From Candidatus Aenigmatarchaeota archaeon (GTDB lineage: Archaea > Aenigmatarchaeota > Aenigmatarchaeia > QMZP01 > QMZT01), in NCBI GenBank assembly GCA_026397315.1, contig JAPLVC010000004.1, positions 64,001 to 128,000 of the forward strand: DNA of 64,000 nt, in the 5' to 3' direction. Below, piece after piece: positions 1-64,000 of this stretch. The position numbers and the translations under genes are program-made. The notes under the pieces are model-generated. The model saw only the letters and a program-made list of their open reading frames with translations, was not told where the DNA came from and did no database searches. Positions within the stretch are counted from its first letter, which is position 1, and every line of letters begins with the position of its first letter.

Positions 1-81
1 TTGTTCTGCGATAACATCAATGAGAGATACATGGCCGTTTCTGCTATCATCATTAAGAAGTAGCAAAAGGATTTAAATTGC

Positions 82-369
82 TTAGGAGACGATGATTCTT
101 TCCACGTCCGCGGCTTTCGCGCCTCTTATCAGCAGCACCTTGTCTTTCGACTTGAAGCCGCTCACGATTTCGACGTCCTTCTTCGTCGCGCGCTTCAGCT
201 CTTTGACTATCTCCGCGTTCGCCTCTCCTTCGCGCGGAGGCGACGTGACCTCGAGAACGAGCCGGCCTTCCTTGAGCACGAGCGCGAAGCGGCTGGCGTT
301 CGTCTTGGCCCGGACTTCGATCAGCACGCCTTCAGGCGTTTCTCTTAACGTTACCTTTCCTCCGGACAT
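82..369 (-). CDS. DUF167 / YggU family protein
   Basis: 95 aa; pattern IEVRAKTNAS...VTSPPREGEANAEIV..L...IVSGFKSKDK typical of DUF167. Confidence 0.85.
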   Translation of the reverse strand: MSGGKVTLRETPEGVLIEVRAKTNASRFALVLKEGRLVLEVTSPPREGEANAEIVKELKRATKKDVEIVSGFKSKDKVLLIRGAKAADVERIIVS

Positions 370-421
370 AATAACAATATATGTGAATTATATTTTAATC
401 CCGGACGGTCAAATACGATAT

Positions 422-1174
422 ATGGAAATCGAGACTTTCGACCTTTTTTCAAGGCAGACGCCTTTCATCGGCATGGACAGGCAGGCTGCGCTCACCCAAG
501 CAAAAGTGGCAGTCGTCGGAGCAGGCGGACTCGGTTCGCATGTCGGCAGCCTGCTCGTGCGGGCGGGCGTAGGTGTCGTCCGCATAATCGACCGCGACAT
601 GGTTGAATACTCGAATCTCCCGCGCACCGCGATGTACGACCGCTCGAACATAGGAAAAGCGAAGGCGTTCGTGGCGTCGCAGAAACTTGGTAATATTGTT
701 TCCGGCAATCGCGTCGACGGCATGATAGAGAACGTCGCGGCGTCGAATGTCAAGGACGTGCTGGCGGGCTTCGACGTCATCGTCGACTGCACGGACAACA
801 TGGACTCGCGCTATGTCATAAACAAGTTCTGCGTCAGGAACAAGGTGCCGTGGGTGTATGGCGCCGTCCTTAGGGACGAGGGATTCTCTTCGACTTTCAG
901 GGCAGGCGGCAGGCCGTGCCTGAACTGCATCTACAGGATGAAGACAAAAGAGACGGAGAAGACGGAAAACGCTGGTGTGCTTGGCCCAGCTGTCGCGATG
1001 GTCGCCTCGTGGCAGGCCATGGAAGTCATCAAGCTCATAACCGGCCTTTCCGAGCCGAACTTCGGCAAAATGCTGAGAATAAAGCTGGACAAGCCCGTAT
1101 TCGAGTTTCTCGAGATAAACAAGCAGGAGGAATGCGAGATATGCGGAAAAAACCTGCCAAAAAACATGGTCTGA
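422..1174 (+). CDS. ThiF/MoeB (E1-like, UbaA-type) adenylyltransferase
   Basis: FSRQ, VVGAGGLG, DRDMVEYSNLPR, DCTDN, CLNC and C-terminal CEIC zinc motifs; start trimmed to ATG 422. Confidence 0.9.
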   Translation: MEIETFDLFSRQTPFIGMDRQAALTQAKVAVVGAGGLGSHVGSLLVRAGVGVVRIIDRDMVEYSNLPRTAMYDRSNIGKAKAFVASQKLGNIVSGNRVDGMIENVAASNVKDVLAGFDVIVDCTDNMDSRYVINKFCVRNKVPWVYGAVLRDEGFSSTFRAGGRPCLNCIYRMKTKETEKTENAGVLGPAVAMVASWQAMEVIKLITGLSEPNFGKMLRIKLDKPVFEFLEINKQEECEICGKNLPKNMV

Positions 1175-2334
1175 AAAAACCAGGCGGCTCTAGGGCTAGC
1201 GCAGGCGCAAGGAAATTCATTCTGAAATACGGGGAGCTGTGGCTCAAGTCGGAGTTCGTGCGCAACCGCTTTATTAAAACGCTCGCCGAGAACGTGAGTC
1301 GTCAGTTACGCATGGCGGGAATAAAAGAATTCAGGCTCGAGAGGACGCGCGACATGCTGATTCTCGACTGCGCTAATCCGAAGGCGCCTCAGACGCTTTC
1401 GAAAATTTTCGGTATCACGTGGTTCGCTTTAGCTTTCGAAACGAAGCCGGAGATGAAGGCGATGGAGAAGGCCGTGCTAGCTCTCGCGAAGAAGATCGGG
1501 AGGGAGCAGACGTTCGCGATACGCGCGAGCAGGAGCGACAAGTCGCTGGCGTTCACGAGCAAGGACGTCGAGAACGAGATGGGCAAAAACGTTGACAGGA
1601 AAGTCGACCTTTCGAATCCGGATGTCACGATATTCGTCGAGCTGCGCAAGGGGATGGCTTACGTTTACTCGGAAAAGCTCAAAGGCGCGGGCGGCCTGCC
1701 TTACGGCGTGACCGGGCGCGTGCTCTCGCTGTTGTCCGGCGGCATCGATTCGCCCGTGGCGAGCTGGCTCATGATGAAGCGGGGATGCTCTGTCGATTTT
1801 GTTCATTATTACGTCAACGAGAGCGGAGTGGCGAAAATCCAAGGGCTCGTGAAGAAGCTGGGCGAATACGCACCCGCGAAGCTCATGTTATATTCCGTCC
1901 CGTTCGCGTCCATCCAGGAAGCGATTGTAAAAAATTGCGACACGCATTTCACCTGCGTGCTCTGCAAGCGGCTCATGTATATCACGGCATGCTCGCTGGC
2001 GAAAGAGACGAAAGCGAAGGCGCTCGTGACAGGCGAGAATCTTGCCCAGGTTGCGTCGCAGACTCTGGACAATCTCGTCGCTAACGACGACGCTGTTTCA
2101 ATGCCGAAGTTCAGGCCGCTGCTGACGATGGACAAGACGGAGACCATCGCGCTCGCAAATAAGATAGGGACTTATGATTTATCGATAAGGGAAGCGCACG
2201 CGTGCAGGTTCGTGCCTCGCAAGCCGGCGACCAACGCAAAGAAGGAAATCATAGACCGCGAGGCGAATAAAATAAAGAATCTGGACAAAATCATCGCTAA
2301 AGCGATTGCGTCTTCCATAAAAAGCACGGTGTGA
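1132..2334 (+). CDS. thiI: tRNA 4-thiouridine synthase ThiI (THUMP + PP-loop, no rhodanese domain)
   Basis: LKYGELWLKS, GGLPYG, SGGIDS, CVLCKR, TGENLAQVASQTL; AGGAGG precedes ATG 1132. Confidence 0.92.
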   Translation: MRDMRKKPAKKHGLKKPGGSRASAGARKFILKYGELWLKSEFVRNRFIKTLAENVSRQLRMAGIKEFRLERTRDMLILDCANPKAPQTLSKIFGITWFALAFETKPEMKAMEKAVLALAKKIGREQTFAIRASRSDKSLAFTSKDVENEMGKNVDRKVDLSNPDVTIFVELRKGMAYVYSEKLKGAGGLPYGVTGRVLSLLSGGIDSPVASWLMMKRGCSVDFVHYYVNESGVAKIQGLVKKLGEYAPAKLMLYSVPFASIQEAIVKNCDTHFTCVLCKRLMYITACSLAKETKAKALVTGENLAQVASQTLDNLVANDDAVSMPKFRPLLTMDKTETIALANKIGTYDLSIREAHACRFVPRKPATNAKKEIIDREANKIKNLDKIIAKAIASSIKSTV

Positions 2335-2342
2335 AAATGACA

Positions 2343-2372
2343 CACTCCCACGTCCTAAAGGACGGGGTATCC
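2343..2372 (+). repeat. Hairpin repeat copy 1 (IS200/IS605-end-like)
   Basis: cactcccacgtcctaaaggacggggtatcc: CGTCCT-aa-AGGACG perfect stem extended by CCC/GGG. Confidence 0.6.
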
Positions 2373-2394
2373 CGGAAGGAGGAAGGTGAAAAAC

Positions 2395-2601
2395 ATGGAT
2401 AAAAAAAGCATTTTGGTAAGGGCGAGAGAACGATTAGATACGACGCTCATAGTATTTGAGTTAGTTCTGAGTGTGTTGTTCAGTTTAGTGGGGCATCTCA
2501 CAGGAAGCATGTATCTTCGTGGAATTGGAGTCGGATTGATAATTGCTTGGGTGACAAGCACATTAGCCTATCTTAGAGTAGGGAAAAAGGAGGGCGTTTG
2601 A
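2395..2601 (+). CDS. Small membrane protein (2 TM), AT-rich cassette gene 1
   Basis: 68 aa with two hydrophobic stretches; GGAGG/GGTGA upstream. Confidence 0.7.
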   Translation: MDKKSILVRARERLDTTLIVFELVLSVLFSLVGHLTGSMYLRGIGVGLIIAWVTSTLAYLRVGKKEGV

Positions 2602-2602
2602 A

Positions 2603-2788
2603 ATGGAATATAGAACAAAGAGGCATATAACAAACACATTGCTTTATGCAGCAATCATAACAGCAATAATGGGAATCATACTCCAATACACGAAAATTGG
2701 AACTATTATTTTTGCTTTTATAAGTGTTGGGTTATTGGCTGCTGACAGATATACAGAGAATAAGCATTTGAAAGAAGAGGGGCGATAA
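2603..2788 (+). CDS. Small membrane protein (2 TM), AT-rich cassette gene 2
   Basis: 61 aa with two hydrophobic stretches; GGAGG upstream; starts 1 nt after gene 1. Confidence 0.7.
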   Translation: MEYRTKRHITNTLLYAAIITAIMGIILQYTKIGTIIFAFISVGLLAADRYTENKHLKEEGR

Positions 2789-2808
2789 AATGCAAACTAA
2801 ACAAGCCT

Positions 2809-2841
2809 CACTTCCTACCAAGCCTAAAGATTTGAGTATCC
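2809..2841 (+). repeat. Hairpin repeat copy 2 (degenerate)
   Basis: cacttcctaccaagcctaaagatttgagtatcc shares CAC..CC...CCTAAAG....G.GTATCC with copy 1; imperfect CAAGCCT/AGATTTG stem. Confidence 0.55.
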
Positions 2842-2854
2842 ATGAGGCGATTTA

Positions 2855-3373
2855 ATGGCCAGAAAGAAATTCGTTAACGCCCTGTTCATCGGCCGTTTCC
2901 AGCCTTTACACGACGGTCATATGGAAGTCATAAGAGACGCCGCTGGTTCGAGCGACAAGCTTACGATAATTATTGCCGGGCCCGGGAAGCCCGACGCCAG
3001 AAACCCTTTCTCTTTCTCCGAGCGTAAGCGCATGATAAAGCTCGCGCTTTCATCCGCTAAAATCAAAAATTATGTTGTCCGCGAGCTGCGCGACGTGAAC
3101 GCAGACAAGCGATGGAGCGCCGCGATAGCGCGCCTTGGACGCTTCGATATCGCATACTCGCGCAATCCATGGACGTCCCGCTGTCTGAAAGCGGCGGGCA
3201 TCCCGGTCGCGAAGCACAAATTCTACGCGCGCTACAAGAACTGCGGCAGGGCGATACGCGAGCGCATCATGCATCGCAAGAGCTGGAGCACTCTGGTGCC
3301 GCCTGCTGTCTACAAATACGTCCAGAAGATAAACGGCGAGAAAAGGATACGTGGCAGTTTACCTGAGAAGTAG
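2855..3373 (+). CDS. Nicotinamide-nucleotide adenylyltransferase (archaeal NadM type)
   Basis: FIGRFQPLHDGH, NPFSFSER, W..LVP motifs. Confidence 0.85.
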   Translation: MARKKFVNALFIGRFQPLHDGHMEVIRDAAGSSDKLTIIIAGPGKPDARNPFSFSERKRMIKLALSSAKIKNYVVRELRDVNADKRWSAAIARLGRFDIAYSRNPWTSRCLKAAGIPVAKHKFYARYKNCGRAIRERIMHRKSWSTLVPPAVYKYVQKINGEKRIRGSLPEK

Positions 3374-3883
3374 CTTCCCGTTCCTGTCCATCTCTTCGGC
3401 GCGGATTCTTGTTGACGAGATGGCGGTCTTGTCGCTGGCCAGGACCATCGGAACCTCTACGACGTCAAGCGGCCTGAGTCCCACGTCCTCGCGGATGAGG
3501 TTTATGCCGCGCGCTCCTGGCAGAGTTTCCGTGCTCACTATGATGGCTTCCACGCTGCATCCCTTTTTAGCCAGCTCCTGGTCGAAGAAGTTGTCCAGTC
3601 TGCTTATATCATAGCGCTTCCTTTCTATTCTGAGCGACGAGAGGAACTTCGCTAGCGACCTCTTCCGCTCGTCGTACTGGCGGATGCCGCGCTTGCCCTT
3701 GCGCCACGCGTATTCGTCGGTGACGAGGCCTATCTGGCAGAAATGCGCTCTCTCGAAAGCTTTCCTTAGCAGCGCTTCGTGGCCTTTGTGAATAGGAATA
3801 TCGAAAGTTCCTCCTATGCAGGCGACATTGTATTTTCTTCCTGTTTTAATGCGTATCGCTTTTTTCTTATTCTTCAGAGGCAT
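3359..3883 (-). CDS. coaD: Archaeal phosphopantetheine adenylyltransferase
   Basis: GGTFD..HKGH, IIVSTET, ISSTRIR..EMDRNG. Confidence 0.85.
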   Translation of the reverse strand: MPLKNKKKAIRIKTGRKYNVACIGGTFDIPIHKGHEALLRKAFERAHFCQIGLVTDEYAWRKGKRGIRQYDERKRSLAKFLSSLRIERKRYDISRLDNFFDQELAKKGCSVEAIIVSTETLPGARGINLIREDVGLRPLDVVEVPMVLASDKTAISSTRIRAEEMDRNGKLLLR

Positions 3884-3961
3884 GTTAACGAGAAATTTTG
3901 GTTTTGCTGATTTAAAAACAATGCGACGCGGAACGTCGTGAAACTTATTAGATGGCGCCGT

Positions 3962-5212
3962 TCATCCGAGGATGTTGGGCCAGAACGTCGTCACGACGAG
4001 CAGGCCTGACAGCAGGATGAGGATTACAGTCGACGCCGTGACAACCACGTTATAGAATCTGCTGTTTGTGTATTCCCCCATTATATGCTCGTTGTTTATC
4101 AATTTCACCACGGCAACGAGGATGATGGGAAGCACTACCCCGTTCACGACCTGGGAAAGCAGCATGATCCACACGAGCGGCAGGTCGGGAAGCAGTATCA
4201 CGCCGACTGAAAAGGCGATTATCGCGCCTATTATCGTGTAGAAATGCTTTGCCTCGCCGAATTTCCTGTTGAGGCCGGATTCCCAGCCGAACGCCTCGCA
4301 GACGTAGAACGCCGTCGCCAGCGGGAGTATGAAAGCCCCGAAAAGCCCGGCGCCGAAAAGCCCGACCGCGAACAGCGCTTTAGCGAGCGTGCCCGCCAGC
4401 GGCTCAAGCGCGATGGCGGCATCCGCGGCGTTGTTTATCACTATGCCGTTCGTGAAAAGCAGGGCCGCGCAGCAGACTATGATGAAGAACGATACCACGT
4501 CGGTCATTACGCATCCCAGCATGACTTCGACCTTCGAATAAGCGTAGTCTTTCGCGTTTATCCCTTTCTCAACTATCGACGACTGCAGATAGAACTGCAT
4601 CCAGGGGGCGATTGTCGTGCCTATCAATCCGACCAGGATTATGATGTATGCGGATGAGAGCTGGAACGTGGGCGTGATTAACTGTCTCCCCACTTCCCCC
4701 CAGTCCGGGTTGGCCATGACGCCTGATATGATATATGACACGTAGAAGAGTATCATCAGCAGGAATATCTTCTCCAGGGACTTGTAATTGAATTTCAGCA
4801 GCAGCAAGGCAACAGTGATCGCGCAGAGCGGGACCAGTATGAACCTGCTGAGGCCGAATATCTCGCCGGCGGCCGCGATGCCCGCGAACTCCGAGACCGT
4901 AGTGGCGAAGTTCGCTACCAGCAGGCCGACCATGATGAAGAAAGTCACCTTGACGCCGAAATTCTCGCGAATCAGGTCCGAAAGCCCCTTGCCGGTGACG
5001 GCTCCCATCCTCGCGCACATCTCCTGGACTATTATCAGGAGAATGGTTATCGGAATAAGCGTCCAGAGAATCGGATAGCCGAACTGCGCGCCGGCGACGG
5101 AATACGTCGTTATGCCTCCTGCATCGTTATCCACGTTCGCGGTTATCAGTCCCGGGCCGATTATGCCAAGAAAAATGATGAGTTTCTTCTTGTCAAGTTT
5201 CGGGAATTTCAT
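3962..5212 (-). CDS. NRAMP-family divalent metal transporter (NRMT-like, probably Mg2+)
   Basis: GPGLITANVDNDAGGITTYS, QEMCARMG, GTTIAPWMQFY. Confidence 0.88.
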   Translation of the reverse strand: MKFPKLDKKKLIIFLGIIGPGLITANVDNDAGGITTYSVAGAQFGYPILWTLIPITILLIIVQEMCARMGAVTGKGLSDLIRENFGVKVTFFIMVGLLVANFATTVSEFAGIAAAGEIFGLSRFILVPLCAITVALLLLKFNYKSLEKIFLLMILFYVSYIISGVMANPDWGEVGRQLITPTFQLSSAYIIILVGLIGTTIAPWMQFYLQSSIVEKGINAKDYAYSKVEVMLGCVMTDVVSFFIIVCCAALLFTNGIVINNAADAAIALEPLAGTLAKALFAVGLFGAGLFGAFILPLATAFYVCEAFGWESGLNRKFGEAKHFYTIIGAIIAFSVGVILLPDLPLVWIMLLSQVVNGVVLPIILVAVVKLINNEHIMGEYTNSRFYNVVVTASTVILILLSGLLVVTTFWPNILG

Positions 5213-5244
5213 TCTTTCGACCTGTCATATTTAACAAAGTAGCC

Positions 5245-6567
5245 TTAATTGGATTGCACGGGTTTGCTTGCATTCCCGTTGTTCCTGAAGCCGTGCTTTC
5301 TCCTTTCCGGCGCGAAATATCTTTTTCTCTTCCATGCTCTGGGCAAGACCTCTGAAATGACGTCGTTGGCCTTAACCACGCCTTTGAGAACGCCGTTCTC
5401 GTCCACGACCGGCACGGTGAAAAGGTTGTACTTGACCAGCGCTTTTGCAGCGTCCTCTTTTGACGTGGTGGTCTGCATGCTTATTATCTTGTTCTTCATG
5501 AGCTTTTCTATCTTTTCGTCGGCCGGGGCGGTCACGAGGTTGCCGACCGGAAGGTAGCCCAGAAGCTTCTGTTTTTCGTCCACCACGTACATCCTGTAAA
5601 CTTTATCGGACGAAGGCTTCAGTTTCCTCATGAGCTCTATGGTGTTCTCCGCGGTGTAGCTGCTCGGTATCGCTATGAACTCGGTGTGCATTATTGAGCC
5701 GACCGAAGTGTCAGTGTATCCCAGTATTTCTTTGACTCTTCTTGCGGACTCCGGCTTCATGCTGTGGAGAATCTCGTTTTTCATGTCATCCGTCATGAGG
5801 CTGATCAGGTCGGCCGCATGGTTCGGCGGGATGTTTTCAAGTATCTCCAGTATGCTGTTCATCTTCATGGACTTGAGGAACGATTTCTGGATTTCGGGTT
5901 CCGACTCGATTATTGTCTTGGCGGCCTTATCCCTGTCGAGCGAATTGAAAACGAGTTCTCTCTCCTTGTAAGTGAGGTCTTCCATGAGGTCGGCGATGTC
6001 GGCGGGATGGAGGTCGGCTATCTTGCTCTTCTTGAGCTTTATGTGAAGCTTCTGGATTTCCGGGTCGAGCGACTCCACGAATTCCCACGGTATGATATGG
6101 TCTTTCATCTTGCCGACAAACGTTTCGCTGAGCTTCTCGCCGGCAAGCGAGCGCAGGAGGCTTTTCGCGCCCACGCACACGGCAACTATGCAGAACATGC
6201 ATCCGACTTTGCCGAGGAAAACATCATTGACTCTCACCACCTTGAGCCCGTCCACGTCTATGATTTGCTTGTCTATCAGCTTGCTCACTGTAAATTCTTT
6301 TTCCTTTTCAAACGTCGGCTCAATCTCGCTTTCAAGCGAATTCAGATGAATGTCGGCTTCAAGGCCCCGCGTCTTCGTGCTGTCCTTTATTTCCTTCACA
6401 AGGCTCCACGGGATCTTCTTCCTGTAATTATTTTTTGATATGTAGATGACGTGGCTTATCTCCGCATATTTTTCCCCGTCATTGAATCCCATGTCTACAA
6501 GTATGCCTATTTTTTTGTCTGCTGAATCCAATACCGGTTTTCCCTTCAACTGGCTGAAATAGACCAT
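5245..6567 (-). CDS. MgtE-like cytosolic protein (PRC-barrel + MgtE N-domain + CBS pair, no TM domain)
   Basis: LIDKQIIDVDGLKVVRVND, LHPADIADLMEDL, C-terminal CBS pair (PVVDENGVLKGVV). Confidence 0.85.
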   Translation of the reverse strand: MVYFSQLKGKPVLDSADKKIGILVDMGFNDGEKYAEISHVIYISKNNYRKKIPWSLVKEIKDSTKTRGLEADIHLNSLESEIEPTFEKEKEFTVSKLIDKQIIDVDGLKVVRVNDVFLGKVGCMFCIVAVCVGAKSLLRSLAGEKLSETFVGKMKDHIIPWEFVESLDPEIQKLHIKLKKSKIADLHPADIADLMEDLTYKERELVFNSLDRDKAAKTIIESEPEIQKSFLKSMKMNSILEILENIPPNHAADLISLMTDDMKNEILHSMKPESARRVKEILGYTDTSVGSIMHTEFIAIPSSYTAENTIELMRKLKPSSDKVYRMYVVDEKQKLLGYLPVGNLVTAPADEKIEKLMKNKIISMQTTTSKEDAAKALVKYNLFTVPVVDENGVLKGVVKANDVISEVLPRAWKRKRYFAPERRKHGFRNNGNASKPVQSN

Positions 6568-6713
6568 AAGTTCAACTCGTAAACCTTATTTATAATCTTT
6601 CCCCAACCTGCCTTATTAAGGCAATTTCATCCGTCCTAATTGTCGGCTGCACGTGGCCGGCGGTTAAGCGATATTTAAAAAAAATTAATTAGCAGCCACG
6701 ACGAATTATTAAT

Positions 6714-7322
6714 ATGCTGCAGGAAATCCTTATCGTCACTATTTCGCTCTTCGCGATCGTTGACCCGATCGCTGCCGTGCCGGTCTTCATCTCGACTTTC
6801 GGCGGGGCGGACAGGAAGAAGCGACGAAAGGCTGCGATAGATGCGGTGCTCGCTGCTTTCGCGCTGCTTGTCGTATTTGCGCTAATAGGCATGCCGCTGC
6901 TGAACTACCTGAACATCTCCATATCAGCGTTCATGATAGCGGGCGGGCTCCTGTTGCTGTTCCTGGCCTTCGAATTTCTTCTGGGCCAGCTTCCGAAGTC
7001 TAGAACCGTGGAGAGCGAGCCCGGCGACGCCGTCGTTCCCATAGGCACGCCGCTTCTGGCAGGGCCTGGAGCGATAACGTCAGTCATATTTTTCACGCAC
7101 CTTTACGGTTTCACGATAACGTTCGTGGCGACCATTATAGTGATGGTCATATGCCTGGCGGCTTTCCTGATGAGCCACAAGCTCGAGCGCGTCATAGGCA
7201 AGAACGGGTTGAAGATAATCACGAGGATAATGGGCCTTATTACGGCCGCCATTGCGATAAGCTTCATAGAGAAGGCATTCATAGGGTACGGAATTTTACA
7301 TGCCGTAGCGCCCATGATTTAG
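6714..7322 (+). CDS. MarC family membrane protein
   Basis: LFAIVDP..AVPVF, AVVPIGTPLLAGPGAI, ITRIMGLI. Confidence 0.92.
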   Translation: MLQEILIVTISLFAIVDPIAAVPVFISTFGGADRKKRRKAAIDAVLAAFALLVVFALIGMPLLNYLNISISAFMIAGGLLLLFLAFEFLLGQLPKSRTVESEPGDAVVPIGTPLLAGPGAITSVIFFTHLYGFTITFVATIIVMVICLAAFLMSHKLERVIGKNGLKIITRIMGLITAAIAISFIEKAFIGYGILHAVAPMI

Positions 7323-7543
7323 CTATAACGGCGAATCCCTTCTTGTGCATAGCTTCTGCGTAGTTTTTGCCGCTACCCCATATTATAATTACATATTAAT
7401 ATATTAATTAATATATATACTTAAAAATTAAGTTTTTAAAATATCTAAATATTGTTTTTAAAAACTAATAACAATAGAAAAGTATTTAAGTATGTTCAAA
7501 TAAAATATTATTTGCCGCTCAGTATAAAATGGGGTGATGGGGA

Positions 7544-8587
7544 ATGGAGAATTGTGCTCAGAATGAATTTGAATCTCACCAGGCCAAGATTATGGTTTTT
7601 GGCTGTGGTGGCGGTGGTAGCAACACCATAAACAGGCTGACGAACATGGATATACAAGGCGCGGTGACAATAGCTGCCAACACGGATGCCAGGCATCTTG
7701 CCGTCACAAACGCCCACAAAAAACTTCTCATAGGAAAAGACATCACGAGAGGGCTAGGAGCAGGTGGTTACCCTGAAGTCGGAAGGAGAGCGGCCGAAGA
7801 ATCCAGGGAAGACATAAAGAAACTATTAACCGGCTGCGATTTGCTGTTCGTGACGTGTGGGCTTGGCGGCGGGACCGGAACAGGTGCGGCACCAGTGGTG
7901 GCCAAGGTCGCCAAGGAGCTAGGCTCGATAGTGATAGGCACTGTCACGCTGCCTTTCAAAATGGAAGGCGCGAGAGTAGGCAAGGCGGAAGACGGTCTGC
8001 AGCGACTCAGGGACGCATGTGACACTGTCATTGTTATAGAGAACCAGAAGCTCGTCCAGCTTGCAGGCACCAGGCCGCTTGGAGAGGCGTTCGCAGTCGC
8101 GGACGGCCTCATAGCGACGATGATAAAGGGCATAACGGAGACGATATCTCAGCCTTCGCTCGTGAACCTCGACTACGCAGACGTCAAGACCATAATGAAC
8201 TCAGGCGGCGTCGCGACAATAGGAGTCGGCATATCAGACACGAAGAACCGCGCTTACGAGGTCGTGGAGCAGGCGCTGAAGAACCCGCTGCTTGACGTCG
8301 ACTACGAAGGTGCGACAGGTGCGCTGATACAGGTAATCGGCGGAGACGACATGACACTCGACGAGATAAACATCGTCGGCGAATCGATATCCAAGAAGAT
8401 GAATCCCGACGCGACGGTCATGTGGGGCGCCAGGATCCTGCCTGAATTCAAGGGCAAGCTTCAGGTCATAACGATAATAACCGGAGTGAAGTCGCCTTAC
8501 ATAATGGGCAAGACCCAGGAAGCGAAGCAGGTGAAATCTGCTGCCGAGAACTTCTCGAAGGAGTTCGGCATCAGGGTTTACGCTTGA
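7544..8587 (+). CDS. ftsZ: Cell division protein FtsZ
   Basis: GCGGGGSNT, GLGAGGYP, GLGGGTGTGAAP, LVNLDYADV. Confidence 0.97.
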   Translation: MENCAQNEFESHQAKIMVFGCGGGGSNTINRLTNMDIQGAVTIAANTDARHLAVTNAHKKLLIGKDITRGLGAGGYPEVGRRAAEESREDIKKLLTGCDLLFVTCGLGGGTGTGAAPVVAKVAKELGSIVIGTVTLPFKMEGARVGKAEDGLQRLRDACDTVIVIENQKLVQLAGTRPLGEAFAVADGLIATMIKGITETISQPSLVNLDYADVKTIMNSGGVATIGVGISDTKNRAYEVVEQALKNPLLDVDYEGATGALIQVIGGDDMTLDEINIVGESISKKMNPDATVMWGARILPEFKGKLQVITIITGVKSPYIMGKTQEAKQVKSAAENFSKEFGIRVYA

Positions 8588-8624
8588 ATGTAAACACACC
8601 CAAACGTGTCATAGCTTTACCCAG

Positions 8625-8683
8625 GGAAAGGGCGGGCCGCTGGCGAATCCGGGCGGCCTTTAACTTTCCTCTCATTCTTTTTT
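8625..8683 (+). terminator. GC hairpin plus T-tract between convergent genes
   Basis: GGAAAG..GGCCGC / GCGGCC..CTTTCC stem followed by a T run. Confidence 0.45.
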
Positions 8684-8684
8684 A

Positions 8685-9098
8685 TTATTTTATTTTGCCG
8701 AAGTCGCCGTTTATTACGACTGGCCTTACCGCCTCTATCTCGGACTTGTAAAATTCTATTTCCGGGATGGGGTTCATCAGGAAAATCTTCTTGTTCAGGA
8801 CGTGCGCGAAGCCGATCTCCATCAGCGTATTGCCGCCTATGTAATTTTTGACGCCTCTCCTGTCGTAATTGAGCACGAGAATCGCGTCGCTCTTCTTTAT
8901 CTTATTCCAGAACCTGCGTATTGCATCCTTTTCGTTCTTGTCTAAGAGCGTTAGCCTTTCCTTCTCCTTTTCGTTTTTGCCGGCGTATGAGCCGATGAAA
9001 TCGGATATGAGAACCTCGTGGCCCAGCTTCTCGAGCTTCTCTTTCGTCTCCAGCATCTTCTCGGCGAAAACCATGCTTGAGCAGACCGCGATTTTCAT
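8685..9098 (-). CDS. Hypothetical protein, nucleoside 2-deoxyribosyltransferase-like fold
   Basis: KIKKSDAILVLN....YIGGNTLMEIGFAHVLNKKIFL. Confidence 0.7.
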   Translation of the reverse strand: MKIAVCSSMVFAEKMLETKEKLEKLGHEVLISDFIGSYAGKNEKEKERLTLLDKNEKDAIRRFWNKIKKSDAILVLNYDRRGVKNYIGGNTLMEIGFAHVLNKKIFLMNPIPEIEFYKSEIEAVRPVVINGDFGKIK

Positions 9099-9181
9099 GG
9101 TTATTGGATGATTCGTTGAAATAAAAATTCATCAAAGATGCTTTCCTGCCGCAACGTTTATTATCTTTATGGACAATTATC

Positions 9182-10201
9182 GTGATGAGGATTTCTGTGC
9201 TTTCCGGGACAAGTTTGTTTGAAAAGGTGCGCTCCCTTTACGAAAACGACGAGGCTGAGCTGCCTAAATTCACCGGTAAAAAGGACGGAAAAAACGCTGG
9301 CGCTTTGAGCCGCGGGAAAAAATACGCGGGCAGGAAGCGCAAGAAAGAGCTTTATGTTGATTCTAAGGACAGTGACGAAGCGGAAGAGAAGGATTACGAT
9401 ACCGAATTCTCTTCCGAGAGCAGCGAGTACGTGAAAGCCGGCCATAAGAAACGCGAGGACCGGGTGAGGGTCGAAGTCGAGCCCAGCGCCGCCGCGCAAG
9501 GCGTGCAGTTCGTCGAAGTCGCGGGGAAAGCCGTCGCTAAAAAAGCCGCGCTTTCCGAAGCCAGGAGCGCGGTCAACGAGATGCTGTCCAGCGCGAACGT
9601 GAGAGACGCTAAGTACGCCGACGAGCTCAACAGCACGACCGTCCCCGACGCGGGCTTTCGTTACGGCAGGCGGGCGGGCCTTGTCAAGATAGAATACAAC
9701 GACCCCGTGTTCATCAACAACCAGTGGACCTACCAGCGCATATTCATGAAAAACAACGTGGGCGAATCGAACGTTTATGATTTCACCGTCAAGAAGGCGG
9801 GCACCAGCGGCCTCGAGACGCAAATCAGGTATGACGACAAGTTCCAGACTTTTTATTTCGAGTCGCTCAACGGCGTGCGCGACGGCAGGAACCAGACATA
9901 CTGGGAGGTCTGGGTCAACGGCAACATAGTCGAGGACGCGCTGGACAAGAAAGAAGTCAAAAAGGGCGACGTCGTCGAGTGGAGACTGGCGAACGAGCGC
10001 GAGTCGTTCTGCGGCGGCGGTGGTTACGAAGAGCGATACACTAGGCCGGAGATGCGCTCCAAAATAAGCGTCGAGGCCGAAGCCATGAACCAGATGTACG
10101 GCGCTGGTTTCGGTTACGGCTCAGGCTTTATCACGCCGACCATGCCAACATTTTCCATCAGCAATTACGGCTTCTCGGGAAGGCCGCTGCAGAACATCTG
10201 A
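9182..10201 (+). CDS. DUF4430 domain protein with charged N-terminal region
   Basis: FESLNGV....YWEVWVNG.....LDKKEVKKGDVVEWR; no signal peptide. Confidence 0.65.
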   Translation: MMRISVLSGTSLFEKVRSLYENDEAELPKFTGKKDGKNAGALSRGKKYAGRKRKKELYVDSKDSDEAEEKDYDTEFSSESSEYVKAGHKKREDRVRVEVEPSAAAQGVQFVEVAGKAVAKKAALSEARSAVNEMLSSANVRDAKYADELNSTTVPDAGFRYGRRAGLVKIEYNDPVFINNQWTYQRIFMKNNVGESNVYDFTVKKAGTSGLETQIRYDDKFQTFYFESLNGVRDGRNQTYWEVWVNGNIVEDALDKKEVKKGDVVEWRLANERESFCGGGGYEERYTRPEMRSKISVEAEAMNQMYGAGFGYGSGFITPTMPTFSISNYGFSGRPLQNI

Positions 10202-10207
10202 AGCGGC

Positions 10208-10579
10208 TCACATGAACCTGGCTTTTTTTGCCTGGGAGGCATCGATTTCCTTCAGTTCAGCGTCCTTGGCGGTGGGCTCGAAATATTTTACTTTCTTGTT
10301 CATGCGTCTCGCTAGGTCCACGTCCTCTAGCATCTCCCTGTTCATCTCGCCGATTACCCACACTTCCGACGCCTTCTTTATCTGGCCTAACCTCTCTTTG
10401 TCCCTCGCTTCCTTGTCGTTCGTTATCCTCGTCACCTGCGCGAAGTCGGCGGCCACGTTCGGATAAACCGGAATAAGTTTCATGACCGTCGCCATGCGCA
10501 TCGCCTTGAAGCGCTGGCCGAAATCATTCTTTGAAATTGAAATGTAAACTATATTGCTCACTTTTTCATCCAATGCCAT
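10208..10579 (-). CDS. Hypothetical protein (NDT-like Rossmannoid)
   Basis: IKKASEVWVIGEMNREM..DV.LARRMNKKVKYF; GGTGG upstream of ATG. Confidence 0.6.
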   Translation of the reverse strand: MALDEKVSNIVYISISKNDFGQRFKAMRMATVMKLIPVYPNVAADFAQVTRITNDKEARDKERLGQIKKASEVWVIGEMNREMLEDVDLARRMNKKVKYFEPTAKDAELKEIDASQAKKARFM

Positions 10580-10949
10580 AAGACCACCCCTCTGAAACCC
10601 GTTCAAAACAAACGCTTCCCAGAAAAATAATTGGTCACGAAATTATTTAAAACTCACACACGTAGAAGTAAGAGGATTCAGGGATGCGCAATATTTCATC
10701 CGAACTTTTTATCGGGGAACTGCGCGCGAAAGCCGGAAGAGTGCCCGGCATTTGCGGACCAAGCCGCGCGCTGAAATACAACCCGCGCGAAGAGCATTTT
10801 GGAAATAATATCGACTCTACATGCTGATTTGAAGCTGAATTTCACGAAAATACGCACGAAAAAGCAGAATGAAAATTTGTGCCGAAAACTAAGGGAATCT
10901 CCTCGTCTTCAGCACCTAGTTGACGTTCGCTTCAGTCATCGTTTGACAG

Positions 10950-11744
10950 TCAGGCAACATTTTTCTCGTCACAAACGTTCCCGTATTTCCCGTGTCCGTT
11001 GCCGTTGTGATTTCCATGGTTGCCATTCCTCGTTTCTATATATCTCTTCAGACAGGTTTCCATTATCTTATCGAGCTCCGCGTTTACTTCGCTGGCCTTG
11101 TATTCGTTTTTCCTGGACATCTTATTTTGGATTTTGTCCATTCCATTCTCGTACCTGAAGTTTATCTTCTCGTCGATGTCCATGCCGCTGGTCATCACAT
11201 CTTTCATCAGGCCGTAGTATTTTTCCTTCACCTTTTCGAAAGCTTTCTCATTTTCGTACAGTTCCTTCTCTAACGCCTTCTCCTTTTTGTGCTCCTTGTA
11301 TTTTTTGTCCATCCGGTCTATCATTTTACCCAGCGATATCACGCCCAGCACTCCGAACAGGTCGTGCAGCCATTCTATCCCGTCCTTGCCGGACGTTAGC
11401 ATGTATGCGCTGCCGAAGCCTGCCGCGTGCAAGCTCCATGAGCTGGTCCAGTCGTATACCTCTTTTATAGCTTTTTTTGTCGCCTTAGAAGCCGTCACTG
11501 CATAGTCGCAGAGTTTCTGGATGTCAAGACCGTTTTCATACGCCGCGTTGTCGTCGACCGCTGGATACCACGTGTCGTTTCTGACGCCGCTGAGTCCTTT
11601 TGTCTTGTACTCCCTGTCTGTCGTCAACCAGGCGCCTCTCTGGGCACCTGTTGAGTCATTCACTTTAAAGCTATGGTTGCAAGCTTTAAAACTCTTTCTG
11701 TTGGCCGACATATATCGGTTTTTAGCGAAAAAACTCCAACTCAT
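10950..11744 (-). CDS. Hypothetical membrane / coiled-coil protein (true start probably further downstream)
   Basis: Long ORF with host-like codon use, two short hydrophobic segments and a charged C-terminus. Confidence 0.55.
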   Translation of the reverse strand: MSWSFFAKNRYMSANRKSFKACNHSFKVNDSTGAQRGAWLTTDREYKTKGLSGVRNDTWYPAVDDNAAYENGLDIQKLCDYAVTASKATKKAIKEVYDWTSSWSLHAAGFGSAYMLTSGKDGIEWLHDLFGVLGVISLGKMIDRMDKKYKEHKKEKALEKELYENEKAFEKVKEKYYGLMKDVMTSGMDIDEKINFRYENGMDKIQNKMSRKNEYKASEVNAELDKIMETCLKRYIETRNGNHGNHNGNGHGKYGNVCDEKNVA

Positions 11745-11800
11745 TCGTGAGTAGCCCGCTTGCGATTGGTTTTTTTATTGGCTCCGCCAAATATAATAAT

Positions 11801-12769
11801 ATGATAAAAATTCTCGCCCTCGAGAATGGCAAAAAACTAATAAAAGACCTGCCCGTATCGAGACTGAAATCATTCCTCAGGGAAAACAAGAACAAGGTCT
11901 GGATAAACATGGAGAACCCCACGGACCAGGAATACAAAATACTCACCGAGATTTTCAACTTCCACCCGCTCGAGATAGATGACTGTAAAAAGAGACTGGA
12001 CCTGCCCAAGATAGACGAATTCGAGGATCACATATTCATCGTGTTCCACAGGTTCTCCTATGATTTTCAGAGGCATATAATGAAGCTGAAGGAGTTCGAC
12101 ATATTTCTCAACAACCATTACATAATCACTTTCCCCAACGAGCCCTCGGAAACCATAAGGGACATGATGCAAAGGACAACGAAAGACCCGTCTTTGTTTG
12201 CGAGGGGCACAGAATTCATACTGCACAGCATAATGGACAGGGTGGTCGATGATTATTTTCCGATACTCGACCACTGGGACGAGGAAATGGAGAAGCTCGA
12301 GAACGACGTGGTCACGGGCAATATCAAAAGGACGATGAAGGACATGCTCAAGATAAAAAGGGACATAAGAAAATTCAAGAAGAGCATGGGGCCGCAGAGG
12401 GACGTGATGAACAAGCTCTCGCACCGCGACCTGCCTTTCGTTTCTGAAAAGGCGAACATATATTTCCGTGACGTCTACGACCACGTGCTGCGCTCGTATT
12501 CGATAGTCGAGGACCAGCGCGACATGATAACCACGATATTCGAGGCATATCTTTCGAGCGTGTCGAACAAGCTGAACGAGATAATGAAGACGCTCACTAT
12601 CATAGCAACGATTTTCATACCGCTCACTTTCATCGTGGGCATCTACGGCATGAACTTCCGCTACATGCCTGAACTGGACTGGCAGTTCGGTTATTACATG
12701 GTCTGGGCCGTGATGATAATCGCAATCACCGTCATGCTCATCTATTTCAAGAGAAAGGGCTGGGTATAA
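11801..12769 (+). CDS. corA: Magnesium/cobalt transporter CorA
   Basis: YFRDVYDH, NEIMKTLT, GIYGMNF..MPEL.W. Confidence 0.96.
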   Translation: MIKILALENGKKLIKDLPVSRLKSFLRENKNKVWINMENPTDQEYKILTEIFNFHPLEIDDCKKRLDLPKIDEFEDHIFIVFHRFSYDFQRHIMKLKEFDIFLNNHYIITFPNEPSETIRDMMQRTTKDPSLFARGTEFILHSIMDRVVDDYFPILDHWDEEMEKLENDVVTGNIKRTMKDMLKIKRDIRKFKKSMGPQRDVMNKLSHRDLPFVSEKANIYFRDVYDHVLRSYSIVEDQRDMITTIFEAYLSSVSNKLNEIMKTLTIIATIFIPLTFIVGIYGMNFRYMPELDWQFGYYMVWAVMIIAITVMLIYFKRKGWV

Positions 12770-12810
12770 ACACTCGCATATAATTTTAATCCCGCTTACA
12801 TATTTTTACC

Positions 12811-14070
12811 ATGGACTTCGACAAGGACTTCGACATTGAGCTCTCGGATTTCAATATCAAGAAGCGCGACCTCTCGTTCCGTTACTGGATTTTCGAATAC
12901 GGAGGCAGCGTCGAGGGCTGCGGCATAAGCGATGGAGTGGCTTACTTCGGCTCCTGCGATTATTTCATATACGCCGTGGACGCGGAAACAGGGAAGCTGA
13001 TATGGAAATTCAGGACAGGCGATTGCGTCCCCAATTACGCGCCGGCGTTTTATGGCGACAACTTGTATCTGAGTTCTTATGATAGTTATCTCTACTGCCT
13101 TAACAAGAAAACGGGCAGCGAAGTGTGGAGATTCAAAGCAGGCGACAAATGCTGGTCGCCGCCAACCTGCTATGATGGCATAATTTACTTCGGCTCCAAG
13201 GATAGTTACGTTTACGCAGTTGACGCAAAGAGCGGCCGCGAGGTATGGCGCTTCAAGACGGGCGACATGGCAATCACCACGCCGACAGCTTACAGAGACA
13301 AGCTCGTCATCGGCAGTTACGACGGCTTTCTTTACGTGCTTGACAGGAAAACCGGGAAGGAAACCGGCAGGTTCAAGACGGCCGGGAACATAGTAAACAT
13401 GATCGAATTCGCCATCGACAAGAACATGATTTACTTCGGCTCGTTCGACAACAACATGTACGCCCTGAATCTCGACACGCTAAAAGAAGTGTGGAGGTTC
13501 AAAGCCGGATATGGCATCACGTGCGTCCCGCTCGTTGAGAACAAAAAATTATATTTCGGCAGCCAGGATCACAACTTGTATTGCCTCGATGCGGAAACCG
13601 GCAAGGAAATATGGAGATTCAGGGCGGGCGACAGGATAGGCTCCTCAACATCCGCGATTATAGAAGGAAAAATATATTTTGGCTCCAAAGACCACAATTT
13701 CTACTGCCTGGATTCTGAAACAGGCGAGGAGATCTGGCGTTTCAGGGCCATGAACGAGATCTGGTCGCCTGTGACAGTTTACAAGAAGAGCGTGGTCTTC
13801 GGTTCCATCGATTGCCATCTTTATAGGCTTGACGCAAAAACAGGAAAGAAAATATGGGCTTTCCTGACGAGCACAAAAACAGTTGCCACTTACAAAGTCT
13901 CCGAAGAGGTCTCCGCCGAGATAACGGTCAGGCAGGAAGATGCCGGCGAAAAGGACGACGAGAAATACGACCTCACGACCAGCGTTCCCATCGACCTGAA
14001 AAGCGAATACTCGTTCAAGAGCGAATATGCCTTCAAGTCCGAATACCACACCAAAAGCGAGTACGTGTAG
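12811..14070 (+). CDS. PQQ-like / BamB-type beta-propeller repeat protein with repetitive C-terminal tail
   Basis: About 8 repeats of YFGSxDxxxYxLDAxTGKExWRF; no signal peptide; tail KSEYSFKSEYAFKSEYHTKSEYV. Confidence 0.9.
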   Translation: MDFDKDFDIELSDFNIKKRDLSFRYWIFEYGGSVEGCGISDGVAYFGSCDYFIYAVDAETGKLIWKFRTGDCVPNYAPAFYGDNLYLSSYDSYLYCLNKKTGSEVWRFKAGDKCWSPPTCYDGIIYFGSKDSYVYAVDAKSGREVWRFKTGDMAITTPTAYRDKLVIGSYDGFLYVLDRKTGKETGRFKTAGNIVNMIEFAIDKNMIYFGSFDNNMYALNLDTLKEVWRFKAGYGITCVPLVENKKLYFGSQDHNLYCLDAETGKEIWRFRAGDRIGSSTSAIIEGKIYFGSKDHNFYCLDSETGEEIWRFRAMNEIWSPVTVYKKSVVFGSIDCHLYRLDAKTGKKIWAFLTSTKTVATYKVSEEVSAEITVRQEDAGEKDDEKYDLTTSVPIDLKSEYSFKSEYAFKSEYHTKSEYV

Positions 14071-14086
14071 CTTGTTTTTCAGTTTC

Positions 14087-15220
14087 TCAGATGTGTTTCG
14101 TTGCCTTGGCGGCGATGTAGGTTACGGCCATCACCAGCGGGAAAACGTAGAGCGCGGTGAACGTGCCCAAGCCGAGAGTTATGAAAATTAGCGGTACCTG
14201 CGCTCCCACGATTGTCGCGAGGTCGTTGCTCCAGCCCATCGTGCCGATGACCTTGCCCTTCTCCTCGACTGCGAACGTTTCGCTTATTCTGGAATACATC
14301 CATACATCGATGAAACCGCCTGCAATGCCGATGAGCATCGCTGCAAGATAATACATCGGAAGCGAATTCGCCATGACCATCGTCGTCGCGGCGAGCAGGT
14401 GGAAGGCGATGCATGCGGGCACCCAGTATCGTCTCAGCTTCCTGTTGGATATCCTGCCAATCACCAGGTTGCTCAGGGCGAACAGCACGACTTCCGCCAC
14501 GACGATCAATGACACCGTGCTTCTAGAAAGGCCGAGCGTCTGCAGCGCGTAGCGCGCGAAAAAGAAGACGAACGCCGAGAACATGGCGATGTCCATGGTC
14601 TTGAAAATTATGTATGCGGGAATCTTTTTCATGTACGAGAATGATGGTTTTGCGGAGGCGTGACCATCGTACTTCTTCGCGAACCTGAACATCAGCAGCA
14701 CCCATATCACGCCGACCGCGAATATCAGGTAGAACGCCGGCTGTATGCCGAACGTGTCGATGAAGAAGCCCGGTATTAAAAGGCCCGCGATCCAGCCGAG
14801 ATTGCTCAGCCCGCCATATGTGCCGACCTTTTTATCCGGATTGTCCTTGACCTTTCTCAGCGAGTAAATTATTATCGTCACGAACATGAGCGCGCTCGCC
14901 ACGCCGCCGATTATCTTCAACGACGTGATCGCCAGCAAATCCGACGTCTGTCCTATGAGGAACAGGCACACGAACGAGATGACGCCTGCTATCATCATGT
15001 ATTTCCTTTCGCCGTGCTTGTCCGTCAGATGCCCTAGCACGGGCTTGAGAATGAAAGAAAACACGTCGCCTATCGACAGCAGGAAGGCGAACATCGCTAT
15101 CGAGATGTTCAGCGAAGAAAAATACATGGTCGGTATGAGCATGGCGAATGCCATGAACAGCGTCTGGAAAAAGCCGAACATTGCCCCCGAAAAAAGTCTC
15201 GCCCTGGAATCATCAGCCAT
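14087..15220 (-). CDS. MFS transporter
   Basis: About 12 hydrophobic segments; GHLTDKHGER motif-A-like. Confidence 0.85.
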   Translation of the reverse strand: MADDSRARLFSGAMFGFFQTLFMAFAMLIPTMYFSSLNISIAMFAFLLSIGDVFSFILKPVLGHLTDKHGERKYMMIAGVISFVCLFLIGQTSDLLAITSLKIIGGVASALMFVTIIIYSLRKVKDNPDKKVGTYGGLSNLGWIAGLLIPGFFIDTFGIQPAFYLIFAVGVIWVLLMFRFAKKYDGHASAKPSFSYMKKIPAYIIFKTMDIAMFSAFVFFFARYALQTLGLSRSTVSLIVVAEVVLFALSNLVIGRISNRKLRRYWVPACIAFHLLAATTMVMANSLPMYYLAAMLIGIAGGFIDVWMYSRISETFAVEEKGKVIGTMGWSNDLATIVGAQVPLIFITLGLGTFTALYVFPLVMAVTYIAAKATKHI

Positions 15221-15301
15221 TTACGACACCAAAACCCTTTTCAACATCTTTGTGGAAATTACATATAAGCTTTTTTTGCGGCGACTCACGAATGAGTAAC
15301 T

Positions 15302-16201
15302 TCATCTCGGTTTTTTCCTCTTGCCGTTGCCGTTATTTTTCATTTTCTTGCGCAGCTTTTCCATAAAAGACGCGTTTTCCCCGCTCGTCAAAGCTCTCGC
15401 CGCGCCTATCGCGGTCGCGAATTCCGCGTGCTCCGGGACGACCGCCCGTCCTCCGAACGTCCGCACGGCTTCCTGCAGCTTTTTCATGAGAGTCTTGTTC
15501 CTCGTGACCTTGCCTATGAAAACTATATCCTTTTCAAGGCCGTGGTTCTTCGCGGCGAATACGGAAAGCGTCCCGACTATCTCCCCGACCATGTGTATCA
15601 GGCCGAGCGCTATGTCGTTTTCGCTGGTCTCGTCGCAGAGCTTGCCGAAATTTGCGGCAGTCGCGTCCGCAGAAAGCTCGCCTATGCCCCTGCCGACGAT
15701 GTCCTTCACGGTCAGGTTTATTTTCTTAAGGCTGCCCTTGCTCGCGAGGATCTCGAGGTTGTTTATGTCCTCCTTGTTGAGAAGCAGTTTGAAAAGGCCT
15801 TTCAGCGTTCCGCCGCCAACGCCTGTTCCGCCGGCGTGCTTTATGACCTTGCCGCCTTCGGTGACCGCGACCATCGCCGTACCTGTTCCGATGCTCACGA
15901 CGAAGCATCTTTTCTTGCCCGTCAGCACCATGCCGCCCAGCCCGATTGCCTTAATCTCCTCGACCTTCCTGACAGGGATGCCCAGCAGCGAACTGTTGAG
16001 CTTGACGGCCCCGCCGCCAGTCGCGGCGACGGCCGTGATCCGGTCTATCTTCATCCTGTTCTCGGTGATTATCTTGCCCAGGCAGCCAGACGCGGAAGCG
16101 ACCGCGTCGCTCGCGTGTATGGCGGTGAAATTGCTGGTTTTGCCGTTTCTCAGAAGCACGCCCTGCGTCGTCGAGCCGCCTATGTCTATGCCTATAATCA
16201 T
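15302..16201 (-). CDS. Type II pantothenate kinase (ASKHA fold, CoaW-like)
   Basis: GIDIGGSTT, TGGGA, EIKAIGLGG, VSIGTGT, GGTGVGGGTL.GL, DL.V.DI-like, TAANFGK. Confidence 0.8.
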   Translation of the reverse strand: MIIGIDIGGSTTQGVLLRNGKTSNFTAIHASDAVASASGCLGKIITENRMKIDRITAVAATGGGAVKLNSSLLGIPVRKVEEIKAIGLGGMVLTGKKRCFVVSIGTGTAMVAVTEGGKVIKHAGGTGVGGGTLKGLFKLLLNKEDINNLEILASKGSLKKINLTVKDIVGRGIGELSADATAANFGKLCDETSENDIALGLIHMVGEIVGTLSVFAAKNHGLEKDIVFIGKVTRNKTLMKKLQEAVRTFGGRAVVPEHAEFATAIGAARALTSGENASFMEKLRKKMKNNGNGKRKKPR

Positions 16202-16276
16202 ATAGATAATTCAATGACTGGGATATAAAAACAGTTTTGAAAGCGCGGGCTCGCGCTTGATAATTTTATCAATATT

Positions 16277-16411
16277 CTACTTGCAGAAAGGGCATTGCCC
16301 CATGTTCCCAGAGCAGCTAACTGGTTTCTTCAGCTTGCCGCAGAAACTCTTCTTGCCCAGGAACCACTGGCAGGAGCTTTCTGCTCCCGGAAAGTCGTCA
16401 GCATCTACCAT
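16277..16411 (-). CDS. 44-aa Cys-rich microprotein (not in ORF track)
   Basis: MVDADDFPGAESSCQWFLGKKSFCGKLKKPVSCSGNMGQCPFCK; AT-rich TATA-like sequence upstream. Confidence 0.6.
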   Translation of the reverse strand: MVDADDFPGAESSCQWFLGKKSFCGKLKKPVSCSGNMGQCPFCK

Positions 16412-16583
16412 GTTTAAACATTGGTATTCAATATTTAAAAGTTCACTACTCACAAGTTACTCATTTATGAGTTGGTAAATGACGCCTGCCTGAGGGGGAT
16501 GACCGCGTTGCTCGCGTGCATCGAAAGCTTTATATATTTAATCACTAATTAATAGTAACATAATGTGTTTTGGAGGTATGCTT

Positions 16584-17279
16584 ATGAATGGCGAAATTCG
16601 CGAAATAGGCGGAATGAACGTTGTCATTGACCCGAGCGTAATTGATGCTGATGGAAAAATAGGCATGTATACGACAGGCACGGCAGCAACCGGTCGTCTG
16701 ATAAAAAACGTGAGAATAAGGCCGAAAAAAGTTTTCATCTCATCTCACGGCGATCTGGAAATACAAGACCAAAATCTCGGCACTAGGAAATTCAGAAAGC
16801 TTTTGAATTATTTGGGCCAAAACACGAATGGCTTTTCTGCATACGGAACGCATGATGGGGGAGAAATGGTTTGTGAACTGCCCATGGAAGACAATAATAC
16901 CGCTAAAATCAGGATATCCCTCGAGAACCTCGGAAAAAGGAGAAAGGGTCTTCCGGGCCTTTTTGGAATAAAGAGGACGTACGGCGATGTTCAGGTCTCT
17001 TCTGAGAAACCTTATTCGGCGCATATTAACAATAATCTCACAGGCAAACCGTTAGGAGAAGGCGGCGATTGGCCAGGCACGGGCAGAAGTACCACGGAAA
17101 TTGATCCCGTCCTTTACATTTCCGAACATCCGGAGATAAGAAGGAGAAGGGAAACAGCACATGGCATTGCAGATAATGGCTACAATGCTGTTGGCCAATA
17201 TCTTCCCAAACCAAAGAGAAATGTGATGGGAGCCGTAACAAATTACGACATACTCTCAAATGGTTTCAGGGGCATTTAG
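16584..17279 (+). CDS. Hypothetical protein (orphan)
   Basis: Long ORF; GGAGGT upstream; AT-richer than neighbours. Confidence 0.6.
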   Translation: MNGEIREIGGMNVVIDPSVIDADGKIGMYTTGTAATGRLIKNVRIRPKKVFISSHGDLEIQDQNLGTRKFRKLLNYLGQNTNGFSAYGTHDGGEMVCELPMEDNNTAKIRISLENLGKRRKGLPGLFGIKRTYGDVQVSSEKPYSAHINNNLTGKPLGEGGDWPGTGRSTTEIDPVLYISEHPEIRRRRETAHGIADNGYNAVGQYLPKPKRNVMGAVTNYDILSNGFRGI

Positions 17280-17358
17280 GATTTTGCAGCCCCTCGTTTT
17301 CATTTTTCATTTCATCATTTTTATGACTCAGAAATGGCTTACGGAAATGCTAGTTAAA

Positions 17359-18954
17359 TCAGATTATCGCGAATAAACCCAGCAGCGCCAGCACGACGCC
17401 GAGGAATCCCTCGCCTCCGATGAGTCCGGCTGCGATTAACTGGCCTTTCTCCGTCCATCCTTTCCTGTCGGCAACGTATCGCAGCACGCCGCCTGTGAAT
17501 AATGGGAATGATAGTTCTATGGGCACATAAAGGCCGATGCCAAACGCTATGGGTGCGATGCCTTGTTTGAAGTAAAGCGAGGCCAGCGTAAGCAGTCCGC
17601 CCGCGATTATGCCGTATACCATGAACTCCGATATGCCGCCCGCAGCGACGATGGACGAAAGCGCGACGGCCTGCGGCGCCGGGAGATTGACGCTACCCAG
17701 CTTATACATGTGGTCCAGCGCGACCAGCACTATGCCTATGACAATCCCTGATGAGAACACGCTTATGATCTGCGCTTTTATCTGGTCCTTCGGATTCGTG
17801 CCTACCAGGTGGCCCGCCTTGAGATCCTGCATGAAGTCGCCCGCCATGCCTGCGGATATGCACAGTATCGCGGCCAGCACGACCGCGACTACCGGGTCGA
17901 GCTGCACGAACAAAAGGACGATTATGAGTATGGCCATCGCGAAGACTTCCATGGGGTCGATGTTTATCTCGCCCGTTATCCTTGCGGCAATGTAGCTCAC
18001 GAGGAACGCGCCGAAAATCGACACTATCGCTATCGCGACGTTAAGCCGCAGGGCGATGCTCAGCAGCACTGCAAAAGCGATGATGGCGACGAACCACCAG
18101 CGACTGCGCTTTTCCTTCTTCCACGCGCCCTTCAGCATGGGCACGAATGCAGGCAGGCCCTTGAGCAGGAAGTAGACGACGCTAGCGCCAATTATCACGC
18201 CGATGCCGAAAGGCTTCGTCACCGTCATCATCGCGGCTATTTTGTCGGCGAACATGCCTGACGCCACGAGCGCGGGCACGAGCGCGAAATACGATACGAG
18301 CGCGCCGGCGAACCATATGGCCGTGAATTTGAGCCCGATCAAAAAGCCGCCTGAGAAAATCGCCAGGCTTATGCTCGCGCCGAAGGAGAAATATTTGGCA
18401 GCGGAAAGTTTCAGCGTGTCGAGGTTGAAGAACGAAGGAATCGCCTGGAAATAGTCGCGGACAATCGTGAACAGCCCGGCTAGGCCGAAGAACGCGAACA
18501 TTATTTTTGCCTGTTTGCCGCCTTTGTCCCCGGCTTCAAGGACTTTCGCCGTCGCCGCGCCGTCGGGATAGGGCAGTTTCAGCTTTACAATCATCTCCTC
18601 GCGCAGCGGTATGGTGAACAGCACGCCCAGAAGGCCGCCGACTATCGCGATGAACGTGACCTCTAAAATTGAGATGTCCAGGCCGAGCATCCATATGGCG
18701 GGCACGGTGAAAATTATGCCGGCCGCGAGCAGGCCGCCCGTCGATGCGGCGGTAGCAGCGACGTTGACCTCGTTCTTGTTTGTCTTGCCAAAAAGCTTTA
18801 ACAAAGCGAACGACATTATGGTCGCGGTTATGATGGGCCAGTATACGCCTCCGACCTTCAGGCCAGCGTACGCCGAATACATGCACACGACAGCCGAGAG
18901 AACCACGCCGATAAGGACGGCTTTCCACGTGAATGCCGAATTCTCTTTTGCCAT
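17359..18954 (-). CDS. OPT family oligopeptide transporter
   Basis: YAGLKVG, IFTVPA, LPYPDGAA, DFMQDLKAGHLVG, LPAPQA. Confidence 0.92.
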   Translation of the reverse strand: MAKENSAFTWKAVLIGVVLSAVVCMYSAYAGLKVGGVYWPIITATIMSFALLKLFGKTNKNEVNVAATAASTGGLLAAGIIFTVPAIWMLGLDISILEVTFIAIVGGLLGVLFTIPLREEMIVKLKLPYPDGAATAKVLEAGDKGGKQAKIMFAFFGLAGLFTIVRDYFQAIPSFFNLDTLKLSAAKYFSFGASISLAIFSGGFLIGLKFTAIWFAGALVSYFALVPALVASGMFADKIAAMMTVTKPFGIGVIIGASVVYFLLKGLPAFVPMLKGAWKKEKRSRWWFVAIIAFAVLLSIALRLNVAIAIVSIFGAFLVSYIAARITGEINIDPMEVFAMAILIIVLLFVQLDPVVAVVLAAILCISAGMAGDFMQDLKAGHLVGTNPKDQIKAQIISVFSSGIVIGIVLVALDHMYKLGSVNLPAPQAVALSSIVAAGGISEFMVYGIIAGGLLTLASLYFKQGIAPIAFGIGLYVPIELSFPLFTGGVLRYVADRKGWTEKGQLIAAGLIGGEGFLGVVLALLGLFAII

Positions 18955-19075
18955 TAATTTTCAAATTGCACAAGGTCGCTTATATAATGCGCTGTGACAT
19001 TTACGCGATTTGTCGAATTTTCCGGGCGCAATGACAATATTTAAAACTTATTTTCAAGCTTTAACTCGTGCAATC

Positions 19076-19435
19076 ATGTCAAAAAATTACATCGCCAAGA
19101 CAGCCTTTTGCGCATGGCTTGGCCTGACAGCCCTCGCCAACACATCATGTAACAGCATGGAAAATTTATACGATTCCCTTCTGGGAAGAACATCACAGAC
19201 ATTTTACAGGGATGTGAATGGCGATGGTGTGCCAGATAAGACTACGATTACAAGACAAAAAATTCTGGGAATTTTTTGGAAAAGTTATCCCGACAATCCC
19301 ATTCCAAAAATCGGCGAAGAGATAAAAATCGAAACCCTGTACGGTACCAAAAACGGCAAAGGGCCTTATCTTCCGTGGGAGCAGTTCGACGAATACAAGA
19401 AAACCGGAAAGCTTCCGACCGGAACTCACGAATGA
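19076..19435 (+). CDS. Hypothetical exported / lipoprotein-like protein
   Basis: Signal-like N-terminus ending NTSC; DVNGDGVPD Ca-binding-like loop. Confidence 0.6.
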   Translation: MSKNYIAKTAFCAWLGLTALANTSCNSMENLYDSLLGRTSQTFYRDVNGDGVPDKTTITRQKILGIFWKSYPDNPIPKIGEEIKIETLYGTKNGKGPYLPWEQFDEYKKTGKLPTGTHE

Positions 19436-19444
19436 AGATTGTGG

Positions 19445-19978
19445 CTATTTCTTTTCATGTTGCTTCTTCATGAAGAACTCGCACGCCGGGCATCCCAGCT
19501 CGCCCTGCTTGCAGTGCGGGCAGGCGATTTTTCCGTACACGATGGGATTTCCAGCGAACATTATTATCAGCGGCCATATTGCAAGCCCTATGACAAACAG
19601 GCTGAAGTCAGGCCAGCTCGCGTATGTCAGATACGCGCCAGCCGCCAAAGCAATTATCGTGGGCAGCATGGTCGGGATGAAGTTTTTCGCAGTCAGCTTG
19701 TTCTCGTTGAACTTCCTCTTCTCGTCCTTCTTGAAAAAAACCTTCGCTAGTTTCCCCTTGCCGCAGACGCAGCGTTTGTCGTAGTAGTAGCAGCGCACGC
19801 ATCCTCCTCTGAGCACCTGTATCTCGAGGAACGCCACGTATATGAAAAGCAGCAGCGAGAACAGCGGCAATATCATGTATGTCAGGTATAATCCGGCGGC
19901 GTATACGGAAAATGATGCGAAATAGTAAACGAGCATCATCCACACAGGATAGCTTTCAAACTTCTTGTCATTAGCCAT
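19445..19978 (-). CDS. Membrane protein with Cys clusters
   Basis: 4 TM; CVRCYYY.KRCVCG and CPHCKQ...CPAC. Confidence 0.75.
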   Translation of the reverse strand: MANDKKFESYPVWMMLVYYFASFSVYAAGLYLTYMILPLFSLLLFIYVAFLEIQVLRGGCVRCYYYDKRCVCGKGKLAKVFFKKDEKRKFNENKLTAKNFIPTMLPTIIALAAGAYLTYASWPDFSLFVIGLAIWPLIIMFAGNPIVYGKIACPHCKQGELGCPACEFFMKKQHEKK

Positions 19979-19989
19979 AGCAAACCACC

Positions 19990-20259
19990 TCATTTTCTGA
20001 AGACTTTCTTCAACCACAATTTTTTGAAGAATGGAAGCGTCAGTGTCGACAGCATGAAAGCGACCGCTGGAACGATTGCGTTGAGCCAAGGATAAGGGAT
20101 GGCGATGGCCTGCATGTAAAAGCCGATTGCCATGTAAGTGAATAAGACAAGAAGACCGCGTCGCGTATAACTAGTCTCCCATGCCTTGTCTGCCTCGACG
20201 CGCACATTTCTTTCCTCTATACTTATTATCCGTTCTTCGAGTTTGTCTGAATCTGCCAT
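19990..20259 (-). CDS. Small conserved membrane protein
   Basis: ERNVRVEADKAWETSYTRR followed by 2 TM. Confidence 0.7.
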   Translation of the reverse strand: MADSDKLEERIISIEERNVRVEADKAWETSYTRRGLLVLFTYMAIGFYMQAIAIPYPWLNAIVPAVAFMLSTLTLPFFKKLWLKKVFRK

Positions 20260-20274
20260 TTACATATACCTCGT

Positions 20275-21513
20275 TCAGTAAACCGGGAAATGCCTGCAGA
20301 GTTCCTTTACCTCTTCCCTGACCTTCGCTAGCGCCATGTCGTCCTTGTGGTTGTTTATTGCCTTGTTGATGAGGTCTGCGACGTGCTTCATCTCGCCTTC
20401 CTTCATGCCGCGCGTCGTTATTGTCGGGGTTCCAAGACGGATGCCGCTCGGGTCGAATGGGGAGCGCGTGTCGTAAGGGACCGTGTTCTTGTTCACGGTT
20501 ATGCCCGCCTTGTCGAGCGAGGTTTCCGCTTCTCCACCACTCAGGCCCTTTTGCGTCAGGTCAATCAGTATTAGATGGTTGTCCGTGCCTCCAGATACGA
20601 GAGCGAAGCCGTGCGCCATTAGCGCGTCTGCTAGCGCCTTCGCGTTTTTGACAATTTGGTGGGCGTATTCCCTGAACTCGGGTTTCGCAGCCTCTCTGAA
20701 CGCGACCGCTTTTGCCGCAATCGCGTGCTCGTGAGGACCGCCCTGCATGCCGGGGAAGACGGCCTTGTCAATATCTTTTGCGAAGCGCTCTTTGCACATA
20801 ATTATAGCGCCTCGCGGGCCGCGCAGCGTCTTGTGCGTCGTCGTCGTGACGACGTCGGTGAACGGGAAAGGCGACGGGTGAACGCCTCCGACGATGAGCC
20901 CTGCGATGTGCGCGATGTCCGCCATCGATATCGCTCCGCATTCCTGCGCAATCTCGGCGAATGCTTTGAAATCGATTTTCCGAGGATAAGCCGTAGCTCC
21001 GGACAAAAGGATTTTCGGTTTTTCCTGAAGAGCAATTTTTCTCACTTCATCATAATCTATGAGATGCGTCTTGGGGTCGACGCCGTACTGCGCGATCTTG
21101 TAGGCGCGGCCTGAAAAATTGACCTTGTGGCCGTGCGTGAGGTGGCCGCCCTGCGACAGGTTCATGCCCATCAGCGTGTCGCCGAAATTCATCAGGGCGA
21201 AGTAGACTTCGATGTTCGCCGGCGAACCGGAATACGGCTGGACATTCACGTGCTCGCAGCCGAACAGCTTCTTCGCGCGTTCTATCGCTATATTTTCGAC
21301 AATATCGATAAACTCGTTGCCGCCGTAATAACGTCTCCCGGGATAGCCTTCGGCATACTTGTTGTTGAAGACCGAGCCCAGCGCCTGGAGGACGGCCCTG
21401 CTGGGAAAGTTCTCGGAAGGAATCAGTTCGAGACCCTCGTTTATCCTTTTCGTCTCCTGTTCGCCGAGGCCGAAAATCTCCGGGTCAGCATCCTTCAGAT
21501 TGTCCTTCCACAT
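20275..21513 (-). CDS. glyA: Serine hydroxymethyltransferase (bacterial-type)
   Basis: [49 protein letters not shown]. Confidence 0.97.
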
Positions 21514-21544
21514 AAAATCACCATTCCCATTGCATGCGCTAGCT

Positions 21545-23068
21545 CTATCTCGACGGCCCTTCGTCCATGTCGACCTTTATGTATTTCGCCAGCATCGGAT
21601 GCACGCGCTTCACTTCCTTGTAAAGCTCCCACGCCACGCGCCTGTATGAGATATGCCCTTCCTTGGACGAGCGCAACTTGATGAAATGGTAAAGCTCGCG
21701 CAGGTTCCACGTGAACAGAGTTCTCTTTCGGAATGCGAGCGGCACGACGTATTGCGCCTCGTGGGGGAAGCGCTCCGCAATCTTCTCGTAGGCCTGCTTC
21801 GCGTGCTCCATGGCAGCGCGGAACTGCTTTTCGAAGCCCGCGTCGATTATTTCCTGGGGAATGTCATAGCCGTTCGCCGTCGTCAGCGACTGATTGGTTT
21901 GCGTGCATATCCTGTGTCGCTGGATGTCGCGGAACGCGCCGTAATCGACGAGTATGTCGAAAGTGTAGTAAGCATGCTCCAGTTCGCGCAGAGGCGAGTC
22001 ATGCCTTCCCATGCGTTTCATGGACTCGTCGAATACCCGTTCCTTTTCAGCGGCGTCCATTTTCTTGACCCGCTTCAGCACGTACGCGTAAGGCTCGTGC
22101 GAATATTTGTAAATCATGGAGGCGATGATTTTGTTCTCCGCGTCCTGGTCGTATTCGACCAGCGTCACGCTTTTCTGGTCGTGCGTTTCGTCGCTTTTGC
22201 CGTGCCCGCTCACAAGCTCTTCCATGGACCTGTCGGTCTCGCGGATGTAATGGTTCGCGTCCGCGTATTTGATAAGCGTGGGAATTATTTTAAGCACTTC
22301 GGATTTCATGTCCGTGCCGATTTTGTTCATCTCGGACAGCGGATGGGACATGAGTTTAGTCAGCATGCGCTCCAGCGTGCGCGCGTTGACAGTGATGGAC
22401 ATGTTGGTGAGAGTCGATGCAGGAAGGACGTAGCGCACTGCGTCGCACGCCCTTGCTTTCGTGATGCCCTCATACTGTTTCTCGTTCATTCCCATCGGTC
22501 GCGGGAAGCGCTGTTCCATATGTTTCAGCATGTGCGGCATTATTTCCAGGTAAGTATCAAACAGCGAGCTGCACGTTTTCGAGTATAGCTCGGCGAATTC
22601 CGATTCCATGAGATTCGCCGGCTTGTAGAACTTGTCGCGGTCGAATATCTGGTAGCGGGTCGATTTCTCCGTGTAGGAAGCGAGTCTTGAATCTTCGATT
22701 GCTTTCGTCGCGAGTATCGAAACGTTCTCGGCAGCGATGCTCGCTATCGCGTGCTCAGCTACGGACGAATGGCCGTAGCCCACGACCCACTGCTCGTGGA
22801 ACTTGCGCGCCTTCTCCTTAGCCTGCGCATAGTCTATGCCTTTTTCGGAATAGACATTCACGACCTCGCCCATGTCGATGTCCTTGCTCTTTATCAGTTT
22901 CAGCAGGTTGTCGCGGAAGCTCGCCGGGCTGCGCGACACGTAAGCGAAAAGCACGGCGACGACCTCGGGCGGGAGGTTATATATTACATAGATATCCTTG
23001 TCTATGCTTGTCACATGGTTGTTCAGAATCGCCTCGTCTTCCTTTGAAAAATTTGATTTGCCTTCCAT
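21545..23068 (-). CDS. thyX: FAD-dependent thymidylate synthase, tandem double-domain form
   Basis: [21 protein letters not shown] and second domain [21 protein letters not shown]. Confidence 0.88.
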
Positions 23069-23196
23069 TCTGCAAAACCCCTGCCAAACCCCGATGAAAA
23101 GATTATCCGTTCAAATTTTATAAGCGTTTTCGCTAGCTGTGCCGTTACCAGTGACAAGTAAGTAATTTAAAATTAACAAATAAGATATGACTGATT

Positions 23197-23559
23197 ATGT
23201 ACGAGGCAGCCAGCAGTAGTTCGCTAGACGATATCACATTAAAGAAAGGTTTCATGCAATTTCTGAAGGACAAAATAGGCAACATTGAAGATATGGGAAA
23301 CGGAAGAACATACCCTGCACCTATTTTGCAGACTGAACATTTTAAAGTCCATTACAAATGCAACGTCGAAAAAGGAGAAGTCGAAGAATGCGTCAGGCAA
23401 ATACTGGACATGACGGGCGGCTGGCGGCCGGCGGATGCGGAGGAAAATGCGAGATTAGATGCGATGACATTCTTCAGCCCGGACGGCAAAAAAAGAAAAA
23501 CAGTCGAGATAGAACATTACGATGACGAAACTTACATTGCCGTCTTTGATATGCAGTAA
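23197..23559 (+). CDS. Hypothetical protein
   Basis: 120-aa ORF filling an intergenic gap. Confidence 0.55.
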   Translation: MYEAASSSSLDDITLKKGFMQFLKDKIGNIEDMGNGRTYPAPILQTEHFKVHYKCNVEKGEVEECVRQILDMTGGWRPADAEENARLDAMTFFSPDGKKRKTVEIEHYDDETYIAVFDMQ

Positions 23560-23607
23560 GACCTGAAAATAATTTAAGCATGGATGCTTATTCTTTATCG
23601 TGGTTGC

Positions 23608-24531
23608 ATGGATTCTTACGAAGTCATAATCATCGGCCTCGGCCCAGCAGGCTGCACCGCGGGCATTTACGCCACGCGTTTCGGACTGAAAACTCTTGTC
23701 ATCGGAAAAGAGCCGGGCGGACAGGCGAACGAAGCTCACAAGATCGACAACTACCCGGGCATGCTGGGGGTGAAGGGCGCGGATATAATGAGCAAGTTCC
23801 GCGAGCATGCCAAGGCACTGGGCGTGGAGATTATTTATACCGAGGTCGTGGACATAAAGAAGAAAAGCGACGGCTTCATTGTAAAGACGGAGAGCGGAGA
23901 ATACGAGGCGAAATCGGTCATAATAGCGACCGGCAAGAAGCGCAGGCAGGACATTCCCGGCGAGAACGAGCTGCGCGGACGAGGGGTTTCTAACTGCGCC
24001 ACGTGCGACGCGCCTTTCTTCAAGAACAAGGTCGTGTGTGTAATCGGCGGCAGCAACTCGGCAGTCATGTCTGCGCTCATGCTGGCCGAGCACGCCAAGA
24101 AAACATACCTTACTTACAGGAAAGGCAAGGATGACATGCGCGCCATGCCGACATGGGTGACGTCGGCGGAGACGAACCCCAAGATAGAGATGATATTCAA
24201 CGCGATTCCGAAAAGGATAGAAGGCAAAGAATTTGTCCAGGCTATACTCTTCGACAAGGAAGGCAAGGAATTCAGCCTGAAAGTCGACGGAGTTTTCGTC
24301 GAGAATGGTGCTATACCGCAGACTGAGCTTGCGCTCAAGCTTGGCGTCGCAGTCGAAGAAAAGAGCGGCAAGATAAAAGTCGGGCCCGACATGGTGACGA
24401 ACGTCAAAGGCGTGTTCGCAGCGGGAGACGTGACCAACGGATCGGCGGACTTCGAGCAGATAATAATCGCCGCCGCCGAGGGAGCGAATGCAGCGAGATC
24501 GGCTTACAAATACGTCAGGAAGCGCGACTGA
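23608..24531 (+). CDS. trxB: Thioredoxin reductase
   Basis: IIGLGPAG, GRGVSNCATCD, VIGGSNSA, GVFAAGD. Confidence 0.93.
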   Translation: MDSYEVIIIGLGPAGCTAGIYATRFGLKTLVIGKEPGGQANEAHKIDNYPGMLGVKGADIMSKFREHAKALGVEIIYTEVVDIKKKSDGFIVKTESGEYEAKSVIIATGKKRRQDIPGENELRGRGVSNCATCDAPFFKNKVVCVIGGSNSAVMSALMLAEHAKKTYLTYRKGKDDMRAMPTWVTSAETNPKIEMIFNAIPKRIEGKEFVQAILFDKEGKEFSLKVDGVFVENGAIPQTELALKLGVAVEEKSGKIKVGPDMVTNVKGVFAAGDVTNGSADFEQIIIAAAEGANAARSAYKYVRKRD

Positions 24532-24681
24532 TTCCGGAGGCCAGGAGTGAGCAAAGCGAACGACGATGGCTCCCTTTTCGCTTAAGCCTTTGTGAAAAAG
24601 GCTTACAAAACTCTAATAAATCTTAATTGTAAATAAAATACTACATTTATTTTCAAACTGAAAAATCGGGTGGGTGGTTGT

Positions 24682-25929
24682 ATGGTGGAAAAGGTTGATC
24701 CTTTCGAGTCTGCGCAGAAGCAGCTCAAGAAGGCGATAAACGTCCTGAAGATGGGCGACGATGTTTATGAAGTTCTTAAAAATGTCGCTGAATATCTTGA
24801 GGTTTCAATTCCTGTTAGGATGGACAACGGGAAGATTCGCGTTTTCAAAGGCTACCGTGCGCATCACAACAACATGCGCGGTCCCTACAAGGGCGGCATA
24901 CGCTTTCACCCCGATGTCAACATAAGCGAGGTCAAGGCTCTCGCGTCCTGGATGACTTGGAAATGTTCCGTCGTCGGGATTCCGTACGGCGGAGCGAAGG
25001 GCGGCGTCGTGTGCAACCCGAAGGAAATGAGTGAAGGCGAACTCGAACGGCTTTCTCGCGGATACATACGCGCGGTCGGCGATTTCATCGGCCCGAAGAA
25101 AGACATACCAGCGCCAGACGTCTACACGACGCCCAAGATAATGGCGTGGATGATGGACGAGTTCTCGAAAAGGAAGGGTTATAACGCGCCCGGCGTGATA
25201 ACGGGCAAGCCAGTGGATGCGTTCGGTTCCGAGGGACGCGACGAAGCGACGGGCTTAGGCCTCTACGTCATCACCAGGGAGCTGCTCAAACACCTCAAGC
25301 TTGACCCGAAGAAAATGACGGCCGTGATACAGGGTTACGGAAATCTCGGCCATGTGGTCGCGGACAGGTATGACAAGATGGGAATAAGGGTCATCGCCGC
25401 TTCGGATTCGAAAGGCGGCATATACAATCCCGATGGCCTCAGGCCGGCTGACATAATGACCCAGAAGGACAAGACCGGTAGCGTCGTGGGCCTTAGGGGC
25501 ACGAAGCAGATAACCAACGATGAGTTGTTCAGCCTGAAGTGCGACATCCTCACGCCATGCGCTCTCGAGAATGTTATAACGAAAGAGAACGCGCCCAAGA
25601 TACAGGCGAAGTTAATCATCGAAGGCGCGAATGGCCCGACGACGCCGGAAGCGGACGAGATTCTTTTCAAGAGGGGCGTGACGCTCGTGCCGGACATACT
25701 CGCGAATGCGGGCGGCGTGACCGTGTCGTATTTCGAATGGGTCCAGAACAACATGAACTATTACTGGCCGAAGGAAGAGGTCAACGAAAAGCTCGACAGG
25801 ATAATGACCAAAGCCTTCCGCGGCGTCGCTGAGATCATGGGCAAATACAAGGTCGACATGAGAACCGCTGCATACATGCAGTCCGTAAAGCGCGTTGCAG
25901 AGGCTATGAAACTCAGGGGCTTCGGGTAG
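24682..25929 (+). CDS. gdhA: Glu/Leu/Phe/Val dehydrogenase (glutamate dehydrogenase)
   Basis: GPYKGGIRFHP, GGAKGG, DIPAPD, EGANGP, NAGGVTVSYFEW. Confidence 0.95.
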   Translation: MVEKVDPFESAQKQLKKAINVLKMGDDVYEVLKNVAEYLEVSIPVRMDNGKIRVFKGYRAHHNNMRGPYKGGIRFHPDVNISEVKALASWMTWKCSVVGIPYGGAKGGVVCNPKEMSEGELERLSRGYIRAVGDFIGPKKDIPAPDVYTTPKIMAWMMDEFSKRKGYNAPGVITGKPVDAFGSEGRDEATGLGLYVITRELLKHLKLDPKKMTAVIQGYGNLGHVVADRYDKMGIRVIAASDSKGGIYNPDGLRPADIMTQKDKTGSVVGLRGTKQITNDELFSLKCDILTPCALENVITKENAPKIQAKLIIEGANGPTTPEADEILFKRGVTLVPDILANAGGVTVSYFEWVQNNMNYYWPKEEVNEKLDRIMTKAFRGVAEIMGKYKVDMRTAAYMQSVKRVAEAMKLRGFG

Positions 25930-25937
25930 GTGCTGAG

Positions 25938-26264
25938 ATGACAGCAGTAGTGGCAGAACTTAGCGATTCGAATTTCAACGATTTCGTTGCGAAGCACAAG
26001 GTCGCGCTGGTGGATTTTTACGCCGACTGGTGCGGCCCGTGCCAGGCCATGAAACCGGTCATCGACGAGCTAGCCGGCGAGATGAAAGGCAAAGTCTCTT
26101 TTGCGAAAGCGAACATGGACAAGGCCGGCGCTACTGCGAACAAATACGGCATCATGTCCATACCCACGCTGCTCATATTCAAAAACGGCAAGATGATGGA
26201 CAGGCTCGTCGGAGCGTTCCCGAAGGACATGATAAAGCAGAGACTCGCCAAAATGGTCGAGTGA
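25938..26264 (+). CDS. trxA: Thioredoxin
   Basis: WCGPC, IMSIPTL. Confidence 0.96.
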   Translation: MTAVVAELSDSNFNDFVAKHKVALVDFYADWCGPCQAMKPVIDELAGEMKGKVSFAKANMDKAGATANKYGIMSIPTLLIFKNGKMMDRLVGAFPKDMIKQRLAKMVE

Positions 26265-26374
26265 AAGAGTGATAACCGGCGACATCAGGAAACGGATAGC
26301 AGAAAACGTTTAAACATTACGCGGGTTACGCAACTTCTGAAAGCATAAATAGTTAAATAATAATTAAATATAAC

Positions 26375-29300
26375 ATGGGTAGGGCTACTTTCAGGGGTGG
26401 GTTGATCGTTTTTTCTGCACTTTTGTTGTCTTTCTTTTTTGTGTCCGTTTTGCCTTCGCTGGCATATTTCGCATTTGACGTTCCGGTCGTTGATAACCGC
26501 GACTTGGGCCTTTTCGCGAAAGGCGAACCTATGGACTTCAACATCAACATGACTTTCGACTACCCGTTCCCGCCCGCGGAGAACGCAACGCAGCTAACGG
26601 CCGAGGTCTGGAGAAACGGCGAGATGCTGCAGTCGAAGACGCTCACCTTGAGCAAGTTCCTTGAGAAATATAAAATCGCCAGCAACGGCAAATACGCGTT
26701 CCGCCCCATATATTTCAACTTCTCGGTTTTCGTCGAGGCCAAGAACGTTTCCTACTCGCCGACGACGTTCACATACGGCGTGCGCCAGTCGAGGAGAACG
26801 CCCTACGAGAACGAGGATGACAAGAAATGGAAGGTTTCCGGCAGGATTGTGCAGGGCACACAATATGGTTTCGACATATACAACAACTATTGTTCCGGCC
26901 CGTGGGATTTCAACGAACAAGCTTGGCCCGTATCACGCGGATATATGTGCTACAGGCAGGCGGGCGACGAGGAGTGCAGGAAAGGTGGCGTGTCGGCCAT
27001 AGAGTGTAAGGCCACTTACGGCAGCACCGGCACCGCCCCCTGCGCCTTATGTTGCAGCCCCAGATGTCAACTGTCCAACACCGATTGTGTGTGCATGAAA
27101 TCCGGCTTAAACGAAGATTGTGATACGGAGAATATGCCATGCACCAAGTTCCAACAAAATCCGCAGCAACATTGGGTCACGGTACAAAGCACATGCTGCG
27201 TGGAGCAGGAAATTTTAGGTTACACATGTTCCGCGTCAATCAACGGAATTTGTTTAAAGAACAATGAAGCGGGAAGTCACGAAGAAACTATTGAAATATC
27301 GAGGGGCACTTGGGACGAGGTTTCCGGCGAGACTTCATGGACAGCGCCGGTGCAAAAAGGAGCTGTCCTTTATTTCGAAGTCGGTGACAGCAGGAACGTG
27401 CCCAACGACCCAATCGCGTCGCCGGCAGTGCCTAACATGAAATGGTCTTCCGCGCATTCGTGGAAATTCGAGACCTATGTGATACCCACGCAAAGCGTGA
27501 ACGGCAAGGTGCTCAGGGTTTACCCGGACGACGGCATGAGATATTTCTTTTACAAGCTTGATGCAAACAACAACTGGGTGCCTGCAAGCACTCAGAACTG
27601 GTCCTGCGTTACGGGCCAGTTCGACAATACCGTCCTTGCGGACGGCAAGACTCCTACAAAAATAAACGGCTGCCCGATTTCTCTTTATATGAATAAAAAT
27701 TCGTGGTATAAGCTCGAGTTCTATCTTTACAACGACCCATGGGGCAGGAGCGAAGGCGGCGGAGAAAGCAGCGACAGCGAAAACCCGCTAGGCCTGAGAA
27801 TCGAGGACTACCAGACCAAGTCAGCGTCCCTGCTTGACATCCTCGGGACCGGGAGCATCATGAGCAGCGAGCCGCCGGGAGACGACGGCGCGGTCATAGG
27901 CGGCTCCGCGACAGTATTTGCGAACGAGGGCCTCAAAGAAATAAGGGACTTCAAGATGTTCGCCACCACGCACTCGGTCGACAGCTGCTCCAGCGGCGTC
28001 GACTGCTCGATGAGGGCAGCCTGCGGCAACTCTGATTACAACGGGGTGAAGACGAACAAGTATGGTTGGATACTCAACCACGCCATTTACCCGTTCGAGT
28101 GGAGCGACGTGGGCGGCGTTTCGACGACGAAAGCCGGCTACATAACCAGCACCGGCAAGAACGGCGGGGAAAAAATGGCCATCGACGCGCCGAGCATAAC
28201 ACCCGTGAACGGATACGGGAGATACAAATACACCAACATGTGGTTTGACGACAACACGAGGCATTACATCGGTGGCATTTACAAATGCGCGAAGGAATGG
28301 CCTTCATGGGCGGCTGACTGTCCGGAAGAGAATAACAGATACAGCTACGCGAGAGGCTCTGACCAGATAAAATGCTGCTACGTCAGTTCGACCGTCACTG
28401 GCACCGACCAGAAAGTGACCATCGAATATGACACTAGATACCAATACATTATAAACTTCCTTCCCGGCGCGGGCGACAAGCTCTGCGTCGCTTCGGAATA
28501 CAACGCAGGCAGCGGGGCTGCCATGCAGACGGTCTATCAGTCCAATTACACGAACGCGCTGTGCGACACGAAGACGGGAAGCCGCTGCTGCTACTGCAGG
28601 CCCGGATGGGGCTGCAAGATGGACTGCTCCAACGAACTTAACATGACGGCTTCCAGCAAGTTCGCGCTACCGTTCCCGGCAATAGGACCTTTCTGGGAGA
28701 TTAAGAACGCGCGCATAAGATTCGAAGCTACAGAGCCGCCGGTCGTCATCAACCTTACGTCGGAAGGCAACGCCCAGGACGGGTGGGACATAAAGGCGAA
28801 TCTCGGCGACAGGGCGACGCTGATGCTGGACAAGAACTATACCATACCTCTCAACCTTTACAATGATTTCGGCCTCAAGGCGCCTGATGAAATGCTGACT
28901 GGCGCGAGGGATACACTGAGGCTTTCGCTCAACACTTCCACGACGCTCAGCGGATTTTACATACCATTCTGCAGGATGGAAAACGGCAACACCAGAATAT
29001 CCTGCGACTACACGTTCCACACGGTAGACTGCACTAAGGAAGGCGTCAGGAGCAGCTATTACGATGAAGAAACGTATCCCGCTACCAAGGGCAAGGGCGC
29101 GTGCAAAGCGGGCGTCAGGACATGCGTCAAGTTAGGCGAGAACAACCTTAGGTGGGTCTACGACACCACGAACGACATGCCCGTCTACCCTGCGCCGGAA
29201 ACGTGCAACGGCAAGGACGACGACTGCAACGGGCTGGTCGACGATGTGAAGACTTTCGACATGATAATAAATGAAATAATAAGCGCTGGCGGCAAGAAAA

Positions 29301-32300
29301 ACCCATACCAGGTCACGAAGTGCGCCTGTTTCATGGGAGCTGCGTCGTCTGACGAACGTTGCAACAACATAGACGACGACTGCAACGGCGTCGTGGACGA
29401 CAGCTCTGTTACAATGTGGTCTAACACCTGCGACAGCGCCGTCAAGCAATGTGTGAAAGAAGGCAGCCCGTACGAGTGGTGCAAGAGCCTTTACAACTCA
29501 ACGCAATGCTCGCTTACACAAACGCAGATAACAGTGACGGGCAACGTTACTGTGAACACGTGCACGGAAAAGATGCGCGCCTGCATGGACAACGCTCACG
29601 TTCTGCCGTCCGGTACACAGGTCAAATTCACATACGAAGAATGCAAACAGTTCTACAACAACTATTCCTGTTTCTTTAATGAGAAGAAAATCGTCGCGCT
29701 GGGCGACACGTGCAGGTGCACGCTTTCTAATCCGCAGCCTGAAACGTGCAACGGCGTTGACGACGATTGTAACAACATAATAGACGACGTGGAAAACGCC
29801 ACAACATGTGGCTGCGCTTTCCTTATGAACACGTCACTTGTCGCTAACCTGAAGGCATCCGGCGACGTTTCCTGCGACGGCATAGATTCCGACTGCAACG
29901 GCGCGATAGACGACGGGGCGAAAAATTGCGCGTGCACAGGGAGACCGGCGATAGACGTGGTTGAAATAAAAGGCAAGGTCAAGGAGATGTGCGACGGCAT
30001 AGACAACGACTGCAACGGCCTCACCGACGAGGCGTTCCCGCAGGTGGGCAAGCCGTGCGGCTACGGCCTGTGCTCGGGCGGCATATACGTCTGCGGAGTG
30101 CACGGCGACAAGGCCGTGTGCAACACCACTGTCAATCCGGACGAGACTTTCAACGGCAAGGCCATAAAGCTCAACTACGCCGAGACGTGCGATCTCAGGG
30201 ATAACGACTGCGACTATTCGATTGACGAGGACTGCTCCTGCACGCCGGAAAGCGCTGTCAAGCTGTGCGGCTACCAGAGCGGCATTTACTACAAAGATAA
30301 AACGCAGCTCACGCAGACGTGCAATCAGGCCATGACCGAGCTGAAGAAGCTCATCACGTGGGCCGAAGCGCCTGAGAACGTGAAATACAGGCGCATGCTC
30401 ACGGTCAGGAACAACGAAAACGTGGCGCTGGAAAACTACCCGATAAACTTCAGCCTGAACACTTTCATGTTGAACCAGACCAAGAAGATGCGTCCGGACG
30501 GCGGCGACCTGAGAATATTGCCAGCCGACGGAGAGAAAAATCTCGACTGGAACAACTCCAATCCATTCGTCAGGGCGCAGACGACCATATGGTTCAAGGC
30601 TAGCCTCCCGGCAAACCAGGAGAAGAAATTCTACGTTTATTACGGCAATCCCACAGCGACGTACAAACCGGTCACGCTTAGCGAAGTCACGGGACTCACT
30701 TACGGCATAGGAGTCTTCCTTTTATGCCATTTCGAAGGCACGACCGCTTGCGAGGGAAACATGGTGCCCAGATATGACAACGGCGTGACATTCCAGAGCG
30801 CACAGAGGGAGCTTCTGGGCGAAGTGGTCGATACGCAGGGAGCCTTCATAAACGGCTTCGACAAGCTCACTTACCCGACTTCCGAGAACTTCAACAAGAA
30901 CCGCGGCACGGTAATGATGTGGTTCTATCCTGAAGACGTGACGGAAGATCATTACCTGTTCTATTCTACCGACCTTTCGGGCAATCCGCAGTTCGGCCTG
31001 CATTTCAACGAGAACGGCACGTTCTTCGAGGCGTACGACAAGCTCGGCAACGCCCGCAGGATAAACGGCGGAATAGTCAATATCGGCTGGCATCACATAG
31101 CCGTCACATGGGACAACCTCAAGGGCACGAAAATATACATGGACGGAGCCCTGAGAAACAGCACATCCGCTTCATGGGAAGCGAATGACATAGGCGTTGA
31201 TGTGTACGTCGGCGGCGACGGGACGTCAAAGACGGCTTATTCGCTAATCGACGAGCTGGCGGTCTACTCGCAGGAGCTCGACCAGGCATCCATACGCGAG
31301 AAGATGCGCTATTACAAGCCTTATGTGACGATGGGTCCTGAGGAGACTCTGAACGAAACCGTGGCTACGACCGAAACTGATGTGTATGAAAAATGCACGG
31401 TAATGCTGCAGAACATAAGCGCGGACGAGGCGAAGAAGGCGACGATACTCAGCCTCTGCGATACTGTAAGGATATGCAGCAAGACCGACTTCCCGATAAA
31501 TTCCATAAGCGAATGCACGTTCGGCGTGCAGACGTGCGCTAGCGGTCAATGGGCCGCATGCACGGCAGTCCAGCCGAAGACCGAAGTGTGCAACCTTAAA
31601 GACGACGACTGCAACGGGCTGATAGACGATGTCGCGGTGCCGGAAACATGTGCATGCTCAAACGGCGGCGAGCCCGGCATCGAGTTGTGCAACGGCATTG
31701 ACGACGACTGCAACGGCAAGATAGACGATGTGAGAGGCATGGACACGGCGTTCTCGACGCACTGCGGATGCTACGACCAGATCGTCAACATCACGCAGAA
31801 GAACTCGGAGAAAGAAACGCTGTGCAATGCCATAGACGACAACTGCGACGGCACTATAGACGAGGGCATAGAGAAGTGCGCGTGCGCGGGAACGTCTTTC
31901 AATTCAGCTCTCAACTCAGTGGGGCCCGCTGTCGGAGAAGAGAAGTGCGACGACGTGGACAACGATTGCAACATGGTAATAGACGACCCGTGGATACAGG
32001 GCGGAACCTCGGCGACAAAGTTCGATTACCTTGGAGCGCCGTGCAGCCCGCTCAGCAGCAGGTGCGTGGGCGGCGTATTCGTATGCTCCAAGACTGCGAC
32101 GGACATGGTGTGCAGCACGTCCTCCGGCGACGGCATAAAAGGCCAGGACCTGAGGACGAACGAGACGTGCAACCTACTCGACGACGACTGTAACGGCAAG
32201 ATTGACGACATATGGGGCGACATCTCGGGCAAGTTCTGCAGATGCTACAATGGCGTGCCGAGAGCGAACGAGACGTGCAACGGCATAGACGACGATTGTA

Positions 32301-33745
32301 ACGGCCTGATAGACGACGGCCTCGGCAATTGCGGATGCGCATTTGACATCGAAGACAACGTCAACAACATCAATCAGCTTTCCATCCTGATAAGCGCCAA
32401 GAAAGCGGGCGGCGAGACGTGCAACAACATAGACGACGACTGCAACGGAGCGGTGGACGACGGGCTCGGGAGCGAATGTTTCTGCTCGGGCGGCTTTGCA
32501 GGCAACGCGGCGACAAAGCCCGAATTCTGCAATGGTTTCGACGACGATTGCAACGGCGTCATTGACGACGTAACTTATCCTGAAACATGCGCCTGCTACA
32601 ACGGAACCGTCAAAGCAGGCAAGCAGGCGGAAATATGCGACGGCATCGATAACGATTGTAACGGGCTCGTCGACGAGGACTGGCCCATGCTCGGCAGCAT
32701 GTGCGGCGTCGGCGCCTGCTCGAACGGCGTTTACGAATGCCTGCCAAGCGGAACCGGAACCGCATGCTCGACCATGGAAGGCGGCTCGGATGACAAATCG
32801 AAAGACGAGGAATGCGGCAATAATATTGACGATAACTGCAACGCGGTCACGGACGAGAACTGCATCTGCGACGTGGCCGGCGAGACCAGGAAGTGCAGCT
32901 CCAACGTGGGCGAATGCAGGGAAGGCGTACAGACGTGCAGCGCTGACAAGGAATGGAGCGGTTGCATAGGCGGCGTGCTGCCTGCGATTGAAACGTGCAA
33001 CGGCAAGGACGACGACTGCAGCGGAGCGATAGACGATTTATCGGGCGGCAAATGCGGCTGCTACGGAGGGGCGTCGCCCAAGACTGAGTCGTGCAACGGC
33101 ATCGATGACGACTGTAACGGGGCGATAGACGATGTAAGCGGCAAGAGCTCAGTCGAAGCGACGCAGTGCGGCTGCTACGACAACGCTTACGCGAAGGGCG
33201 CTAAACCGGAGGCGTGCAACAGGATTGACGACGACTGCGACGAGATCATAGACAATGTTAAGGACGGCACTTCAGTCGAATCCGCGAGATGCGCCTGCTA
33301 CAACAACGGTTATGCAGGCGTTGAAAGCTGCAACGGCATAGACGACGACTGCGACGAGGCGACGGATGAGGACTGGCCGAACGTTGGTCAGGACTGCGGC
33401 CAGGGCATATGCACTTCGACTTTCGTATGCTCGCCCGACGGCAAGACGCTTTCATGCAATGGCGCAATGCCACAGACGGAAGTATGCGACGGCAAGGACA
33501 ACAACTGCAACGGGCTGGTCGATGAAGGATGCTTCGGCTCAGAGGTCGGCAGTTGCGAGAACATGGTGCAGGACAGCAACGAGGAAGGGATTGACTGCGG
33601 CGGCGTATGCCCGGTGGCATGCTCGGCCCAGCAGATCATAAATCCCGCATCCGGCTCGTGGATGATAGTCTTCGCCGCGCTTGTGGTAGTCATAGTCGCG
33701 GTAGGCATAGTCCTGGTGTTCATGAAACCGGGAGCGTCGGTTTAA
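26375..33745 (+). CDS. Giant (2456 aa) Cys-rich membrane-anchored surface protein with ~21 MopE-like (PF11617-type) repeats, DUF2341 and LamG-like domains
   Basis: Signal peptide; ExCNGxDDDCxGxxD repeats; KMRPDGGDLRI...YVYYGNP (DUF2341); WHHIAVTW...IDELAVY (LamG); EGIDCGGVC; C-terminal TM. Confidence 0.88.
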   Translation: MGRATFRGGLIVFSALLLSFFFVSVLPSLAYFAFDVPVVDNRDLGLFAKGEPMDFNINMTFDYPFPPAENATQLTAEVWRNGEMLQSKTLTLSKFLEKYKIASNGKYAFRPIYFNFSVFVEAKNVSYSPTTFTYGVRQSRRTPYENEDDKKWKVSGRIVQGTQYGFDIYNNYCSGPWDFNEQAWPVSRGYMCYRQAGDEECRKGGVSAIECKATYGSTGTAPCALCCSPRCQLSNTDCVCMKSGLNEDCDTENMPCTKFQQNPQQHWVTVQSTCCVEQEILGYTCSASINGICLKNNEAGSHEETIEISRGTWDEVSGETSWTAPVQKGAVLYFEVGDSRNVPNDPIASPAVPNMKWSSAHSWKFETYVIPTQSVNGKVLRVYPDDGMRYFFYKLDANNNWVPASTQNWSCVTGQFDNTVLADGKTPTKINGCPISLYMNKNSWYKLEFYLYNDPWGRSEGGGESSDSENPLGLRIEDYQTKSASLLDILGTGSIMSSEPPGDDGAVIGGSATVFANEGLKEIRDFKMFATTHSVDSCSSGVDCSMRAACGNSDYNGVKTNKYGWILNHAIYPFEWSDVGGVSTTKAGYITSTGKNGGEKMAIDAPSITPVNGYGRYKYTNMWFDDNTRHYIGGIYKCAKEWPSWAADCPEENNRYSYARGSDQIKCCYVSSTVTGTDQKVTIEYDTRYQYIINFLPGAGDKLCVASEYNAGSGAAMQTVYQSNYTNALCDTKTGSRCCYCRPGWGCKMDCSNELNMTASSKFALPFPAIGPFWEIKNARIRFEATEPPVVINLTSEGNAQDGWDIKANLGDRATLMLDKNYTIPLNLYNDFGLKAPDEMLTGARDTLRLSLNTSTTLSGFYIPFCRMENGNTRISCDYTFHTVDCTKEGVRSSYYDEETYPATKGKGACKAGVRTCVKLGENNLRWVYDTTNDMPVYPAPETCNGKDDDCNGLVDDVKTFDMIINEIISAGGKKNPYQVTKCACFMGAASSDERCNNIDDDCNGVVDDSSVTMWSNTCDSAVKQCVKEGSPYEWCKSLYNSTQCSLTQTQITVTGNVTVNTCTEKMRACMDNAHVLPSGTQVKFTYEECKQFYNNYSCFFNEKKIVALGDTCRCTLSNPQPETCNGVDDDCNNIIDDVENATTCGCAFLMNTSLVANLKASGDVSCDGIDSDCNGAIDDGAKNCACTGRPAIDVVEIKGKVKEMCDGIDNDCNGLTDEAFPQVGKPCGYGLCSGGIYVCGVHGDKAVCNTTVNPDETFNGKAIKLNYAETCDLRDNDCDYSIDEDCSCTPESAVKLCGYQSGIYYKDKTQLTQTCNQAMTELKKLITWAEAPENVKYRRMLTVRNNENVALENYPINFSLNTFMLNQTKKMRPDGGDLRILPADGEKNLDWNNSNPFVRAQTTIWFKASLPANQEKKFYVYYGNPTATYKPVTLSEVTGLTYGIGVFLLCHFEGTTACEGNMVPRYDNGVTFQSAQRELLGEVVDTQGAFINGFDKLTYPTSENFNKNRGTVMMWFYPEDVTEDHYLFYSTDLSGNPQFGLHFNENGTFFEAYDKLGNARRINGGIVNIGWHHIAVTWDNLKGTKIYMDGALRNSTSASWEANDIGVDVYVGGDGTSKTAYSLIDELAVYSQELDQASIREKMRYYKPYVTMGPEETLNETVATTETDVYEKCTVMLQNISADEAKKATILSLCDTVRICSKTDFPINSISECTFGVQTCASGQWAACTAVQPKTEVCNLKDDDCNGLIDDVAVPETCACSNGGEPGIELCNGIDDDCNGKIDDVRGMDTAFSTHCGCYDQIVNITQKNSEKETLCNAIDDNCDGTIDEGIEKCACAGTSFNSALNSVGPAVGEEKCDDVDNDCNMVIDDPWIQGGTSATKFDYLGAPCSPLSSRCVGGVFVCSKTATDMVCSTSSGDGIKGQDLRTNETCNLLDDDCNGKIDDIWGDISGKFCRCYNGVPRANETCNGIDDDCNGLIDDGLGNCGCAFDIEDNVNNINQLSILISAKKAGGETCNNIDDDCNGAVDDGLGSECFCSGGFAGNAATKPEFCNGFDDDCNGVIDDVTYPETCACYNGTVKAGKQAEICDGIDNDCNGLVDEDWPMLGSMCGVGACSNGVYECLPSGTGTACSTMEGGSDDKSKDEECGNNIDDNCNAVTDENCICDVAGETRKCSSNVGECREGVQTCSADKEWSGCIGGVLPAIETCNGKDDDCSGAIDDLSGGKCGCYGGASPKTESCNGIDDDCNGAIDDVSGKSSVEATQCGCYDNAYAKGAKPEACNRIDDDCDEIIDNVKDGTSVESARCACYNNGYAGVESCNGIDDDCDEATDEDWPNVGQDCGQGICTSTFVCSPDGKTLSCNGAMPQTEVCDGKDNNCNGLVDEGCFGSEVGSCENMVQDSNEEGIDCGGVCPVACSAQQIINPASGSWMIVFAALVVVIVAVGIVLVFMKPGASV

Positions 33746-33788
33746 TCGGAATTCAATACGGCAACGAGAACAGAATGGGTGTGTTGGA

Positions 33789-34205
33789 ATGAAGGGTATC
33801 TCACCTTTGGTAGCCACTATAATGCTGATAGCCTTCGCTCTTGCGGTTTCCGGCATGCTTTTCTCGTGGGTTTACCAGTTCACCTATGCACAGAGAGAGG
33901 AATTGCAGTTATGCTCCTCGGCACAGATATCCCTGAACAATGCATACTACAACCCGCAGACGGGCAACATCAACATGGTCGTTTATAATACAGGCGGCGT
34001 GCCGCTGACAGGCTTTGCCGTGCTCATATCGACTGACAAGAGTGCTGAAACGTCGAAAGACTTCGCGACAAAGGAAGTCGCAGTGAACGACATAGGCCTT
34101 TTCCCGGTGAAATACAGCGAAGGCGTCCGCTCGATAGTCGTGCAGTCCACGCAGTGCAGGAACGCGCAGGACATGATAAGCATCTATGACGTAGAGGGAT
34201 TGTGA
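33789..34205 (+). CDS. Archaeal type IV pilin-like protein
   Basis: Class III signal MKG|ISPLVATIMLIAFALA; VYNTG; paired Cys. Confidence 0.85.
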   Translation: MKGISPLVATIMLIAFALAVSGMLFSWVYQFTYAQREELQLCSSAQISLNNAYYNPQTGNINMVVYNTGGVPLTGFAVLISTDKSAETSKDFATKEVAVNDIGLFPVKYSEGVRSIVVQSTQCRNAQDMISIYDVEGL

Positions 34206-34271
34206 CTGTAAATCAATAGACTGCAATATATTATACTAAATAAAAAAATATAATATTGGAGAGTGAGGGCA

Positions 34272-35486
34272 ATGGATAAAGATAAAAACAGGGCAATGGC
34301 AGCGGTTTTTCTCGTTTTCATATCATGCGTTTTAATCACCATAAGCTTTTCATCGATCACCCAGGTATCGGCCGCGGTAAATATTGAAAAAACATGGGAC
34401 TGCTCCAGCGGCTTCTCATGTGGAAGCAATACAATGGGCCTGTGCACGTCTACACTAAAGCCGTATCTTTCCATGTTCAACAACCAGTATTCTTTCAGCC
34501 TTGCTGTCGAGAAGCCCGGCGCCTATACATGCACTGTAAAAGTGACTGCGAACCACTTCGACTTCCCAGATGGCAAGACGGACGAGCCGAACGAGGTGAC
34601 GGACGTCTCGCTTAACGGCATCACGATAGGCTCGACCGTGGACAGCTGGTGCCAGCCGGGCAGCGTGCCATGCGTCAACCCGGATGTGTGCACGACTTGC
34701 CTGTCATACGGATGCACGCAAAAATACAATGGCGACTGCCCTGACGGTTGCAGATGCCCGTGCAAGACGCCGTCCGAATCCGGCAATAGCATGAATGCCC
34801 TGCAAAGCAGCAGCGGCTCCTTCGGCGGCTCCATATGTTTCAATATAAAGAATCTCAACGCTCTGATAAATTCGGCGCACAGGGATGGCGAGGGAGCTGT
34901 TATAGCGTTCAGCAGCCCGAACAACAGGCAATATTTCGCCATAATACACGGTATTGGCGGGAGCATACTTTTCCACAGGTTCGGATTCTGCTTTGCATGC
35001 TCATGCACGAACTGGTGCGGCGTAGGCGGCGCTGGAACAATTACCGCCAGGGAAGGAGTCACGTATAAAATACAGAAGACAGGTCCGTACACACTGGCTT
35101 TTTCCGACGGCACAACAACCCTAACATATAATGCAGCCAATGACAATGACAACGGAGCGACCATACAACAAAAGTTCCGGAACGGCATAGAGTTATCGCA
35201 GTATTGCGTTGGTTCGGGATGCGCGTGGAATGGCCATCCTTTCTTCCCTTTCGTGGACGGCAATGCGGCAATTGAAATAGTCGATTGCAGCATCGGTGTA
35301 ATATGCGACAATGACGGCACATGCGATGTCGGCGAGAATCCCGTCAACTGCCCGAATGATTGCGGCGGAAACGACGGAGAATGCAAAAACATGGATGAAA
35401 GATGCAGCATATCGGCCGGCGATTGCTGCACCGGCTTAATCTGTATAAAGGTGGGGCCGGTCAATCGCTGCGTGCCGGCAGATTAA
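34272..35486 (+). CDS. Secreted Cys-rich protein A1 (conserved N-domain, variable domain, knottin-like tail)
   Basis: Signal peptide, no C-terminal TM; N-domain paralogous to 39034-40236. Confidence 0.8.
   Translation: MDKDKNRAMAAVFLVFISCVLITISFSSITQVSAAVNIEKTWDCSSGFSCGSNTMGLCTSTLKPYLSMFNNQYSFSLAVEKPGAYTCTVKVTANHFDFPDGKTDEPNEVTDVSLNGITIGSTVDSWCQPGSVPCVNPDVCTTCLSYGCTQKYNGDCPDGCRCPCKTPSESGNSMNALQSSSGSFGGSICFNIKNLNALINSAHRDGEGAVIAFSSPNNRQYFAIIHGIGGSILFHRFGFCFACSCTNWCGVGGAGTITAREGVTYKIQKTGPYTLAFSDGTTTLTYNAANDNDNGATIQQKFRNGIELSQYCVGSGCAWNGHPFFPFVDGNAAIEIVDCSIGVICDNDGTCDVGENPVNCPNDCGGNDGECKNMDERCSISAGDCCTGLICIKVGPVNRCVPAD
34592..34653 (+). repeat. 62-bp direct repeat, copy 1
   Basis: 61/62 identical to 39378-39439. 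Confidence 0.95.
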
Positions 35487-35623
35487 GGATAGTGCGGCGA
35501 CGGCCCCTGCGACACGGACGAAACCAGATTTAACTGCCAGTCAGACTGCGGGCAGGAACCGGCGTGACATCATTATAATTGAAATGCGTGTGAGCGCGTG
35601 ATATTGATCGGAGGTGTTGGTTG

Positions 35624-38600
35624 ATGAACAAGAAAATGGTGGCTGTTTTCAGCGTGTTTTTGTTAGCGGGGGTTTTGGCGTTTTTTGTAACGAGCGTTAA
35701 TTCGGAGGTATGCGAGGTATGCTCGGACGTGGAAAATACGTTCACCCTCGACGAGGTTGCGCTCGGCGCCACCAATACCATAACCCTGAAGGGCTACGAG
35801 AGCCACGGGCTCAAGTCGCTTTCAATAAGCTGCGAGCTCATTTGCGGCAGGCTGGGCGACTACTGCTGTTTCGACGTCTCCAAGAACAAGTGGAAATGCG
35901 CTTATGATTACCTCTATTGCAACCAGCCCAACGAGAACGGCAAATGTGTCGAGGACAAGATTCCGCCGTCCGTGGGCATAGTCGGTGTCCCATCGAGCGC
36001 AGTTTCGCCTCCGGGCGGCTCGTGCAGCGTTTATTCAGCAAGCGACGTGATTGCAAAGGTCGCTTGCACGGACGCTGAAACAGGCTGCGACAATTCGAAC
36101 CTCCTGCTCGAGATAGATGAAGTCAAAAAAGCCTCGTGCCCGCAAAACGAGAACAGTTATTTTTCCGTATCAACGAGCGGCTACCTTGCCAACAGGCCGT
36201 ATTACATCTGCGCCGCAGCGAAGGATCTTGCCGGAAACATAAACTACACCAAGACCCCAGTCCAGTTCTGCACCAGCACCGGCGAACCCATAAGGCCGTG
36301 GCTTTATGCTGAATCAGTAGGCGGCTCGATAATCAATCTCGTCTGGAGCCAGGCGGGCCTCAACTCGCCGAACTTCGACAGGTATGAACTGTATTATGAA
36401 AAGAACCCGCAGAAAGATAATTTCGACGTGAGCCCGCTTAACCTGAAAGCGACTATAAGGGAAGAAAAACTCGATAATTTTTACCAGGTGACCGGTCTCG
36501 AGAAAAACACCAAATACTGTTTCAGGGTCGTGGTCTTCGACAAGACCTCACCAAAAGCCCGCAACACCACATCTGACAGCCTTTGCCTGACGACCGTGGA
36601 ATGCAACCCCGGCGAAAAGACGCAGTGCTTCACCAGGGACTGGACGACTTATTACGGCGACGAGGTCTACCTGCCATCAGGCAGTCCCTGCATTGCAGGC
36701 GAGGCCACGTGCGACGGCGGCTACTGGAGCGCCTGCATGAACCAGGTCGGACCGTTCGAAGAAAAGTGCAATAACATCGACGACGACTGTGACGGCATGA
36801 CTGACATGGAGATTGATTATGTGGAATGGGGTTATGATTACGTGCCGCTGAAAAAACTATGCATAGGATTAGGCGAATGCGGCTACGGCTATGTGGAATG
36901 CCTGAACGGCCAGTGGCAGGGCGATGCCAAATGCAGCAGCTACTCGCTGGCTAAAACGGAGACATGCAACGGCCTTGACGACGACTGTGACGGCGTTGTT
37001 GATGACGTGGGCGGCGGCAATTCCATCATTTCGACCCGCTGCGGCTGCTACAACATAAACAACGACCCCACCGTGATGCCCAGCTCAGAAGTCTGCAACG
37101 GCATCGATGACGATTGTGACGGGACGATAGACAATGTCTTTGTCGGTTATTCCGCAACATCTTCCAGGTGCGCCTGCTACAACGGAGCAAAAACGCCAGG
37201 CCAGCAGCAGGAAACGTGCAATGAAATCGACGACGACTGTAACGGCGTCGTGGACGACGGCATGACTGGCAGCGAGGGATGGCTTGTGAAGCTCGGCAGT
37301 GGATGGCCTGACTGGTCTGAATACTGCGGCACAGGGACGCCTTGCGACGGCGGCCACTGGGAATGCAACGCCGGCGGAACGGGCGTAGTGTGCTCCACCA
37401 TAGGCGGCGGAGAGAATAAGGCAACGAACGAGACGTGCAACGGCATAGACGACGACTGCGACGGCAGCGTGGACGAGGGATGTGCCTGCTCGCCTCCCGG
37501 AAACTGGAGCACATGCGGCATCGACAAGGGAGAGTGCGCCCTTGGCCAGCGGCAATGCAGCAGCGAAGGCGTATGGGGCACGTGCATAGGGGACAAGAAA
37601 CCAAAGACGGAAATATGCAACGGCAAGGATGACAACTGTAACGGCGTGACCGACGATGTTTATGGCGGCAATTCAGTAAATTCGACTCAATGCCGCTGCT
37701 ACAACGGAGGGACGCCTTCTCAGGAATCCTGCAACGGCATAGACGACGACTGCGACGGCATCGTGGATGATGTAGTAACTGGCGGAAAGACAATCGCCGT
37801 GAATCGCTGCGGCTGCTACTTCAACGGCAGTTCTACGAGAGTCCTTCCAGGGCAAAATAAAGAAATATGCGACGACGTGGACAACGACTGCAACGGCGTC
37901 GTGGACGACCCGTGGAGCGGGAACCTCGGCAAAGACTGCGGCTACGGCGCTTGTGCGGGCGGCAAAATCGTCTGCAAGACGACCGGTAATGACACTGTTT
38001 GTTCGACCAACAGTCCTTACGGCATAGGCAATTCCACTGATAAAAGGAGCGTGGAGACATGCAACAGTCTCGACGACGACTGTGACGGCGTTGTTGATGA
38101 CGTGGGCGGGAAACAGTCAGCCGCCGAAGCCCAGTGCGGCTGCTACGGCGGAGCGGCCAAAAAAGACGAGTTCTGCAACAAGATAGACGACGACTGCGAC
38201 GGAGGGATTGACGAAAACCTGCTGTGCGCATGCTTCGCCGGCCAGAAAAAGGCCTGCGGCTCGGCCATAGGAGAATGCGAACTGGGCGAGGCCGAATGCA
38301 GCGGCGGCGTATGGGGCACGTGCACGGGCGGCAAAAAGCCTGCGAAAGAAACGTGCAACATGAAAGACGACGACTGCGACGGCATTATAGACAATGTTAA
38401 CAGCGGATATTCAGTCGAAGAGACTCAGTGCGGCTGCTACAACGGACGGAAACCAGCGGTTGAGAAGTGCGACGGCATAGACAACGACTGCAACGTCAAG
38501 ACAGACGACAACATCGACTGTAGCTGTGATGAGGGCGACGAGATGCAATGCGGCTCGAACGTCGGCGAGTGCACGCCCGGCCTTAAGAAATGCATAAACG

Positions 38601-39037
38601 GCAGATGGGGCGAATGCAGCGGAGGCGTGCTGCCCAAGAAGGAAGCGTGCAACGGCATCGACGACGACTGCAACGGCGTCATAGACGACGTGAACGGCGG
38701 CAACTCGGTCGGCTCTTCAAAATGCGCATGTTATAACAAGTTCTCCGTGCCAAACACGCAGGAAGAAGTGGCCAACGGCATAGACGACGACTGTGATGGA
38801 GCGATAGACGAGGGATATTCAAATGAACCCAGCCACTGCCAGAACGGCTTCAAGGACGGGGATGAGCAAGGCGTCGACTGCGGCGGCTCGTGCAGGAAGA
38901 TGTGCGCCCAGCCGATTCCCATGAATACTTGGATACTCATATTCGCCGTCATTGCGGGCGTGATAGCGGTCTTCGGTATATTCATAAGTTCTTTCTGGAA
39001 GAAAGAGACGAAGTCGCTGTTCGAAAGAGTTAAATGA
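35624..39037 (+). CDS. Membrane-anchored Cys-rich surface protein B (Ig-like, FN3-like, ~14 MopE-like repeats)
   Basis: GGAGGTG RBS and signal peptide; AKDLAGN, YQVTGLEKNTKYCFRV; repeats; QGVDCGGSC; C-terminal TM. Confidence 0.88.
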   Translation: MNKKMVAVFSVFLLAGVLAFFVTSVNSEVCEVCSDVENTFTLDEVALGATNTITLKGYESHGLKSLSISCELICGRLGDYCCFDVSKNKWKCAYDYLYCNQPNENGKCVEDKIPPSVGIVGVPSSAVSPPGGSCSVYSASDVIAKVACTDAETGCDNSNLLLEIDEVKKASCPQNENSYFSVSTSGYLANRPYYICAAAKDLAGNINYTKTPVQFCTSTGEPIRPWLYAESVGGSIINLVWSQAGLNSPNFDRYELYYEKNPQKDNFDVSPLNLKATIREEKLDNFYQVTGLEKNTKYCFRVVVFDKTSPKARNTTSDSLCLTTVECNPGEKTQCFTRDWTTYYGDEVYLPSGSPCIAGEATCDGGYWSACMNQVGPFEEKCNNIDDDCDGMTDMEIDYVEWGYDYVPLKKLCIGLGECGYGYVECLNGQWQGDAKCSSYSLAKTETCNGLDDDCDGVVDDVGGGNSIISTRCGCYNINNDPTVMPSSEVCNGIDDDCDGTIDNVFVGYSATSSRCACYNGAKTPGQQQETCNEIDDDCNGVVDDGMTGSEGWLVKLGSGWPDWSEYCGTGTPCDGGHWECNAGGTGVVCSTIGGGENKATNETCNGIDDDCDGSVDEGCACSPPGNWSTCGIDKGECALGQRQCSSEGVWGTCIGDKKPKTEICNGKDDNCNGVTDDVYGGNSVNSTQCRCYNGGTPSQESCNGIDDDCDGIVDDVVTGGKTIAVNRCGCYFNGSSTRVLPGQNKEICDDVDNDCNGVVDDPWSGNLGKDCGYGACAGGKIVCKTTGNDTVCSTNSPYGIGNSTDKRSVETCNSLDDDCDGVVDDVGGKQSAAEAQCGCYGGAAKKDEFCNKIDDDCDGGIDENLLCACFAGQKKACGSAIGECELGEAECSGGVWGTCTGGKKPAKETCNMKDDDCDGIIDNVNSGYSVEETQCGCYNGRKPAVEKCDGIDNDCNVKTDDNIDCSCDEGDEMQCGSNVGECTPGLKKCINGRWGECSGGVLPKKEACNGIDDDCNGVIDDVNGGNSVGSSKCACYNKFSVPNTQEEVANGIDDDCDGAIDEGYSNEPSHCQNGFKDGDEQGVDCGGSCRKMCAQPIPMNTWILIFAVIAGVIAVFGIFISSFWKKETKSLFERVK

Positions 39038-40236
39038 TCGCACAGGCGCGCGAGGGTTTGAAAAGCATGAAAAGGGATAGAGTCTTAGCTTGGTCTTTCA
39101 TTTTAATCACAGCTGCGGCTGCAGCTTTGCTCACAACCGCTTTAATGCCCGCGAATTCCAGGGCAAGCGCAACGACGACCATAGACAAGACCTTCACATG
39201 TTCTGACGGCTTCACTTCAGGCTGTTTCAAGACAGGATGCATGGCCGAGAGACAGCTCAAGATGAGCAATAACCAATACACTCTTGCTTTCACCGCGCCG
39301 AAGGCTGGTGATTACATGTGCACGATAACAGCGGTGACCAATCACTTTGATTTCCCTGAAGGGGGGTCTGAGACCAGCGAGGTGACGGACGTCTCGCTTA
39401 ACGGCATCAAGATAGGCTCGACCGTGGACAGCTGGTGCCCGCCTGGCGGGACTACCAATCCTCCGATGCCCAAATGCGACCTGAATATCGAATGCTGTGG
39501 TCCAAGGGCATCGACACTCGATTGTAACAGATATCCTGAGAGCAGTGTGAGCTGCACGGAGCCGAAGCTCCTTTGCGACGATGACCCGATGAGCTTAGCC
39601 GCTATTACTAGCAGCGGCAAGGAAATAACCATGAGCCTCGAGAACTGCAAGCCCGGTGCCGTGGCTTTCGTAAGGCAAGGCAATTTCAAACCCCGCTGCC
39701 AGAACTGGCAGTTCACCACGGGCAGTGGCATCCGCTGCCCGGTAAGCGATTCCATAACCGGCGGCAAGCTGATAGCGACTTATGACTGCAGCAAAACGCG
39801 CAATTACAACATCAATCTGGATTTCCTTGTAGTCGGTAAAAGTTATACCTTGGGTGTTTGGGCTCCGTTCACGGCAACTGGCTGGAGCAGCATCAACGTC
39901 TGCGCGACAGGCATTTCTCCTTATTATTCTGAAACAAAGACCGACACGGGCGACGGCATATGCATGGGCGTCACGCCGCCAGTTAACTGCGGCAACGGGG
40001 TGATAGACGCAGGCGAGGAGTGCGACGGCAGCAACCTTAACGGCAAAACGTGCGCCAGCTTCGGATATGATGCAGGCACGCTCGCCTGCAGTAGCAGTTG
40101 CAAGTTTGACAAATCAGACTGCCTCGAATGCAAGCGTCAAGACGAAATATGCAGCATAGGGGAACACGACTGCTGCCCTGGTCTTGTGTGCACAAAATCA
40201 GGCTCACGTAATTATTGCATGGCTGAAGTCGAATGA
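39034..40236 (+). CDS. Secreted Cys-rich protein A2 (paralog of A1 with a different variable domain)
   Basis: Signal peptide (start may be 39067); NNQY, NHFDFP, EVTDVSLNGI.IGSTVDSWC shared with A1; CGNGVIDAGEECDGSNL motif. Confidence 0.8.
   Translation: MIAQAREGLKSMKRDRVLAWSFILITAAAAALLTTALMPANSRASATTTIDKTFTCSDGFTSGCFKTGCMAERQLKMSNNQYTLAFTAPKAGDYMCTITAVTNHFDFPEGGSETSEVTDVSLNGIKIGSTVDSWCPPGGTTNPPMPKCDLNIECCGPRASTLDCNRYPESSVSCTEPKLLCDDDPMSLAAITSSGKEITMSLENCKPGAVAFVRQGNFKPRCQNWQFTTGSGIRCPVSDSITGGKLIATYDCSKTRNYNINLDFLVVGKSYTLGVWAPFTATGWSSINVCATGISPYYSETKTDTGDGICMGVTPPVNCGNGVIDAGEECDGSNLNGKTCASFGYDAGTLACSSSCKFDKSDCLECKRQDEICSIGEHDCCPGLVCTKSGSRNYCMAEVE
39378..39439 (+). repeat. 62-bp direct repeat, copy 2
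   Basis: 61/62 identical to 34592-34653. Confidence 0.95.
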
Positions 40237-40269
40237 TACTGTGGCAACGACGTATTACGGTTAAATAAA

Positions 40270-40764
40270 TCAAGGCAGCCTGATATCGGAAAGCAGCGTC
40301 ATATATCTGTCCAAGCGCTTTATTTCCTTTTCTAGCATTTCTATCGCCCTGAGGACGTCTTTCTTGTCCTCGCCGTGCATATCCCTTAGCTGCGATTTAG
40401 CGTTCTCGAAGTCCGCCAGCGAGCCCGATATGCCTTTCTTCACGCGCATTAGAAATATCTTCTTGAGCGACTCGAGCAGGTTGCCGTTCAGCTCGATGTA
40501 AAGCCTGCGATCCTGCGACTTCTTCACTTTCCTGACTATGCCCAGTACTTCAAGGAAGTCCATGCTCAGGGAAATCATGGATATCGAATAGCCCGTCTTA
40601 CTGGCAATGTCCTGGAGCGACATGGAGCCGCCGCCTATGATGAGTGCCCCTATTATATTGCCATGTATTGGGGAGAAACCGATAGACTTCGCCAGCTCGG
40701 AGAACGTTTCCAGGATCTTCTTTTCCACGTCCTGGACGCCTTTGCCTGCATCGTGCTCTTCCAT
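40270..40764 (-). CDS. GbsR/MarR-family HTH transcriptional regulator
   Basis: G.S...G.I.G.L.....MSLQDIASKTGYSISMISLSM..L...G.V...DRRLY. Confidence 0.85.
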   Translation of the reverse strand: MEEHDAGKGVQDVEKKILETFSELAKSIGFSPIHGNIIGALIIGGGSMSLQDIASKTGYSISMISLSMDFLEVLGIVRKVKKSQDRRLYIELNGNLLESLKKIFLMRVKKGISGSLADFENAKSQLRDMHGEDKKDVLRAIEMLEKEIKRLDRYMTLLSDIRLP

Positions 40765-40820
40765 GCGCTATCAACCTGACAGGGTAAAATTTATAAACCC
40801 TTTGATTTAATTAATACTTG

Positions 40821-50517: not shown

Positions 50518-51162
50518 GTGTGGCTTGTGAACGGAGCGTATGTCCGTGCCAACATCTGCGAGGATTTCGTCAATTTCGACCACCATTACCACCTGCGCCT
50601 TATACCGAAGAACGAATTCTGGATCGCCAAAGAGGCGAAGCACGACGAGACGCGCTTCTACATAGACCGGATGCTAGCGGAACGCAGGATGATAGCGGCT
50701 GGCGCCAGCTATCTGAAAGCGAATGCCAGGGCAGAGCTGATAGAAAGGGCCGAGAGAGGCAAGTCCAAAATGATGAAGAGAATGGGACGCAAGAAATTCC
50801 ACAGACACGATATAATAGCCAGAGTGCACAAGAAGATGCTTCACAGGCGCGCGGGCGGCCTGAAGATATGGCTGGTGAACGGCGAGCTCGTGAGGGATTT
50901 CTTCATGACGGATTTCGCCGGCGGCGGCCACGACAAGGTATACCATTTCATTCCGGACGAGGAGGTGTGGATAGACGACGACATCTCTCCGGCAGAGCGC
51001 AAGTTCATAATACTGCACGAACTGCACGAACGCGCGCTCATGGCGAAAGGCAAGGACTACCCGCACGGTCACTGGAAGGCGACTCAGGTTGAAGACTATT
51101 TCCGCCACCACCCCAAACACGCGGGAGCTGCGATAAAGAACGAGTTAGCAAGGCAGACGTAG
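50518..51162 (+). CDS. Hypothetical protein with internal duplication and HExxE motif (start uncertain)
   Basis: WLVNG..VR...DF....H..Y..IP..E.WI occurs twice; ILHELHER. Confidence 0.7.
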   Translation: MWLVNGAYVRANICEDFVNFDHHYHLRLIPKNEFWIAKEAKHDETRFYIDRMLAERRMIAAGASYLKANARAELIERAERGKSKMMKRMGRKKFHRHDIIARVHKKMLHRRAGGLKIWLVNGELVRDFFMTDFAGGGHDKVYHFIPDEEVWIDDDISPAERKFIILHELHERALMAKGKDYPHGHWKATQVEDYFRHHPKHAGAAIKNELARQT

Positions 51163-51387
51163 AGCGATTTTGTCTGCATTATTCCTGTCTTGTCATGTCT
51201 TATTATTTGAAATATAACAGCTATAATACCACATATAATATACGACCTGTTTTTCACTCAAAAGTAGTCTACCGAAAGCTTTATAAACCTCAGAACCAAG
51301 TAATTATCACTTACAAATAGTGAAAACAATTGAAACATAAGAATTTGAACGTGAAATTCAATCTTAAAGGGCTCTGAGGGTGAGTAA

Positions 51388-51468
51388 ATGAATCCATTAT
51401 ACATGTTCGGGAACGAAAACGAAATCCAGAAGAGGCTCATGATTTGGCTCATGGAGGCGACGAACTAA
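51388..51468 (+). CDS. Putative 26-aa peptide
   Basis: GAGGGTGAG RBS then MNPLYMFGNENEIQKRLMIWLMEATN. Confidence 0.35.
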   Translation: MNPLYMFGNENEIQKRLMIWLMEATN

Positions 51469-51485
51469 ACCTCGGAGTGTGTCAT

Positions 51486-51668
51486 ATGGCTGAACATAAG
51501 ATAATCGACCGCAAGATGATAAACATCGCCGTTAAGGTCGAGAACATGAAATTTGATGGTCGCAGCGCAGAATTCTCGAAATTCTGCGAAGGTTACAACG
51601 AGGCGCTTGACAGCATCATCGCCTTGATAAGAAAGGAGCTTCAGGAAGGGATGCAAGTGGGAATGTAG
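51486..51668 (+). CDS. Small hypothetical protein
   Basis: 60 aa; GGAGTG upstream. Confidence 0.55.
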   Translation: MAEHKIIDRKMINIAVKVENMKFDGRSAEFSKFCEGYNEALDSIIALIRKELQEGMQVGM

Positions 51669-51683
51669 TTGAGGATGATATTT

Positions 51684-52076
51684 ATGTCAAAATACTGCAA
51701 TGTGTGCCGTAATTTCACGGTGGATTTAAACAGATACCTGACGGACCTAAGAGAAAATCCTGCGGAATATCACAACTTAACATTAGGAATGGATATTCTG
51801 ACGGAGGATGCTTTAAACATGGCCGGTGACAAAATAGTCGACTGCACGAATCAATGCAACCAGTTTAATGTTTATGCAAATAAAGATCTGCTCAAAGCTC
51901 TCAGAATTGTGTTTGCATCTATTGGAGAAGGCAGGATGCAAGATGCAATAAAAAACGCAATGAGTGATATTATGGATAAAGGCCAAGGATCAGGTAAATA
52001 CAAGGAAATTGTCATGGGACAAGGTATTCAGGAAGTCATTGCGAATACATTAAAAAAACGTCAAAAGGGGTGTTAA
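51684..52076 (+). CDS. Hypothetical protein
   Basis: CNVC near N-terminus, CTNQC; AT-rich. Confidence 0.6.
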   Translation: MSKYCNVCRNFTVDLNRYLTDLRENPAEYHNLTLGMDILTEDALNMAGDKIVDCTNQCNQFNVYANKDLLKALRIVFASIGEGRMQDAIKNAMSDIMDKGQGSGKYKEIVMGQGIQEVIANTLKKRQKGC

Positions 52077-52079
52077 AAC

Positions 52080-54464
52080 ATGAAAAACACGATTAAGAAT
52101 TTTGGGTTTAGCGTTTTGGCTTTGTTAGCTGTTGTTATGATAGTGATGCCGGGGGCTTTGGCCGTGCCAAACACGCCACCGGTTATAGATTCTATATCCA
52201 TCACACCGGAAATCCCCAGCAAGTATAACGACCTGGTATGTTCTGTGAGCGTTTCGGACGCCGAAGGGAATCTGGATTATGTTCATTTCAGCTGGTATGT
52301 GAACGGCGTTCTGACGAAGGAAAACAACAAGGTATTATACGGCTCTGCCAGCACTGCTTCGGACGTTTTCAGCGGCTCCAAGGAAGCGAACGATTACGTT
52401 GTTTGCGAGGCTAAGGCATACGACTTTGAAAGCGCGTATGACCGCGAAACTCATGCTGTCCGCGTAGGAACTGTGACTACTATTTCTGTACCACAAATAT
52501 CCTACGTGGATATAACCCCAAGACACCCCAACCCTCAACAAGATTTGACGTGCTCAGTCTTCGCGACTGACGCGGATGATAATCTTGATCATGTTACGTT
52601 CGAATGGATAGTAAACGGCCGCATGATCAGGTCCGCAGCCAAATACATGGAAGGCTCTTCAGACGTTGCTAGCGACACGCTCGAAGTGAGTCGCACGCAA
52701 CAGGGCGACCTGATAAGATGCAAGGCTAGCGTCGCGGACGCGAGCAGCATGGTCGCTACTGCGGAGTCAGTGACCGTCGTAATGGGAGCCAGCACGTATC
52801 CTTACACACCAACCACACCGACGACGCCCACGTATGGCAGGCCAACGGCCGTGCTTAAGATATATGACAACACCGTCGACGTAGAAGACGTGGCACATTT
52901 CTCAGGCCACGATTCTTACGCGCCGAGCGGCCACTACGTCGACCAGTACATGTTCGATTACGGTGACGGACAGGAGTCCGCATGGCAGCCTGATGCGAAC
53001 GGTTATCATTCTTACGAAGAAGACGACACGTATTACGTGAGGCTCAAAGTCAAGGACGAAAACGGCGTTGAATCCAACTGGAGTCCCGCGTCCATAGTGT
53101 ACGTGGGAACAGGCTCCGGAGGAAGCAGCAGCCACATCTCCATAGACGACATGAGCATAATCAAGGCCGCTGGAAGCGGCTACACGAGGTTCGAGTGCAA
53201 CGTCGAAGTGTTCGACAAGAGCGACGACCTCGATTACGTGAGATTCAAGTGGTATCTCAACGACGACCTCATGTCCAACGACAAGGCGACCGTGTCAGGC
53301 GGCAGCGACGAGGCGAGCGACGAGATAAGCCTGCTTACGGACGACGAGGATGTGATAAAGTGCGAAGCGATAGTATACGACCAGAAGCATAACTCGGCGA
53401 CGGCGACGAGAACGACAGGCGGCTCCGCTGTAGGCGAGGGATGCAACCTGGTTGTGACGAAATTCGACTATCTCACATACATGATTCAAGGTAAAACAGC
53501 GTACGTAGACGCGGAAGTCCAGAACACCGGCTCGTCCGGCAGCATCACGATGAAGCTTTACGTGGACGGCTCGCTTAAAGACACGTACTCCTCTCATGCC
53601 AATTACAACGCGAAAGTCTCGAAGAAATTCGAGTTCGCACTGGCGACCGGTTCGCACAAGATAAAGCTTGATGTATACATGCCGTGCGGGGCGAAGGACA
53701 CGAAAACCGCGGAAATAACGGTTTTCGCGGCAGACTCGACCGGCTTCATTCCAAAGGAGAAGCAGGAAAGCGGAACCGATGGCATAACGCAGACCAGCGT
53801 CAAGATAACGCCGGCAGCGCTCGATATAGCGATAAACAAGGGCGACGTCGTGACCGTCTATATAGAGAGCCCGGCGCAGACGAAGTTCACCATAACCGTC
53901 GATGGCATTCCAGAAAACTGGGCCAGCTACCCGGCAGAAGTCGACGTGAAAGGAGCCAAAACGGCTTTCGTATACATTGTTCCCAAAACAGTCGGCAATT
54001 ATAATTTCGTAGTGAAAGTAAGCGGCGCGGGCAGGAACTACGAGCAGAACATCGCCCTTTATGTCGCTCCCGAAAACGGAATGCAGAACGGTGCCAGCGG
54101 CCTTACGGGCCTGATAAGCGGCCTTGAAAGCAACTGGCTCATAGGGGCGGCGTTCATCGCTGTCCTGGCCGTGCTCGCTGTTTTGTATTTCCTGGCAGGC
54201 AAAATGGCAAAAGGCAAGAAGAAATACGAGGACCACGTTTACGGCGAGCGCAGGACTCCGTACTATGGGCAATATTCGGCCCAGACGCAGCCCAGGATGA
54301 TGAAAGGTTCGATGGGCATTCCTGTAAAAGCCGCGGTACCGCAGGTTCAGCGTGTCCAGAGAATGCCTCAGATGACGCGCGCGGATTGGCTTTCGAGAGT
54401 AATGAGCGGCAGGTACTCTGACGGTACTGGATACCCGAAGCGCGGCATAGACTTCATGAAGTAG
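52080..54464 (+). CDS. Cell-surface protein with Ig-like repeats, PKD and CARDB-like domains, TM and cytoplasmic tail
   Basis: Signal peptide; three C.V...D...NLDYV.F.W..NG repeats; YMFDYGDG...V.L.V.D..G (PKD); TM near C-terminus. Confidence 0.85.
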   Translation: MKNTIKNFGFSVLALLAVVMIVMPGALAVPNTPPVIDSISITPEIPSKYNDLVCSVSVSDAEGNLDYVHFSWYVNGVLTKENNKVLYGSASTASDVFSGSKEANDYVVCEAKAYDFESAYDRETHAVRVGTVTTISVPQISYVDITPRHPNPQQDLTCSVFATDADDNLDHVTFEWIVNGRMIRSAAKYMEGSSDVASDTLEVSRTQQGDLIRCKASVADASSMVATAESVTVVMGASTYPYTPTTPTTPTYGRPTAVLKIYDNTVDVEDVAHFSGHDSYAPSGHYVDQYMFDYGDGQESAWQPDANGYHSYEEDDTYYVRLKVKDENGVESNWSPASIVYVGTGSGGSSSHISIDDMSIIKAAGSGYTRFECNVEVFDKSDDLDYVRFKWYLNDDLMSNDKATVSGGSDEASDEISLLTDDEDVIKCEAIVYDQKHNSATATRTTGGSAVGEGCNLVVTKFDYLTYMIQGKTAYVDAEVQNTGSSGSITMKLYVDGSLKDTYSSHANYNAKVSKKFEFALATGSHKIKLDVYMPCGAKDTKTAEITVFAADSTGFIPKEKQESGTDGITQTSVKITPAALDIAINKGDVVTVYIESPAQTKFTITVDGIPENWASYPAEVDVKGAKTAFVYIVPKTVGNYNFVVKVSGAGRNYEQNIALYVAPENGMQNGASGLTGLISGLESNWLIGAAFIAVLAVLAVLYFLAGKMAKGKKKYEDHVYGERRTPYYGQYSAQTQPRMMKGSMGIPVKAAVPQVQRVQRMPQMTRADWLSRVMSGRYSDGTGYPKRGIDFMK

Positions 54465-54478
54465 CGGAGGCATGTTAC

Positions 54479-54793
54479 ATGTCTTACGGCTCAAAAGTCC
54501 TAGCCAAATATTCCACCGCAGGAGGCCAGGTTCTTGGCATATGCCAGAAGGACGTCGACGACAAATTCTACGTTTTCCTTGACGTTGAAAAATCCGGATT
54601 CCAGATGTCTGAAGTCTTCCCTCCGGAGAAGCAGATCAGCCATGCCATAAGATATCTCGAAAGCCTGAATCCATTATCCACTTTCGAGGAAGCGGAAGAC
54701 CGCCTGAAAAGCGGTTTCATAGGGCTTCATAAAATCCCAGTCGACGACGGCTGGAAAATAATCGTATACAACGGTACTAAAATGAAAGTATAA
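54479..54793 (+). CDS. Hypothetical protein
   Basis: 104 aa; GGAGG upstream. Confidence 0.55.
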   Translation: MSYGSKVLAKYSTAGGQVLGICQKDVDDKFYVFLDVEKSGFQMSEVFPPEKQISHAIRYLESLNPLSTFEEAEDRLKSGFIGLHKIPVDDGWKIIVYNGTKMKV

Positions 54794-54956
54794 GCCGCAA
54801 ATGCCGACAAAATTCTCGAGATGCTCTCAAAACCGCCATCCGATTAACCGATAGCGCTTTTTGGAATCTGTTAACAATATCTGTTTTTAAAATTTCACTG
54901 TCATAGAATTTCATAAAGTGTTACATTAATTAACCAATCTCTTTGGTGGTGGTTTT

Positions 54957-57008
54957 ATGAAAACAGATAAGATTTTAGCTATATTCGTTTTGTTAAGCGT
55001 TTTCGCCGCAATCGCGCCGTTCGCGAGCGCCTATTCAAACATAGGTTTAGCGCTGGCGAAGGACAAGGTATCCGGCTGTCCCGGGTATGCGATACCCGTG
55101 GAGCTGACAGTATCGAACAATGATGTTGCGACTCACACATACGCTTTATCGCTGGAGCTGCCCGCTGGATGGACGTCACCGGACAACGGCTTCATACAGC
55201 CGGACGTCACGCTCGTTTCAGGCGAGGCGAAGAAAATAACGTTCTGGGTCAATCCATCTTACACGCCGGGCATTTACAGCGTGAAAGTTAAGGCTAAAGC
55301 AGGCATCGACGAGGCCTACAAAATGCTTGAGGTCGAAGTCTTAAGATGCCACGAAATCGCGTTACAGACGCCTGAAACAGTGGACGTGTGTATGGATGTG
55401 GGTTTCCAGTATTCTTTCACCGTGGCCAACAACGGCAAGGAGACCGAGGAATTTGAGGTCACTGTTACTGGTTCATGGTCTATCAAAGAGCTTCACAAGG
55501 AAACGCTTTCGCTCGAAGCCGGCAAGAGCAAGAACATCGCTTTCGACGTGACCGCGCCAAAGGAAAGCGGCAAGCTCACGGTAAAGGCGGTTTCCAAGAC
55601 TTCTTACGCGAAAGACGAGCGAAACACCCAGGTCAATGTTAACAAGTGCTACGACTTCGACGCGTCAATGGAACCGAAAGAATCGAACGCTTGCGTCGGT
55701 TCTTCAGCGAAATACGTGGTCGCGATAACCAACAAGGGCACGGCCGCGGACGTTTACATGATAAGTTCGCCGCAGTGGGTCTCGCCATCTCAAACTAACG
55801 TCACGATTCTTCCGGGCGAACAGAAGACCATCGAACTGAACGCCTTCCCTGAGAACAAGGGCAAGACGAGTTTCGACGTTAAAATAACTTCAAAGGGACA
55901 GAATGCGCTTTCCAAAACGCTAAAAGCGTCGATAGAGGGTAAGATATGCAGGAGTGTTGCTGTCATTGTTTCTCCTGCCAAGCAGGAAGTGTGCAAAGGC
56001 CTTCCGGTGGAGTACAAGGTCACGGTAAAGAACACCGGCATGGCGAAAGACACCTACACGCTCAGTTCTAATATCGGGACGTTTGAGAGCGACACCGTCG
56101 CTGTAGAGCAGGGCGAGATAAAGGAGCTCACGCTCAAGATTGAAACCAAACAATTCGTCGAGAAGGACGGAGTGAAAGACGTCGTGGTGACAGCCAAGAG
56201 CGGGGAAATAAGCGACGAGAACACGGTCCAGCTGGCGCTCAAGAACTGCTACTCGGCGGAATTCGGCGTCAGCCCGCAGAGCTCTAGCGTATGCGCGGGC
56301 GAAGAGGTCGCATACGTCATCGCGCTCAAGAACACGGGCGCGTTCGCGGACAATTACACCATAGGCATAGAGGACGGCACGCTTGGCTCCGTAAATCTAG
56401 CGCCAGGCGAACTGAAGATGTTCTCGACAACTATTAAAATAGGCTTCCCTGAAGGCAGCAACGAGATAACGTTCACGCTCGCTTCCGAACACTCGGCAAT
56501 GAAAGCGACCGCTAACATAACGGTCAAGAAAGAAAGCGAATGTTACAGCCTGCAGTTCACGAGCGAGGGACCCTCATACACTGTCGACGCGGGCAAGGGC
56601 ATTGCCATCGCCGTGAAGCTGAAGAACACTGGCGAGAGAAAAGATTCGTACAAAACCGAAGTGATAGGCCCTGGATGGATGAGTCTCAACGAAGATTCTT
56701 TCGAGCTTGCTCCGGGCGAGGAAGCTTACGCTTACATCTACGCTTCACCCGGCCTGGACGTCAAGAAAGGCGTATACAACGCGCAACTGAAGGCCACGTC
56801 GCTGGTTTCGGGCGAACATGACTTCGACTTCAGGGTCGGTGTAGGCATGGTCCCGCCCGAAGAAGCGAAGCAGCCGAACGGCATAAGCATACCCACGGGA
56901 AACATAATCAACCTGTCCAGCAACACCGGCAAGGTGATGCTGCTGGCTCTGATAGTCTTCCTGATAATAATAATACTGGTGGTCAAGTTCGTGCTGTTCG
57001 TGAAATAG
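54957..57008 (+). CDS. Cell-surface protein with ~6 Ig-like (NEW3/CARDB-like) repeats and C-terminal TM
   Basis: Repeated C.G....Y.V.V.NTG...D.Y...L.PGE units; signal peptide; TM anchor. Confidence 0.85.
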   Translation: MKTDKILAIFVLLSVFAAIAPFASAYSNIGLALAKDKVSGCPGYAIPVELTVSNNDVATHTYALSLELPAGWTSPDNGFIQPDVTLVSGEAKKITFWVNPSYTPGIYSVKVKAKAGIDEAYKMLEVEVLRCHEIALQTPETVDVCMDVGFQYSFTVANNGKETEEFEVTVTGSWSIKELHKETLSLEAGKSKNIAFDVTAPKESGKLTVKAVSKTSYAKDERNTQVNVNKCYDFDASMEPKESNACVGSSAKYVVAITNKGTAADVYMISSPQWVSPSQTNVTILPGEQKTIELNAFPENKGKTSFDVKITSKGQNALSKTLKASIEGKICRSVAVIVSPAKQEVCKGLPVEYKVTVKNTGMAKDTYTLSSNIGTFESDTVAVEQGEIKELTLKIETKQFVEKDGVKDVVVTAKSGEISDENTVQLALKNCYSAEFGVSPQSSSVCAGEEVAYVIALKNTGAFADNYTIGIEDGTLGSVNLAPGELKMFSTTIKIGFPEGSNEITFTLASEHSAMKATANITVKKESECYSLQFTSEGPSYTVDAGKGIAIAVKLKNTGERKDSYKTEVIGPGWMSLNEDSFELAPGEEAYAYIYASPGLDVKKGVYNAQLKATSLVSGEHDFDFRVGVGMVPPEEAKQPNGISIPTGNIINLSSNTGKVMLLALIVFLIIIILVVKFVLFVK

Positions 57009-57027
57009 AGTGGAATGGAGTCCGACG

Positions 57028-57849
57028 CTAATACATCATGGCTTTTGCCATTCCATAGCACCTTACGGCCGAAAGGCTTATCTCGGCCAGCACGCGCCAC
57101 GGCGCGTTGCTCGTGGCCAAGAATTTCTTGAGCATCTTGCTGTATAACCACGCCTTGGGCTGGCGGTAGTTTTCTGCCGTGTATTTCATCACATATTCCT
57201 GCGACCTGGACAGCCGCTCCCTCGCCCAGTTCAAAACCTCTTCCATGGGCATGTAACGGCCGGTGAATTCAACGCGTCCGTCACGAATGCATTTGAGCAC
57301 GCCATCGACACTATCCGCGTTCATCGTGTTGACAGAGCAACCGAGCATGGAAAGCGTATGCGCATCCGAACCGGCGACCTTCGGAAGTGGGGAATGCCTG
57401 AACATGGAGTATGTGCACAGGTTGCCAATCTTGTCTATGTTGAGCGAGTTGAACATCTCTATTGCGTCTGCCTTGTCCGCCTGGCTTCGGATGCCCTGGC
57501 CGCGGACGTCGAAAGGATGCGCCGCTACCGCGACTCCTCCCTGCTCGCGTATCCTGTCGACCGTTTCTTCCACGCTAAGGAAATTGGCCACGGGTTCGCT
57601 TATGCCCAGGGCTATCACATGACCTGATTGTGTCTGCAGCTCGACGCCTGGAATGAAGATTATGCCCTGTTTTTTCGCTTCCCTGCGCGCCTCGGGCCAC
57701 GCCTTGGTCGTGTGGTGGTCCGTTATGGCGACGCCTGACAGCCCTATCCTCTTCGCGTGGGCGACTATTGCGGCCGGCGAAGGTATGCCCTCCCATGGTA
57801 TTTTCGCACCCTTGGAATGATGCGAATGACAATGCAGCTCGAATTTCAT
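57028..57849 (-). CDS. PHP-family metal-dependent phosphoesterase
   Basis: LHCHSHHS, AITDH, GVE, AHPF, GSDAH. Confidence 0.9.
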   Translation of the reverse strand: MKFELHCHSHHSKGAKIPWEGIPSPAAIVAHAKRIGLSGVAITDHHTTKAWPEARREAKKQGIIFIPGVELQTQSGHVIALGISEPVANFLSVEETVDRIREQGGVAVAAHPFDVRGQGIRSQADKADAIEMFNSLNIDKIGNLCTYSMFRHSPLPKVAGSDAHTLSMLGCSVNTMNADSVDGVLKCIRDGRVEFTGRYMPMEEVLNWARERLSRSQEYVMKYTAENYRQPKAWLYSKMLKKFLATSNAPWRVLAEISLSAVRCYGMAKAMMY

Positions 57850-57942
57850 GAAAAACACCTGAAATGCCCGTTTGTGAATATTTATTAATATCTGACAATA
57901 ATTCTTATAAATCCGGCAAAACAGCCATAAGTATCTTTAAAG

Positions 57943-58665
57943 GTGACCATTATAATCACAATTCCAAGGCACATAGGCATAATACCAGACGGCAACAGGA
58001 GATTGGCCAGGCGCCTGATGCAGACGCCGTGGAAAGGCCACGCAATGGGCCTAGGCAAGATCAGAAACGTGGCCAGCTGGTGCAATGAGCTGGGCGTCAA
58101 GAACGTGACCATATATCTTCTTTCGCTTGAAAACCTGCAGAAGAGACCCAAGCGCGAGCTGAGCTACCTGTTCGGCCTCGCGCGCGGCGAGTTAAAGGAA
58201 ATCCTTGAAAACGCGAAGCACTCCGTGCATCTTAACAGGACAAGGGTCAGATTTTTCGGCAGGCTCGAAGTGTTACCAGCGGACCTTCAGCAGGGCATAC
58301 GCCTGGTCGAAGAAAAGACGAGCCACTATGCTAACGGCTTCCTGAACCTCGCCATCGCTTACGGCGGCCGCCAGGAGATAACAGAGGCCGTACGAAAGCT
58401 CGCTAGGGACGCGCAGAAAGGCAGGATAAAAGTCGGCGACATAAAGGAGAGCACGCTCAGGAACTACATGTGGACGGGCGAACTGAGCGACCCGGACATG
58501 GTAATCAGGACGGGCGGGGAAAAGCGGCTCTCGAATTTTCTCCCGTTCCAGTCGACTTACTCCGAGCTGTTTTTCATGGACAAGTTCTGGCCCGAGCTGA
58601 GCAAAGACGATATTGCTGCCGCGATAAAGGAATACGGCGAAAGGCAGCGCAGGTTCGGCAAGTGA
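57943..58665 (+). CDS. uppS: cis-prenyltransferase (polyprenyl diphosphate synthase)
   Basis: HIGIIPDGNRR, AIAYGGRQEI, IRTGGEKRLSNFL, RRFGK. Confidence 0.95.
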   Translation: MTIIITIPRHIGIIPDGNRRLARRLMQTPWKGHAMGLGKIRNVASWCNELGVKNVTIYLLSLENLQKRPKRELSYLFGLARGELKEILENAKHSVHLNRTRVRFFGRLEVLPADLQQGIRLVEEKTSHYANGFLNLAIAYGGRQEITEAVRKLARDAQKGRIKVGDIKESTLRNYMWTGELSDPDMVIRTGGEKRLSNFLPFQSTYSELFFMDKFWPELSKDDIAAAIKEYGERQRRFGK

Positions 58666-58722
58666 ACTTTTCTTTAAATTATTTTCTTCCCAATTGATTA
58701 ACAGTGTTGCTTTGGTGGAAGG

Positions 58723-59340
58723 ATGGCATACTCTTTCAACTTCGATCTCTCGAAATTCTCCCAGAACTTCTTCAGGGACCTTGCCAAATTCTCTGAAAGG
58801 AACAGGCTCCACAAGAAGCTCGGCAGCAGTTCGAGAAAGCTCATGGAAAAGTTCAAGGTCCACAAGCTGACGGGCCTGCCCGTGGCCGAGGCTTCAATGA
58901 TCGTCGAGGACCTGATGGACACATACATACGGAATCTGACACAGAAGGAAATCTTCTCGAAAACGAAAAAACGCGCCCTGCTCATGCCGCACTGCTCCAG
59001 AAAATACATGGACCAGAGATGCAAGGCCAGGTTCAACGCGGCATTGTCTTATTACCAGTGCCGTCACTGCTCGCCGGACTGCAGCGTAAACAGAGCGACA
59101 GCGCTGGCGCAGAAGAAGGGTTACGACATATTCATCCTGCCCGGAGGCTCGTGCGTGAGGAAGCTGCTGGCAACGCGCAAGTACGACGGAATCGTCGGAG
59201 TCGCCTGCTGCGAGGAGATAAAGCTCGCCGCGAAGCTGTTCGAGCTCAGCAAGATTCCCGCCCAGGCCGTGCCGCTCATAAAGAACGGCTGCTCTGGCAC
59301 GAAGTTCAGGATGGAAACGCTCGAAGCCGTGATGGCATGA
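58723..59340 (+). CDS. DUF116 family protein
   Basis: LLMPHCSR, CRHCS.DC, ILPGGS, GIVGVAC, PL...GC. Confidence 0.85.
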   Translation: MAYSFNFDLSKFSQNFFRDLAKFSERNRLHKKLGSSSRKLMEKFKVHKLTGLPVAEASMIVEDLMDTYIRNLTQKEIFSKTKKRALLMPHCSRKYMDQRCKARFNAALSYYQCRHCSPDCSVNRATALAQKKGYDIFILPGGSCVRKLLATRKYDGIVGVACCEEIKLAAKLFELSKIPAQAVPLIKNGCSGTKFRMETLEAVMA

Positions 59341-59416
59341 GCGACGAAATTTGATTTTTATATCTTAGCTACAAAAATAAAACATCGTAATGGATTGAGG
59401 GTTGAGAGGTTTTCGC

Positions 59417-60136
59417 ATGATAGCAAGACAGACTGCCAAGAAAGTGCGCGTGTGGGACATTGTAAACGGCACTTTCGTAAAGAAGGGCGGCTTCGAACCC
59501 AGTTTCGTAAAGACGCCGTCCGGCGAAGAGGTCGCTAGGGCCAGGATACTGGCGACTATCGTAGCGAAGTTCGTGGCTGAGGACGGCAACTATGCAGCTG
59601 TCACTCTAGACGACGGCAGCGACACCATACGCGCCAAGACCTTCAAGACGATAAAGCCGCTCGACACGGTAGAGATCGGCGACATAGTCGACATTATAGG
59701 CAAGCTGAGGGAATACAACGGGGAAAAGTATATGATGCCAGAAGTCGTCAGCAAGGTGACGGACCCGAACGTCGAGGTGATGCGCAGGCTCGAAATGGTT
59801 TACAAGCAGACGGCCGCGCGCAGGGCGAAGGAATTCGTAGAGAAAAACAAGAGCCGGAATCCCGAAGAGCTCAGAAAAGAGCTTTCTGAAAAATTCGGCA
59901 TAGAGAATCCCATAATTGATGCCCTTTTAGGCGACAAAAAAGCCGAAGGCGGCGACAAAGGCTCGCTGAAGAAGCAGCTGCTCGACGTCATCAACGCTTC
60001 AAAAGACGGCATAGTCTATTCCCAGCTCATGAAAAGCGTCAAGGCCAAGGGAGCTGACATCGAGAGCGCGGTCGACGAGCTCCTTAATGACGGCATGTGC
60101 TATGAACCAAGCCCCGGCAGGATAAGAAAAATATAA
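59417..60136 (+). CDS. Replication protein A RPA2/RPA32-like subunit (OB-fold + winged helix)
   Basis: RQTAKKV, LDDGSDTIR, IIGKLREY, C-terminal LL.DG.CYEPSPG. Confidence 0.8.
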   Translation: MIARQTAKKVRVWDIVNGTFVKKGGFEPSFVKTPSGEEVARARILATIVAKFVAEDGNYAAVTLDDGSDTIRAKTFKTIKPLDTVEIGDIVDIIGKLREYNGEKYMMPEVVSKVTDPNVEVMRRLEMVYKQTAARRAKEFVEKNKSRNPEELRKELSEKFGIENPIIDALLGDKKAEGGDKGSLKKQLLDVINASKDGIVYSQLMKSVKAKGADIESAVDELLNDGMCYEPSPGRIRKI

Positions 60137-60160
60137 TACATTTGTTATTCAAAAACGATT

Positions 60161-60382
60161 TCACATCTGCAATTTCTGTATCGCGGTATCAGGTATGTCG
60201 ATAACTACAGTGGAGCCAATAGCCACTTTACTTATAGCATCATGAAAAACACGATAATTATCGTCTCCTGGCCGGCTTGTAAACTCTAATGTTCTGTTGC
60301 TTGCCGGATCATAGAAATGGGCTATCAGTTCACCATATAGTCTTCCCACAGAAACCCCCGAAAGGGTAAGTTTTCTTTCCAT
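60161..60382 (-). CDS. Small hypothetical protein
   Basis: 73 aa from MERKLTL; AT-rich. Confidence 0.45.
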   Translation of the reverse strand: MERKLTLSGVSVGRLYGELIAHFYDPASNRTLEFTSRPGDDNYRVFHDAISKVAIGSTVVIDIPDTAIQKLQM

Positions 60383-60428
60383 GAGAATAACAATGGGAAA
60401 AGTTTTAAAAATAATGCCTGAGCCAGAG

Positions 60429-60680
60429 TCACAAAAGGCCGATGTCCAGGGGCGCGAGCCCCATCTCCTGCAGGTCCTTTTCGTTGATGGAAACCGAAAT
60501 TTCATTCCCTTCCCACATCATTTTCCCGATGCTCGGCATTTCAGCAAGGTCGTATATTTTCAAAAAAGTTTCGCCATATTTGGCGATTTTGTCTTTGTAT
60601 AGCGGCGCTAGCACGGTTATGAGGCGGTTCCTGTGGAAAGCAACTTTCTCAACGCGGACTTCGACCATATCCACAATCAT
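60429..60680 (-). CDS. Hypothetical protein
   Basis: 83-aa ORF co-oriented with the lipid genes. Confidence 0.55.
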   Translation of the reverse strand: MIVDMVEVRVEKVAFHRNRLITVLAPLYKDKIAKYGETFLKIYDLAEMPSIGKMMWEGNEISVSINEKDLQEMGLAPLDIGLL

Positions 60681-60729
60681 GGAGTCCCTAGAATAAGACG
60701 GGAAGCAGTTTTAAAAAACCGGGTTGTGC

Positions 60730-61353
60730 TTATTTGGCTTTGAGCCTTGACGCGTTCCTAGCAGAATCCACGGCTATCTTTATTCTCTGCAGCGCGGTCA
60801 CGTTAGTAAGAATCGCCAGCGCGACGATTATGTAAGTCAGGTAGGAAAGCCTGAAATGGGCGAGCAGTATGCCTGCGAAAAGGATTATGAGGCGCTCGCC
60901 GCGCTCCAGCAGGCCGCCTGTGATTTCCTTGTCCGTAAGCTCCTTCTCCTTGGCCGCGGCTTTCGCGTATGTCGTCATCATCGAACCGAGCAGGAACAGG
61001 AATATCCACACGGTGATGGGAAGATAGAAGTCCGGCAGCCCCACGAATAGCAGGCCCACCAGTATTATTGCTTCGACGTATCTGTCCATTATGGTGTCCA
61101 GATATGCGCCCAGTTTGGTGGTCTTGCCCATCACTCTCGCGACGGATCCGTCGATCAGGTCTATGAACGCGGCGACGACCAGGAAGCCGGCTGCAACAAG
61201 AAACTGCTTGTCGAGGATGAAATAAAGTGAAGCCAATGTTGGCAACACAACAAGAAGTGTCCAATGGTTGGGAGAAAGGCCGAATTTGGAGAAAACCATG
61301 CCTATCTTTATTGACAAATCCGAAAACATCTCGCGCTTCCTGTAAAGGACCAT
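60730..61353 (-). CDS. CDP-alcohol phosphatidyltransferase (probable archaetidylinositol phosphate synthase)
   Basis: SPNHWT, DLIDGSVAR....T.LGAYLDTIMDR; adjacent to ino1. Confidence 0.88.
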   Translation of the reverse strand: MVLYRKREMFSDLSIKIGMVFSKFGLSPNHWTLLVVLPTLASLYFILDKQFLVAAGFLVVAAFIDLIDGSVARVMGKTTKLGAYLDTIMDRYVEAIILVGLLFVGLPDFYLPITVWIFLFLLGSMMTTYAKAAAKEKELTDKEITGGLLERGERLIILFAGILLAHFRLSYLTYIIVALAILTNVTALQRIKIAVDSARNASRLKAK

Positions 61354-61401
61354 TTTACCAACCTGTTATAATCTTATATGAGGTTATTTTTATGCTTCCG
61401 C

Positions 61402-62505
61402 TCATCTTTCCCTTTCGCCCTTGATGAATTCCTCGACCATCTGTTTCGCGACGGAATCCGGGTATTGCTGCGGCGGATGCTTCATGAAATACGATGATGG
61501 TGATATCAGCGCGCCGCCCACTCCGTGGTCTTTCGCCAGCTTTATGCACCTTATCGCATCGATGACGATTCCGGCCGAATTGGGCGAATCCTCGACTGAA
61601 AGGCGAAGCTCCAGTTCGATGGGAACATCGCCGAACTTCCTGCCTTCCATGCGGATGAAGCAGACCTTGTTGTCGTTTTGCCAGGGCACGTAGTCGCTCG
61701 GGCCGATGTGTATGTTCTCGTCCTTCATCCTAACGGGCAGCTGTGACTGGACGGCTTCCGTCTTCGAAATCTTCTTCGACTTGAGCCTTGAGCGCTCGAG
61801 CATGTTGAGAAAATCCGTATTGCCTCCGGTGTTGAGCTGGTACGTGCGCTCAAGTTTTACGCCGCGGTCTGAGAAAAGTTTTGCCAGTACCCTATGAGTG
61901 ATGGTGGCGCCGACCTGCGATTTTATGTCGTCGCCTATTATCGGCAGGCGGGCGTTTTCGAACTTCCTGGCCCATTCGTTGTTGGAAGCGATGAATACGG
62001 GCATGCAGTTGACTAAGCCGCAGCCGGCTTTGATAGCCGCTTCCGCGTAGTATTTCGTCGCCTCTTCAGAACCGACGGGCATGTAATTGACCAGAACGTC
62101 CGCTTTCGTTTCTTTCAGGACCTTGGCCACGTCGACGGGCGGTTCGTCGGAGACCAAGAAAGTCCTGTCCTCCGGGTAGTCTTTCATGTGATTCGCCACG
62201 CCGTCGAGCGTCGGGCCGCGCATGACTGTCACGCCGATTTTGGGGACGTCCTTGCAGAAAGTCTTGGTGCAGTTGGGCTTCGCGAATATCGCTTCTCCAA
62301 GGTCCTTCCCGACCTTGCGCTTGTCGATGTCGAACGCCGCGACTGGCCTTATGCTGGATATGTTGTAGCCGCCGAGAATGTTGTGCATGAGCCCCGGCAC
62401 GAGCTCGTCGTTGGTGCTGACGTTCTTGTAATAGAACAGTCCCTGAACCAGCGACGACGCGCAGTTGCCCACGCCCGCGATTGCAAGCCTTAATTCCTTC
62501 ACCAT
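61402..62505 (-). CDS. ino1: myo-inositol-1-phosphate synthase
   Basis: [47 protein letters not shown]. Confidence 0.96.
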
Positions 62506-62613
62506 AAAACCACCACCTGCATGTTATTTTCAAAGAACATCATTATTTTACAGTTATAAAATAATTGCAACCGCATATATAAATGTTTTATACCAGTAAA
62601 ACAACGTGTTAAC

Positions 62614-62913
62614 ATGCCGTTCGTCAAGCTGGAAAGGAACAACACTTACGACTGCCTGTGGCCATACATACTGAGAATCCTTAGGGAAAAGCCCATGCAC
62701 GCTTACGTTCTGCGCGCAGAAGTGGAAGCCAAATTCGGCTTCAGGCCGGGCAACGTGACCGCTTACCGCGTGCTCTACTCGCTTAAAAAAAGAGGATACG
62801 TGGAAAAGACGAAAGACGGCATGAAGCAGGTCTACAACATAACGCCGAAGGGCAAGAAGCTGCTGAAAGATGCCGCGAGATTCTACCGCGACCGGGCCAG
62901 GATGCTGCGATAA
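62614..62913 (+). CDS. PadR-family transcriptional regulator
   Basis: IL.IL...PMHAY.L, Y..L..L...GYV, Y.IT.KGK. Confidence 0.88.
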   Translation: MPFVKLERNNTYDCLWPYILRILREKPMHAYVLRAEVEAKFGFRPGNVTAYRVLYSLKKRGYVEKTKDGMKQVYNITPKGKKLLKDAARFYRDRARMLR

Positions 62914-62967
62914 TATTTAAATTACTCACAACAACTAAAATGTTATAGGGTGTTATAGGGTGTCTTC

Positions 62968-63849
62968 ATGGAAAAGGGAACTTTGCGTTTGAAAGTGGGT
63001 TTGGCTGAAATGCTCAAGGGCGGCGTCATCATGGACGTCGTGAGCGTCGAACAGGCGAGAATCGCCGAGAAGGCGGGCGCAGTCGCCGTCATGGTTCTGG
63101 AGCGCGTGCCCGCGGACATACGCAAGGCAGGCGGCGTTGCGCGCATGGCAGACCCTAAGCTCATAAAGGACGTAACGAAAGCAGTGTCGATACCCGTCAT
63201 GGCGAAGTGCCGCATAGGCCATTTCGCGGAGGCGCAAGTTCTGGAGACGCTGGGAGTCGACTACATTGACGAAAGCGAAGTGCTCACCCCAGCCGATGCT
63301 GAAGCTCATATCGACAAGTTCAAGTTCAAGACGCCGTTCGTCTGCGGCGCGCGCAACCTCGGCGAGGCGCTGCGCAGGATAGCAGAAGGAGCCGCTCTTA
63401 TCCGCACGAAAGGCGAACCGGGAACAGGCAATATCATCGAAGCGGTTCGCCACATGAAACTCATAAATGCCGAGATAAAGAGACTTGCCAGTCTGAACCA
63501 TGCCCACCTGCGTGACGAGGCGGCCGCAATGCGCGTGCCTTTCGACCTTGTCAGGATGGTCGCGGAAAAGAAGAAGCTGGTCGTGCCCAATTTCGCCGCC
63601 GGCGGAATCGCTACGCCATCCGATGCGTCGTTAATGATGCAGCTTGGGGCGGAATCGGTGTTTGTCGGCTCCGGCATATTCAAGTCTTCCGACCCCATGA
63701 GGCGGGCGAAGGCGATAGTGGATGCAGTGACTTATTTCGACAAGCCCCACGTCGTAGCGAAGGTTTCGATGGGCCTTGGCGAAGCGATGGAAGGCATCGA
63801 GATGTCCACGATGAAGAAAAGCGACTTCATGCAGGACAGAAGCCAGTAG
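62968..63849 (+). CDS. pdxS: Pyridoxal 5'-phosphate synthase lyase subunit
   Basis: [37 protein letters not shown]. Confidence 0.97.
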
Positions 63850-63866
63850 TCGCTAGAGGACGATTT

Positions 63867-64000
63867 ATGATTATAGGAATACTTGGACTCCAGGGTGATT
63901 TCGATGCCCATAAGAAGATGGTGGAGCATCTCGGAGCCAAAACTCTTCTCGTCAAAACCAGCGAGGATCTCGACGCGGCGGACGGGCTTATCATTCCCGG
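63867..64000 (+). CDS. pdxT: PLP synthase glutaminase subunit (partial, runs off window)
   Basis: MIIGILGLQGDFDAH...DGLIIP directly after pdxS. Confidence 0.92.
   Translation, partial: MIIGILGLQGDFDAHKKMVEHLGAKTLLVKTSEDLDAADGLIIP

Follow-up and report, generated by a model that had tools for sequence, protein, structure and literature searches.

Donor-strand complementation or exchange occurs in chaperone-usher pili and also in archaeal threads, cannulae and bundling pili, where the archaeal cases need no chaperone (PMC9715654; 10.1101/2024.12.30.630787; PMC12337348). Another arrangement is given by the "split domains" of RTX adhesins, in which a complete ligand-binding domain is inserted into a beta-sandwich of the stalk and shown at the tip (PMC12077191).

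The locus described here may combine features of both. It lies in a 64,000 nt stretch of DNA (the window) from a Candidatus Aenigmatarchaeota archaeon, one of the tiny DPANN archaea, and encodes two secreted proteins, A1 and A2, and an anchored stalk, B. A CBM-like jelly-roll domain is divided between them: A1 and A2 carry its first ~95-98 aa (A-part) at their mature N-termini, and B carries the last three long strands (C-part). In our preferred reading, fold complementation with three strands docks the secreted heads on B, and a disulfide may lock them there; we estimate its probability at roughly 60%. As the domain is split between several secreted proteins and the tip of the stalk, B is probably able to carry interchangeable heads. 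The docking principle proposed for this split pair is not known to have been described before.

Genes and modules of the locus

The pilin-like gene, A1, B and A2 were confirmed at the positions given in the first-pass annotation, except that the start of A2 had been placed at 39034. Orthologs of B and A2 begin with MNSK and MKRD, and therefore ATG 35624 and ATG 39067, respectively, are likely the true starts (Table 1). The first gene of the conserved locus encodes a giant protein (Pfam PF11617 2.5e-58, PF13385 3.5e-16), which contains neither an A-part nor a C-part and has its equivalent place in L003, L005, L007 and L013. The neighborhood of the A genes to a pilin-like gene was also supported by the class III signal peptide and the NCBIfam matches UpsA (8.8e-08) and arch_flag_Nterm (4.4e-04), and a gene for 138-140 aa is found at the matching site of every related locus.

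Table 1. Coordinates of the features of the locus in the window.
Feature	Position	Strand	Evidence or remark
Giant anchored surface protein, 2456 aa	26375..33745	+	MopE-type Cys repeats, DUF2341, LamG, C-terminal TM segment
Archaeal type IV pilin-like protein, 138 aa	33789..34205	+	class III signal peptide MKG/ISPLVATIML (cleavage at slash)
A1, secreted head protein, 404 aa from ATG 34272	34272..35486	+	
A-part of A1	34377..34670	+	HMM 2.1e-58; columns 1-140 of alignment A3
78-nt block, copy in A1	34584..34661	+	direct repeat D7; 92% identity to 39370-39447
A1 body, concanavalin/LamG/galectin-like beta-sandwich	34803..35294	+	AF2, structural matches
Knottin-like Cys module, A1 C-terminus, common to A2	35379..35483	+	BLASTP of A1/A2 ends
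Vestigial further Cys module, in frame past the A1 stops (TAA gga TAG)	35493..35567	+	sequence reading
B, anchored stalk	35624..39037 (alternative start 35621)	+	Pfam, TM segment, orthologs
C-part, mature N-terminus of B, residues 29-75	35705..35845	+	end of fused domains
A2, second secreted head protein	39067..40236	+	longest ORF from 39034, ATGA overlap with B stop
A-part of A2	39178..39453	+	A-part HMM 3.5e-45; recovered in own-genome search
78-nt block, copy in A2	39370..39447	+	direct repeat D7; third-position identity

A1 consists of a signal peptide, the A-part, a Cys-rich linker, a LamG/galectin-like body and a knottin-like C-terminus. In A2 the signal peptide and the A-part are followed by a body unlike that of A1 and by the same knottin-like end. 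The N-terminal module that had been noticed in both proteins was recovered, with the A-parts alone being ~54% identical (whole proteins in BLASTP: 30% identity, E 6e-32). However, the two proteins do not diverge completely behind it, as had been stated, since the knottin-like Cys module is common to their C-termini. This module is also conserved in P0011, and the vestige behind the A1 stops resembles the CGDGTC...C..DC end of that protein. In agreement with the proposed lack of a membrane anchor, A1 and A2 contain no hydrophobic segment besides the signal peptide.

The entire A1 body is conserved inside the A1 family, and its VIA matches to laminin LG, neurexin LNS and galectins are of middling score (Z 8.0-8.6, rmsd 3.0-3.4, 117-128 residues). 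In the AF2 model of A1 the body reaches a pLDDT of 75-90, whereas the A-part from the same 7-row alignment stays below 50, which is soft evidence as only 7 sequences went into the model. With unrelated partners the A-part reaches 43-45. In these models it is thus not confidently folded by itself, as had been expected. The odd Cys count of the A-part was found as well, in the form of five invariant Cys. The parity argument built on it is weakened because A1 runs on into the Cys-rich linker, which could satisfy the fifth Cys.

B lies between A1 and A2 with its own RBS (GGAGGTG), signal peptide and TM anchor, just as it had been described. Its signal peptide is followed by the C-part, a Cys linker, fn3, ~14 MopE repeats, the C-terminal TM segment (residues 1097-1128) and a short tail (Pfam PF11617 3.4e-48, fn3 1e-4). 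The mature sequence begins with EVCEVC, and the C-part comprises ~47 aa with three invariant Cys, a CxxC among them. It is the best-conserved segment of the ectodomain: for P0018 it is 94% identical compared to 52-69% in other ectodomain regions (78% in the adjacent Cys linker), and for P0020 and P0021 64-68% compared to 30-49% in three segments past the Cys linker. The genome contains two A-parts, one C-part and no whole (A+C) domain. A search of the whole genome at E<=1 detected no C-part-like segment in A1, in A2 or elsewhere outside B, as expected if neither A protein contains the missing strands.

Fused homologs and the fold of the whole domain

A search with the A-part profile found 52 proteins. 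Homologs with both halves in one ORF, which had been suggested as a check of the split, do exist: seven distant ORFs carry an A-part and then, contiguously, a C-part, recognised by an HMM that was built only from B proteins. The C-part starts 1-25 residues past the A-part in P0051, P0057, P0055, P0059, P0062, P0064 and P0043 (E 1.3e-10, 2.2e-9, 4e-8, 1.2e-7, 1.1e-6, 7e-4 and 4e-3, respectively). Aligned to the fused domain, the pieces from A and from B cover it side by side without overlap and meet between D..C.PGG and CxxC. P0064 and P0043 show an ancestral-type architecture of signal peptide, whole domain, MopE repeats and TM anchor. P0062 agrees with them in head and anchor but has no Pfam-detected repeats, and P0055 and P0059 have head and repeats with no evident anchor.

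AF2 predicts the fused P0057:21-158 as a single jelly roll (pLDDT 94.8, pTM 0.88), in which the C-part provides three of the four longest strands (97-107, 112-118 and 123-133). Residues 3-133 of the model match entire CBM36, CBM35 and CBM6 modules with Z 10-10.7 (7ay3: Z 10.6, rmsd 2.7, 111 residues aligned; 1w0n: Z 10.5; 2w46: Z 10.2; 5fui: Z 10.3), and the TM scores against CBM modules in Atlas are 0.56-0.72. No sequence-family match of the fused domain was found in Pfam or PDB. The suggestion of a CBM-like jelly roll with its first strands in A and its last three in B is therefore supported, as the fused form tiles and is predicted to fold in this way. To judge by how the domain as a whole aligns to CBM jelly rolls, the strands of the C-part would interleave with those of the A-part.

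Other kinds of fusion were found as well. In P0036, which sits between assembly gaps, the A-part is followed by a 420-aa body and the C-part, with no signal peptide in between. In genome G158 a single ORF of 1769 aa holds the only A-part and the only C-part. In P0027, P0032 and P0042, B is joined to an A gene via the B TM segment and the A signal peptide.

The precise split point might suggest that the halves are made into one chain by RNA joining (~34653 to 35705), protein trans-splicing or recoding, and the A1 ortholog of a relative even ends in two Hint domains. However, the A1 of this window lacks a Hint domain, and the ~270 codons past its A-part encode a conserved, foldable body. Moreover, B owns an RBS and a signal peptide, and separate intact ORFs are kept in all orthologous loci. 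Such a joining is very improbable.

Related loci and turnover of the head genes

In each of the related loci L003, L004, L005/6, L007 and L008/9, a single B has one to four A genes at its sides, which differ in their bodies. The synteny check thus gave a conserved B and A genes that are variable in number with fast turnover, a pattern in line with exchangeable heads. B orthologs are 94% identical between genomes compared to 77% and 53% for A1, and the downstream A slots hold one gene, three genes or a 95-aa remnant. The bodies include an FG-GAP propeller, PKD and Hint in relatives and the LamG lectin-like body here. In the distant relative L013, an A gene with an FG-GAP/PKD body immediately precedes a B that has a C-part as its mature N-terminus.

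Remnants could in principle point to a broken gene, a pseudogenised locus or a misassembly, as besides the module behind the A1 stops L004 contains the 95-aa remnant and the upstream A is fragmented in L005/6. That the split itself is such an artefact is extremely improbable. At least six assemblies, independent of one another and made from different samples, show this split with ORFs and signal peptides intact, and clear constraint acts on both B and the A-parts.

A1 and A2 also share a block of 78 nt, which spans the final A-part strands together with the Cys that precedes the split point. Its third-codon-position identity is 1.00 compared to 0.2-0.4 in the remaining A-part, and the two paralogs of this genome are more alike in it than orthologs. 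Judged from these patterns, the block is gene-converted. A2 is a mosaic of a P0013-type leader and a P0014-type body.

Cassette-like turnover with remnants would also be expected if the A proteins were released polymorphic effectors or toxins, with the A-part as a secretion, sorting or pro-domain. The knottin-like C-termini, which match a bacteriocin family below threshold (E 0.01), a sub-threshold conotoxin-family match of P0013 (E 0.026) and the PT-HINT/intein-type Hint domains of P0008 fit to this. However, neither a toxin domain nor an immunity gene was identified, the bodies resemble lectin, propeller or PKD binding domains, and it would be left unexplained why B holds exactly the missing strands. 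We regard this explanation as distinctly unlikely, although an effector role could coexist with docking.

Docking of the heads and comparison with known systems

In complex prediction, 58 of 80 solved complexes passed the score mark, as did 2 of the 110 mismatched pairs. A+B scored 0.46 (best of three controls 0.02), which lies in the range up to 0.60 where 7 of those 80 solved complexes passed together with both passing mismatches. The runs share at least 90% of their contacts. The pLDDT of the A chain is 59-63 with B (43-45 with unrelated partners), and that of B is 65-69 with A and 37 without. Halves of one fold often pass by resembling solved single-chain folds, so that a pass speaks for fold compatibility and not for binding. 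The prediction weakly suggests that the A and B pieces are compatible with one fold. An A-B interface, as had been proposed, is thus predicted, but not confidently.

Among the 23 genomes compared, which comprise family f1 and G130, the C-part occurs in 5 of 10 A-positive and in 0 of 13 A-negative genomes. Many proteins hold an A-part without an adjacent C-part (none within 10 kb for P0056), and in G026 (93% complete) and G130 an A-part is present with no C-part even at E<=10. The A-part may therefore act without a C-part partner or with an undetected one. These cases, together with the low complex score, fit a reading in which both parts are co-descended but functionally separate, as a self-sufficient module and a small independent cap whose genes merely cluster with other surface genes. 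Against this stand the three long strands contributed by the C-part to one fused jelly roll, its conservation in B, the absence of any C-part without an A-part in the family, the A-B pairing kept in L013 despite a wholly different body and the repeated origin of B-A fusions. Separate functions are therefore unlikely.

For the favored docking model, we propose that an ancestor likely had a signal peptide, a whole ~140-aa CBM6/35/36-like jelly-roll head, a MopE-repeat stalk and a TM anchor, an architecture that persists in other archaea. In the Aenigmarchaeota-like lineage of this locus, the division of the head domain falls after the seventh strand. B has only the C-part, and the A-part is at the mature N-terminus of separate secreted proteins, of which relatives have one to four. 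Cleavage of the signal peptide would bare the C-part at the mature N-terminus of B, atop the stalk, and after Sec export the A-part would fold onto it and rebuild the jelly roll. As five conserved Cys lie on the A-part and three on the C-part, an A-to-C disulfide may form, and it would lock the pair if all eight pair within the domain. B would be capped by whichever head is produced, and heads could be exchanged over evolutionary time via recombination in the A-part. The heads might serve host or glycan adhesion.

Like in donor-strand systems, an incomplete beta-sandwich would be completed in trans and extracellularly by the N-terminal extension of another secreted chain. In the known cases a single strand is donated, mostly among identical or similar subunits, and filaments are built. 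In the present locus, in contrast, a membrane-anchored stalk would donate three long strands, which make up about a third of a CBM-like jelly roll, to several secreted proteins with unrelated bodies, resulting in a 1:1 cap and not a polymer, and no Ig or pilin fold would be involved. P0036 looks like an RTX split domain in cis. However, RTX split domains are a continuous polypeptide, whereas here the chain is broken past the inserted body into two genes, and as each has its own signal peptide, alternative heads become possible. Organisms, secretion route and fold (Ig-like versus CBM-like) differ as well.

As in polymorphic toxin/CDI-type loci, a constant N-terminal module is followed by C-terminal parts that vary. 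Alternative cassettes in tandem, remnants and recombination where the constant and variable parts meet are also present, as are Hint domains in relatives. The locus differs in that no recognisable toxin/immunity pair was found here and in that the constant module makes up one half of a structural domain, with the second half located on the neighboring anchored protein.

The predicted reconstituted fold matches CBM6, CBM35, CBM36 and CBM60 over the whole length, but contains eight conserved Cys, and sugar/Ca binding is only putative. We know of no CBM that is encoded in two genes. As in cohesin-dockerin systems, an anchored scaffold would bear interchangeable secreted modules through a dedicated docking pair; cohesin and dockerin, however, are two complete domains. 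As in SpyTag/SpyCatcher and split GFP, which are man-made, docking would rebuild one fold from two fragments, and if the proposal is true, this locus encodes a split pair of natural origin that a disulfide may lock.

The five-gene cluster and its products

The genome to which the window belongs (1.05 Mb, 7 contigs, 91% complete) has its closest protein relatives among genomes named Candidatus Aenigmatarchaeota, and the public runs containing the stretch are exclusively DNA runs from freshwater sediment metagenomes. The five closely spaced genes listed in the table all have the same orientation.

Features of the cluster (26375-40236) and its surroundings, in window positions
Feature	Position	Description
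Thioredoxin gene	25938-26264	WCGPC; no signal peptide, cytoplasmic type
Giant protein gene	26375-33745	First of five; 2456 aa, anchored, MopE-type Cys repeats and LamG domain
Pilin-like gene	33789-34205	Second of five; 138 aa, archaeal type IV pilin-like
A1	34272-35486	Third of five; secreted head protein
78-nt block in A1	34584-34661	Shared with A2
Knottin-like end of A1	35379-35483	Cys pattern
Frame after A1 stop	35487-35567	CGDGPC...C..DC module behind TAA gga TAG
B	35624-39037	Fourth of five; 1138-aa stalk: signal peptide, ~300 aa of N-terminal domains including fn3, ~14 MopE repeats, TM anchor
A2	39067-40236 (longest ORF from 39034)	Fifth of five; secreted head protein
78-nt block in A2	39370-39447	Shared with A1
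Knottin-like end of A2	40126-40233	Cys pattern
Downstream genes	40270-43451	164-aa divergent gene; radical-SAM protein with Zn-ribbon (tetraether-synthase type, PF23545+PF04055); LAGLIDADG endonuclease gene, antisense, in an AT-rich patch (GC 0.40)

The N-terminus of the pilin-like protein, MKG followed by ISPLVATIMLIAFALAV, is a class III signal peptide with a hydrophobic N-terminal helix, as expected of an archaeal type IV pilin; the protein matches UpsA (8.8e-08) and TIGR02537 (4.4e-04; 19.7 bits at a cut-off of 20). MopE-type repeats (PF11617) exceed the gathering score in both large proteins, with 162 bits across 14 stretches in B and 194 bits in the giant protein. The thioredoxin gene stands directly upstream of the giant gene, also in two related loci (L003 and L013). 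It was considered as a dedicated oxidoreductase and dropped, as the product resembles an ordinary cytoplasmic thioredoxin. Downstream of the cluster, the radical-SAM gene has a counterpart in the related locus L007 that carries an intein.

The basic description in the first-pass annotation was confirmed. A1 and A2 share an N-module of ~95 aa (the A-part) right after their signal peptides, which is ~54% identical between them, and the signal peptide is the sole hydrophobic segment in each, so that neither has a membrane anchor. B has its own RBS (GGAGGTG) and its own signal peptide, and its mature end, the ~47-aa C-part (residues 29-75), begins with EVCEVC. Judging from the orthologs, translation of B probably begins at ATG 35624 and that of A2 at ATG 39067; if the longest A2 ORF is taken instead, its first ATG overlaps the B stop as ATGA. 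The complete divergence of A1 and A2 proposed for the region past the N-module does not reach their C-termini, where both end in a knottin-like Cys module (C-x6-C-x5/6-CC-x4-C-x8/9-C). These ends match the CCPGW bacteriocin family below threshold (E 0.01), and conotoxin-like matches of A-type proteins in Pfam/NCBIfam are likewise sub-threshold.

Within the A1 family the entire body is conserved. The A1 body (residues 178-341) shows middling likeness to LamG, LNS and galectin sandwiches (Z 8.0-8.6), and in relatives this body is replaced by propeller, PKD or Hint domains. Binding of the A heads to host or glycan surfaces is plausible. In P0008 (L003:10001-11908), the A1 ortholog of a close relative, two intein-like/PT-HINT Hint domains replace the knottin-like end, and Hint/intein matches also occur in the giant proteins of two other relatives (L007 and L013); thus self-cleaving or ligating modules circulate among these surface genes. 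Behind the A1 stop the frame runs on into a Cys module resembling the C-terminus of the homolog P0011, which is a vestige of a recently shortened A1.

A probable single fold encoded in two pieces

The first-pass annotation had further proposed that one jelly roll is split between the A genes and B, and had named homologs with both halves in one ORF as a check. A profile of the A-part (from an alignment also called A2) was searched against 1.84 billion representative proteins and gave 52 matches, on which an HMM built solely from B-protein N-termini was then run. Seven of the proteins carry the B-type segment immediately after the A-part, within a single ORF: P0051 (E 1.3e-10), P0057 (2.2e-9), P0055 (4e-8), P0059 (1.2e-7), P0062 (1.1e-6), P0064 (7e-4) and P0043 (4e-3). 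The same HMM found this segment in no A1/A2-type protein, which agrees with the claim that the A proteins lack the missing strands. When aligned jointly, the pieces from A and those from B cover the fused domain side by side with no overlap, and the split point lies between the motif D..C.PGG and a CxxC that comes first after the B signal peptide.

Three of the fused forms are encoded on ordinary archaeal contigs (P0064, P0043 and P0062). P0064 and P0043 show the order signal peptide, whole domain, MopE repeats and TM anchor, that is, a B-like stalk with an undivided head, and in P0062 this head and anchor are likewise present, though Pfam detects no repeats. A word-index search for further fused forms with P0064:26-165 returned the query alone.

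To assess the fold, P0057:21-158 was modelled with AlphaFold2 (alignment A3), giving a single all-beta domain (pLDDT 94.8, pTM 0.88). The A-part provides seven strands, six of them short, and the C-part three long ones (97-107, 112-118 and 123-133). Residues 3-133 of this predicted model, which is that of a homolog and not of the window's own proteins, align to entire CBM36, CBM35 and CBM6 modules, with matches to 7ay3 (Z 10.6, rmsd 2.7 A, 111 aligned), 1w0n (Z 10.5), 5fui (Z 10.3) and 2w46 (Z 10.2); Foldseek and the ESM Atlas returned the same fold class. The description as a CBM-like jelly roll thus holds at the level of the fold. At the level of sequence, no Pfam family, CBM6/35/36 included, was found at E<=0.1 for A1, A2, the B N-terminus or the fused forms, NCBIfam gave no family for the head domain, and the A3 profile gave nothing relevant among PDB sequences. 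Judged from the whole-domain matches and general jelly-roll topology, the three C-part strands would interleave with those of the A-part.

Complex prediction used a 45-row alignment for the A-part and 18 rows for the C-part. The pair scored 0.46 and the best of 3 controls 0.02, which is weak support. Of 80 solved complexes 58 reach the mark for this score, as do 2 of 110 mismatched pairs; at scores <=0.60 only 7 of the 80 solved complexes pass, plus both passing mismatches. At least 90% of the contacts agree between runs; the A chain has a pLDDT of 59-63 with B versus 43-45 otherwise, and its partner B 65-69 with A versus 37 otherwise. Since halves of one fold tend to pass by likeness to solved single-chain folds, the score shows fold compatibility and not binding. 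When A1 was folded whole, the body reached a pLDDT of 75-90 and the better-conserved A-part stayed below 50, which is soft evidence given the 7 sequences.

The A-part has five invariant Cys and the C-part three. Should all eight form pairs inside the whole domain, the two pieces must be connected by at least one disulfide, which would be inter-chain in the split system. However, this argument for a disulfide between A and B is only suggestive because A1 runs on into a Cys-rich linker.

Taken together, the fused homologs, the single fold and the conserved pairing of the genes described below support the split-domain interpretation. We put the probability at about 60% that the A heads dock on B by three-strand fold complementation, possibly locked by a disulfide.

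Pairing, constraint and exchange of the pieces

The window genome encodes the A-part twice and the C-part once, with no copy of the whole domain; the last three strands missing from the A-parts occur only at the mature N-terminus of B and nowhere else in the genome. The synteny proposed as a check was borne out in six related loci from independent samples, which always contain one B with the C-part at its mature N-terminus; a single A gene lies upstream of this B and one to three lie downstream. In the more distant relative L013 an A gene with an FG-GAP/PKD body occupies the corresponding position, and the B behind it has a diverged C-part at the mature N-terminus. Degraded copies were seen as well. 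The upstream A is fragmented in L005/6, where L005:7056-8005 comprises two short ORFs that each encode only the first half of the A-part, the second overlapping the B start. A 95-aa remnant in the downstream A slot of L004 (11073-11360) has an A2-type signal peptide and the first ~15 A-part residues, which run straight into a C-terminal Cys module, and is a head gene with an internal deletion.

Across 301 genomes from the phylum, 11 gave an A-part match, and 10 of these are members of one family. When that family plus the genome G130 was compared (23 genomes), the C-part was found in 5 of 10 A-positive versus 0 of 13 A-negative genomes, which is a tally and not a statistical test, the genomes being related and incomplete. 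C-part candidates in G192 and G210 (E 0.01 and 0.07) were set aside as marginal, short frames. Many proteins have an A-part without an adjacent C-part: P0056 has none within 10 kb, and G026 (93% complete) and G130 contain an A-part and no C-part even at E<=10.

Other combinations of the pieces exist. P0027, P0032 and P0042 are B-A fusions in which the B TM anchor runs into the A signal peptide as a hairpin, a topology that places both modules outside the cell. G158 has its sole A-part and its sole C-part in one such ORF of 1769 aa (G158:C2, L018:8435-13741). In P0036, whose gene is flanked by assembly gaps, the domain is interrupted in cis, with an A-part, a 420-aa body and a C-part and no signal peptide between them. 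Together with the fused and split forms there are four natural arrangements: the domain may be contiguous, interrupted in cis, split in trans, or re-fused with its pieces in permuted order. All evolutionary stages still exist in nature.

No other ectodomain segment of B is as well conserved as the C-part. Compared with B, the homolog P0018 is 94% identical in the C-part, 78% in the adjacent Cys linker and 52-69% in the other ectodomain regions, and P0020 and P0021 are 64-68% identical in the C-part and 30-49% in the three segments after the linker. Between three genomes B is 94% identical, A1 77% and 53%.

Within the A-parts, a 78-nt block is 92% identical in nucleotides between A1 and A2, with a third-codon-position identity of 1.00 versus 0.2-0.4 in the remaining A-part. 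The block takes in the final strands of the A-part together with the Cys that precedes the split point, lies at the junction of constant and variable regions, and is more alike between paralogs of a genome than between orthologs. This pattern indicates gene conversion and would suit A-parts that all have to match a single common partner. A2 is in addition a mosaic, with a leader like P0013, an A-part and body like P0014 and a knottin-like end like that of A1, and looks like a product of unequal crossing-over between tandem A genes. In the alignment of 39034-40236 with L003:15402-17941, P0013 and P0014 are the first and second downstream paralogs of the related genome. An inversion or shufflon mechanism was dropped, as only one weak 18-nt inverted pair was found.

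Relation to known systems

DPANN archaea live attached to host cells, and to our knowledge the way in which they recognise these hosts is largely unknown. If the docking is real, a 1-Mb genome could equip one conserved stalk with several exchangeable binding heads, and fold complementation would extend from single-strand filament pilins to three-strand heteromeric capping of a lectin-type fold. The odds appear even to us that the trans-split domain is a general docking device on archaeal surfaces, in which any secreted protein with a matching ~95-aa incomplete jelly roll folds onto the three orphan beta-strands of an anchored stalk, possibly with a disulfide lock. Recombination would then supply the tiny DPANN episymbionts with a plug-in set of heads for binding hosts or glycans. 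Both pieces are small (~95 and ~47 aa) and, if binding is tight or covalent, would form a new natural split-tag pair for protein engineering.

The literature searches yielded no account of a trans-split CBM-like head whose parts are borne by an anchored stalk and by alternative secreted proteins, and the system would therefore represent a new variant of fold complementation. As to polymorphic toxin systems, no toxin or immunity family in Pfam or NCBIfam matched A1 or A2; the knottin, bacteriocin and conotoxin-like matches are all sub-threshold, and PT-HINT domains occur in relatives. Bacterial and archaeal filaments are established examples of donor-strand complementation (PMC9715654; 10.1101/2024.12.30.630787; PMC12337348). 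Like the acceptors in those systems, the A-parts lack strands that another chain carries in its N-terminal region, here the last three, found at the mature N-terminus of B. However, those systems donate a single strand to an Ig-like pilin fold within a filament, whereas here three strands of a CBM-like jelly roll are concerned, and B is a TM-anchored stalk for which nothing suggests self-polymerisation. In RTX adhesins, ligand-binding domains bud from 'split domains' in cis (PMC12077191). The distant P0036 alone resembles this arrangement, whereas the chain is divided between two genes in the window, both of which encode a signal peptide of their own.
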